A stretch of 64,000 bases of DNA from Carcharhinus longimanus. Lineage: Eukaryota. Position 1 is the stretch's first letter; every line of letters starts with the position of its first letter. This document shows positions 1 to 64,000 of this stretch, piece by piece. Location: the NCBI GenBank assembly GCA_030264375.1, contig JASCQW010000130.1, positions 33,034,791 to 33,098,790 on the forward strand, given 5' to 3'. Both the position numbers and the translations under genes were made by a program. A model generated the notes under the pieces. It was not told the origin of the DNA. It did no database searches and saw only the letters and a program-made list of their open reading frames with translations.

Positions 1-2560
1 CTCAACTGATAAATCAGTATTCCTCCATGTTGAACACAGAGGAAGCACTGAGGGTGTCAAGGGTGCAGAATGCATTCTGGGTGGGGGAACTTGATTACTC
101 ATCACTATGAGTGGCTCGGTAATACCACCACAGAGTGAACCAGTCAACTCTTAAAGGACACAGCTGCTGGACTGGACTGCAGCAGGTGGTGAAGGAATCA
201 ACAAAAAGGAAAAACATACTCAGTCATTCTGACCAAACTATATGCTGCAGATACATCTGTCCATGATAATATTGGTAGGAGTGACCCTCACACAATGATT
301 GTGGAGACAAAGTCCTGTCTTCAAACTGAGTATACCCTCCACCATGTTGTGTGACACTACCGCCCATGTTAAATGGGATAGAACAAATCTAATAAATCAT
401 GGCTGGTCATGAAGCACTGTGGGCCATCAGCAGCATCAGAACTGTACTCAACCACAATCTGTAACCTCATGACCTGGCATATCCCCCACTCTGCCATTAC
501 ATCAGACGGAGGATCAACCCTCGTTCAATGATGAATGTAGGTGAGCATGCCAGGAACAGCACCAGGCATACCTAAAAATGAGGTGCCAACCTGGTGAAGC
601 TACAACACAGGGCTACATGCATGACAGACAGCATAAGCAGCAACAGATAGAGCCAGGACATCCACAACCAATGGATCAGATCTAAGCTCTGCCAACCTGC
701 CACATCCAGCCATGAATAGTGATGGACAATTAAACAACACAGTGAAAGAGGAGGCTCCACAAATGCTTGCATCCTCATTGATGGAGGTGCCCAGCACATC
801 AGTGCAAAGGATAAGGCTGAAGAATTCGCAACAGTCTTCAGCCAGAAGTGCTGAGTGGATGACCCATCTTGGCCTTCTCTAGAGGTCCTCAATATCACAG
901 ATATGTCTGTCTTCAGCCAATTCAACTCACTCTATGTGATGTAAAGAAAAAGCTGGAGGCGCTAGTACTGCAAGCCTCAGGGCCCTGACAATATTCTATC
1001 AATAGTACTGAAGACCCATGTACCAGAACTTACCATACCCCTAGTGAAGCTGTTTCAGTACAGCAACAACACCGGCATCAATGCAGTAATGTAGAAAGTT
1101 GTCCAATTATATCCTGTACACAAAAACAGGACAATCCAACCCAACCAGTTATCACTTCACCAATCTATTCACGATTAGTAAAGTGATGGAAGAGGTTATA
1201 AGTAACGCTATCAAGTGGCACATCTTAGCAACAACTAGTCACCGATGCTTAGTTTGGATTCCGCCACGACCATTCAACTCCTGACCTCATACAGTCTTTG
1301 ACCAAACATGGGCAAAAGAGTTGAATTCCAGAAGTGAGGTGAGAATGACTGCCCTCGATATCAAGGCTGATTTAACCCGATGAGGCCTTAAGGAAAAACT
1401 GGAGTTAATGGGAATCAGAGTTGGAACTCGTGCATTGCACAAAGGAAGATGGCTGTGGTTGCTGGGGGTTTGTCATCTCAGCTCCAGAATTGATTGACAT
1501 CCCTTCCACAAACATCACTCCCTCCACCATCAATGCATAGTCGTAGCAGTGAGTACCATCTACAAGATGCACTGCAGCAGTTCCTCGGGGGATTGTCCAA
1601 GGTTCAAACATCTTCAGCTGCTTCATCAATTACTTTCTTTCCATCATAGCTCAGAAGTGGGGAAGTTCACTGTTGATTACACCATGTTCAGCACTATTTG
1701 TGAAGCTTCTGATACCAAAACAGTCCATGTCCAAAAGCAACAAGATCTAGACAATATTCAGGCTTGGGCTGACAAATGACAAGCAACGTTTGTGCCACAA
1801 AAGTGCCAGGCAATTATGATCTTCAACAACAGAGAATCTAATTAGCGGACCTTAACATTCAATGGCATTATCACTGAATCTCTATTATCAACACCTTGGG
1901 AGTTACCATTGACTAGAAACTGAGCTGGACTAGCCCTATGAATAGTTTGGCTACAAGAGCAGGTCAGAAGCTCGGAATCCTGTGGCGAGTAACTCACCCC
2001 TGACTCCTTAAAGCCTGTCCACAATCTACAAGACATAAGTCAAGAGTGTGAGGGACCATTCTCTCCTTGTGTGGATGGGTAAAGCTTCAATAACACTCAA
2101 GAAGTTTGACATCATCCAGGACAAAACATTCCATTTGATTGGTATCCCTTTCACAAACTTTCACTCCCTCAATAACCATTGGACAGTAGCAGCAGTGTGC
2201 GTCATCTACAAGATGCACTGCAGGAATTCACCAAGGCTCCTTAGACAGCATCTTCCAAACCAACAACCACTATCATCTAGAAGGACAACAGCAGCAGTAT
2301 CATGGGAACACTACCACCTGGAAGCTCCCCTCCAGCCAGTCACCATCCTGACTGGGAAATATATCACAGTTCCTTCACTGTCACTAAGTCAAAGTCCTGG
2401 AACACCTTCCCTAACAGCACTCACTGTAAATGTGCTTACACCACATGGACTGCAGTAATTCAAGAAGGCAGCTCATTACCACCTACTCAAAGGCAATTAT
2501 TGATGGGAAATAAATGCTGGCCTAGCCTGTGACATCCTGATCCCCTGAGTGAATAAAAAT
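1..2560 (+). mobile_element. Decayed CR1/L2-group non-LTR retrotransposon (endonuclease end, RT and 3' UTR)
   Basis: Broken ORF2 peptides include GQSNPTSY..FTISKVMEEVISNAIKWH, SEVGKFTVDYTMFSTI (decayed FADD motif) and QQDLDNIQAWADK. It has many stops and frameshifts and ends ...GAATAAAAA near 2560. Confidence 0.85.
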
Positions 2561-2696
2561 GCAAGAAATCAAACGGGGAATTCAGAAGAAAACTCTTTAT
2601 CCAAAGAGAGATGCAACTGTGGAATTTGTCGCAAGAGGGAGAAATTCATATGAATAGCATCAATGTATTTAAAGGGAAGTTGGATAAGTTTAATTT

Positions 2697-3100
2697 CAAG
2701 TTTATTTATTAGTGTCACAAGTAGGCATACATTAACANNNNNNNNNNNNNNNNNNNNNNNNNNNNNNNNNNNNNNNNNNNNNNNNNNNNNNNNNNNNNNN
2801 NNNNNNNNNNNNNNNNNNNNNNNNNNNNNNNNNNNNNTCAAGTTTATTTATTAGTGTCACAAGTAGGCATACATTAACACTGCAATGAAGTTACTGTGAC
2901 AGTCAGGCACCTGTTTGGATACACTGAGGGAGAATTTAGCGTGGCCAATGGACCTAACCATCACATCTTTCGGAATGTGGGAGGAAACCCATGCAGACAT
3001 GGGGAGAACGTGCAAACCCTGCACAGACAGTGACCCAAGCCAGGAATCGAACCTGAGTCCTTGGTGTTATGAGGCAGCACTGCTAACCACAGTGCTACCT
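2697..3100 (-). mobile_element. HE1-like tRNA-derived V-SINE (variant tail) inserted in a CR1 3' fragment
   Basis: The reverse complement of 3040-3100 gives GCACTGTGGTTAGCAGTGCTGCCTCA...GGTTCGATTCC (A and B boxes), and the core matches the other HE1 copies. Confidence 0.8.
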
Positions 3101-3889
3101 AGTAGGGCATAAACATATAAGGGAAAGGGAATAGAGAGTTTTATTAATAAAAGTTACTCAGAAAGGATGGGCAGAAGCTCACATGGAGCATAACCACTGG
3201 CCTGGTTGGGCTGATTGGCCTGTTTGTGTGCTGTATTTGTTTTGTAATTTTCATAAACATATCCTTCTATTACTTTTCCCCCTCATAAACATATGTAACT
3301 TACCCTTAAATGCATCAAAGAACAATATAGCACAGGAACAGGCCCTTCAGTGCTCCAAACCTGCACCGATCACACTTACCTATCTAAATCAACCACTTAT
3401 ATCCCTCTATTCCCTGTTTATTCATATGCCTATCAAGATAAGTCTTAAATGTGGCTAATATAACTGCCTCAACCACCTTACTTGGCAGTGCATTCCAGGC
3501 CCCTACCACCCTCAGTGTAAAAACTTACCATGCACATCTCCACTGAAACTTTCCCGCCCATATCTTGAACTTGTGCCCCATCAATGCTATTTGCCTCAGC
3601 TATTCCACATTGTAGAAAGTTCCCCTTCTAACCATTTGCTGAATAAAAATCTATTAAGAATAAATCGCTGAGTACTGTCGGACTGGATTTCCAACAGTCT
3701 TCATGTTTCTAGTGCAATAGCGCACTTGGAGAGGAATTCTCCTATCATATGACGCAACGGTACATCGAACAGAGGAGACTGATGGTGAGCAAGTCTGTGA
3801 ATGGTGATGCCTTCACAGGTAAAATCTAACACAGAGTTTCAGGCACCCAAGATCAAGACAGCATGGGTTGTCTAAAGTGCAAAACTCAC

Positions 3890-4050
3890 TCTACATTGCC
3901 CCATCCACTCTGCACTCATCTGATGAAGGGACAGTGGCCTGAAAGCTAGTGGTTTTTGCTACCAAATAAACCTGTTGGACTTTAACCTGGTGTTGTGAGA
4001 CGTCTTACTGTGTTTACCCCAATCCAACACTGGCATCTCCATACCATCAG
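3890..4050 (+). mobile_element. Penelope-like element terminus with minimal hammerhead motif
   Basis: CTGATGA-stem-GAAAGCTAGTG at 3920-3951, followed by AATAAACCTGTTGGACTTTAACCTGGTGTTGTGAGA. A related copy lies on the - strand at 8793-8980. Confidence 0.6.
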
Positions 4051-4429
4051 AAAGGGTAGCCAAAGCTTGGGTTAAATACAGTTTAAAGATCCCTAGCCAA
4101 TGCACCATCAGACACTATCAGGGCAGGTGCAGCATTAAAATTTCTATACACCGCCCATCCAGCAGATACAACCTCAAACTTATTGTCTCATCTGATGAAA
4201 AAACATTTTCCACAATGCAGCAAAGCCGCAGTACTGCACTGGAGCATCAGCTAAGATTATGCTGAAGTCTAGAAGGAGGTTTTGAACGTATACGTTTCTG
4301 ACTCAGAAGAAAGAATGCTGCCAAATGAACCAAACAGATAGCTGTTGACACAGGTTAAATTGAAATTTGTCAAAGTTAAAATCACAGATTCAGTATAAAG
4401 AAAGTACTTGATTTAACTTCAATATATTT

Positions 4430-4565
4430 CATTTTATATATGTATGTATGTATCTATATTTCTGTAAATATGTATATGGTTTGTGTATCTTTATATATAT
4501 GCATATGTGTATATACCTTTATACTTCTGTGTTATGTTTGCCTGTGCTTGTGTATGTGTGTATAA
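4430..4565. repeat. Degenerate (TA/TG)n microsatellite
   Basis: Runs such as tatatatgtatgtatgtatc...tgtgtatgtgtgtata. Confidence 0.75.
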
Positions 4566-4569
4566 ACAA

Positions 4570-5805
4570 ACTATACTTAGAGCTCCTCGTTTATCTCCAT
4601 GATTCCACAGTTCTAAATTTCTAGCTCGGTAACAATGAGATGTTAACTTGTTTATTTGCTGGGAGCTGGGTTAATTTTTAAAGGGGTTGAACTTTGTGCC
4701 TAATCTCAGTCTCATATTTCAAAGTGATAAGGTTGCACTTAAACGAAAGGAGCTAAAATGATGTCATGGAGACCGAAGGGTGGCAGAAGGCGAGGGAAAT
4801 AAGGAAGGGAAAAGAAAAGGAGCAGAAAACGAGGAGGAGGGAGAGAACCCACGACGTGAGGTGGAGAGGAGGAGCAGACGGAGAGAGAGAGGAGGTTGGA
4901 AGGATGAGAGGGTGAGGGTCAAAAGGGAGTTAGTGTTGCATGGTGCCCATGCATTTGGCAGTGTTAAGCCTAATATGCCACATTTGAAGCTCTATTAGCC
5001 TGCCTACTCACCTCACGGAAGGAACGTTGACAAACTGCGATGAAGCAACAGTTTGGGTTGAGTGACAGTTTGAAAAGAAGCAGTTCACACACCATTTAAT
5101 ATTCAGTGCTGGAATTGTTTTCCTGCATGCTGATGCCGTCGTTCTCAATTCCAGTTTTCAGGGATGTTCTGAGTCCCCCCTCACAAGCAGCAACCTGAGT
5201 TCTAACGCAGGCCAGATGCACATCTCACATTCCTGCAGTTTTAATCTTTGCTACTTCATTCAAAGCCAATTTCCTTTTTTTATATAAAAAAAGAACTTAT
5301 TTACAAATGGATATTGCCCTACCCTGACTGGAGAACTTGTATTCACACTTCGTACTTGTCACAGGGTGCTGAAGCACGACTGTACAACGAGGGAAAGTGG
5401 GAGGAGGAGGAGGAGAAGGGGTTGCCTGCTGGCCTTGTTTCCATGGTATTCCCTGTTGAACATTTGAATGCTGTATTGTTCGTATGCAAGCCAGAGCCTT
5501 GAAAAATCTCGGTACACCTGAAACTGTGACAACGGACTGAATTCCTTTACGCTCCTGAATTGGATGTCTTAAGGGGAAAAACATCAAAAGAAAAATCTTT
5601 TCCCGAAATTTGTCTATGTGAGGTGAAGGGTGGTTTAAAATAATTTTGCTGCTATCTAGCTGAAAGCCCAGACTGACACTGCCACATTCTGGGGATGAAT
5701 TAATACTCTTTAGGAAGCATGCAGGCAGCACCCAGTGGAGAATTTATGTGGTGCTTTTCACATCTCAATACTCACTAGGCCTGAACTTCCTCCAGAAGGG
5801 ATAGT
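4570..5805 (+). promoter_or_regulatory. Putative intragenic promoter and 5' UTR of a short SHANK3 isoform (intron-16 equivalent)
   Basis: About 1.2 kb with no recognisable transposon, directly upstream of the alternative ATG at 5806. It has a purine-rich tract at 4770-4930 and TATATAAAAA at 5281. The call is positional inference. Confidence 0.4.
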
Positions 5806-6058
5806 ATGAAGAAGTTTGCTTCCACGCGTAGTTTGAACAAGATCCTCCAGCAGTGTGGTGATTCCTGTCATGATTACGACGAGATACAGGCAGTGGAGAA
5901 AAAATGGCATCTGCACATCGGGGGTGCTAGAAAGGTCCTGGGCAGAAAATCAAACCTCTCGTCTCTTTTTATTACAGCCCCACCGCCCCCGAAGAGAGCG
6001 CCAAGTACCACCCTGACTCTCCGTTCCAAATCTATGACTGCTGAACTTGAGGAGCTTG
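5806..6058 (+). CDS. SHANK3: SHANK3 alternative first coding exon: 57-aa unique N-terminus running into exon 17 (Shank3e-like)
   Basis: ATG at 5806 with A at -3 and an in-frame upstream TGA at 5782. The frame MKKFASTRSLNKILQQC...WHLH...SSLFIT is open and continues into APPPPKRAPSTTLTLRSKSMTAELEEL. Donor GTAAG at 6059. Confidence 0.8.
5978..6058 (+). CDS. SHANK3: SHANK3 internal exon (mammalian exon 17 equivalent), 81 nt, phase 1-1
   Basis: Acceptor tctttttattacAG (5976-77) and donor GTAAGA. Encodes (A)PPPPKRAPSTTLTLRSKSMTAELEEL, the post-PDZ SHANK3 segment. Confidence 0.97.
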
Positions 6059-6869
6059 GTAAGATAACCCTCATTTATTAATACAGTGTACTTTGTGATT
6101 TATAGATCTGTCAACTGGTTATTCACTGCATGCGTTATTCTATGGCCTATTTTGTATCAGTGTCAGGTCCAATACATCGATGGTACATAGTGGGTAAAGA
6201 GGATCAATTCACTCCTGGCTGGCACAGTATACCTTACGTGTGTCTTAAGTATCATGCCCTGTACCTTATTATATCTCAGGATTTGGACTTCACTGGCAAG
6301 GCCATCATTTAATGTCCTGTGAGGTAATGTTTGTGGGCCTTCTCCATGAGCCACAGTCTGCATTGTTATGGCTACCATGAATTGTAATGTGTTTTTTTGC
6401 TGATTGACTTGCAAGTCAAAAAACATCAGGATTCAGCCAAACTGAGCCTGAAATGAAATGGAGGCCAGACCTGGTAACAGTGATAGGATTGCTTGCCCAG
6501 CGAACAAACTGGATGAAACAAAATGATTACTTCTGCCTCATTCTTTACTATTTCTGATGCCAAGATAGCTGTTTCTGTACTTATTCATACAGGGTAAACG
6601 GGGAAAATTTACTACTTCCAATACCACGTGACTTGTGTGCTTCAAAATCAGTTCCAGTATGTCCAGCTATCGAAAAGGATGGGCTAAATGCCCATGAAAG
6701 TTTGTCCCTTGAGTAAGCTAATGTCATAGCCCCTCCCTCTGACACCCTAACTCTTTGATGACAGTCCTTAACTCTCTCATCAATGTCTGTGCAAGTAGTA
6801 CTGTAACAGTACAATCGAATTCTGTCCCTCTAATACCTCAAACAATGCCAGTGTAGCCTCTCTAATCAA

Positions 6870-7250
6870 TTATGTGGAAAATGCTAGGATCTGTCATTAA
6901 GGACATGATAACAAAGCACTTAGAAAATGATAATATATATGATTGAGCAGAGTTAATATGGGATTTAAGAAAGAGAAATCATGTTTGACAAATCTGTTAG
7001 AGTTCTTTGAAGTTGTAACTAGCAGGCAAAATAAGTGGAAACAAGTATAATTGCATTTTCACATTTGTATCGTCACACAAGCGGTCATTGCACAGAATTA
7101 GGGTTCATGGAATTGGGACTTATATTTTAACTATCGAAAAGGAGAGAAAATGGAGAGTGGGATAAAATGGATTAAATAGGATTTACTGGTTGACAGATTG
7201 TTACTAGTGGAGAGCTGCCGGGATTGGTATTGGGGCCTCAGCTAAAAATA
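6870..7250 (+). mobile_element. CR1 LINE RT fragment
   Basis: Decayed CR1 RT region (HGF.K..SCLTNLLEFFE.VT-like) at 6955-7025. Confidence 0.7.
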
Positions 7251-8792
7251 GAAAAGCAAAATAATTTTACATGATGCATTGGCTTCTCCTTCTGCTCCTC
7301 TAGTATCTCCCATGGATCTACCTTTGAACCTGCTCTTATTTCTCACCACTGCCCCTCAGCGACATTATGCAAAAATACATTTATATTGATAATGTGCAAC
7401 CCAAACAAAAACCTCACAGAGCCTCAGACAAAATGAATCAAGGTCTCAACCCCCTGACTACTATCCAGTGACTTTTCCTGGCTCAAGTGTGATGTCAATC
7501 AGAGTAAAATAGGCATCTAATATTCAATGTCTAGTCCTGACATTTGGCTGAGATACTGGAGAATAAGGACATAAGAAATAGGAGCAGGAGTAGGCCATCT
7601 AGCCCTTCGAGCCTGCCCCGCCATTCAATAAGATCATGNNNNNNNNNNNNNNNNNNNNNNNNNNNNNNNNNNNNNNNNNNNNNNNNNNNNNNNNNNNNNN
7701 NNNNNNNNNNNNNNNNNNNNNNNNNNNNNNNNNNNNNNNNNNNNNNNNNNNNNNNNNNNNNNNNNNNNNNNNNNNNNNNNNNNNNNNNNNNNNNNNNNNN
7801 AGCTCACCAACTGTTCATCATCATCAACGACCCCGTGAAGTAAAGTGCAAATACAGTATATGGGCTGGTCCACGGTGCCCTTCATTGTTGAGTTGTTTTC
7901 CGTTAGTCGCTGTTAGGGACCATGTGGGAAGATTGGCGGTTGATGATTGGCTGGCTTCTTTGGAGAATACTCATTTTGGAAGGCAATGAGATGCAGGATA
8001 ATTGCATACAGAAACTATGGAGTATCTAAGCCAGAGGCTGAGTATCAACAAGGAAGCACTTAGTAATTCACTCATTTCATCAATTGATGCTTTAAAAAAA
8101 TTATCAAAGTAACTTTGACTCATGCAGGCAGGGCTTTGAGTGGCAGGGAGAAAAATGATTCAATTGTGTTATTTTCAGAGTATAGTATCAAGAATTGAAC
8201 AGAATGAGGTACTAGTCAAACACCCCACTCCTGAATAAATCATGCAAATGAGACACATTGAATAGGAGTGTGTTCATTGGTTTCATACCCACACGAGGTA
8301 CACGACGTCAATACACAGGATGTCGAATCAGAGTGTAAGTGGCCTCAGTCACAGAACTGCAACACAAGTAAATGTTTGAAAGAAATTCACAGGGTTTGAG
8401 TACAAGAGAAAAATTGAATCTCCTAGCTCCTTCTCCTGACCACAACTCACTGATAATAATCTGCTGCCTCAATCCTTTTATACTTGTGATTCGATCAGGG
8501 TCAAAATTAGTTTGATGCTTAAAAAATAGATCTGGCGGGAAGTGACTACTACTCTTTCACAACCTGCATTCTGAGTGTCCCAGGCTCCCTTCCAACAGTT
8601 GCCTGTTATCTCCCTGGCTATGAACGCAGGAAATATGACAGTTTCAGACCTATGCTAGTCTTCACAGATACTCTCCCTGGTATAGAATAACAGAGCTTGT
8701 GTGTATTAAAGAGTATTGCTGGCCCAGTTAGTAATATAGAGAATAGTAGCTCAGCTTTCATTATAAAAATTGCAAACCCTGTATATATTGTA

Positions 8793-8980
8793 GAGTAAGA
8801 AGTCTCATAACACCAAGTTAAAGTCCAACAGGTTTATTTGGCAGCACTAGCTTTTGGATCCTCAAGCTCCTTCTTCAGGTGGGTGAGGACAGGTGTTCAT
8901 AAACAGGGCATATAAAGACACAAACTCTATTTACAAGATGATGGTTGGAATGCGAGTCTTTACAAGTAATCAAGTCTTAC
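8793..8980 (-). mobile_element. Penelope-like element terminus (degenerate hammerhead)
   Basis: The reverse complement matches the 3890-4050 element and includes CACCTGAAGAAGGAGC...TCCAAAAGCTAGTG. Confidence 0.6.
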
Positions 8981-11497
8981 ATTATAGAGAGTAGGAGCCC
9001 CTTTGGATATTGTAAAAATTTGCAGTTAATGTGTATGTTGTAGAGAAAAGCATCCAGTGTATATTGTAGGGCATAGCAACTGTTACCTATATTATCGAGA
9101 ATGACAACTCTTGCATATTATAGAGAATAGTAAGACCTGTGTGTCTCACAGGAATAGCAGCTCCTGTATCAATTTAAAGAGTAACAGATCCTGTTATACT
9201 CAAGGCAACAGTAGAGTCTGTGTAAGTTATAGGGAACAACAGTCCCTTTTTAGGGATCGAGAATAGTGTCTCCTGTATTTCAGGAAAAGCAGCTTTGGTG
9301 TATTTTAATCGGAATAGCAACTCCTTCTTGTTCTGGGGAACAGCAGCCATTATTTGTATTATAGAAAACTGCAGCCACTATATACAATATAGAGAATAGC
9401 AGCCCCAGTGTATATTGCATATATTGGATTTAATGGCAGTGCCAGTATATCAGAGTGAATAGCAGACTCTATTGTAGTTCATAACAGTCCTTGTGGACAT
9501 TACATAAAAAAGGAAAGATTGCGGATATTATTGAAAACAGTAGCCCCTCTGTATAGTAAAGAATAGCAGCTCAGATATATATGAAAAGAAATAGCAGATC
9601 CTGTGTATACTATAGGGAATAGTACTCAGTGTATGTTATTAGAGATGAGCAAGGGTTGTGCATATTATAGGGAACAGCAAGTCCTTTGTATTATTTGGGA
9701 AATAGCAACCCCTGTGTATATGATAGTGAATAATTGCCCTAGTGTCAGCTACAATGAACAGCAGCTCTGAACATGTTGTAGAAAATAGCATGATCTCTAT
9801 CGTAGAAAATAACAGCCCTTGTGTGTTTAATAAGAAATAACAGTCCCTATTTAAAATATAAGGAATAGCACACTGAGAGTTCACAGGAAATAGGCAGCAT
9901 TTCTGTATATCATAGAAATTAGCACACCCAAAGATACTTAGAAGAATAGTAGCCATTGTATTATACAGAATAGCAGTCCTTCCGTATATTGTAGTAGTGA
10001 ATAGCAACCTTTCCATATATGATCAGCAATAAAATCCTCTGTTTTTGTGTACTGAATAGCAGGTCTTGCATATATTAGAGACAGGTAGAGCAGACCATAT
10101 CTATATTGTAGGTAACAGCATCCCTCTGTGCATTATGAGAATACTGTGGAAAATAGTAACCTCTGTATATAATAGAGGATAACAGCTCTTGTGGAAGTGA
10201 GAAGGAATAGCAGGCCCTAGCTGCAATCTTATGACCTTGTCCTGCCATCAATTAGCATGGCTGAGCGTGTGGGCGAGGGCCTGGCAGATGGAATACAATG
10301 TTGGCAAGTGTGAGGTTATCCACTTTGGTAGGAANNNNNNNNNNNNNNNNNNNNNNNNNNNNNNNNNNNNNNNNNNNNNNNNNNNNNNNNNNNNNNNNNN
10401 NNNNNNNNNNNNNNNNNNNNNNNNNNNNNNNNNNNNNNNNNNNNNNNNNNNNNNNNNNNNNNNNNNNNNNNNNNNNNNNNNNNNNNNNNNNNNNNNNNNN
10501 NNNNNNNNNNNNNNNNNNNNNNNNNNNNNNNNNNNNNNNNNNNNNNNNNNNNNNNNNNNNNNNNNNNNNNNNNNNNNNNNNNNNNNNNNNNNNNNNNNNN
10601 NNNNNNNNNNNNNNNNNNNNNNNNNNNNNNNNNNNNNNNNNNNNNNNNNNNNNNNNNNNNNNNNNNNNNNNNNNNNNNNNNNNNNNNNNNNNNNNNNNNN
10701 NNNNNNNNNNNNNNNNNNNNNNNNNNNNNNNNNNNNNNNNNNNNNNNNNNNNNNNNNNNNNNNNNNNNNNNNNNNNNNNNNNNNNNNNNNNNNNNNNNNN
10801 NNNNNNNNNNNNNNNNNNNNNNNNNNNNNNNNNNNNNNNNNNNNNNNNNNNNNNNNNNNNNNNNNNNNNNNNNNNNNNNNNNNNNNNNNNNNNNNNNNNN
10901 NNNNNNNNNNNNNNNNNNNNNNNNNNNNNNNNNNNNNNNNNNNNNNNNNNNNNNNNNNNNNNNNNNNNNNNNNNNNNNNNNNNNNNNNNNNNNNNNNNNN
11001 NNNNNNNNNNNNNNNNNNNNNNNNNNNNNNNNNNNNNNNNNNNNNNNNNNNNNNNNNNNNNNNNNNNNNAGCAGGCGGTCTCCCAATGCACTGGGAGATC
11101 AGGGTGCCTGTGAAATGGTGCCCCGAGCAGTCTGCAGTCATCTTCACCGGCAAGCTTAGGCTCCTTCCCACCAACTGGTGAGAATCATACTTCTATCCAA
11201 AAGAGTGTCATAAAATTGCATTTTCAAACTCTACCAAAAACAAGTCTGAAACACAGTTGTTTTCTCACTTGTTCAACAGTTTTTTCTCATAAGATTGCAT
11301 ACCTTTTTTATTTTATAATATTACAGAGACTAGCAAGCACTGTGCCAATTATAGGCAACAGCAAATCATGTGTCTTTTTGGAGGATAACAGCCCTGGGTA
11401 TATTAAATGGAATAGCCGGCTCTGTATATGTTTTAGGAGAGAACAGCCCTTGTGCTTATTATAGTGAATCACAACCCCTGTATATATTATATATTAT

Positions 11498-12230
11498 GAT
11501 CGCAGACCTGCTGCCCTCCCCCAGCGCTTGCAGACCCGCTGCCCTCCCCCACCAATCACGTGCAGAGTGGCAGCAGGCACCCTCCCCCCACAGGACCCAC
11601 TCCCAGGCACTGCCCCCACAGGCACTGCCCCACCAAGCCCTGTCCCAGGCACCGTCACCACAGGTCCCACCCCAGGCACTGTCACCACAGGCCCCACTCC
11701 CAGGCACTGCCCCACCAGGCCCCGCCCCAAGAACTGCCACCACAGATCCCATCACCCATTGGCCCCACCCTGGCAGTGCCTGGTGGATATTGTCCAGGTG
11801 CCCAGTTGCCATTGCCCAGGTTGGCATTGCCAAGATATCAGTCAGGCACTGCCCAATGGAGGACATGCCTGCCTTGCTTTTGGCCTCCCCAGGGGGCCTC
11901 AATGGCATCTGGTTCCACCGGCGAGGCCAAGTCGACTTCTCCCCATTCATGGGGAGCACGTGTATTCCTTGCGGACGGGAACCTCTCTGCAAGGCCATAA
12001 AGGCAAGCGAGCCCAGACAGTTGAACACCGGAATCGCTAATCATGCTGAAATTGATGTTAATTTAAATAAATGAACCAGCCTCTTGCCCATCTCTGGCGA
12101 GAAGCTGAGTGCGTTAGAAATCCTATGGTGTAAAATTGCGCCAGTCGCCAATATGATAATTGTTTCACACCCCACTTTACGACCGCATTGCATCTGAAAA
12201 TGAATGCGACCTGGTCATAAAATTCCACCC
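11498..12230. mobile_element. GC-rich non-autonomous element (MITE-like, probably Harbinger-related) with internal CCCAGGCACTG repeats
   Basis: Ends in CATAAAATTCCACCC. 12050-12140 is similar to 37395-37490, and there are short tandem repeats at 11570-11720. Confidence 0.55.
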
Positions 12231-12540
12231 AAGGACTTGAGGGCACAACGACAGAGTGAAGGGACGCTCCTTTAAAACTGAGATGAGGACACTGCTTTGA
12301 AACTGAGCCAGAGAGTGGTGATCTCTGGAACTCATTGCCACAGAGCGCTGTGGAGGCCAGGTCATAGAATGCCTTTGAGACATAGATAGATAGGTTCTTG
12401 ATCAATAAGGGGATCAAGAGTTATGGGGAGAAGGTAGGTGAATTGGGATGAGTATCTTGTCAGCCATGATTGAATGGTGGAGCAGACTCGATGGGCCGAA
12501 TGGCCTAATTCTGCGCCTATATCTTATGATCTTATGGTTC
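12231..12540 (+). mobile_element. CR1 LINE 3' end
   Basis: Typical CR1 3' coding remnant and tail ...GATGGGCCGAATGGCCTAATTCTGCGCCTATATCTTATG. Confidence 0.8.
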
Positions 12541-12651
12541 ATAGCTCCTGTGTGGAGATAATGTTGTAATGGTATTGTTACTGACCCAGGGTAATGCTCT
12601 GGGACTCAGGTTCAAATCCCACCACGGCGGCTGTTGAAATTTAAAAATAAG

Positions 12652-13495
12652 GGGAGCATGATGGCACAGTGGTTAGCTCTGCTGCCTCAGAACTCCAGGG
12701 ACCTGGGTTCAATTCCGGCCTCGGGTGACTGTCTGTGTGGAGCTTGCATGTTCTGCCTTGTCTGTTTGGATTTCCTCTGTGTGGTCTAGTTTCCTCCCAC
12801 AGTCCAAAGATGTGCAGGTTAGGTGGATTGGCCATAATAAATTGCCTCTTAGTGTCCCAGAATGTGTGGATTGGGGGATTAGCGGGGTAAATACAGAGAT
12901 ATACAGCGTGGAAACAGGCCCTTCGGCCCAACTTGTCCATGCCACCCTTTTTTGTAACCCTTAAGCTTGTCCCATCGTACCCGTGTAACTGTCTAAATGC
13001 TTTTCAAAGGACAAAATTGTAGCCGCGTCTACTACTACCTCTGGCAGCTTGTTCCAGACACTCACCGTCCTCTGTGTGAAAAAATTGCCCCTCTGGTTTT
13101 GTATCCCTCCCCTTTCACCTTAAACCTATGCTCTCTAGTTTTAGACTCCCTTACCTTTGGGAAAAGATATTGACTAGCTGATCTATACCCCTCATTATTT
13201 TATAGACCTCTATGAGATCAGCCCTCAGCCTCCTAAGCTCCAGAGAAAAAAGTCCTAGTCTATCCAGCCTCTCAAAAGAAAGGGTTTAAGAGAGCTAGGA
13301 GAGGGCATGAGAAATCCTTGACAGGTCGGATCCAGGAAAACCCCAAGGCTTTTTACTCTTACGTGAGAAATAAAAGAATGACCAGGGTAGGTGGGGCTGC
13401 AGAGATAAGGCCTGGTTAGAATGTTCTGATATCAGTGCAGACTCGATAGACCAAATGGCCTCCTTCTGCAGTGTAGTGATTCCATGATTCTATAT
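12652..13495 (+). mobile_element. HE1-like V-SINE interrupted by CR1 fragments (about 12893-13388)
   Basis: SINE head and core at 12652-12890, an inverted CR1 tail at 12895-13270, and the SINE 3' tail ending GATTCTAT at 13390-13493. Confidence 0.75.
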
Positions 13496-13924
13496 TATTA
13501 AGAATAGCTGCCTCTGTTTACACTTTAATTAACAGCATCACCTATGTATAATTTAAAGGACAGCAGACCCCGTGCAGACACAGCGAATAGCAATGTACAT
13601 CATAGAGGTTCACAGAATGGACAGTATTATAGAAAATAGCAGAATCTGGCCATACTTAGAGAATATTAAACCTTTTGTATAGTATCATGAGGTGCAGATC
13701 CACAGTATATTTTAGGAAATGGGAACCCATTTGTGTGTAATAGCAAATAATAGCTATTGACAGTAGCAATCTTTGTGTTCATTTTGCAGAAAAGGAGACC
13801 CTGTGATTAGAATTAGCTGCTATTACTGGGAATAAATGCTCTTATATACTTTAGGGAATAACAACCCTTGAATGTATTATAGGGAATAGAGCTCCTTTAT
13901 ATATTGTAGAATATAGAAGCCCAG

Positions 13925-15100
13925 AGGCCGAATTTTCAGTCGCCATTGAGAGGTTCAATACATACAAGTCCAGCAAAACACATGGAAGGCATCACTGATT
14001 CTTGACATCTCAGTGGTACATTTAGATTTGCGAAGAGAGGTCAGGAAGAGGTGCCACAACCCACATGCTTTTGATTAATTGCTTATTGAGCTTGTTGTTG
14101 AACTCATTAGGGAGCAATGGTTTACAAGCTTCAAATAATCAGCGCAGGGATCATGGACAATCCAGGATGCTTTTGGGCATAGCTGTTATGAACAAAGAGG
14201 GGAACCAGTAGTGCTCATGAACGCAGTATGCATAAAGTTGAAACTCAGTTGCTAATGAGTGAGTTGCATTGGTAGAGCTGAGAAGCTTGATTTTGTGAAG
14301 CAAGAGTGTGTAGACTCTTGAAAAGCACATGAGGCTGCGAGCACCACTTGGACATCATAGATGGGTTGAGGAAGTCCTGTTAAAGTAACGAGGGGCAGTT
14401 GAAGGTATTGAGATGGGAAAAGCCAACACTGGAGAGAGTGGCAAGGAGAAGCATCAGCAGATACAAGCTCCTGGTCAGGAGAGACCAGAGTAGCAAGGGC
14501 TGCAAGTCAAAGAAGGTGCTGCCCACAACATTGGGTGCACTTCTCAGTTACCTGAAATTGACAGAGCACCAGTGCCAGGAGATTGGCCCTATCCAGGAAG
14601 TTGCCTCTGACATTTGTGCTTTGATCCACAATGACCCATGGCCTCACAATACCCATTTTAGCCTCCTACCTACAGCCATTGGTGTGATTGTGGCACTGAA
14701 TGTCTTTGCATCTAGGTTATTCCAGGGATTAGATGTGGGCCTGTGTGGCATCTCAAAATTAGTAGCTCGTTGTGCAATCAGGTAGGTGATGGATGCCATA
14801 TTCCAGAGAGTAGGGACTATGTCTATTTTCAGACACAATTGACCAGCACAGGCGCAGAGGACATTGGATTTTGCCACTGTTGAAACTTTGGAAAAGAACA
14901 GGGTGATGGAGAAGAGGGGGAAGCAGAGAAGGAATGGGGAGCTTGGTGCCTAGGCATTAGAAGAAGTTCACCTAGAAAGTCTCACCGTAATCAATAGATT
15001 AGCAGTGATGCATTAGCTAGACTAATTCAACAATGATTCATCTGAGTGACTGTCAGATATTATGATATTTGGATTTGTCATATGCCTTGCATAATCAAGA
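13925..15100 (+). mobile_element. PIF/Harbinger transposon remnant (HARBI1-type transposase N-terminal part)
   Basis: Peptide LPTAIGVIVALNVFASRLFQGLDVGLCGISKLVARCAIR.VMDAIF resembles the Harbinger transposase HTH region. TIR-like GGCCGAATTTT at 13926. Confidence 0.65.
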
Positions 15101-15369
15101 AAAATAATTCAAGTACACCTCTGATTAATTGCATTGCCACCCATATAGAATGAAGCTCAGGGTCCCCTCTCCGACGGTCTCCCCCATCACAAACCTTGGC
15201 ACCAGCCAAACCTCTGACAACAGCCTCATCGGCCAATGGTCTTTTTGACATCAAGTAATGATAACATACATACCTACTCAATAGTTTAATCAATACTATT
15301 ATAATTGTTGTAGTCAACTTCTGTCCATCTCAGGAAATGATGGACTGCACCTGGGGTAAATGTAACTTC

Positions 15370-15800
15370 TGGATTGCATTTTGCCTGTTGTTGCTGTAAA
15401 AGCCAAATCATGAGTGACAATCCCTTAGCTGGCACAACTGAATAGCATTGGTTAAAAGCCAACTGCTGTTTTTTTCGTCCAGTGCACTGTTTTTTCCACT
15501 ATGATCTTTCCTTTTGTCCTCTGATTTTTCCACACCCTTCCTGACTGCTTGTCTCCAGACTCTCTGGTCATCAACAAGGACTTTCCATGTGTTGAGTCCA
15601 TCCTGCGTACCTTGAGGTCTCACTTGAAGACATCTTTGTAGATGTGGGCAACTTGCTGGTCTCGTAGCAAGCTCACCATAGAGCATGTCTTTGGGAATGT
15701 CTTTGCTCAGGGACAACTGATCCACAAGCTGCTTTACATGAGTTTCTATATAGGATATCAGCGTGGTATCATCAGCAAACAACTCACAGACTAGGGCTTA
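15370..15800 (-). mobile_element. RTE-clade LINE fragment, internally deleted
   Basis: FADDTTLISY..VKQLVDQLS is joined directly to IPKDMLYGELAT, an RTE C-terminal motif. Confidence 0.75.
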
Positions 15801-17358
15801 ATGGACAGCACAGTGAAAATGCAAACTCAAAATAAATTACCCAAGGGATCCAGGAAGTGCATTTAACAACACAGTACCTTGTGTTCACAACTGTTCCTAC
15901 TGGGTGTTCGCCATTCTAACCTGAAAGTGAGAGCTTTTGTACTGGAGTGATATATTGGAATAGCCAATATAGCATATTGCAGAGAGTATTGGCACCTATA
16001 CATCAATGGGAATAGCAGCCCTTGTGCACATTGTAGAAACCAGCAGACCTTGGGTTATTAAAGAGGATTAGCAGCCGCTGTGCACGCCATGGGGAACAGC
16101 AGACACTGTTAATATATTAAGAATAGCAGCTTGCATTATGTTATAACGCATAGCACCTGGGTGTACATTTTGGGGAAAGCAGCTCCTGTCCATACTATGG
16201 GGAAGAACAGTCCCTTTGTATATTAGAGAGAATAGCAGTGGCTGAGGATGTTATAGTGAACAGAAGTCCCTGTGCATCTTGTAGAGTGTAGCAGCTCTGG
16301 TGTACATAATAGAAGATAGCAGGTTCTGTGTACATTATGGTAAGAACAGCCCTTATTTATGTTATGCTGAGTAGCAGCTGCCTTGTGTATGAGAAGGATT
16401 AGCAGACCTTGTTTATATTACAGAGAATAGTAGCCATCGTGTATATTAGAGAGAATTTGGACATTATGCAGAATAGCAGCCCCCATGTAAACTATAGAGA
16501 ATAGCTGCCTGTGTACATATTTTAGAGAATAGAATGTCCTGTGCATATTATAGGCAATGGTAGCACTTATACTTTATAGACAAGGACAGGCCCTGTGTAT
16601 ACTAGAAAAAAGGGAGAAAATGACAGCACTGATGTATAACAGAGAGTAGCAGCTTCTTTATTTAATAGGCAAGCATGCTCTATGAATGTTGTAGAGAATA
16701 GTAGTACAGTATGTACTTCAGGGAATAACTGCCCCTCTATATCCAGTAGGGAATAGCAGCTTTTGTATATCGTAATAGCGACTGCCTTATATATTGTTGA
16801 AAATGCAGACCCCATTAATGTATTCGAGAATAGCAAACCCTAGTGTACCTATCACTCGTGTAAGAATTAGACTAATGTCATAATGAACAGAAGAGGCCTT
16901 CTATCCTGCCCACAAATGTGAATGTTATAATCTGATCATCACTAACTCAAGTTTATGCAAGATACTTCAAAGTTTCTTTTTTCATTTCCTGTCATTGTTT
17001 TCATCCATAAAGCATGGGGCGTGTACAATCCAAACTATTAACATGAGCTGATTGTTATACCAAGCCCTTGTCTCTGTGGTACACAAATAAATCCTTCAGT
17101 GTTTTAGTTCATCAATATGACATTAGTAAATAGAAAGATATTGCACTATGAAGTAGGACTAACATGGTACAAGTTCTCCTAGCGTTCCTTGTCCTGCATT
17201 ATTGGCACAGTTCTTTGTCCAGGATGTGTTTGTCTCTTTAACTTGAATGTTCTGTGTTTTTTTATGGATTACTAACCCTTTCCTCTAGAATCAGTCTTGT
17301 AGACATTTCCATTCATTCTTCCATTCCATCCTAATGCTCCGATTCTTTTCTTTCCAAG

Positions 17359-17382
17359 CCTCTGTACGCAGAAGGAAAACGG
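17359..17382 (+). CDS. SHANK3: SHANK3 24-nt microexon (mammalian exon 18 equivalent), (A)SVRRRKT(E)
   Basis: ttcttttctttccaAG|CCTCTGTACGCAGAAGGAAAACGG|GTAAGT. Phase 1-1 and frame-preserving; corresponds to mammalian ASIRRRKG. Missed by the ORF track. Confidence 0.93.
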
Positions 17383-20300
17383 GTAAGTTGTTCTCTTAAA
17401 ACCTGACAACAAACGCCATTTTATTTCTTGTGGTGCTTTGTGTGTTGGCGCTGTGTTGAGCAGACATGCTTCTGTTGAGTGGTACACCTGCACAGTTTTA
17501 AGAGAACAGTCATTATACGCACCTACCCCACCATTTCCTCCACCACATAAACTCAGGGTGGTGGAAAAATTTCTTCGGTGCACTAAGTGAAGTGAAAATC
17601 CTAAATATGGTTTAAAATTGTGTCACAAATCAATCTGGCACAGTAAAAAAATGAAGTAGAGTGCATGGAAGAGTAGAGTATACATTGGCTGTGGAAAGAG
17701 GTCAATTGGGTGAGTAGAATGCTTGATAGAATAGAGTTCACATGACCTGTGTATGAAAGGAGTTTGATGGATAAAATCATTTTCTGATTCAATGCCCAAA
17801 TGAAGAACATAAAAATATGAGATCTTGACAGGACCCAGAATCTTGATATTGGAAAAAAATCATAATATCAAAAATGAAATGCCGAGCGTGATACTTCCTC
17901 TCAAATAAATAGCATATTGGTGCTTGTATGTCTATGTGACTTCAAAATCTGGGTCCAATATACAAGGATTTAGGTAAAATCCCTGTCTCAAGTTATGTGA
18001 TCCACTTCCTGAGGATGAATATATGTTTGAAGAACAACATAATTCAATATAATTTTATCCATGCCTTTGCAGATTTGCCCATGAATGCCAGACTTTTACT
18101 AAGGCTAACACAGATAGTCTGTGGTTATTTGGTGGCCATTTCCAAGAGAGCAAAGCTTCTAACACAGACACAAGGGGCTTGCTTACAAATGAAATCCTTG
18201 AAGCAATGTAACTGAAAGTGCTTTGTCTATCTTAACATGAATTAACATTTCTCAGATAGAAAGATTTCTTCTTGGTGGTGTCTACCATTTTGGGTCTCGG
18301 TCCTTCACCTGTGGTCATGAAGTCTGAGCCTCAGATCTTCATCTTGTGTCCTGTGCTGTGAGACCTCTGCCATTCACCTGATACTAATGAGGTTTTGGAA
18401 CCCCATTTGACTTTCTATACTGTGGAACCTTAGCCCATTCCTTGGTTCCTGCGCTATGATTCTTGGGTATTTCACCTGGTATGCTACACAACAGGAATTA
18501 AGCTATCCANNNNNNNNNNNNNNNNNNNNNNNNNNNNNNNNNNNNNNNNNNNNNNNNNNNNNNNNNNNNNNNNNNNNNNNNNNNNNNNNNNNNNNNNNNN
18601 NNNNNNNNNTCCAGCACAATGAGACATTTGTCTTTCAAATTTTTTTTTAAAGTAACTAAACAAGGAAATGTTTTTGTTTAGAACTTGGAACATACAGGAA
18701 ATAAGGTACATACCTAGATAATCATTTGATGGTGTTGGTTGTGGGAAGAATGTTCATGAGGACACTGTCTGCTGCTCATTTTAAATGGCTTCACAGCATC
18801 ATTTATATCCAATGGAATAGAGCAGACATTGGTTTTGTGTCTCAGTTAAAGAAGGCACAGATAACCAGCTAAATAATGGAGCCAAATTTTCAATGGGGTT
18901 CATACATCCATTCACCACAATTTAAGTGAAAAGACTGTGAAAACCTCGGACAATGGGGTTTACTTAGAGATGAGAGTGCTGCCAACTGTGCCAAACTAAT
19001 ACTTAGAATGAAGCAGGACATAGCAAAACGATAAAAGATTAGGACTGAAGTCAAGATTCTTAATGAGGCTATTGAAAGCCGAGTGAAAAATGTCAAGGTA
19101 GATATACAGGACAGGGTGATTCAGGATTTGTCAGACAAGGGAGAACCAGAGTTTGAAGGGGTTTGATTCCACGTGGCAGCAAGTACCAGAGAGAGAGCAT
19201 GAGGAGAGTGTGAAAACTGTAAGGAAAACTGGGTTGGGGCAATGGGGTGAAAGAAAGACAGGGAGAACTGAGGGGAGAGTTAACTGTTTCACTGGTGAGA
19301 GTAGGCATGTCTTTGGAAGAGAACGAATGGCAGACAGTGAAGCTGGGCAACTCCCTCGAGTGGCTGATTCGCAATACTATTTTGAGAAAACAAGTAAAGC
19401 ATATTAATAAATCAAGGATAAATTAAAAAGGCAGCCACCTAAAAGGCTACTATAGCAGAAAACAAAGAGAAGGGTACTTACAAACTTCAAATTATAATGT
19501 ATATAAGGGCTGATATCAAACCTCAGTGTTTGTGGTGCCCATTAATCACAGAAGGGCTTATTTTCTGTATCAACTCTCAATCCTTAATCAAACAGTGCCC
19601 ATTGCCTGTGTACCTTTAACAACATAATCAATCAACCATTAACTAATTCCCCTTTCTTTCTTTAAACAAAACTTTATAACATTTAAATGATCATAGTGCA
19701 AACAAAGAAAAGTAAATTTGGTTTTCTATATTTCTTACAACTTATCGTAACACAAGATGTCCTTCTTCTAGGACCTCCAACAACTTCTTAGGGTAAACAT
19801 CCCTCTTTATGAAACAGTTTTATAATTGGTAACCTGCATCAACACCCATTTTAGTTTAGGGATTTCTTTTCTCTCTAGAACTTCCTTTATAATAGCAATG
19901 TCAATCCTCAACGTGTTCGCAGTGACACTGTCAAATAAACATTATCCCATCAAAAATGGTTATTCAATTAAGAACATACATAAGAACATAAGAAATAGGA
20001 GCAGGAGTAGGCCATCTAGCCCTTCGAGCCTGCCCCGCTATTCAATAAGATCANNNNNNNNNNNNNNNNNNNNNNNNNNNNNNNNNNNNNNNNNNNNNNN
20101 NNNNNNNNNNNNNNNNNNNNNNNNNNNNNNNNNNNNNNNNNNNNNNNNNNNNNTTTCCTACAGAATGTTAGATAAGTACAATACTATATCTATTGCTCCT
20201 ACTAGCACCAGTGTTCCTGCAGCTAGGGTACTTTAAGCCACCCTTTTATTTCCTTGGCTTTCTAGACCAAGGGACATTTTCCATTTTCATCCAGCAAGAA

Positions 20301-20717
20301 TCTGATAAACACAGCTGTATTTGAATGCCTATTTGGAAGAATTGCGTGGGAGACATCACCAAAAGGAACAAACAGTTTAATCACCAAGACTGGAAACTTC
20401 AGTGTCCATTTCTCCAAATTTTATTTCTTTAATGTTTTATTTCTCCTCAATACCTTCTTACTTGCAATGTGTTTCATCAAATTCCAATTAGTAGCACTGT
20501 GCCTTGTCTGGGAACATAGTCAGTTTAACGGTCTAACCAAACTTCTTAATTATTCTGTTTCTTTTTTGGATGCAAAATCATTTTTATCTGAGGATCTAGA
20601 CCAATTTATTGGGAAACGATTAAATGTTTTTAGGTATAATTGTTGATTCAAGATTACATCTGAGTTATTCTGCTTAACATCAAACTCTATGGAAGGAATT
20701 CTCTGGCTTTTTAAGGT

Positions 20718-20865
20718 GGTGTGATTCTCTGGTCCTGCAGTCAGTGCCCGTCCTGCCCCAGCGATGAGGGGTGGCTTCAATGGGAATTTCCATTCACAGC
20801 AGTGGGTCAGGAGGATCCTGCTGCCACCAAGAAAATTGCTGAGGAGAGGCCAGAGAATTTTGCCC
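20718..20865. mobile_element. Short MITE (GGGC..AATT-type TIR family)
   Basis: Ends GGTGTGATTCTCTGG and CCAGAGAATTTTGCCC form imperfect inverted termini. Confidence 0.5.
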
Positions 20866-23499
20866 TATGTATTTAAAAGCCCCACAAAGCTCAACTTCTA
20901 ACATTAAATTCTGTTTTTATCTCACCTATGACAAATTGCTCAAATTCCACAAGAACTTCCCATAGAATATCATTGATGTGCATCATAAAGATGTCTGGGA
21001 GTTTCTCTTTGTGGCATTAATAGAACATCACTGGGTCTGCTCTCAGCTGAATATAACATATCTTCAGAAAGAGAGGCCTAACTGAGAAATACCATACCCT
21101 CGTTGCATCATTCAATCCATAAACATGTTTGTTTCATTTCCACAGCTTCCCTTCTGCATCATTATCTTCTTCAGATGGTTTCCAAAAGGGTGAAATTTTC
21201 CACCCTTCAAAAAATGCAGTTTTGGTGTTGATTGACCAATATTCCCAGAAATGTGTGACCAAGAGAACTCTAGCATGGAGGAGTCTACTAAGGCATTTTG
21301 GTCAAATCTCTCTTTGAAACCCTGAGCCACTAGTCTCGCTTTTGCTTTGTCCGATCAGGAAATACTTCTTCCCAAACATATCCACATATAAGGCTGGTTG
21401 TCCCCGATCTGGTATTTCATAGTACAGACCAAGTTTTTCCAACTATTTAATTGTTTTTGTTCTGCATGTCTTGTTGAATTAATTTCTAATTCATTGTAGA
21501 CACCAAAATTTCCCAATCATAAGGGCTTCTATTTCTAGTGGCTTTCCTAGTTTGTCTATAGTAAATGTTTTAGTTAAAATAATTTTTTTAGTAAAGAGCT
21601 TTACATGCTCTTCTGGACTACTGATACTTGAACTCTACCTCCCACAATCAGAAGCCTCAGGCCAGATTCACTTCCAGATCCACGAATATAATTTTTACTG
21701 CTGCTTCTAGCTATGCAGAGTGTTACCTCAATTTGCTAGTCCATACATCGTACTTCTAGTCAATGTTTGAATTTGCCCATGGCTTTCTCTGCTCTCACTA
21801 CAATGATCACATCTCTCCATTTACCAGAACCTCCTGGAATATATGCTACTCGTGTACCAAGCTTCTTGTGATGAGTACAATTCCCTCAAATTGCTTCCCC
21901 TCCTAAACTTTCTGTGTTGCGCACAGCCTTGAAACCCTGGCAGGATTCATTGCCTCCTCCCCCACCTCCACCGTATTATAGCAATGGAGGCACCCTGCCA
22001 TGAGTCAGCGGCAGAATCTTTCACTCCTGCTGTTGTCAATGAGTTTCCTCTCCACCACTGGGAAATCTGCAGCAGGGAGTTGTCTTTATCTTAATAATTC
22101 CTGTGCATTAGTAAGATTTATTCTCCTGTTATTATTATCCAATTCCTGTTGTCTGCCAGATCAGCCAACAGGCCTTCGTTCTCAAGCCTCCATCCTCATT
22201 CCTTTGTCTATGATTCTTCTTTTATATTGCCACCTGTGGCCCATTTCTGAACTTCTCAAAATCCTCCATCTTTTGTGACACTGCTGAATGCTCCAATTGT
22301 GCCATGAAGGGCAATGAAAATGACTGTATTCCCAAGAATTTTTATTAACGTCTCTTTCTGAAACCTAACTCCAGGTAAGACCAGAAGCTTATCCATTGTG
22401 CACAATGCAACAAATATAAAGCAGGCACTGAACCAGGAATTTCCAAATAGAATTTATTCAATATTGTATATCATCTGTTAAATTCCATGATATACTCCTC
22501 TATGGAAAAATTGTTCATCTTTCTCAATATATCAAAGTCTGAATGTGAACATTAGAACATAAGAAATAGGAGCAGGAGTAGGCCATCTAGCCCCTCGAGC
22601 CTGCCCTGCCATTCAGTAAGATCATGGCTGNNNNNNNNNNNNNNNNNNNNNNNNNNNNNNNNNNNNNNNNNNNNNNNNNNNNNNNNNNNNNNNNNNNNNN
22701 NNNNNNNNNNNNNNNNNNNNNNNNNNNNNNNNNNNNNNNNNNNNNNNNNNNNNNNNNNNNNNNNNNNNNNNNNNNNNNNNNNNNNNNNNNNNNNNNNNNN
22801 NNNNNNNNNNNNNNNNNNNNNNNNNNNNNNNNNNNNNNNNNNNNNNNNNNNNNNNNNNNNNNNNNNNNNNNNNNNNNNNNNNNNNNNNNNNNNNNNNNNN
22901 NNNNTTGAATACAATTAATAGATCATCTTTCTTATAAATTTTGTCAGAATATCCAAACATTCTTCAGTGTCCAAGTCATGAGCTTCCAGTTCCAAAAATA
23001 CTTTGCAGTGAATCCTGACTTGTTTGGAAATAACAGTGCCAAGGTCCAACCTTCCTTTTTCTTTAACTTTAGTAAGTGTGTTTAACAGTTTTCATATATC
23101 TCCTTAATTGTTCCATTGATCATGAGGTTCAGATTCAGACAACATCAGTGGGAAAACATACCCTGACACTTTACACCTGGTTTCAGCCATTCTTCTCAAA
23201 AGTAATTCAATTACAGTTTTCAGTCTGAAATTTTTTTCTCAGTTTCCAATCTCCATGTTTAAGAACTCTCCTCTGCTACCATGTTAAATGGATCCAGACC
23301 AGATGATGAAGTTCAAAACATGACACAGATTTTCTTTGATAATAGGTTATTCACAAGATGCAGACTTCTGCCTCCTAACTCTACCCCGGTATCCCAACTA
23401 ATTCTCTTTATATTGTTCAGAAAAAAGATCAATAATATAAACAAATTAAAAAGGAGGACATCCTGTGGTGGGGCACTGTAACAAAAAGTCAAATTTTCA

Positions 23500-24290
23500 A
23501 AGGAAACTCAACTAATCTAACCAAAATATAATTTCTGGGGTGACAATGCACCCTAGCCCTCATGCAGCCCACTGGTTGTGGAAGGCCGAGAGTACACCAG
23601 TAGACACCATGTGCACCCTCTCCAGGGCCATCTAGTTATGAACATAGCCGCTGTAGAGGGGCAGACAGTCAGATCAAATGACCCCCTCGACTGCCTAGCC
23701 AAGCCCTGGAGAAAATCCTCTACCTTCCTTGACGTCCCCCCTTTGCAGTGGAAGACCAAAGATGAGGAGTGTGGAGCTGAAGTGCAAATGAAACTCAGGT
23801 AAAAGGTTTTTCAAGGAACAACAGAAGGGGTTCAACCTACAACAATTTACATACACATGCTCCACAGACTTCGCAGATTCACCAAAAATACAGGCATTTT
23901 GGGAACCGGTGAACCAATCTGTCTTACAATTGTATGGGATTGCTGCGTGCAACACCCTCCACCCCAAGACCCCAATGGTAATGGGAAGGACCCCCACATA
24001 GACAGCCCTCTACTGGATACATCAGCTGCTGGACAACAACTTGGCATGCCAAGTCATGTCTCGATGGCAGGTGAGGACAAGGAGGTGAAGGGTGTGCAGT
24101 CGTCTATACAGAAACCTCTTCACACTGAACTAAAAGACATGGAGTATATTTCCATGAGGCATCTCAGGTTCTGGGGTCCCTGCTTCCAAGGGAAGATTCA
24201 GGGCTTGAACCAGAGTGGAATTCCATCTGAGCAAGGGTTCACTAAGATGCTAGTTCACTGCACGCTTGTGCTTGTGTGACATTGCGTCCC
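23500..24290 (-). mobile_element. Tx1/L1-clade LINE ORF2 3' fragment
   Basis: GWRVLHAAIPYN...NACIFGESAKSVEHVYVNC resembles the C-terminal zinc-binding region of L1/Tx1 ORF2. Confidence 0.7.
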
Positions 24291-24399
24291 AGCATAATCA
24301 TTTTAAGGTCACGGATGGCTTTGGTCACAAGTTGGATATCCACCAACACACAATGTGCCAAATTACTGTCTTTATCTTCTTTTAATAAAACAATCATCA

Positions 24400-24680
24400 A
24401 TAAATCAAACAAAAATGATAGAGGTAACTGCTGACTGGTGGACCACTATAAAATAAAATGTCAAAAGGGAACTTAATAAATTAAATTAAATGTCATTGGG
24501 TTGATGATGCAACCCAGCCCCAAAAGCGTCCACTTGTCACAGAAGGCCTGAAGTGTGTCAGTGGATATTGCATGCTCCCTCTCAAAAGCCAATTGGCCAC
24601 ACACGTAGCCACGATAGCGGGCAGGCAGATGGACAGTGGACCCTTCCCCAGGAACATCCTTCCCTCTTCCTGCCTCTCCA
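24400..24680 (-). mobile_element. Second Tx1-like LINE 3' end
   Basis: RGYVCGQLAFEREHAISTDTLQAFCDKWTLLGLGCIINP resembles a Tx1 ORF2 C-terminus. Confidence 0.6.
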
Positions 24681-25289
24681 CATTGTGTGATGTTCAGTAT
24701 CAGGATCATTCAGTATTATGTTCAGTTAATGAATTTTGGAATTGTTCACTCATTGAGCTTATTCAAAAAAGAGAGGTCAGTAGATTTTTGGATTGTTAGA
24801 ATCTTGGTAGAGACTAATAGCTTTTATAAATAAATTTGCACTCCCAGTTATTGGATGGCAAAATGAATGGCATTTTTGCATTATAATAAAATCTTTACAA
24901 GAGTTAAGCAAAGCATATATTACTAATATAACACTATATTTTATAAATGCTTACATGTAAAGCCTTAAAATCTCAACAGAACACTCCCTTTTCTAATTTT
25001 ACTTCCACCCAAGAGTTCACCATATACTTTGCAGGATTCTGAACATTCCTTCTAGTGTGGTACTCTTGTGATGCCCGAATAAAAATTTAAACTAAATTTC
25101 CCCAATTTCGAAGCCATCCCTTTCTTCCAAGAAATGTTATGAGTAATTTAAACCCCTTATTGAGACAGTTCTAAACATCCTGTTTTCACCAAGAAACTCA
25201 TTTTTAGATTAACAATAGTTCCACTGTGACCTTATTTAACAAACATAAGCCACCCTTTGATTTGCAAATATATCAGGTTCTCAAATAAG

Positions 25290-26140
25290 TGAAGCAATTT
25301 TCCCCCCAAAAAAAGCTAAGTGTCTAACAGATGGAAAAATGAGAGATCTTCCCACTCGTGTTTTGGGTCAACTTAATTGATTAAATTTCTGGTGCTCCGT
25401 TTCACGCCAGTAGTAGTGGGGGAAGGTCTAAGTAGCGTGCTGAGTGGGCCACTGCACATTTGCTGAGCCCCCGATGGCTTAGCTAACCTCTCTCCACACT
25501 ACCCCCACCGCTCTGCTGATTGCCAGCCCCAACACCTCACCGCTCCCCCCCCATGGTCGGCCCTGCCGCCACACCCCCAAATTGCTGGTCTCCCGACCCT
25601 CAGCCCCCCCACGAAGCCCAGTGCCAATCACCCTCTCCCCACGGCCATCCCCTTTCCTCACTCACCGATTGCTGTGTAGTGTGCACAGCAGTTTTGCCCC
25701 CACACTACAGATCAGCTAAAACCCAGTCAGGCCCTGCCCCTCAAGCCCCACCCCTTGGCACTGCCTAGGGCCCAGTGAGCAGTGACAGGGCCTGGTGAGC
25801 AGTGTCAGGGGGGAAGGGGGGTTCTCAATGACCTTTTACCCCACCAGGAAGGCCACGACACCTGGCCCCCATTGCTGGGGACCAGCTTTAATCCCTGCTG
25901 GCAGGAATATCCCCCAGAGTGGTCAGAAACATTAGCAAGCCTGGACAACACCACCCCGAACCAATGAGATGGAAATGTCAATTTCCATATTGTAATCAGC
26001 CTCATGCTGTTTTTATGAGGCTTATTACACCATAGAAAATGGCCCATGGAGGTCATGACCTCCCATTTCAACCCTCCTGCTGACATTTTCCAGTCTACTG
26101 CGTTATACGCGCAGTGCAGCGGGCTGGGAAAATCACACCC
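25290..26140. mobile_element. GC-rich non-autonomous MITE-like element
   Basis: Ends GCAATTTTCCC and GGGAAAATCACACCC. Internal CCCCTTGGCACTGCC motifs are shared with 11498-12230 and 60380-60960. Confidence 0.5.
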
Positions 26141-27869
26141 CAGGTGTTTTAAATTTGTCTGACCATTAAAAATTCTAATTCTCAAAATAAAATTTATGTT
26201 CTGATGATGTATGAATCATAAAATAGATACCCATAACAGAATATTAAGGGTGTCGCGGAATATGAGGATATGAGCGAAGGTGAAGATGGGGTAGAGATCA
26301 GCTATTACCTATTGAACAGCAGAAGTAGGCATACAGGTCCAAATGGCAAAATTCTGTTCCCATTTCTTCAGTTCTTAAGCTCTTATAATGGGACGTTGCC
26401 CAGTTACTGAGCTGGTACTCAGTGATAGGACATTACCTAGTTACTGAGCTTGGGAATTGCTTAGTCATTCAGTATATTTAAGAGATAAGTCAATAGGTTT
26501 TTGGATACTAAGGGAATTAAGGGATATGGGGGATGGTGGGAGAGATGGAGTTGAGATAAAAGAAAGTCACCTTATTGAATGACAGATCAGGCTCCAAGAT
26601 CCAAATAGCCTGCTCCAGCTTCTTATATTCTTGTGATGGGACATCACCCTGTCACTGAGCTTGCATGTAGTAAGATCATAAGAAATAGTAATGGGAGTAG
26701 GCCATTTGGCCCATGAAGCCTGCACCATTCAATAAGATCATGGCTGTTCTGATTGCGACCATAACTCCACTTTCCTGCCTATCTCCCAAAATCCTTAACT
26801 TCTTTGTTAATCCAAATTCAGTCTAATTCAGCCTTGAATATGTTCAATGACCCAGGCTTCAGTGCTTTCTGGCTATGATTCTGGCTGTAGATCAGCATGC
26901 GACAAGGTGAGTTCAGTCCCACCTAGCTGAATGACAGTGCAGCAGCATTGGAAGAGGATGAAGTGGCCAAGAGGCTGCAAACAGGTCAGAAAAGATGAGG
27001 AAGGATACTTTATCTTTCTCATTCTATATAGTATGCCACCTGTGACTTTTATAAAAACTGATTTGGACCTTTGGCATTTACTGTTCATAGACACAGCAGT
27101 AAAACATTGACCCTGGTAGACAAACTGAGTTTTTCCAGCATTTTCTGTTCCTATTTCAGATTTCCAGCATTTTGCTTCTATTTTAAGGCCTATTGTCAAA
27201 AGCTGACTGGAGGTTTCCACCTGGCCTTCAGGCAGCAGGAGGTTCTGGGGAACAGTGTAGTTTTCTGAAGGGACAGCCTCCCGGTAGCTCCCTGGAGATC
27301 TAACACTCCAGTTAGGCTATATGGCCCTCTCCACCTGCCTATGGACACATTGCTCTAGACCCTGGCTGCTAATACTATGTTTTATTTAAAATTTTAAACA
27401 ATCAGGGTGTCTCTCTTTCTCTCTCCTTACCTGAAAATACAGTCTGTTGTTTCTTCAATTTTGGACGGCTTCCAATTGGTCTGCCAGCTTTGAAATCTTG
27501 CCTATCATCCTTAATTGGAGCCTGTCCTCTGGTCAGTTCAGGAAAATCACAGCTTGGTGACTGTTCCCCACAAGTGCAATCCTCTGACCTCCATTTGATC
27601 ATCACATCAGGGTCCTGAAGCTTGTGGAGAACTGCCCCATGTGACTCTCAACCACAGAGACCAAGAAGGTCACAGCTTCAATATCAGGCCTGTGCTGTTA
27701 GCCGATTCCCTGTGGAGTCCTCATAGATTAACTCCAAATATTCACAGCACCCTATGCTAGGGAGAGAGAAAACCAATTAGACAACCTGCCATGCCTCCTG
27801 CTGTAGAACACTGAGCAAAGGAAAGGTTATGGCGGATTGTGTCATCCTCTGGGTGAGAAGTTAAGCTGA

Positions 27870-28760
27870 GGCTCAGCCAGTCCTATCTTGTGGTTGTGAA
27901 CAGTCCCATAGCATCATTGGAAGAGGAGGTGGCAGGTTCTTCCTGGTATCTGAGCCAATCTACATCATTGTAAAACAGATGATCTGGTTATTGTCACATT
28001 GCCAGTTGTGGGAACCTGCTGTGTGCAAATTTGTTGTCACATTTCTCACCTTATAACAGAAACTAGACTTCGAGGGTATTTAATTGGCTGTAAAGTGTTT
28101 TGGGAAATCCTGAAGTTGTAAGAGGATCTACATAAATGCAAGATTTTCAAGCATTATACTGCAGTGCAGTACTGAGGGAGTGCTTCTGTACCCGCTGGGC
28201 ACCGCAGTAGCTGAGGTGCGTTATAGACCCCGACAATCACATTTTGATTTGATGTGTCTTAAGTTTCCTTTGTACTTTTGTTTTTGTTCGGNNNNNNNNN
28301 NNNNNNNNNNNNNNNNNNNNNNNNNNNNNNNNNNNNNNNNNNNNNNNNNNNNNNNNNNNNNNNNNNNNNNNNNNNNNNNNNNNNNNNNNNNTTGATGTGT
28401 CTTAAGTTTCCTTTGTACTTTTGTTTTTGTTCGGGCTGTTCCCCTTCCTTTTGGGGAGCTGCCCCTTTCACTTTGTCCTAATTTAATTTGAGTTTGTGTA
28501 TTTGGTTTGACCAAAAAGAGGAACAGAGGAAGTGCTGCACTCTCAAAGATATCGTCCTTTGGATGGGGCAATAAGCAAAGCACCTTTTTGCCCTGTCATG
28601 CAGAGGTAAAAGATTGCATGACACTATTTTAAAGAAGAGCAGGGGAGTTTATCCCTGGGGAACCTGGCCTATATTTATCCCCTGGTCAACATCACAAAAA
28701 CAGACTATCTCATCATTATCATATTGCTGTTTGTGGGAACTTTGTATGTGCAAATATTTA
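27870..28760 (+). mobile_element. Two Deu-domain SINEs (AmnSINE1/SacSINE1-like); the second is interrupted by a Tx1-like 3' end
   Basis: Deu-like core GAAGAAGAGCAGGGGAGTT...CAACATCACAAAAACAGA...ATTGCTGTTTGTGGGA, with an insertion at 28185-28522. Confidence 0.7.
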
Positions 28761-30227
28761 TTTCACAATTATGATCAATAATTTGCTAGATCTTGCTGTC
28801 CAACCTTATTTGTTAGTTAGAATCTTCTGTGCCTCGTGTCAAATGAGGCACTTCTTTTTGGGGAGTGAGAATTGGAACTGTCTCCCCTGAAAAATTCTAA
28901 ATGCTGAATCAATAAATTCTTTACCTACAAATGCTGCCGATTAGATTCTTGTTTAGGTAAGTGTATCGAGGACAGGGAACTAAGGTGGGTGTATGGAGTT
29001 GAGGTACAGATCAGACACAATCTAATTGAATGGTGGTGGATTCAGGTAAAGGAGTTGAAGCCTGCTCCTGTTCCTAAGTTGTTGGAGGGATAATTTAATA
29101 TAGGCTGTGTATCTGGGGGCATAGATTGAAGCACAGCTGAGGGAAGTTGAGAAGATAGTAAGGATTTAACTACCTCTCACAAAGATATTTAATGGGATTC
29201 CTGTCCGCTGGTTGATGGGTTGGTGAGAGTCTGCACTGCCTCCTTTTGGGAATGACCACGAAATTATATGACAGCTAAACACTTAACTGAATAGTGTCAC
29301 ACTTTCACAGGGATATAGAATCTTGGGGAAGGAAGTTCTAACCTCAAGAGCTGCTGGCCAATCTGAGGTGATTTTGGGGTGCCTTAAATTAGAATAAGGA
29401 ATATATGGAATAGATATTCCCAGGGCATAGTAGCAGGTGAAAGTGTAGGCAATTTCAGGAAGGAGCTGAATAGATTTGTTTTGCAAAATAAGAGTGATTG
29501 AGGAAAGTATTGGGGAAATAGTTGGGCAAGGGAATTTAATTAACTCTTGGACAGGCAGCTGGTGTTTTTCATCTAAATTCGGTGTTACCAAGAATTTGGA
29601 TAAAAGGTGACTTGCACTAGAGGTTATGGGAAAGGGAGCAGATTGAAATGGCCAGGTATCTATTTATGTTGGGCTGGAGGAGCCTGGAGTTTAGAGCTAA
29701 ATAATGGAGATGTGACAATGAGAGTGTTTAATGGGATGGTGTAGAGTGAGTTGTACTCTGAATTTAACCTGTGCTGTACCTCCCTTGAGAGTGTTTGATA
29801 TGATAACCTTGAGAGAAGCAGTCCTTGTTCCAGTAAATCATTGCATTTTATATAGAGTTTACATTTGTCTAAATGCCTGACAGGTCTCCTTGAATCTAAT
29901 CAGCACATTATCACTGTGATAAACAGCTTTAATTGGCAACTTTTATTGGTGGTTTAGTGGAACGGAGACACTTGTTCCTTGCCTGCTGAGTGTCATATTC
30001 AAAGTACAAATCTTTCAGCAATATACAGATGATATCTGCCTGGAATACAACAACTTTTTCTTTGTGAAACTTAAACACTGGGAGCTGATTTTAGGAGGCT
30101 ATTCAATCAGCTCTCCATATTATGTGGTATAAATCAGTAGATTTGCTGAGATGAGCATCCAAAAACAAGACTATTAGGAAAAGCATTGTGTGGTCAGTCT
30201 AGAGTATTTCAACCAGAGAAAATATTT

Positions 30228-30563
30228 GGGCCAGGATTTTGTAACTCTGCTGCAGAGGATATGGTAGGCCAGCCAAAAGTCCATTAAAATTTCAGGGGGA
30301 TCAGACAATCCTGGTGGCAGACAGGTCCCCCAAAATCCCATCCCTTATGTCCAATTTGTACTGAGACTGATTAAATATATTGTGCAGAGAGAGGCCATCA
30401 CAAGGGAGCCATCTCTCTGAACGTACTGACTAAAATTCTCCCACCTCATTTGCCTCGCCACTGCTGCCAGTGAGAATGGAAAATTTGGCTCTGAGCCAAA
30501 GCTGCATTCACTGCAGCGGGACCGACGAATCCCAGACAGAGGTGAGGTCAGAGAATTCTGGCC
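30228..30563. mobile_element. Two short MITEs (30228-30344 and 30428-30563)
   Basis: Imperfect TIRs GGGCCAGGATTTT / AAAATCCCATCCC and GACTAAAATTCTC / GAGAATTCTGGCC. Confidence 0.5.
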
Positions 30564-31075
30564 ACTATCTCCTGTTCTTTCCCCAGACTCTTTTATGAGA
30601 GTTATGTTACAAATATTTATGCTCTTTTTAAGAACATTTTCCAGTTTCCACTTTTCCAAGCTTTCTAGCTAAGTATTCCACGTCCTTCCAACCCTGTGTA
30701 CAAACAGATGATTGTCACTTTCAAGTGCTGAAAGGTAACAGTCTGCCTACCGACTTGCACGTATCTATATCCCACCCCACAGTAGTGTGATTTTGACCAG
30801 ACAATTTTAGATATTAAGAAACATATTAACCAGAATGCCAGGAAAATTCCCCTGGTTCATTTTGAACAATGCCATGGGATATTTTATGTTCACTGAAGAG
30901 AACACTTTCTGGATATATATCTCATTTGAAAGATGCCACCTCCTGCACTGTAATATTCCTTTGGTACTGCACTAAACTGTCAAGCTAAATTATGCACTTA
31001 AGTTTCTAGAATGGGACTTGAATCCACAACCTAAGATATTACATCAGTAATAAAGTATGTCATACCCTGTCTTTT

Positions 31076-31260
31076 CTGATGCAATATCCTATTTTCCTGA
31101 TTTCAGTTCCTTTCTTTGCTGATATAGTATTCTATCTTTTCAAATACAATATCCTACCTTCTCTGACGTAATGTGGTAGCTTCTGCAATATCTTCTCTCT
31201 GATGGAACATTCTCTCTTCTCTGATGTGATATCCTGCTCTTTCTTATGCAATGTTCTAAT
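31076..31260. repeat. Degenerate ~22-bp tandem repeat abutting the exon-19 acceptor
   Basis: CTGAT-like unit starts at 31076, 31097, 31119, 31141, 31163, 31199, 31221 and 31243. Consensus ~CTGATGCAATATCCTNTCTTCT. Confidence 0.7.
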
Positions 31261-31270
31261 TTTGTTTTAG

Positions 31271-31398
31271 AAAAATTGGATGAGATCCTTGCAGCAGCTG
31301 ATCGCTCAGCCAGGACGGAGAATGTGGCAGCAGACTCCCGAGCTGCGACGGTCAAACAGCGGCCTACAAGCAGGCGTATCACGCCAGCAGAGATCAGT
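31271..31398 (+). CDS. SHANK3: SHANK3 internal exon (exon 19 equivalent), 128 nt, phase 1-0
   Basis: Acceptor tttgttttAG and donor GTGAGA. Encodes (E)KLDEILAAADRSARTENVAADSRAATVKQRPTSRRITPAEIS. Confidence 0.96.
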
Positions 31399-32049
31399 GT
31401 GAGAAGCCCATTCACTTTTAACACTCTGTTTATCTCTGAGCATCAGTACTATGAGAATGTGCAAGGAATCATGGCGGGATTTCAGTTTCCCTTTGCTCCC
31501 AATGGATAAGAGCAGCTCCGGTTCCTTCCTGCTTTGAGAATGACACTGTCCCAAGTATGTGAGCTCAATGAGAGCATGAGCACACATCTGGCTTCAAGCC
31601 GGGTTTTCTGGATTTGCAAGTGGGAAGCTGAGAAATAGTAACTCATCGGCAAAAACTAGCCAATTGCACAAGAGTGGACATGCTAGCTTCCATTTGTGTA
31701 TTCACGAAATGACAGTTTTAGAATATCCAACAGGACTTGAATTGTTAACAAACTAAAACCAATGGAATTGAAGGGGCAGTGGTGATACAGATGCAGAATT
31801 GTCAACGGGAAAAAAGTAAAGTTGGGAGTTGTTTTGCAGACTGGATGGAAGTATCTAGAGATGTTCCCCAGGAGTCAATATAAAGACAACTGCTGTTTTA
31901 TGAAATATATTAATGACCTGGATTTGTACATGCAGAGCATACTTTCAAAGTCTACAATTAAGAGACAATACAGGTCACATTACACAACTAAATTCTTTGG
32001 CCAGGTGGTTTTGTGGTGCAGTGGGTAGCATTCCTGCCTCTGAGCCAGA

Positions 32050-32198
32050 AGCGGCATGGTAGCACAGTGATTAGCACTGCTGCTTCACAGCTTCAGGGAC
32101 CTGGGTTCGATTCCTGGCTTGGGTCACTGTGTGGAGTTTGCACATTCTCCTTGTGTCTGTGTGGGTTTCCTCTGGGTGCTCCGGTTTCCTCCCACAGT
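32050..32198 (+). mobile_element. HE1-like V-SINE 5' part (runs into a gap)
   Basis: GCACAGTGATTAGCACTGCTGCTTCACAG...GGGTTCGATTCC head. Confidence 0.8.
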
Positions 32199-33239
32199 NN
32201 NNNNNNNNNNNNNNNNNNNNNNNNNNNNNNNNNNNNNNNNNNNNNNNNNNNNNNNNNNNNNNNNNNNNNNNNNNNNNNNNNNNNNNNNNNNNNNNNNNNN
32301 NNNNNNNNNNNNNNNNNNNNNNNNNNNNNNNNNNNNNNNNNNNNNNNNNNNNNNNNNNNNNNNNNNNNNNNNNNNNNNNNNNNNNNNNNNNNNNNNNNNN
32401 NNNNNNNNNNNNNNNNNNNNNNNNNNNNNNNNNNNNNNNNNNNNNNNNNNNNNNNNNNNNNNNNNNNNNNNNNNNNNNNNNNNNNNNNNNNNNNNNNNNN
32501 NNNNNNNNNNNNNNNNNNNNNNNNNNNNNNNNNNNNNNNNNNNNNNNNNNNNNNNNNNNNNNNNNNNNNNNNNNNNNNNNNNNNNNNNNNNNNNNNNNNN
32601 NNNNNNNNNNNNNNNNNNNNNNNNNNNNNNNNNNNNNNNNNNNNNNNNNNNNNNNNNNNNNNNNNNNNNNNNNNNNNNNNNNNNNNNNNNNNNNNNNNNN
32701 NNNNNNNNNNNNNNNNNNNNNNNNNNNNNNNNNNNNNNNNNNNNNNNNNNNNNNNNNNNNNNNNNNNNNNNNNNNNNNNNNNNNNNNNNNNNNNNNNNNN
32801 NNNNNNNNNNNNNNNNNNNNNNNNNNNNNNNNNNNNNNNNNNNNNNNNNNNNNNNNNNNNNNNNNNNNNNNNNNNNNNNNNNNNNNNNNNNNNNNNNNNN
32901 NNNNNNNNNNNNNNNNNNNNNNNNNNNNNNNNNNNNNNNNNNNNNNNNNNNNNNNNNNNNNNNNNNNNNNNNNNNNNNNNNNNNNNNNNNNNNNNNNNNN
33001 NNNNNNNNNNNNNNNNNNNNNNNNNNNNNNNNNNNNNNNNNNNNNNNNNNNNNNNNNNNNNNNNNNNNNNNNNNNNNNNNNNNNNNNNNNNNNNNNNNAT
33101 GGTCTGTGTCCTGTCTGCTACATTTCCTGTGGTGGGTGGGGTGGGAAAGTTCCACCCCATGTGTCAGTTGCAGAACATTCAGAGAACAGTGATCATACCG
33201 TCATCAGGCTTAGTTGACTATGGAAAAGGATAAGAAATG

Positions 33240-35690
33240 ATCCAGAGTAAAAAATACTTAATTAGAGGAGAGACAAATTCAATGCAGTGAGAACTGATCT
33301 GCGCATGTAAATTGGAATCAAAGACTGGCAGACCAAACTGTAACATAACAATGGGCTGCCTTTAAAGCGGAGATGGTTCACATACTGTCTCACCACTTCA
33401 CCGCCACCTTCTCAAGGGCATTTCTCAACGATGTCCACAAGCTATCAATGAATAAAAAGCAAAGAGACCTGGGAATGCATGTGCATAAAGTTGAGAAGGT
33501 TGTTAAAAATCATATCTGGACCTTTGCTTTTACTCAGAAGCAAGGGCATTTTGCTAAACCTTTGTGTAACACTGGTTATAGTTGAGCTAGAATATTGGGT
33601 GGGATTTTCTGCCCCCCCCCCCCCCCCCCCCCCCCACCCCCATCCCCCACTCTCCTCGCAGTGTGTTTTGGCAGAGTCATCCTGCTGTTGGCCAGCAATG
33701 GGATCTCCAGTTTTGCCACTATCATTGGATTTTCCTGTTGTTCGTGCCCTGTGCCATGGGAAACATGTGGCCGGGGTGTGGGGGGAGGTTGCCATCGATG
33801 AAAGCAAAAGATCCACCAGTGGGAATGGTTGGAATGTTTTGGCTCTTGTGTTCAATTCTAGCACCAAATGTTCGGAAAGGTGAAGTAGCTTTGGAGTGAG
33901 TACAGAATAAATAAAGTTACAACAATATTAGCAGGGATGTTGAGAGACTGGAGAAACTTGTTCTTCTTGGAGTAGAGAAGAATAGGAAGAGGTTTTCCTC
34001 TGAAATCATGAACTATTTGTTGGAGTAAATAAGGTGAAACAGTTTCTGTGGCAGAAGGGATAATAACCAGGGGACACAGATTTAAAATGGTAAATAAATG
34101 AGAAACAATATTGGCAAAAAAATGCTGTAGAACAACAGGAAAAATATATTCTGCTAAATTATGGTAGGAAGAATGGGGAAATCTTCCATCTACTGGGAAG
34201 AATTCAGACTTGATGGGATAAAAGAATGAGAAAATTTTGGAGTGCAAATGCACCGATCATTAAAATGTGCGCCACGGGGTAGCAAAACCACAAAAAAAGC
34301 AAACCAAATAACTAGGGTTTATCTCTAGAGGGATGGAATTGAAGGGGAAGGAGACATTCCTCTTCCATTTTCGGAGGGTGAGAAAGCAGGAGGGGACAGA
34401 GAATGCACAAAAGTCCAAGATTGGCATTTAAACTGGTGGGATTTTCCGCTGTGATAGTCCCTGTTGCCTGCCAATGGCGTAATGAGTTTCCCACCATGAA
34501 AGGTCAGGAATCCCATTACAATACATTTGAATGTCATTACTGGGCCTCCCCACTGTATCATCCTCCCACATAAGGTCCCTCCCATTGACGTGAAATCATG
34601 TCAGCTGGGTTTACAACAGGTCCTGACAAATAGGGACCTGGTGAGTGGTTCCTGCTGGGGCCGCGCAGGTAATTACAACCCCCTTGGGAGAGGGTCATTC
34701 CTGGGCCAGAGCAAAGGACAATGTCTGTGGTGGTGGGGGAGGGCTTCTGTGTCCATGGGAGTGGGGCTTTTCTGTATCCATGGGGGTGGGGAGTTTCCGT
34801 GTTTGTGGGGGTGTGGTGTTTTCTGTTTCTGTGGGCGTGGGCAGTTTTCCATATCCGTGGGGTGGAGTGTTTTCCGTATCTCTGGGGATCTCTTTGTTTA
34901 ATTTTTTTGATTGGAGCACTCACCTGATCTCACAGGAGCGAACATTGCTGATGGAGTGGGCACATTCAGAACCCGCTCTGTCTGTATGATGTCGTGGGGT
35001 CTGTCTGCGCAACTTTTGCTTTTTCTAAGTGTTTTAAAATACAGCAAGAAAACCCGGCAAGGCAGCTGGTGGGCTGCCCTCTATTTTTCCTGCTGCAGGC
35101 AGCACTTAGAAAAAAAATCAAAACTTTCCACCTGAAATGTAAGAGAGTTATGTTAGACCTGTTTCAAACCTTGATTAGAACACTCTTAGCGTATTACACA
35201 TAGGCCTCATTGCTATTTCATAAAAGAACATAGAAGCATTGGAGGGGTTGAAGAGATTTACATGGATGATACCAGAACTGTGTAGGTGTACATATCAGGA
35301 AAGAATTGAAAAGGTAGGCCTCTTCTGTTGTGAAAGAAGGCTGATGGTTGACCAATGGAGGTCTCTAAAATTATGAAAAGTTTTGATAGAGTGGATACAG
35401 AGAGAATGTTTCCTGTTGTGAGGGACATGAACATACTGATACGCTATTGTTACAAGATAGTCAGCAAGGAATCCAATAAGGAGTCTGAAAGAAACCTTCG
35501 AAGAATGATGAGAATGTGGAACTCACTGCCCTAGGGAATGGTTGAAGTGAATTGATGCATTAAAGCTGGGCAAGCATTTGAGGGAAAGGGAATAGTTACA
35601 GTGGGAGACACAGAAATATGGTAGGAGGCTGGAGTCGACTGCTAGGATAAATGCCATGTTTCTGTACTGTGTATTTTATGTAATCCTATG
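33240..35690 (+). mobile_element. Patchwork of CR1 fragments with inserted GC-rich MITEs (about 33597-33815 and 34435-35130)
   Basis: CR1 3' RT remnants are split by elements starting GGGTGGGATTTT and GTGGGATTTT. CR1 tail at 35640-35690. Confidence 0.6.
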
Positions 35691-36589
35691 TAAACATTTT
35701 TTCCACAACAATTTGGATTGCACTACTTAAGAAGTGGAAACAATTGCAATAGTTAACATTACATAGCGAGTTCGATAAACATTTAAAGGCAATGAAATTA
35801 CAGAGTAACGTGGAAAGAGGAAGGCAGTGGAATTAACTGGTTAGTTCTGCCAAAGAACTGGCATACACACAATTGGCTGAATTTTTGCAGACATGTGCAG
35901 ATGGCATTAGAGAGAGGAGGACAGGAAAATAGTGGGGCGTCATGTACAGACAACTTCCTGATGCATTTCTGCTTCCATGGGAGCCACCAGGGGTGGAAGA
36001 GAAGNNNNNNNNNNNNNNNNNNNNNNNNNNNNNNNNNNNNCACAGCACTTAAGGACTAATGAGGGGCCATTTTCCAAGGAAACAGGACCATCCCACCATT
36101 AGAGTATCCCCTGCCACGTGTGGAGCTACTTTTTATCTAAAGCTGGTTTTCCAGCAGCAGAAAGGGGAGATACCAAAGCCAGAGACTCCATGCCCAATAA
36201 ATGCACCATCATAACGAAAGACTGCCGTGCTGCCAAAACCAATTGTGTAGACATATTCCTCCTCTACACTTTTGGCACCTTCAATCTAACATTTGAGGAA
36301 AGCTTCAGAAAAAGCATCCAAGTTGATAGCCTACCTACCAAAGCAATGCCAACCTCAACCGGTGGCATGTCCAGGAAGATGATGCCCAACATCTCATCAC
36401 AGCCACTTCTGGGTTTCTGGCACAAAATTGAGGTTGACATCAGTTATATAATCCAACTTGTAAAATCTAGCCTGTTGGATCAAATGGTCTCCTTATGTGC
36501 AGTATCGTTCTATGATTACAGAAACCCGTTTCCTGCACCTACACTGCCTTTACCAGATATCCCATTTTGAGTTGGGCAGAGGATCTTTG

Positions 36590-39000
36590 CCCAGAGAAAA
36601 TACTGAATTCACATTGCTTCTTAATAACCCTGCTGAGATAATTTTTCCTTCAAAAACATACTTGCTCTGAACTCTCTATCTCTTTCTTTAATGCCTTCCC
36701 TGATTTGGCACTTACTTACGTTCAAATTGGTGTTTCCAGTCCACTTCAGCCCAATAACATCCCAGTCCCAGGTTAGTAAAAATAGTTTTTCCCCAATCAG
36801 AAACTTTTCTTCCTGACCTATCTGTTCCCTTTTCCATAACTATCCCACCTGCCCAGCTTTATTCCCTAAAACTAAATCCAAAATCATCCAGTCACTTGTT
36901 GGACTTGCTATGTGCTGGCTAAAAAGTTCCTGCTGAATGTATTTGAAGTATTCTGCACCCTTTATGCCTTTCACACTAAATCTATTACAGTTAATATTAG
37001 GTTAGTTGAATTCTTCCATCCACAATTGCTGCCCTATTGCTTCTGCACTCCTCAGAGATTTGCTTATATCTTTGCTCTTTTATCTCCCTGTCATTGTTTG
37101 GGGCTGTAATACACACCCAGTCTTATGATTGCCACTCTTTTGTTCTTTAATTCTATCCATATGGCCTCATTTTATAATCCCTCTACTGTGTCATCTTTCC
37201 AACGACTATAATTGTTTCATTCATTATTATTGTGTAGATGGATTTCTAACATGACCAAACAGGTTCATTATCGATCTGCGAACCCTTCTTGTATGCCTAT
37301 GGCAGATGGTAAGAGTAGGAGAGTCTCCAGGTCAGCCAGAATTGTGTGGTAGTTCAGACGATTGAGTGCTGTGCTCACTAAACACATTGGAATCAACATT
37401 AAAATAAATTTATATAAATTAGTTAGCCTCTTGCCCATTTCCAGTGAAAGGCTGACCGCACCGGAAATCCAGGTGTCATAAAATCGTGACAGGCGCAAAA
37501 ACCGGTGCCGTTCATGCTAGCTGCTTTACACCCAATTTTACAACATTTTCCCACCGCAAAACGGGCGTAAACATGTTGTAAAATTCTGCCCATTGTATCT
37601 GCACCATCTATCAAGCGTCCATCTATTCTAATCCCATTTTCCAGCACTTGGTCAAAAGCCTTGTATGCTATGGCATTTCAACTGCTCAAACTTTTTCCTC
37701 AAGTCCCCTTCTAAATCTCCTGCCCCTTAAATCTATGCCCTCTGGTTATTGACCGCTCTACTAAGGGGAAATGTTTCTTTCTATTTACCCTATCCATGTC
37801 CCTCATAATGTTGTACATCTCAATCAGGACCCCTCCTCAGCCTCCTTGCTCTAAGGAAAACAACCCCTACCTCTCTTCATTGTTGAAACACTTCATCATG
37901 GGCAACATTCTGGTGAATCTTCTCTGCACCCTTTTTAATGCAATCACCAGAACTAGAGGGCACAGCCTCAAAATAAGGAGGGTGGGAGGGGGTGGGCAGT
38001 TTANNNNNNNNNNNNNNNNNNNNNNNNNNNNNNNNNNNNNNNNNNNNNNNNNNNNNNNNNNNNNNNNNNNNNNNNNNNNNNNNNNNNNNNNNNNNNNNNN
38101 NNNNNNNNNNNNNNNNNNNNNNNNNNNNNNNNNNNNNNNNNNNNNNNNNCAGATCAGCCATGATCTTATTGAATGGTGGGGCAGGCTTGAAGGGCTAGAT
38201 GGCCTACTCCTGCTCCTATTTCTTATATTCTTATGTTCTTACATCCTTTCTATTGTGTGGTGACAAGAACTGCACACAGCTGTGGCCTAACGAGCGTTTT
38301 ATACAACTGTATCATAATCTCCTTTCTCTTCTATTCAATGACTTGGCTTTAAAGGCAAGTATCCTATATTGCATTGAAGTATATACCATTTTCTATTACC
38401 AAACTCCCTTGTTGTCTTTTTCTAGCCTTTGCCTTCCAAACATACTAATGTTTTTGCCCTCCACTTCCAATTTTTCTTCCCTCTCTTCTGAATACACTCT
38501 CAGGTTGCCAATCCCTGCCAAGCTAGTTTAAACCCTTCTCAATAGCACCATCAAAACCCTCTGTGAGGATATTAGTGTCAGCACTATTGAAGTGCGACCC
38601 ATCCAACGTGTACAGGTCCTACTTCTCCTTCCAATCCTCTGGAATCTAAAGCTCTCCCGTCTGCTCCATCTCCATGATTTATCAGCGCAATCTTCTTATT
38701 TCTGTACGCACTGGTACGTGGCACTGAGAATACTCCAGAGATTTTTATCTTTGAGGTCCTGCTTTTCAATCCCTCTCCTAGCTCTCTGAACTCTGCCTTC
38801 AGGACCTCATCCTTTTTTCTGCTTATTTCATTGATGTTGATATCGATCATGATCTTACCCCTTCAGCTGCTGAGTGGCACCCTTGACCCTTGCCCCTGAC
38901 ACTGGGAAGGCAATATACCATCTTGGAATGTTATCTGTTCCTCTCGCTAATATATCACCTTTCATCACTGCTCTTCCACTTTTCTTTTCGCCCCCTTCCT
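36590..39000 (-). mobile_element. Decayed CR1 LINE pieces including ORF1 (SGNH-esterase-like), with nested insertions
   Basis: 38584-38850 (-) encodes EVLKAEFRELGEGLKSRTSKIKISGVFSVPR, typical of CR1 ORF1. A MITE sits at about 37250-37591 and a + strand CR1 tail at 37945-38240. Confidence 0.65.
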
Positions 39001-40199
39001 CCCATCCATCCCACAACTGTGCCATGGACATGGCTCTGGAGAAACCATCACTCTCATAAGTATTCAGAACAGAATAAATGTTAGAATGTGAGGTGCATCC
39101 TGCTTACCTAGTCCTCCATGGCCTTCTAGCCATTCTCTCACTATCTATACATTTTAAACTAAAAGGAGACCACCTTCAGAAATACGTCATATACATGGCC
39201 CTCAGTCTTATAGATACCCCATAGTGACTCCAAGTGCCAGTCAAGCTCTGAAACCCATCACCTGAACTAATCTAACTGGCAACAGTTCCCACAAATATGC
39301 TTATCCAGCCCACAGGAAGCATTCAGGATTTCCCACATGACACAGGATGTGTGTTCCATAAGACTGAGTTTCTCTGCCATGCCTTTACTTTCTGGACTAT
39401 TATATAGAAACACTGACCAGCTACTCACCAGATCTTACTGTTTCCCACTACCTCACTCAGACTACTTATTGTTTTGTAAAAGACCAGAGCCTCACCTCTG
39501 TTTTGACTCTCCAAATTCCCTGAGTTAAGTGCTCTGTTGGAATAGGACTCCATCGTGCATAAACACAGGCTTCTGGATTTAAGCAGCAAAAATTCCAAAG
39601 ACCTGAGTTACACCCTACTAACTAGTAACTAATTCTAACCAGCCATCTCGTTAACTAGTTGTACAGCTGACACTAACAGATAACTTGCTTATCATTGACT
39701 AAAACTCCAGTCAGGTCCCATCCAAAGTGCGATGTTCAATCCTGGGCAGCAGAACTCAGGAAAGATACATTGGCCTTGAGTGAAGTATTTTGTAGATTCA
39801 TCAAAGTGATACTGAGGCTGAGAGGGTTAAATTATTAGGTAAGGTTGCTTGGTGGTCTTGTGTTACCTTGCTCCATAGAAAATTAAGAGATAGTCTAATT
39901 GAGGAGGTAGAAGTACCATTTCAAATAGATTTTTTTTCTTATGTTACAAAAGCTATGCTCTGAGACAGATTCTGGCCATGTGGCGAGGTTCATTGCTATG
40001 TCTTACTGAGCACTTGTCATACAGTAACATCTAAAGGGAAATGTTTACAACTCAACATGTGGATTATTCACATTCCCAGAAATGGTTAGCACATATTTCC
40101 CAGTATCTACTGGGACTTTGAATCAGAGCTGTGCTGATTAATATCCCATGGGACAGAGTCTGATTATTGGAATGCACCATTCCACAATGCCTGTACAAA

Positions 40200-40400
40200 C
40201 TGCATCATCCTTAAGTACCTGGGTGCAATGATGCCTAAACACTGGGTGCAAAACCTGAGTATAGACTGCACTGTGACTCAGTGCATGTGCGCAGACCGCA
40301 CCGTCTGATAGTGCCCCCGTACAGAGTGTACCATATCTCAGTGCCTGTGTACAAGATTGAATCTTGTCTCAGTTCTTGAGCAGTGCCTAGGTATGGACTA
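40200..40400. repeat. Degenerate 30-bp tandem repeat
   Basis: Units at 40261, 40291, 40321 and 40351, consensus ~ACAGACTGCACCGTNNCTCAGTGCCTGTGT. Confidence 0.6.
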
Positions 40401-41444
40401 TATAATGCTTTATGGCCTTAATATACAGGTCATAGACTCCTCCTCTGTCCCCCTGCCAACTCCCCCATCCCCACCGCGAGCTTCGCTGTGTTTCAGCCCA
40501 GTAAGGTTTTCTGTAGTTGAACCATTCAGACCAGGAAACTCCAGTTTCACCTCCATCTCTCCTAATTTAGCTAATTTCAAATGGGGAGATTTTGGGAACT
40601 GTTCCTGGCTTCACCACTGCTCAGAATTGGAAAATCAGATGGGACATCTACATCTGATTGATATTTAATACCAACTTAATCTATATGGATTTCAGCTAAG
40701 GACAGGAACAGACTAAGCCATGTCCCAACTAAGGTCAAATAGCCCACCAATACTTATCAACCTAGTCATATGTGAACCATGGCCACTGACACCTGCAGAG
40801 TCGTACCCTGGCCTCAGTCACTTGGGGCAGGATAGTAGCAGGTGAACTCGAACGAACTGCCCCATTTATGAAGCAATTCATTCTAAGATTAATTTAAGTA
40901 TTGCTGTAGCATTTGACTGTAAATGTATTCTTTGACCACAGCAGATGCTGCCTGACAAGTGGTTTAATTTAATTCATCTGCTAATTTTCTGTTCTATGTC
41001 TCAGCCATTCATGTTAGTGTAACCTTTGATTAAAGTTATTGGAGCGACGTCAAATATTTGAGCAAACAATTATAACCTATGCTTTGATGAACACACTTCC
41101 AGCCGTCGTTTTCTCTCCCTTTTATTCCACAGCTGCCTCCACTTCCAGTTGTCCTTGAGTTGCTAGTCACATGAAATAAAATTAATTCTGTCATTGACTA
41201 GGAAGAATTAGCCCTGTAGACAGTCCAGCTGTCTTGAGATATGTTGTACATGCGGCAAATTAAAAATGTCATTCTCTAGCTGTAGGCATCATTGGCAAGA
41301 TCAGCATTTATTACTCATCACTGGTTGTCTTTTGGGAAGATGGTAATTGGTCTTCTTCCTGAACCGCTAAAGGTGTAGGTACTCCTGCAATGCTGATCAT
41401 CAGGGACTTCTGGATGTTGACTCTGACAATAGAAGAAGAGAATA

Positions 41445-41610
41445 AACTTAGAGAATACCTACAGTGCAGAAGGAGACCATTCAGCCCATTGAGTGCACCA
41501 ATTCCCCGACAGAGCATCTTATCTAGGCCCACCCCTCTGCCACCAACCATTTACCCCACTAACCCCCTAACCTACACATCCTGAAATGCTAATGGAAAAT
41601 TGAGCCTAAC
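41445..41610 (-). mobile_element. HE1-like SINE 3' part
   Basis: Reverse complement of the HE1/CR1 tail: TACAGTGCAGAAGGAGACCATTCAGCCCAT. Confidence 0.7.
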
Positions 41611-42920
41611 CTCTAAGTCATGCGTGATACCTTACCATTCGCGTCGAGGCAGCTTTGACACTGAGACCAGGAGGAAACTGGGTTGGGAGGACATTGGGTT
41701 GACAAACTGACAAGTTCATGCCATCAGCCAATCTTGCCAGAAGCAGGCTGGAAGTGTTAAGGGCTCCTCCCTACAGCAGCAGATAGCCATTTTGATTATA
41801 TAAGCATCCACTTGTGGGCAGATTGGGGATGCCACTAAGATCTTCCCAGCGCTGGTGGGATCCCCAGTGAAACCAGTCCCGACAGATGTCTGGCAGCATC
41901 AGGAGAGGTGGCCCCATGAGGCCTCATATACCTATCTAGTCCACCAGAGCCATAGAGACAAGTGGTTAATATTTGCAGCCGCAGGCTGTTCCATGTAGGG
42001 GCTTACACTCCACAGCGTTGGCCACAGTTTATTTAAATATGAATACATCTTCTGACGGTGCCTCAAGATGGAGGGGGATTCAGAGTAGTTATACCACGGG
42101 AGTAGGGGCTAAAAGGATTAGATCATGATGACTGATTGCATAGAATAAACTTTTATTCTCTTGAGTACCGATGGTAAAGAGATGTATTTATTGACGTTTT
42201 AACATGATTGAAGGATTGACTATGATAGATAGAGTGGGGAAGTCCACAACAAGGGAACATAACTTAAAATTAGAGGTCGCCATTCAAGGCTCTCCCAAAA
42301 AGCTGTTAGAGTTAAGTAAAAATTTCAAAACTGAGACTGGTAGATTTTTGAGATAAGGGTGTTAAGTGATGTGAAACAAAAGCGGGTAAATGGAGTTGAG
42401 ATTATAGATCAACCATAATCTACTTGAATGGCGGGCAGAACAGGCTCAGAAATTGAAGGTCTCCTCTAGTTTCTTTGTCCCTCATACACACTGCAACCAT
42501 GGTGCACCAGTGGTGAAAGGAGTTCCTCTTGTGTATGTCTGTTAAATTTAAATAGCTTTCTAATTTAAGCTTCTCATTTTCTCATTCGATATGGTTGTTT
42601 GAATTTCTAATATTAATCAAGAATAATTTGTTCAGCACACAGAACAAGATGTTTCTTTTTGCCCTTAATTGCTGGCTGCAAGGATAAAACTTATCTCTAA
42701 AGCTGATTTTCACAGTCCAGTGAATAAAGGCATTGCTTAGCTCACAATGAGCCACAAAGTCCCAGCAGGAAAGTTCCAAGATGCATTCTTGATCTGCAGC
42801 GAGTGACCCATTTTGGTAGGATAGTGGCAGTGATCTACAATTAGCATCAGCATCCTAGAGTCCAATGGAAGAAAATCCAGCTCTGGCTGGTTATTCAGAA
42901 AATGCACCTCTCCTTCCCTC

Positions 42921-43280
42921 TTTTTTTTATTCATTCGTGGGACACCGACGTTACTGGCCAGTCAGCCTTCATTGCCCAACCCTAGTTAGCTGAGGGCAAT
43001 TGAGAGCCAAACACATTGCTGTGGCTCTGGTGTCACATGTAGGCCAGACCGTATAAGGACGGCAGATTTGCTTCCCTAAAGAACATTAGTGAACCAGATG
43101 AGTTTTTCCAACAATCAACAATGGTTTCATGGTCATCATTAGATTCTTAAGTCCAGATTTTTTTTATCAAATTCAAATTCCACCATCTGTCGTGGTGGGA
43201 TTCAAACCCGTGTCCCAGAACATTAGCTGAGTTTCTGGATTAATAGTTTATTGATAATACCACTAGGCCATTGCCTCCTC
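42921..43280 (-). mobile_element. tRNA-derived SINE whose tail matches the LINE at 1-2560
   Basis: On the - strand, A box TGGCCTAGTGG and B box GGTTTGAATCC. The tail resembles 2490-2560. An older copy lies at 44270-44660. Confidence 0.75.
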
Positions 43281-43456
43281 TGATGCAAGGCCTCACATAA
43301 GTCAGAAAAATTGGGGGAAGTGAATTTGGAAATTCTTAAAGAAAATTGTATTAACGGCTACTCCCAGAAACGTTTCTATAAGGTGTTACACTGAATGTAA
43401 AAATGGCTGCTATCAGATCTGTGGTCCATTGAGTTTTAGAAAGAAGTACAAACAAT

Positions 43457-43905
43457 GGGCAGGATTTTACAGCCTCGCTCATCCCAAAACTGTAAAGTCC
43501 CACCCAAGGTCAATGGACCTTTCCATGACCCGCCCCTTGCCTGCTCCAATTCCCGTGGCAGGGCAGGAAGGTAAAATTCCAACACTTGTATTTACATAGC
43601 ACTTTTCATGATCTCAGGATCTCAGAATATTGAAAGTGCTTTCCAGCCCATGTAATACTTTTGACCTCAAATCACTGTTGTAATATTGAGAGATCTGGCA
43701 ACTAATTTGCACATAGCAAGGTCCCACAAACAGCAATGAGTTCATCTATTTTTTGCAATGTTAGTTGAAGAAATAAATGTTGGGTATGACATTGGAGAAA
43801 TCCCCTCCGGAATAGCATCTGAGAGAGCAGATGGGACCTTGGTTCAACATCTAAGTCAAAAACCAGCACCTCTGATAGTGCAATGCTCCCTCATAACTGC
43901 ATTAG
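43457..43905 (-). mobile_element. Deu-domain SINE (43584-43905) with a MITE (43457-43583) at its tail
   Basis: MITE TIRs GGGCAGGATTTTAC / GTAAAATTCCAAC, followed by reverse-complement Deu core and tail. Confidence 0.65.
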
Positions 43906-44689
43906 AAGTTGCCCTTGTAATGACAAAGGAAGCCTGACTGGAAACAAAACCTAGTTTATTACCAAATGCAAAATAAAACCACTAGCATGAGGTACACACA
44001 TTAGTCCCTGCGTGGGACTACAATTCAACAGGCACAATCCTGGGCCTGCCTTATAAACAGCTCAGATAATGTGTGCCAGTTGGGTGGGCCACTGCCTGTT
44101 ACCAGGGGCACTCAAAATCAACAAGCCCCACAGGAAGATCAATCAGTGATTCCCCATGGAGCTTGTTGGAGTTATCACAATCCTCAAATCTTCTGGAATG
44201 GGATTTTAACACTGAACCTTCTGATTCAGAGAATATTCTGAGCCTGCACTCCAAGGCTAGCTCAAATCATTTTTAAAAAATTAATTCTAGAAATGTGATG
44301 TCTCCGGCAAGACTGGCCTTTATTGCCCATCCCTGTTGCCTGATGTTTTTGAAGTAGATTGATACAACTGAGTGGCTTGCTAGGCCACTTCAAAGGGCAG
44401 TTAAGAATGAAATAAATTGGTGTGGGACTGGAGTCACATTTAGGCAATATGGGTTAAAAATGGCATGTTTCCTTCTCCGAAGAACATGTGTGAACCAGTT
44501 TTTTTATAACAATCTGACATCTCCATGATCATTTCTACCTATCCCAGCTTTTATATCTTCTTCAAATTGAATTCAAATTCTTGAATTGCAATGGTTGGGA
44601 TTTGTTCCCATGTCCTTCAGATCATTAGACCTGACCTCTGGAGTACTATTTCAGAAAGACCAGCCCTAGTGTCTCATTTTTAATTCAAT

Positions 44690-45490
44690 TCTACAGATCC
44701 TCAATGCGCCGTCACCTGGAATATAGTTTTGGTGTCCTTATCTAAGGCAAGATATACTTGCCATAGTGACAGTGCAAAGAAGGTTCACCAGACTAGCTCC
44801 AGAGATAGTGAGATTGTTTTATACAGAAAGACTGTGAAAACTGGGCCTGTATTCGCTAGAGTTTTGAACAATGAGAAGTGATCTCCTTGAAATTTGCAAA
44901 TCCTTACAGGGTAGATGTTGATGGGATGGAAATTAGATGCAGACCATACAGCTGCTCTGCCATTTATTTGATCATGGCTGATCATCAAATTCAATATCAT
45001 GATNNNNNNNNNNNNNNNNNNNNNNNNNNNNNNNNNNNNNNNNNNNNNNNNNNNNNNNNNNNNNNNNNNNNNNNNNNNNNNNNNNNNNNNNNNNNNNNNN
45101 NNNTCCTGATCCCATCTCTCTCCCCACTCTGCCCCACCCCCTCCATATCCCTTGATTCCTTTAGCCCCAAGAAGTGTTTTTCCTGGCTGGTGACTCCAGA
45201 ACCAAAGGAAACCCAGTATCAGAATAAGGGCAGGTCATTTAAGACTGAAATCAGGAGGAATTTCTTCACTCAGAAAATGATAAATTTTTGGAACTCTCTA
45301 TCTTAGAGGGCTGCAAAAGCTCAATCATTGAGCTGGTTCAAAACAAATTGATAGATTTCTGGATACTAATTACATTCTGGGATATGGGAATAGTGGGAAA
45401 AAATGGAATTGAGGTAGATGGTCAGACATAATCTGTTTGAATAGCAGAGCTGGCTCAATGAACTGAATGGCCTTCTCCTGCTCCTACATC
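44690..45490 (+). mobile_element. CR1 LINE 3' fragment with a nested inverted tail and a gap
   Basis: KGRSFKTEIRRNFFTQKMINFWNSL, followed by the CR1 tail TGAATGGCCTTCTCCTGCTCCTA. Confidence 0.8.
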
Positions 45491-45661
45491 ATTTTTATCT
45501 GATTGTACTTCTGTGAAATATCTTGGGATGTTTCACTACATAGAAGGAGCTCTGAAAATCCAAATTGTTGTCACTCAGCCTGCTGTTGAGTTTCATATAA
45601 ATCAATTCCAGTGTTCACTGTTCTTCTCCCATGAATATTTGTCTATTTCCTTTTCTTTCAG

Positions 45662-45767
45662 TCACTATTTGAGCGTCAAGGTATGCCTTCAAAGTCAACG
45701 CCACCGTCTGTACCAGAGAAACCACACATCTCAATGCCAAGAGGAATGTCAAGGACAAAATCTATAG
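45662..45767 (+). CDS. SHANK3: SHANK3 internal exon (exon 20 equivalent), 106 nt, phase 0-1
   Basis: Acceptor tttccttttctttcAG and donor GTAAGT. Encodes SLFERQGMPSKSTPPSVPEKPHISMPRGMSRTKSI(G); this frame is not shown in the ORF track. Confidence 0.95.
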
Positions 45768-46669
45768 GTAAGTTTATCATGTTAACTTGAAGTATTTGAA
45801 TCTCACTCCCCAGCAGTTCAATTAATAAATTCTTGGGCCGATGTGGAAGTGGTCAATGTGGGACTTTCAGATCTCAAGATCAATCTCCTGCCAATACCAA
45901 GTTACATCACATCGACCAGGGCAATAGGAAAGATCTTAGAGTTGGTCTATGAGGAAAGAGCAGGAGAAAAGTCTATTTAGCACCCCTTCCCCTTCTAAAA
46001 AGAGTAGATTTCTGGATGGATGCTGGGCAGTGGTGACCTCTGAAGTAGAACAGCCCAGACACACTGCCTAGGCTCTTACATGGCTCACTGGGGGTCAGTA
46101 CAACAGAGTGGAAAAGGAGGGGTGGGGGGAATGGAATAAATAATCTGACAGTGTTGTTAAAACTCCTGGTTTGTTTTAGCTCCTCAGGTATCATATAGTT
46201 GAATCATATTCATTTTTATTAACACTGACGTATAACATTTTCCAGTGAGATTTCAGATTTATTTACTTTTGATTTAGTTTGCTCTCCCCTCCCCTGCCTG
46301 CCACTTCGCACCTCCATGTGAGCTTTGACAGTTACCTGTTCAACTGTGCCCATCATTGCCAGCTAAACCCATCTTGTCCTCACTCAGCATCTAGACATGG
46401 ATTTCCAAACAGCTATCATTCAGTCATGACCAGGACAGGGTGCCCTTGGTGATTCTTCTTTCCTGCACTCTGAACAGCCCTACACAGGGACACATGGAAC
46501 AAGAAAGTACAGGAATCAATTATAAAACTTCCATAAATCCTTCAATATTTTGGGGGGGGGACCAAAATCATTGATTGAATAAATTGCTGCTCAAAATTAA
46601 AGACAAAGAGGTCAGGACTGCCATCGCCATACAAGATGCCAAAATTCAAAAAGCGCAGGAGGACTCTGT

Positions 46670-49600
46670 GAAATAAATTGTTACAGCAGTGCCATCTTTA
46701 AAACTTACATAGCATTTAAACTTCTCATCTAACCTTTAAAGCAACATGGACGGATAAAAAAATTAACATTACCAAATCAATTTGGACTGATCCAAAAGCT
46801 ACACAAAATTGGGGACTTAAGCAGAAAGGATTCTTAAGATACATGACAGTGTCATGCCCAGAATACATGACAAATAGATATATATGTTTATATCATGCTG
46901 GCTACTTTATAAAATTATTATTTTTTTAGTTGGATAAAGGCTGAAGCCTGACTAGCTATGACTCACACAAAAGGAATTTCTAGCCTTCAGGAAAAAGCAG
47001 GAATCAATTTATCTCTAAACAGGCTGTAAACAGTAATTCCTCAGTGATTGCAGAAGTCAAATTGCAAAGAAATGCACAAAGACCCTTTACGTTTCGAAGG
47101 AAGAGCTCTGGAGATGATCCATCTGCAAGGACAAAAGGGCCCTGAAACCTCTGAAACTTATTACTCGATGCAGCATTAACATCTCAAGAATCCAGATCAG
47201 AAAGTGGGAGTTATGTCACATGCCCCTCCCCCAAGCTGCTGGAACTTGTCATGTGAAGCTTAACAAAGGCAGTCTGCTATCTTCCGTCAACAAAACAGCA
47301 GCAGAATCATGGCTCTGTCCAAGTTAAAATTTCCTGGCCCTTATCCACACTGTTTTCTACTAGAACATCTGACCTTCTGTATAGTGCCTACTATTAGACT
47401 AATTGATCTCTGTGTAATTCTCTTATCATGGAAGTCAATTTTACTGGAACAGTGGATCAACCCACATCAGATTTGGCCTGCTTACCCGTTAGAAGGAATA
47501 CATCATTGTACTTTTGATTCTGGACTGATATGAAACAATAATTCTTATTTTTGTCTGCAGTTTCTGCCCTGAACCCCTTTCTTTCCCTTATCCCTATTTT
47601 GTTGTGTGAATGTACTGGGGACTACATTGTGAACTCCTTCCCACATTTAAATTGTAGGAATAATAAACTAACTTTTTGATTTGGCTCTATCTCATGTTTG
47701 CTGTGAGGTTAATAGTCAAGATTTGGACCACCCCAGAACTCAGAGATTGGGGAAATACGCCACCACTTATAAAGGGGGAAATCAAAAAAACTTTTGCATT
47801 GGATAGATGGTGAGAGGAGGAATCAAGGCTGTTTTAAATTGTATTCCTTCCTGTGCATAACAGAAATTGGGAGCTCAAGACTGGGGAAAAAAAACAGTTT
47901 GAATATGCCTAGAGTCCATATTAAGAGACGAGGCAAATTTGATGTGAGAGAGCCTATTGGAAACAAAGGGAACAATCGGGTGGCTGGAACAAATTTTAAA
48001 ATGCAATTAACATACCACAGTAAATTCCTTTTCCCGAGCAATAAGAAAATGGCATCATCTGATGCCCAGATGTTTGTTCAGCATAGAAATTTAAACAATG
48101 AACCTTTGGTGGCCCTTAGCACAGAACATTTGAAAACTGCAGCTAGGGAGGTACAATTAAAATTGTCCAGCAAAATCAAAAGAGAGAATTGATCCAGTTG
48201 GTAAAACATTTGGATTTCATGTTACCAGTAGAGCAGTTACATGAAGAGCTCAATCATGACTCCAAATCTCTTGCTCTCAGCAATTGTGAGCTGGATAAGC
48301 TTAAATTGCAGCAAGAATTTCAAGCGAGGAAGAGAGACAGATAATTGGAAGCAGCAAGGAAAAGTTTCTCTATGCAGTAGTACCCCTTATACTCTTAACC
48401 CCGAACCAGTCTCTGAGGTCCTCAAGTACACGACATTCTTTCCCAGATTTGAAGAGAATGATGTGGAATCATTTTTTTACTACCTTTGAGAAAATAACAG
48501 ACGGCTGAAACGGCCCTCAGATCTCTGCCCATTTTTAACTAAAGGGCAGCTGCCTGGTAGAGTCCAAGGAGTCTAAGCTATGCTACCTTTCAATATGTCA
48601 CTGAATTATGAGCAGATCAAAGCAGCCATCTTAAGTAACGTATCAGTCCTGGAGGCATGTCATTAGCAATTCTGGAATGCTCATAAGAAGCCCACACAAA
48701 CCTACATTGAGTTTGAATGGCCGATGCAAATAGTGTTTGAGTAATGGGTAAGATCTCTAAAAGTTCCACGCACATATGGAGGATTGCATGAATTAGTACT
48801 ATTGGAGGAATTTAAAAATTGCCTTCCCTCCAACCTGCAAGTTCACCGAGAGGAGCAGACCATCCTCACAGCCAGGGATTCATCAGTCACAGTAGACAGT
48901 TAGGAACTCCTCCATAGGCCTATAAACTCAGGCAGATCCTTACCAAAAAGCATCATACCCATGAGCATTGGAGAGATCAGCAGAGTGATCTAGATAGGAA
49001 AGGCGCCCCCCCCCGCCTTCCCACCACAATCCAGAAAAGAAAAGCGGATGAAAGAAGCCCCCAGGCTGCCCAAAAGGAGAGCTCTCAAAGGCCGATGTGT
49101 TCTCATTGCAACACAGGAGCCACTCAGCCCTTAATATTGGAGGGAAATAAACCTACCCCTGAGTCCTCCCTAAAGAGCAGAGCATTGATTAGTGGAGTGG
49201 GAGGAGGTTCCATTTTTTCACCATGCTATAAGGTCCACTGAGAATATGACCTTCCTTCAGATTCTGTTAAACTGGAAACTGTCCCAAAGCTACCAGTAGC
49301 AAGAATGGATTTCCTCCTTAAGAACAATTTGGCTACAGCAAGGTGATGTCCAGCGAAAGAAATACCAAGCAGCAGAAAACTGCAGAAGAGAGGAAAGCTG
49401 GAAAAGATCCAAAGGCCCAAAAGGGTGAAATAGCACCCATAGACTTGGAGCAAGAGGTGATCGAAAGTAACCGAGTCAAAGCAAGGCCAGTGAAATTAAA
49501 AGAGACCCTGAAAAGGCCCCTAGAATCTGAACTTGATTCACCAAGTTGCCCAGAATTAAATAAGGATCAGAGGTGTCCAAGAGCAGGGAAAGAAATAGTG

Positions 49601-50560
49601 AGGGAAATGCCCCACATAGCTGAAGAACCTGAAAGAAGATAGGTTACTAAGCCTGGAAAGGAAAGGTTAAGGACTTCCCTGAAGTATGGCTCGCAGAATT
49701 CTTCTTCCTGACGTTAAGTAATGGCAAAGAGAGTTCCCAGCCCAATAAGCAGGTAGGGAGTGAGATGCCTCCACTTGTCGAAAAGGCACAAGGGGGTGTA
49801 GTTGGAATTGTACATCCAGTTTGGAGACCGCCTCCTCCCAAGCCATAGGCCCCAGATTGGAAGTTATTAATTGGACTGCTGGTAGTTTTATGACAAATTT
49901 AAATGTGGACCAGAAAGGTTCCCAAAACTGGCCCAGAAAAATTGAAAGTAAAGCCTCACTTAGTTGAAAAATTGCTGGAATTGACAGTGAGAGCTGACCA
50001 TCCACCAGTGAGCATTACTGTACCAAAAAGCACAACACCTACCCCCACCCCCCCCCTCCCCAATGGACCAGCAGAGGGCCCCCTACCAGATTGGACCCCA
50101 TGCTCATAATGCAAAATTGCGGGGTGACCAGACAGGGTTATCCATCCTACTTGATACAATCCATAAACTTCCATCAGTCTACAGCACTGTTCCTCTCCTG
50201 AATAGATGTGGGAGAGGCATCTGCCAGAAGGCCATTTTCCTATCATTCAGGTCCAGAAAGACTACTGCCAAGTGCCCACCTGTTGTCCTGCCAACCCACA
50301 GCACCTAGCACCAGAATGTGGAACTCTCCAGTTGTGCTAGCACCCAAGGCGATCCTGAACAAGAATCCTCTAAAGAGGCCAGAGACCTTTTGAAACACCC
50401 AACTCTCCTGGACTTCAGCCTAACCCCAGTTTATGAGTCCAAACAACGAAGCCCATGGAGTTACCGAAGTGGACAGACATGAGCTAAGCTGGACAGTAAA
50501 AATCAAAAAATATCTTTTTGTTTACAAATGGGTGGTGAGAGAAGAAATCAGGGCTGCTTT
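46670..50560 (+). mobile_element. Decayed Gypsy (Gmr1-like) LTR element: putative 5' LTR, PBS and gag
   Basis: LTR-like end ...CATAACA at 47862, then TGGGAGCTC (tRNA-Pro PBS-like). Gag remnants FPRFEENDVESFF and LLEEFKNCLP, and a decayed zinc knuckle near 49095. The left boundary is uncertain. Confidence 0.6.
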
Positions 50561-50569
50561 AAACTAAGC

Positions 50570-52786
50570 CTGTCTGAAACAATAGCTTCAGGATTATATA
50601 AAAAGACAGGAGCTGAAGAAGTGAATACTCGACTTCATTCAGCTGGTCAGATTGCGATGATATTATTGCAATGCATGGAATAAACAAATCCTCAGATAAA
50701 CCTGATGAAGTCCGAAAATCATTTAATACATACGTTAATCGAAGAAGCAACAAAATTTTAGGAAGAACAAAATTCAACAAATGTATCCAACAGCCTCACA
50801 AACTGATTGGACTCTTCTGTGAACAATTATATATATTAGTTAAAGGCTGTGACCATGGTAACCTAAAATCAGAACTTTTAAAGGACAGAACTGTTGTCAG
50901 ATGGTTGACGATGCCTATTCAGATAAACTACAAGCCAAAGAAGATCTGACTCTAGGAAAGACCATCCAAATAATCAGACAGTCTGAAACCCACCAATCCA
51001 TTTAACGTAATAATCCGTGAAATCGAGGTACCACACCAATAAGAGACCCAACTGTACTTCTTCAGTGAGGCCAAGAGTCCTGGATTCTCTTTGTGGACAT
51101 GTCAGTGAACAATCCCTTCATCAACTTCAAGTTGGACGCAGGAGCCTGTGTTGTGGTCCTCTTTAACAAAGGGCTGTGGCCGATGACACAATATCTGATG
51201 CCTTCTACAACACAGATACATAGAGCAAGCAGCATCAAGTTTCCTGTTAAAGGCACATTGCAGGTGACACTCCAATATAAAGATTAACAAATACGGGCGA
51301 CATTATTCATATCCCAAAATCAAGAATTTGCCCTTTTAAGCAGAAAGGCAAGGGAACCGAACTTAGATCCCTGGCACTATTAGGCAGTTGTGCTAACCAC
51401 TGTGCCATCATGCCACTCAAGGGTGTATGCCAAGCCTGTGCGCCTGTTCAAATCCTGATAGAAACTACACCCACTCATGAAGCAAATGCCCAACAACTGG
51501 GCAAAATGACCAAAATGGGAATAACTCAAACAACCGAATGGTGTTCCAAAATGGCCCCAGTTCCGAAGCAAAATGAGTCCATCCATATCTGTGTCGACCT
51601 GATACAATTTTTAGCAAGACAATGGCATCAGTGGAAGATGGCGTGAACAAGCTATTCAAAAGCACAATATTTTCAAATCTTGATGATGACACTGATTTCT
51701 GGCAACTTCCGCTAGATGACAAATCCAGATTGTTGACTATGTTTATGACCCTCTTTGCAGACTGTTTACCATTTGACCTTACCTCAGCTCTCAAGAATTT
51801 TGAATGCATTATTTCAGCCATTTTGAAAGGGCTGGAGGGTTTTGTCTGCCATATGGATGATATTCTGGTCCATGGCATGACTGAGAAACATGGGAGGACC
51901 TTAGAATGACTGCTTTAGAATGCTTGCAAGAAGCAGGGTTGATACTTACCAAAAAATGCAAGTTGTGAACAAAGATCCTGATGGGAAGAAAACTCTGCAC
52001 CCAATTCCCAATACTGCCGAAAAGAATTTATCACAGGATGGCAGTGAAGAACTACCAAAATATTCAGGACTAAGAATAGTGGCAGATGTCCACCTACAAG
52101 GAAGTTACTGCCATAGAAACCTGTTACCATTACACAGAGGGGACAGGATATTAATCAGGAATTTGAATGAGAGAGTGTTGTCTGGAGAGACAATGACCAG
52201 CCATGGTCATAGCTCATCCTTAGACCAGCAGATACAATGAGGAAGAATGGGACAAGGCTGCCCCTCATTTCTTGAGGCAAACCTCCTACTTTACCCTTGA
52301 GCAAATTAGAAGAAGACAATCAAATGCCAAAAACACAGATTGCGGCTCAAACTTTGAATCAACAAAAGTTGCCCAAGTTAACAGGCCACCACTTCTCTGC
52401 ATGTGACCAGAATGAGATCTAGAAAAATTATCAAGAGTCTAGACGATCTGAATGAATAAAGTCAGACTTGCAGGAAAGACAAAGGGTAATGAAAATACAT
52501 TGGCTAAAGACTTGGGAGAGGTGTAGTATAAGAGTATCTGACATAGCAAGAGTTATTGTGAGACTGGGAAACAGTACCACTCAGTGTGATGTAAACAGAC
52601 ACGTGACTTGAGACTGGGTTCAGTTGTGACCTAGATGGAGCCCTGTGTAGAGGCAAGTATGAAGTTAATAAATAGTTTAGGCCACACTCAGTAAATATGT
52701 ATATAGTTATGTCTTACCAATAAACAGTTAATATTTAACCATACAAGAATCAGAACTGCTTCAGGAGACCTACTGAACATACAACA
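50570..52786 (+). mobile_element. Decayed Ty3/Gypsy element: gag, protease, RT and 3' LTR (52522-52786)
   Basis: Gag KFNKCIQQP..LKSELLKDRTVV, protease FKLDAGA, and RT IHICVDL, FWQLPLDDKSRLLT and CHMDDILVHG. A PPT GGGAGAGG precedes an LTR TGTAGTAT...ATACAACA containing AATAAA. Confidence 0.85.
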
Positions 52787-52789
52787 TTC

Positions 52790-54600
52790 ATCACCTCTTT
52801 AATCATATCCCTAGACCCTCGACCCAGCCCCTCAAATCTGTCCCCCTCCTCTCCCCATGATTGAAGGCAAATGAGGAACTTCCTTGGATCAATTAGTTAA
52901 GCAATTAAGAGGCTTGAAAAGCCAGGTAGAACAGATTTACCTTCAATTCTGGATTTCTCAGCCAAGGCACCTGATTCCCAATTTGTCAGCAGTTCCTTGG
53001 GGTCAACTTAGGTGTGCACACAGTGGTGAAAGCTTCTTTACTGAAACAGACAAGCTGCGAACTCTTTGATCAGTGAAACTCCAGCCATGGCCAAATGATA
53101 GCTGCTATCAAAGTACCTCTTCTCTCAGAGAATGAAATCTCTGCCTGATAGGCAATTGCCAACTTCTTGCAAGACATTTCACCCCTTAGTAAATCATCTT
53201 TAGCTGCTCTTCCCTGTTGCCAAACTTCACCACAGCATAGGAGCAGCTTATATAGCTCGACCATGCACCTCTCTGCTTCTGATGAAGAACAATAGAGAAG
53301 TAACACCAGTAACAACAGCCCCAGCAACAGGAGCAAGAAGTGCCGCTTTCTCCTTAGCCTGATGCAGCGAGGATGGAAACCGAGATCCAACAAACCATCT
53401 GTAGGCAGAAGATCAGCCTTCCCAGCACCAGTATCTCTGCAGGCTCAGACTCTCACTGTCGGTCACTGAATACATGTTCAGCCTCGTGGAACTAAACATT
53501 CTTCCCAATGGAGCAGGTGGACATGCATTGTCAATGGCCCATAAGGTGCCTATCACTGGGGAAGCCACTCCTTTCCGCCGCTGCTCTTCCCCACCCAACT
53601 CAGCTCTCTTCCTCTCACCAATTTGGGAGCTCTCTTCTGCAAGGAGATAATTCAGCGAATTGTGAGATTTGTTTAGTGAGGAGAGCTAGATAACATTTGT
53701 CAAGGGTGACAATGAGATATGGGCATGTGAGGGCAATAGGATGAGGGTGAGTGTGAATTCTGACTGCTCGGCACAGAGGCACAGTGGTTACCACTGCTGC
53801 CTCACAACAAAGGAACCCGAGTTCAATTCCGGCCTAGGGTGATTGTGTGGAGTTTTCACGTTTCTCCCGTGTCTGCATCGGTTTCCTCTGGGTGCTCTGA
53901 TTTCCTCCCACAGTCCAAAGATGTGCAGGTTAAGTTGACTGGCCATGTTACATTGACTCTTCATATCAAGGGAATTAACAGGGTAAATATTGAGGTTACG
54001 GGGATAGAGCCTGGGTGGGATTGTTGTCGGTGCAGGTTCAATGAGTCAAATGGCCGCCTTCTGCACTGTAGGGATTCTATGATTCTATTCTCAGGTGGGG
54101 ATGTGAAGTGCTTATAGAGAAAGCATTGAGTTCCGCTCCTGTGTCATTCTGAGGAGCTCTGTGCAGGAGAATGCTGGGCAAGTCAGAGTGTGAGGCTTGG
54201 CATCTGAAAGCATTATGCCACTCACCTACCATACCTTCCTGCTGTTCTGGATCCCTTTGGTGCACACTTCTGCTGCTGACTTCTTGGGCCACTTCCATCC
54301 ACAGCTGCTTGGTTCACTTCCTCCCGACCTAGGAAGAACTCATCTCACTACAGCAGGGTCTCCAGGGAAGAGCCAGGAGACCAGGGGAACAGCCTTCCTA
54401 GAATCTTCTCCATTCCTGCGGTTGCAGTACCCTCAAAAATCCAAGTACTGGTGAACCATTGTAACCCATGCCAGGGGCCCTTTAATTAGCAATCCTCCTT
54501 TAATAGAACAGGGGAATCATCTTGCCCTGTGTTCCCTGATCGATCAAGGAACCCAGAGGTGGGATGCTCATACTGTGCCTCAGGAGACAAGCTTCAGAAT
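52790..54600 (-). mobile_element. Harbinger-type remnant (Myb/SANT-like ORF), interrupted by an HE1 SINE
   Basis: The - strand encodes KQLWMEVAQEVSSRSV, which resembles the Myb/SANT domain of Harbinger ORF2. Heavily decayed. Confidence 0.45.
53770..54090 (+). mobile_element. Full-length HE1-like V-SINE
   Basis: tRNA head GGCACAGTGGTTA..GAGTTCAATTCC, V core TTCCTCCCACAGTCCAAAGATGTG, and CR1-type GATTCTAT tail. Confidence 0.88.
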
Positions 54601-54679
54601 AGCTCGCCAATTAATAAATCAGTTTGCAACCAAGCAAGTAGTCCCATTGTTCTGGCAAAAACTAAGTCCACAAACCATC

Positions 54680-54822
54680 CAAAGTTCTGAAGAAGAGTCA
54701 TATTGGCTCGAAACAGTAACTCTGTTTCTCTGTCCACAGATGCTGCCAGACCTACTGAGTTTTTCCATCACTCCCTATTTTCATTTCAGAGCTCCAGCAT
54801 CTGCAATATTTTGCTTCTACTA
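54680..54822 (+). mobile_element. Penelope-derived short element with hammerhead motif
   Basis: GTTCTGAAGAAGAGTCATATTGGCTCGAAACAGTAACT...CAGATGCTGCCAGACCTACTGAGT. A partial relative lies at 27095-27180. Confidence 0.6.
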
Positions 54823-54849
54823 TAGGTAGGGAAGCTGTGCTGTCCAAGC

Positions 54850-55180
54850 CCCACTCCAGGGCTTGAGCATATCATACAGACTGACACCTTACTGCAATGT
54901 GAGGGAGTGTCGTGCTGTTGTAAGTGCCTTTTTCACCTACCTGTTGCTATGATTCAGTTGAGTGCCGCAGCATAAGTAGAAGAAAAGTAAGTTCTGCAGA
55001 TGGCATGACTCACCAAAACATCAAAGGTGAAAGACTCACTATCTACACTGTTTGTAGGGCCTTGCTGTGTGCAAACATGGCTGCTAGATTTGCGTACACA
55101 GTGATATTCACTACTTTCTAAATAATTCATTGCCTGCCAAACCTTTTACTGAAAGATTCGTCAGGGTGCATGTAAATTAT
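54850..55180 (+). mobile_element. Deu-domain SINE ending about 25 nt before the exon-21 acceptor
   Basis: GAGGGAGTGTCGTGCTGT...CTTGCTGTGTGCAAACATGGCTGC core and tail. Confidence 0.6.
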
Positions 55181-55205
55181 GAGGTGCTTTTGTCATGTAT
55201 TTCAG

Positions 55206-57566
55206 GAGCCTCTGAAGATGATAAACTGTCAGTCTCAGCCTTGGAGGGAAGGTTTTCACGCAGCACGTCCATGCAAGATACTCTTCGGGAAGGACTGGGT
55301 ATACCTCCACCTCCTCAGATAGCCCCGCCCCCACCACCCTCCTCATATCTTTTAGATACGGGCCCTCCTCCTCCTTTCTCCCCACCCCCACCCCCAGGAC
55401 GAACTTATGACAATGTACGTTCCAGCTTTAAGCCCAACACCGAAGCGAAAATTCATGGGGGGCAGCAGGCGGTGACGACAGCGGAGGTCTATGAGCCAAG
55501 TCGGACTCCTCTGCCTCCAGTAGAAAGGCAGAAAAGAGCCAGGTCAATGATAATCTTGCAGGATTCGTCCTACTATCCCGTAGAACCAACAGACATACCC
55601 TGGCCCAGTCCCTCACCAACCCCTCAAGAGAAAAGCAAACGGAAGGCTAAGATGGTCGACAACCCATATGCAAACGTGGGCCAGTTCAATGTGGGCCTGT
55701 TTGCACCAACAAAGCCACTTCGTAAGAAAAGCCCTCTGGTCAAGCAGTTCCAGGTTGAAGACGCAATAGAGAGAGCATCAGCAGCTGGTTCCTCTGTGGC
55801 TGGCAAGGAGTTAGTGGCAAGGAGGATAGCGCAACACTCTGGAAAGGAGTATGAGCAGCAGCAGAGAGAGGGAATCAGCAAAGCGCAGGAGGACGGACAA
55901 GATCTGACCAGCCCTTTTTCTGTCGCCATTGCAGGAGCAGTACGGGACCGAGAAAAAAGGTTGGAAGAGAAGAGGAAATCAACAGTCTTCCTTTCTGTAG
56001 GTGCCATTGAAAGCGACACAGCACCCAACATCCCAGCTCTGCAACAGTCCAGGTCAGTTGACGAGAGACTACTGAGTAGCAGCGACAGGTCTCTCCGATC
56101 GCCAATCCCTTCACCTGTACCCTCTTCAAGACCACCAGCAAGCACACCTGTGACTTTTATACATCCCCTCACAGGAAAGCCGCTGGATCCCAACTCACCA
56201 CTGGCACTTGCGCTGGCCGCAAGACAGCGGGCACTGGTCGCTGAAACACAGCATCAACGGGCGGCTGGGAGCAGTGAAACCTTAAAAGCTCAGGAGAGAA
56301 ATGCCCCTCTGTACATGGAGAGTCACAGCAAAGAGGCAAAGAAAGCAGAAATTGAGGGCCTCACATCGCCTCCCTTCTCTCCAGAGGACAAAGCGGTCTA
56401 TAGTCCAACATCTGGGGTGCCAGTAACCGCAAAACACCAGTGGGGAACTCCTACCACTATGAGGAAAGAAATAGAAAGTAGACCAGGGCAGATAGAGAAA
56501 TCAGAACGAGAAGAGAAGAGAGTGGAAGAGAAAAAGAGTATGCTTATCAACATAGTGGATACATCACAACAGAAAACAGCAGGCCTACTGATGGTCCACG
56601 CAACGAGTAATGGACAAGAATCAGAACTTCAAGAAACTCCAACACCTGCCTTGAAGCCATCATCACCACAGCCTCAACCGTCCCCTACTGAGACACAAGC
56701 TTCTCAGCCACCCAGTGTTGTTTCTGAGCCTCCTCCGCCTACTGAAGCACCTGGGAAAACCCAAACTCAAGGAAGTTCTGATGAAGATGTGGAGCCATTT
56801 GCCATTTCTCTTCCTCCACTACTGTCCTCAAGTGACGAGGAAACAAGAGAGGAACTTGCAAAGATTGGGCTTGTGCCACCTCCTGATGAGTTTGCAAATG
56901 GCATCTTCATCCAAGCCGAGGCTGAAAAAACTGCCAGCCATCCCAGTAGACCTCCAATTGCAGCACCTTCAACTACTGGCATTTCACCCTCAGGGAAGCC
57001 TTCAGATGCCCCACCTTCAGAAGCAAGTGTGGACTCGGGTGTAGAAGAAATTGACACAAGAAGCAGTAGTGATCATCACCGTGTCACCATGCCGNNNNNN
57101 NNNNAAGCACGATTTCAACTGTCTCCAGCATGTCCACATTATCATCAGAGAGCGGCGAGCCCTTGGACACATACACATCATTTGCTGATGGACAGACCTT
57201 CATACTCGAGAAGCCTCCAGTGCCTCCAAAGCCAAAGCTAAAGTCCCAACTCAACAAAGGGCCAGTCACATTCAGGGACCCTCTCTTGAAGCAGACCTCA
57301 GACAGTGAGCTTGTTGCCCAACACCAACCGTCCGCGCTGCCCCCCGGCGTAGGACGGTCTCGCTACCTCATACAGAGAAAGTCCAAGTTGTGGGGGGATG
57401 CTGTTGAGCCCAGGCCCATTCAGATGGTTGAGGGCAGCAAACCCACTGTAATAAGCGAGCTGAGCTCCAGGCTGCAGCAATTGTCTAAGGATACTCACTC
57501 ACTCGGGGACGAGCCGTCAACAGCCTCTCTTGAGATAGGAAAGAGGTCACCTGTTGTCACTGCACG
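55206..57566 (+). CDS. SHANK3: SHANK3 large proline-rich exon (exon 21 equivalent); contains a 10-N gap with an apparent artefactual frameshift
   Basis: Acceptor tatttcAG (55204-05) and donor CG|GTAAG. SHANK3-type blocks include RSTSMQD, RQKRARSMIILQDS, STVFLSVGAIE and SSSDEETREELAKIGLV. It carries the Homer ligand PPDEF (56879-56893) and the cortactin ligand KPPVPPKP (57211-57234). Confidence 0.97.
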
Positions 57567-59779
57567 GTAAGGCCAAATTACCAATTTCTTAATGTAGAAG
57601 TGTTTTCTCAATGCCCCAGAAACATGATCATTTTTCTCAGTAATAATTCCAGAGCTTAATATTAAAAGTGAACTTCTGTTTAGTTATTCTAAGGTTAATG
57701 TTTCCTGGTGTGAGCACCATTCCCAGTGCATTTAACTCAATAGATAGTGTTTTCAGTTCATGAAGATAGAGTGATAAATGAGACAATTGCATCCCCTGTC
57801 CTCAGGGTATACTGACTGACAAGTTTCAAAGATTTTCAAATTGATATTCGGAAAGAAAGGTTGTTGCACTAAATTGTTTCTGAAGAGAGTCTGTGTAAAA
57901 GTTAATGAGGGCTACTACCAAATTAGGCAAATTTTAAATTGCAATTGCTTGATGATTGTGCAAATATTTCTCTTTCATTTGAGGATTGTAGAAGCTGGAA
58001 CTGTGAATATGTAAGACAGAAAACAGTGAGCGCACACAATGCTATAGGGAAACAAGAATCATATTAATCACCTGCACCAGACCTCAGAATCTGCTTTACA
58101 GAATCAGACCAAAGCATCAGGAGGCATTTAGTGACAGGACCTGGGCAGAGTTCCTAGTGTTGTGTTGTGTTGCACAAACCTTACTGCTAAATGGATTTCT
58201 CCCTCACCTTCTGCCTTACCTTCTTTCTTTCCCTACCCCACCTCCCAGGCAGGTAAATCAACACAAACGTCCCTTATATAACCAATTAACTAACCTCTTT
58301 CAAAACTTTCCCTCCAAATACTTTATGGTGGTCAGGCCCAACCCACTGGTTATTACCCAAAATCGAACTTTGCCTCAGCCATGTTCTTGTAGTTTCCTGA
58401 ATAGTGTCTAAAATATAATACTTGCACAACCAACATTAATTCAGTTTAAAATGGTGGACTTAGTTGTGTCCAGCTGACTTATCTCAAACAATCTATCCTC
58501 CTGTATGTTATCTTTACTCATGTTTAGCACCTGAATCAGAACCCTTCACCATTTACAACTCTCCAACAAATTCAAAACCCCCCACAGCATGAAACCAATC
58601 ACTACTGATAAATATGTGTGTCAGCGATCATCCTCATTGCCTTTCTCTGTATGTAATTTAGCAACAATGTCCTTAAGATGAGGGAAGCAAAACTGTACAC
58701 AAAACTATAGACATCAAGATCTTACTTAAACATTATGTAGAGTGCCATGTATGGCTCAAATGGTAGCAGAAGTCTCTGTGAGTCAGAAGATAGTGAATCT
58801 CACTCCAGAGACTAAAGCACACAGAAATCTAGGTTAACACCCTAGTGTGATACTGAGAAAATGCTTCGACAGTGTCTGGGGTGCTACAGATACACTCTCC
58901 ACCCTATTCCAAACCATGTGATCTTCTGGTAGAGCTGAAAAACTTTTAAAAACGCACACTAATTTACAGGTGAAATGTGGAAAATGTCTTCCGAACCACA
59001 CTAGAAACCCAAATCAGTATGATCTACCGAGTTTCCCTGAGCTTGTTTTCCAATAACATCTTCAAATATCAAATCTGCTTTACCAATCATGACCTCTGCT
59101 TCCTGAAACTGAGCTTAGTAATCACAAGTTGATAATTGCTAGTTGTGAGCATCCTTTTTCAACGAAGAAATTGCATGCACTTTCCACTGAAATCATCTGG
59201 TGCTACGAAGGCTCTTGGTGAAAGATTTAAAATATTTGCTAGTGCCTCATCAACACCCTCAGCCATTTCCTTCAGCACCTTTCTCCAGCTTCACCACCTT
59301 TAAGGAACCTTATGCAGTCTTCCTTGAGATGTGTAAATGACTCATTTGAGTATTAGTTTCATCTAAAAAATGATTATGATTACATTACTTTGGAGAAAAT
59401 CCAGTAGAAGACAACTGAAAGGCACCCTATCTATCCCACTGCAGGAATAAAACACATAACCTAAGCTGGAAATTCCAGTGTAGTACTAAATGCCACACTG
59501 TTGTGGGTTTTCGGACCTCAGAGTCAATTTATCTAGATCAGCATCAAAAATCCCCTTGCACTGTTCAAAGTACAGCAGCTATCCAAATGTGGAGCAGGGA
59601 GAGAGGGGAAGTCTCCCTATATTATGAGTACATGGAACCTGCATCATAGATGAAACATGTACCATAGCCAAATCAGACATTCCTTCCCAGCAATGGGCTG
59701 TCTAAGTCAAAGCTGTGATTAAGGCTTACGTTAATGAACAAAAAGTAATTTCTTTAACTGCATCTCGCTGTTGGTTTTA

Positions 59780-60390
59780 GGATCAGCTCGGCAACCTAGA
59801 TAAGTTGGTGGGGTGGGCAGAAAGGTGGCAGGTGAGGTTCAATGCAGAGAAGAGTGATGTGATGAATTTTGGTAGAGAGAAAATTGAGAGGCAATATAAA
59901 ATAATGGGTAAGATTCTTAATATATATTGAGATATATGTACGTAGATCATTGAAGGTGGCAGGACAGGGTGAAAGCAGTTAATAAAGCATAAAGCATTTT
60001 GGGTTTCATTAATATGGACATCAAGTACATGAGCCATGAGGTTATGTTGAACTTATACAGGACACTAGTTAGACCTCAACTGGAATATTGTGCACAATTG
60101 CCACATTATAGGTAGAATGTGAACACGTTGGAGAGAGTGCAGATGAGGTTTACAGGAATGGTTCCAGGGATGAGAAACTTCAGTTATGAGGATAGTTTTG
60201 AAGAGGTTGGTACTATTCTCCTAGGAAAGAAGGCGAAGAAGAGATTTGATAGAGATGTTCAGAACTATGAGGAGGCTGCTTAGATTAGACATGGAGAAAC
60301 TATTCCTGCTCATAAAAAGATCAAGACCATGAAGGCTCAGGTTTAAAGTGATTTGCAAAAGAAGCAAACATGATGTGAGAATAAACTTTT
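59780..60390 (+). mobile_element. CR1 LINE RT 3' fragment
   Basis: W.E.WQVRFNAEK..VMNFG and LNLYRTLVRPQLEYCAQ remnants. Confidence 0.8.
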
Positions 60391-60960
60391 CCACATGTCG
60401 GGAAAACCGGAGCAATCAGTGTTGGTCTGTCCGGCGCAGTGCGGACCGCATTCATCCACATTTAGTTTTTTTTGTGAGAGTGGTGAGTTGCATACTAGTT
60501 CCGGGAGGGGCAGGAGCTAAACACGCTGGTGAGTTGAAAGCGCACCCCAAATGAAAGTGCAATGGAAGACTGTATCCCTACCCCAATGGATAGTGGGCAT
60601 GCCCCCCTCATCAGTAACATGTTTCCCCACCCCTTGCCCAAAATGGATAGCCTGCATCGGGGCCTTCTCAATGGGTTCCCTTTCATGGCCATCATCATGC
60701 CAACCCTTCGTGACCTCCGACATGCCACATCTTCATGTCCATCCCTTCACAACCATCTCCCTCATCATAGCCTCCCCACCATAGCCCCTGCTTAGACCCC
60801 ACCCCCACTTAGGCTGCACCTCCTTGGCACTGCCCTGGCACATTGGCAGTGCCCAACTGACTGCCAGGTTGGCACTAACATGATGCCAGGTGATCACTGC
60901 CCAGCCATGTTCCTGACCACCCAAGGGTTTCAATGGCCTACGACACCCCCTGGTAAACCA
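60380..60960. mobile_element. GC-rich non-autonomous element fragment
   Basis: CCTTGGCACTGCCCTGGCA motifs are shared with the other GC-rich MITE-like copies. Confidence 0.45.
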
Positions 60961-61199
60961 GCTTTCCTCTACAACCCAGAATCAAAATAAGCATGAACTG
61001 ACAGCCAAATTGCAGTAAATTATAAACTATAAATTACTCACTAAATGGCAGAGACAACTAAGGGAATCTTCCGAATTGGCTCAGCAGTCTGCTTAGCGTA
61101 TATGTCATTTATCTCAGTTACAAAGTCCTTCAAAACTCTGTCTTCCTCGTGAAGAATATCAGTTCCTCTTCTTTTAGGATTTAGTCTGACCCTCAGCAG

Positions 61200-63296
61200 A
61201 CAGCAGCACACAACCAACCATAGCACTGCTAATGGCTCCGTTCATCACTTTGCTGATGACTGTGAGAAGACTGATGACATTGTAATTGACTGGAGTGGAT
61301 TTGTCCTGCTTTTGCAGATAGGACATACCTGAGAAACATTTCACTTTGTTGAATAGATGCCACTGTTGCATCTGTAGCAGGAACAGCTTGACTGGAGCAC
61401 TTCTCCGCGGCAAAGCAGCTGTGATGTTGTCTGGGACTATAGAATTTGATGTACAGTGTGCCCAGTCTTTTCTTGATTGCACATAAAGTAAATTGAAGTG
61501 GCTGAATACTGGTTTCTATGATGTAGGGACCTCAGGACAAGGCCAAGATAAATCATCCACTCAACACTTCTGGCTGAAGATGTCTTTGCACTCATGCGCT
61601 GGACTGTGCAATCACTGAAGATGGGGATGGATATAGGGTCTGTTGCTCCCAGTGATTGTTTTAGTCCATCACCATTGATCTGATTTATTGTTTATGGAAT
61701 CACTTGCAACTGCGTGCTGCTTCCACTCTTTAACAGGCATGTAGTTCTGTTTGTAGCTTCATCATGTTAACATCTTACTTTTAAGTACACCTCGTGCTGT
61801 TCCTAGCACGATCTCCTACATTTCCCATTGATTCCTTGGTTTGTTGATAATGGTAAAGTGAGGGATATGCCAGGCCATGAGGTTAAAAGTTGTGTTTGAA
61901 TATACACATATTCGCATTCGGGCGGTGTGGTAGCACAGTGGTTAGCACTGCTGCTTCACAGCTCCAGGGACTTGGGTTCGATTCCCGGCTTGGATCACTA
62001 TCTGTATGGAGTTTGCACATTCTCCTTGTGTCTGCGTGGATTTCCCCCAGGTGCTCTGTTTTCCTCCCACAGTCCAAAGATGTGCGGGTTAGGTTGATTG
62101 GCCATGCTAAAATTGCCCCTTAGTGTCTTGAGATACGTAGGTTAGAGGGATTAGCGGGTAAATATGTAGGGATATGGGGGTACAGCCTGGGTGGGATTGT
62201 GGTCAGTGCAGACGCAGTGGGCCAAATGGTCTCTTTCTGCAATGTAGAGTTTCTATGATTCTATGAATTATTGCTGGTGCTGTTAATCCATAGCATCGCT
62301 TGGATGTTTAGTTTTAAACTGCTCAATCTGTTCTGGATCTATCCCATTTAGAACAGTGGCAGCACCATACAACATGATGTAAGTTGGACTCAGTGTGAAG
62401 AGACTTCACCTCCACAAAAACCATGCAGTGGTCCCACCTACCTGTACTCTCATGGGCAGATGCATCTGTAAAAGGTAGAGTGGTGAGGACAAGTTCAAAT
62501 GGATATTTCCCTCATGTTGGTTCTCAACACCTGCCGCAGGCCCAGTCTGGAAGCTTTGCCCTTCAGGAATCAGCTAGTTTGGACAGTATGGTGCAGCCAA
62601 ACCAAGCTCAGTGATGAACATTGAAATATCCCACGCAGAGTACATTGTGCTTCTTCCAAGTGGTTTCCAACATGGAAGAATATAGATTCATCAGCTATGA
62701 TATTCCACTGCCACCTCTAATGGATTTATCCTACCAATGGATATCCTGCTAATGGAATATGACATAACCAGGGATGATAATGATAGAGTCAGGGACATGA
62801 GTTGTAAAGTATGATTCTGTGAATATGGCTATGCAAGATTGTTGCTTGGGACAACTCTCTCAATTTTGACACATGCCTAGATGTTAGTGAGGAGGACTTT
62901 GCAAGTTGGTTGGGCTGGGTGTGATTTTATCATGACCAAATCAGGTGAGATAGATGCAGGGATGAATGTTCGATTTTATTCTGTTATCATTTTTCATGTA
63001 ACACTGAGTGGCTTGTTTGACCATTTCTGAAGACAGTTAAGAATCAAACACATTGTTGTGGGTCTGCAGTAAAACACAGGACAGAAAGAGTAAAGACAAC
63101 AGATTTCGTACTCTAAAGGAACTTAATGAACCAGATGAGTTTAGACAACAATCCATGTAACTTTTTAGTTCAGATTATTCAATTAATTAACAACATTTAA
63201 ACTTCCCTGCTCCCATGTTGTACTTTTAACTCACATCTCCAAACCAGCCTTTGGAGTCCAGGTGTTGTAACATAAGCATTCTGCCACCATTCTACC
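61200..63296 (-). mobile_element. Second copy (5' half) of the LINE family at 1-2560, with a tRNA-like 5' head; interrupted by an HE1 SINE
   Basis: The - strand encodes KQDKSTPVNYNVISLLTVISKVMNG. 62270-62700 mirrors 1-420, the endonuclease starts near 62890, and 63000-63296 resembles the SINE body at 42990-43280 and 44365-44660. Confidence 0.75.
61920..62265 (+). mobile_element. Full-length HE1-like V-SINE
   Basis: A and B boxes, V core, and GATTCTAT-type tail. Confidence 0.9.
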
Positions 63297-63900
63297 TGTT
63301 TAAGCTATATATTTAGAAAGTTTACTTTATGGACATCCAGCGGGGAAAATAATTTCAGCATCAACCTCTAAACAATATATTGGATGTCTGAATATTGGCC
63401 TTAGGAATCTAAATGTATATCTTATCTTAAGATTCTAGATGTAATTGGCGCTGCATTTGAGCAACTGAATCTTTTATGGGAGCCAACTGATAGTAAAGCT
63501 GGTGTTTTTTGCTGAAGCTTTTGTATCTTTTCAACTTGTCCTTACTGTAAATTACTTCCGCTCTTGTATCTTAGATCCATCGGGAAAGTTTCCAGGCTCA
63601 GACTGCCTATTCTAGTCTTGAGACCTAGGTAAACTTTTCGTAACTTGTTACTCAGCAAACTACTGGTAAATTATCCTTGATCCACAGAGACTTCAATCTT
63701 CAAAATGATAGAACATTCCACCACATCTTATTTAAAGTAGTAAGAATATTTATCCCTCTCTCTAGTAATTGTCTGGGGCTGAAACAGACAGTTCATAACC
63801 TTAGTGTCATCTTTGACCCTGAGATGAGTTTCTGATTTCTTATCAGCACTGTCATAAAACAAAGCCTATTACTACATTCAGACCATCTCCTGACTCACGT

Positions 63901-64000
63901 AGCGGCACAGTGGCACAGTGATTAGCACTGCTGCCTCACAACACCAGGGACCCCAGTTCAATTCCGGCCATGGGTCACTGTGTGGAGTTTGCACGTTTTC
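63901..64000 (+). mobile_element. HE1-like V-SINE 5' end (cut by the window edge)
   Basis: GGCACAGTGATTAGCACTGCTGCCTCACA...GTTCAATTCC. Confidence 0.85.

What the first reader, a model, noticed from the sequence alone, without database searches (positions are those of the whole stretch)
5806..5977. Intron-encoded 57-aa alternative N-terminus of SHANK3 apparently conserved from shark to mammal
Seen: an ATG with a good -3 purine and an upstream in-frame stop opens 57 stop-free codons (MKKFASTRSLNKILQQCGDSCHDYDEIQAVEKKWHLHIGGARKVLGRKSNLSSLFIT) that run in frame through the exon-17 acceptor. The polypyrimidine tract therefore doubles as coding sequence. From memory, the mouse Shank3e isoform starts MKKFASSRSLNKILAQC...QAVERKWHLH... 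with the same length. Inference: a PDZ-less isoform has been under protein-level selection since the origin of jawed vertebrates, so this little-studied peptide may be a functional module (basic amphipathic helix plus a WHLH motif).
Basis: partly seen in the sequence, partly recalled or inferred. Interest (0 to 1): 0.75.

Follow-up and report, generated by a model that had tools for sequence, protein, structure and literature searches.

The report
Shark copy of Shank3E start peptide
The end of a SHANK3 intron in this likely shark genome encodes the same 57-residue start that the known mouse brain isoform Shank3E carries, and versions of it are kept in fish, reptiles, birds and mammals, so it is an ancient piece of a known isoform whose own job, possibly anchoring the protein at synapses, is untested.

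Summary
Observation confirmed; the thing is a known isoform start. ATG 5806 opens 57 codons that read in frame across the exon-17 acceptor (AG 5976-5977) of SHANK3. An open stretch like this precedes 41 of 1902 YAG sites in the window by chance, so conservation is the real evidence. The peptide is 54/57 identical to a whale-shark gene model, 37-38/57 to three sauropsid proteins, 32/57 to mouse Shank3 isoform 9 (Shank3E), and 20-26/57 to seven named teleosts. Published mouse mass spectrometry contains three Shank3E-specific peptides, one spanning the acceptor. In one of four presumed RNA runs a contig crosses the whole ORF unspliced into exon 17. Residues 1-38 are conserved (27/38 with mouse), residues 39-57 hardly (5/19). 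WHLH shrinks to W in teleosts. No SHANK2 counterpart was seen. dN/dS could not be run. Likely role (about 35%, inferred): an N-terminal anchor for the PDZ-less scaffold. Not found in my paper searches: its reach to sharks and teleosts, and an upstream exon (4732-4911) whose splicing removes the ORF. The scan held no earlier SHANK3 note.

The parts
5806..5976 (+). 57 codons encoding the Shank3E-type alternative N-terminus (intronic in full-length SHANK3)
   Evidence: homologues; mouse MS peptides map to window 5842-5871, 5872-5901, 5959-5994
5782..5784 (+). nearest upstream in-frame stop (TGA)
5951..5977 (+). polypyrimidine tract and AG acceptor of exon 17, overlapping the last codons of the peptide
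   Evidence: acceptor used in the X6 joint, and X1 and X3 contigs begin there
5978..6058 (+). SHANK3 exon 17 (mouse numbering), proline-rich start shared by full-length and E forms
   Evidence: mouse peptide RAPSTTLTLR mapped to exon 17; spliced to 31271 in X1 and X3
4732..4911 (+). upstream exon in intron 16 (first exon or cassette), stop-containing in the SHANK3 frame; its donor GTGAG at 4912 splices to exon 17 and removes the 57-codon ORF
   Evidence: X6 joint 4910->5977 GT..AG (one contig, depth 2.7); X1 contig 4732-4911 ends at the donor; frames
4912..5805 (+). leader/intron retained in the ORF-containing RNA; 21 upstream ATGs in 4732-5805
   Evidence: X3 contig 5057-6005 plus 297 loose upstream letters; ATG count
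17359..17382 (+). 24-nt micro-exon 18 (basic, ASVRRRKT), skipped in X1 and X3 contigs
   Evidence: skipping
31271..31398 (+). next constitutive SHANK3 exon (approximate 3' end from tblastn)
45662..45768 (+). following SHANK3 exon (boundaries read from the sequence, approximate)
55206..57567 (+). large proline-rich SHANK3 exon, interrupted by a 10-N assembly gap near 57095

Best explanation
This stretch encodes a 57-residue peptide matching the start of mouse Shank3E, and is likely translated in this shark-like fish from an intron-16 promoter whose RNA reads straight through the exon-17 acceptor, giving a PDZ-less SHANK3 whose new N-terminus possibly serves as its own anchor. Steps: (1) shown in mouse by papers, inferred here: transcripts start in intron 16/exon 17; (2) shown for a related species by one contig: RNA runs unspliced from at least 750 nt upstream across the ORF into exon 17; (3) shown in mouse by MS, inferred in shark: ATG 5806 is used, making peptide + proline-rich region + SAM, without ANK, SH3 and PDZ; (4) inferred: residues 1-38 are under purifying selection as protein; (5) inferred, about 35%: the free MKK start, the basic amphipathic helix 7-17 and Cys17 hold the PDZ-less scaffold at the membrane or a partner in place of the PDZ-GKAP link, with Cys17 a candidate S-acylation site; (6) inferred from two low-depth contigs: splicing 4911->5978 removes the ORF and would switch the form off.
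For: Identity: named hits 'Isoform 9 of SHANK3, Mus musculus' and 'Shank3e splice variant III/IV'; 32/57 ungapped, no gaps into exon 17; whale-shark model 54/57. Translation in mouse: three E-specific peptides in PMC11412912 supplements, one spanning the acceptor. [quoted passage not shown] RNA in a relative: X3 contig 5057-6005 at depth 62.6 meets a spliced exon17-to-31271 contig at 112.8, with no cover at 6074-6207. Frame: of 145 proteins with the SHANK3 exon-17 signature, 137 have an M-K/T-K start 54-69 residues upstream in frame, 89 of them at exactly 57; X3 shows 11 indel events in 5057-5805 and none in the ORF (P about 0.10). Pattern: residues 1-38 conserve 27/38 with mouse against 5/19 for 39-57 (Fisher P 0.002), i.e. 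the part under splice-signal constraint is the least conserved as protein. M1 K2 K3 kept in 29/29 amniotes and 7/7 teleosts, C17 in 28/29 and 4/7. Predicted helices 7-17 and 21-44.
Against: No dN/dS: no orthologous DNA could be fetched. Substitution test only P 0.03-0.14 across seven non-independent comparisons, and not significant by count of conservative changes. Protein databases return only intact frames, so the frame tally is biased. Only 1 of 4 runs laid covers the ORF; those runs are contigs and RNA is a guess. 21 upstream ATGs lie in 4732-5805, hard to reconcile with simple scanning if that is the only start; contigs cannot show starts. Teleost versions are only 20-26/57 identical and 3 of 7 named ones lack C17. 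Structure model is low confidence (pLDDT 64, pTM 0.22); no Pfam, PDB, fold or Atlas match supports any function. EGFP-Shank3e did not visibly co-localise with PSD-95 in cultured neurons (PMC4113141).
Confidence: 0.85

Rival explanations
1. The sequence is conserved as a DNA or RNA element (promoter-proximal element, splice regulator); the peptide is translated but is a passenger with no function of its own.
For: No dN/dS available; substitution test weak; simulated uniform divergence reaches the observed protein identity at about 78-83% nucleotide identity, a level conserved non-coding elements can reach (own knowledge); teleost peptides drift to 20-26/57.
Against: In those simulations 65-76% of runs acquired a stop; the MKK start is invariant; 4-8 of the changes need two or more base changes in a codon against about 2-3.6 simulated (P 0.02-0.17); indels gather upstream of the ATG but not in the ORF.
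Confidence: 0.2
2. The peptide is a calmodulin-binding, IQ-like module (I27-Q28-x-x-x-K/R32, W34, basic tail) that makes Shank3E calcium-sensitive, rather than a membrane anchor.
For: The pattern [FILV]Qxxx[RK] (consensus recalled, from no call) is present in 82 of 88 shark/amniote-type extensions; predicted helix 21-44; net charge +6 over residues 32-57 in all four sequences checked.
Against: Only 3 of 46 teleost-type extensions match; Q28 is K in 7 of 7 named teleosts; the full IQ consensus Gly and second Arg are missing; no Pfam IQ hit; the pattern is short and common.
Confidence: 0.15
3. In sharks the ORF-containing RNA is mostly an unproductive retained-intron species, and Shank3E protein is made mainly in amniotes.
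For: Leader with 21 upstream ATGs; X6 shows the splice that removes the ORF, X1 has a contig ending at that donor and no cover of the ORF.
Against: ATG, length and sequence are kept between the window and whale shark (54/57) and with amniotes; X3 contig depth over the ORF is about half that of exon 17 and intron 17 is uncovered, which argues against generic pre-mRNA (contig depth is a poor measure).
Confidence: 0.1

Closest known systems
Mouse Shank3E (UniProt Q4ACU6-9 and -10; Shank3e splice variants III/IV, A0A088DEG1/A0A088DEG2; P0155, P0152, P0146)
   Same: 57-residue N-terminus starting MKKFAS, in frame with exon 17 without gaps, 32/57 identical (27/38 in the first part); same PDZ-less layout; micro-exon 18 also present and skippable.
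   Different: Residues 39-57 differ (5/19); promoter position, protein product and tissue are not shown for this species; an extra upstream exon at 4732-4911 that splices out the ORF was seen here and not in the passages I read for mouse.
Whale shark gene model g24430.t1 (EukProt, P0022)
   Same: 84-residue single-exon model equal to this peptide plus exon 17, 54/57 identical in the peptide.
   Different: Unnamed automatic model, not linked to SHANK3 or Shank3E by its source.
Teleost shank3 models with an MKK-starting extension (Lates, Menidia, Nothobranchius, Pogonophryne, Dissostichus, Poecilia, Oncorhynchus)
   Same: Same position, frame and MKK start; N11-K12, S20, V30, W34, G39, L45, L54 kept in 7 of 7.
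   Different: 54-68 residues, Ser-rich insertion before the acceptor, no WHLH or IQ-like pattern, 20-26/57 identity.
SHANK2 at the equivalent exon
   Same: Nearly the same proline-rich exon (signature TTA instead of STT).
   Different: None of 23 SHANK2-type proteins has an MKK-starting extension; best alignment score 30 against 52 or more for SHANK3 extensions.

Membership tests
SHANK3 (versus SHANK1/SHANK2) | Exon-17 signature and downstream proline-rich region match SHANK3 | tested here: met
   Exon 17 identical to named SHANK3 proteins and distinct from named SHANK2 ones; large exon 61-64% identical to sauropsid SHANK3
Shank3E isoform | Own N-terminus homologous to Q4ACU6-9, in frame with exon 17 | tested here: met
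Shank3E isoform | RNA that runs from intron 16 through the acceptor into exon 17 and splices onward | tested here: met
   One related species only: X3 contigs 5057-6005 and 5976-6058 joined to 31271; contigs, RNA is a guess; 1 of 4 runs
Shank3E isoform | Transcription start in intron 16 (promoter 5), not at exon 1 | not testable with these tools
   Contigs cannot show starts; exon 16 was not found in the window. Shown for mouse in PMC4113141 and PMC11328446
Shank3E isoform | Protein product detected | not testable with these tools
   Shown for mouse striatum by MS in PMC11412912 supplements; no shark proteomics at hand
Shank3E isoform | [quoted passage not shown] | tested here: inconclusive
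   Proline-rich exons found to 57567; the SAM exon was not hit inside the window. Full-length relatives P0017, P0155 carry SAM and no PDZ
Protein-coding sequence under purifying selection | dN/dS below 1 | not testable with these tools
   No orthologous DNA fetched; indirect tests P 0.02-0.17 and indel contrast P about 0.10
IQ calmodulin-binding motif | [FILV]Qxxx[RK]Gxxx[RK] consensus (recalled) and Pfam IQ match | tested here: not met
   Only the first half matches; no Pfam family at E up to 10; half-pattern lost in teleost type
SHANK-family-wide alternative N-terminus | Paralogous extension in SHANK2 | tested here: not met
   0 of 23 SHANK2-type proteins with an MKK extension, 6 of them spliced and uninformative; one (P0111) scored 30, z 4.0
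SHANK-family-wide alternative N-terminus | Paralogous extension in SHANK1 | not tested
   No SHANK1 sequence came back or 62

The most novel reading that the evidence does not exclude
The Shank3E peptide is an ancient, free-N-terminus-dependent synaptic anchor (MKK start, basic amphipathic helix, acylated Cys17) that lets a PDZ-less SHANK3 reach synapses, switched on and off by retention or removal of the intron 4912-5977. An N-terminal EGFP tag would mask it, which would explain why EGFP-C1 Shank3e failed to co-localise with PSD-95 while Shank3E1 expressed apart from GFP rescued spines; and variants in these 171 'intronic' bases of an autism gene would be overlooked coding variants.
Probability: 0.2. 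Interest if true: 0.65.

Novelty: new member of a known kind. Interest (0 to 1): 0.3.

Why it matters
The isoform is known, but papers I read treat Shank3E as just 'proline-rich + SAM' and give its own 57 residues no role (PMC4113141 passages, PMC11412912 discussion). Conservation from sharks to mammals, strongest in residues 1-38, says where to mutate. Shank3E survives PDZ-exon deletion in Shank3B mice and rescues synapses when re-expressed (PMC11412912), so a function for its N-terminus bears on interpreting autism mouse models, on N-terminally tagged constructs, and on reading patient variants that full-length annotation would call intronic.

Tried and rejected
Own genome not held; two metagenome scans for orthologous DNA found nothing, so no dN/dS. 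Pfam: 0 families for 3 proteins. PDB by sequence: 2 weak hits at E 1.6 and 4.1, rejected. Foldseek PDB: 0 matches on a low-confidence model. ESM Atlas: no usable hit. Three repeat-rich hits (P0023, P0034, P0036) are unrelated chance matches. Runs X1, X2, X6 have no cover over the ORF; this is no evidence of absence. Of 15 runs listed only 4 were laid. The contig pile at 6266-6317 is a short repeat. The 22t/32t transcripts were considered as the literature name and dropped: the passages read do not tie them to this start. The SHANK3 mention in PMC11317171 is a human-only upstream ORF, not this peptide. A complex prediction was not sent: no partner sequence was at hand. No amphibian, coelacanth, lungfish, chimaera or lamprey name appears among hits; many hits are unnamed, so this is not absence. 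Paper searches for the peptide or its deep conservation found nothing relevant.

Full report
Observation. The sequence is as described. ATG 5806 has A at -3 and A at +4; in-frame stops lie at 5776-5778 and 5782-5784; 57 sense codons run to 5976 and continue through the acceptor AG (5976-5977) into exon 17 (5978-6058), which ends at a GTAAG donor. The last 25 bases before the AG are 76% pyrimidine and are coding in this reading. By itself the open frame is ordinary: 41 of 1902 YAG sites in the window have an ATG-started open stretch at least this long upstream in the same phase.

The gene. tblastn of three sauropsid SHANK3 proteins places exons at about 5806-6060, 31270-31398, 45656-45772 and 55169-57567; neither the PDZ exons nor the SAM exon were hit inside the window. 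A 24-nt micro-exon matching mouse exon 18 lies at 17359-17382. The exon-17 signature is that of named SHANK3 proteins and not of named SHANK2 proteins. The source is not given; 54/57 identity to a whale-shark gene model makes a cartilaginous fish likely.

Relatives. Three word-seeded searches and one exhaustive search returned the peptide from birds and reptiles, mammals and, with a profile, mouse 'Isoform 9' and 'Shank3e splice variant III/IV', bonobo, marsupials and teleosts. Against mouse isoform 9 it is 32/57 identical without gaps, 27/38 in residues 1-38 and 5/19 in 39-57. In an alignment of the window with 37 named proteins (1 shark, 29 amniote, 7 teleost; two further teleost models without a usable start or exon-17 match were left out), M1 K2 K3, K12, S20 and L54 are kept in all, W34 in 28/29 amniotes and 7/7 teleosts, C17 in 28/29 and 4/7, and H35, L36, H37 in 27-28/29 but 0/7. 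Of 145 fetched proteins with the SHANK3 signature, 137 have the start 54-69 residues upstream; the other 8 are spliced, truncated or gene models that join into the peptide. This tally is biased because only intact frames enter protein databases. None of 23 SHANK2-type proteins has such a start; one scored weakly (30, z 4.0) against 52 or more for SHANK3 extensions. SHANK1 was not tested. No named amphibian, lobe-finned fish or jawless fish appeared.

What is known. [quoted passage not shown] PMC11412912 (passages, discussion, supplement 6 whole, rows of supplements 4 and 7) lists three Shank3E-specific MS peptides, mapped to Q4ACU6-9/-10; they correspond to window 5842-5871, 5872-5901 and 5959-5994, the last crossing the acceptor; Shank3E1 re-expression rescued spines in Shank3B-/- neurons. 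PMC10641957 (passages) reports a SHANK3e band in human brain regions. PMC8152369 (passages) describes S685 phosphorylation and ABI1 binding; that S685 lies in exon 17, right behind the peptide, is recalled and comes from no call. Searches for the peptide itself or for its conservation in sharks or fish found nothing relevant; the library lacks most subscription papers, and figures and several supplements were not seen, so this is not proof that it is unpublished.

RNA evidence. Four of 15 listed runs were laid on 4600-6600; all are contigs and RNA is a guess. In X3, a related species, one contig (depth 62.6) covers 5057-6005, i.e. 750 bases of leader, the whole ORF and the acceptor unspliced, and has 297 further upstream letters that resemble the window; a second contig (112.8) covers 5976-6058 and joins to the exon at 31271; 6074-6207 is uncovered, which fits processed RNA. 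Its 11 indel events all lie upstream of 5783 (P about 0.10 on its own). X1, X2 and X6 do not cover the ORF. X6 has one contig (depth 2.7) spliced GT..AG from 4911 to 5978, and X1 has a contig 4732-4911 ending at that donor. That upstream exon has stops in the SHANK3 frame, and its best-context ATG (4766) opens a 70-codon frame that overlaps the next in-frame Met at 6034, so the spliced form would likely make little or no SHANK3. Whether it is a first exon or a poison cassette cannot be told. The 21 upstream ATGs in 4732-5805 remain unexplained if the only start is near 4730.

Selection. dN/dS could not be run. In simulations of uniform DNA divergence to the same protein identity, 65-76% of runs gained a stop; observed changes were more conservative than simulated (mean BLOSUM P 0.03-0.14 over seven non-independent amniote comparisons, not significant by count of positive pairs, no signal for whale shark) and more often needed two base changes (P 0.02-0.17). 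Identity in residues 1-38 to sauropsids (31/38) exceeds that of the large proline-rich exon (61-64%). Together this makes protein-level selection likely, not proven. The SLF near the end is confounded with the pyrimidine tract.

Mechanism. Best reading (0.85 for identity and origin): an intragenic promoter yields an RNA in which exon 17 is extended 5', and its ATG gives Shank3E. For the peptide's own role I commit to an N-terminal anchor (about 0.35): charge runs +4 (1-17), -5 (18-31), +6 (32-57); residues 7-17 have a hydrophobic moment of 0.72 (shuffle P 0.0125; 0.61 and P 0.12 in a mammalian copy) and end at Cys17; AlphaFold gives helices 7-17 and 21-44 at low confidence. No database match supports a function. 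That pEGFP-C1 puts the tag on the N-terminus is own knowledge; that the rescue construct left the N-terminus free is read from one passage listing Shank3E1 and GFP as translation products, without seeing the construct map. Rivals: passenger peptide on a conserved DNA/RNA element (0.2), calmodulin-binding IQ-like module (0.15), unproductive retained intron in sharks (0.1).

Verdict. Real, and a new member of a known kind: the likely shark orthologue of the Shank3E N-terminus. What adds to the record is its depth of conservation, the split between a conserved 1-38 and a loose 39-57, the loss of WHLH in teleosts, and a splice that removes the ORF. Interest 0.3.

Noticed in passing
window 4732-4911: Unflagged 180-nt purine-rich exon in intron 16, spliced GT..AG to exon 17 in one contig (X6) and ending at the same donor in X1; stops in the SHANK3 frame; first exon or poison cassette not resolved.
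   Followed up: partly
window 17359-17382: 24-nt basic micro-exon matching mouse Shank3 exon 18, skipped in the X1 and X3 contigs.
   Followed up: partly
window 57095-57104: A 10-N assembly gap inside the large proline-rich exon shifts the apparent frame; likely an assembly artefact.
   Followed up: partly
window 5355-5600: Low-depth contigs from X1 and X2 cover this part of intron 16 at high identity (0 and 2 other letters); may be a conserved non-coding element or a further start region.
   Followed up: no
proteins P0088, P0089, P0092, P0108: A second exon-17 variant (signature STS), likely the other teleost shank3 copy, shows no extension in three intron read-through ORFs; one duplicate may have lost Shank3E.
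   Followed up: no
proteins P0035 (Hirundo), P0033/P0067 (Bos): Some amniote copies are degraded in the conserved core (swallow lacks C17 and W34; cattle differs around residues 31-37), either sequencing error or relaxed selection.
   Followed up: no
proteins P0014, P0020, P0150, P0173, P0174, P0177: Automatic gene models splice upstream or PDZ exons into this peptide, making longer or 'full-length' SHANK3 with the insert; likely annotation artefacts caused by its coding signal.
   Followed up: no
window 6266-6317 and N-flanked repeats across the window: Short interspersed repeat drawing many unrelated contigs; similar repeat copies flank several N gaps.
   Followed up: no
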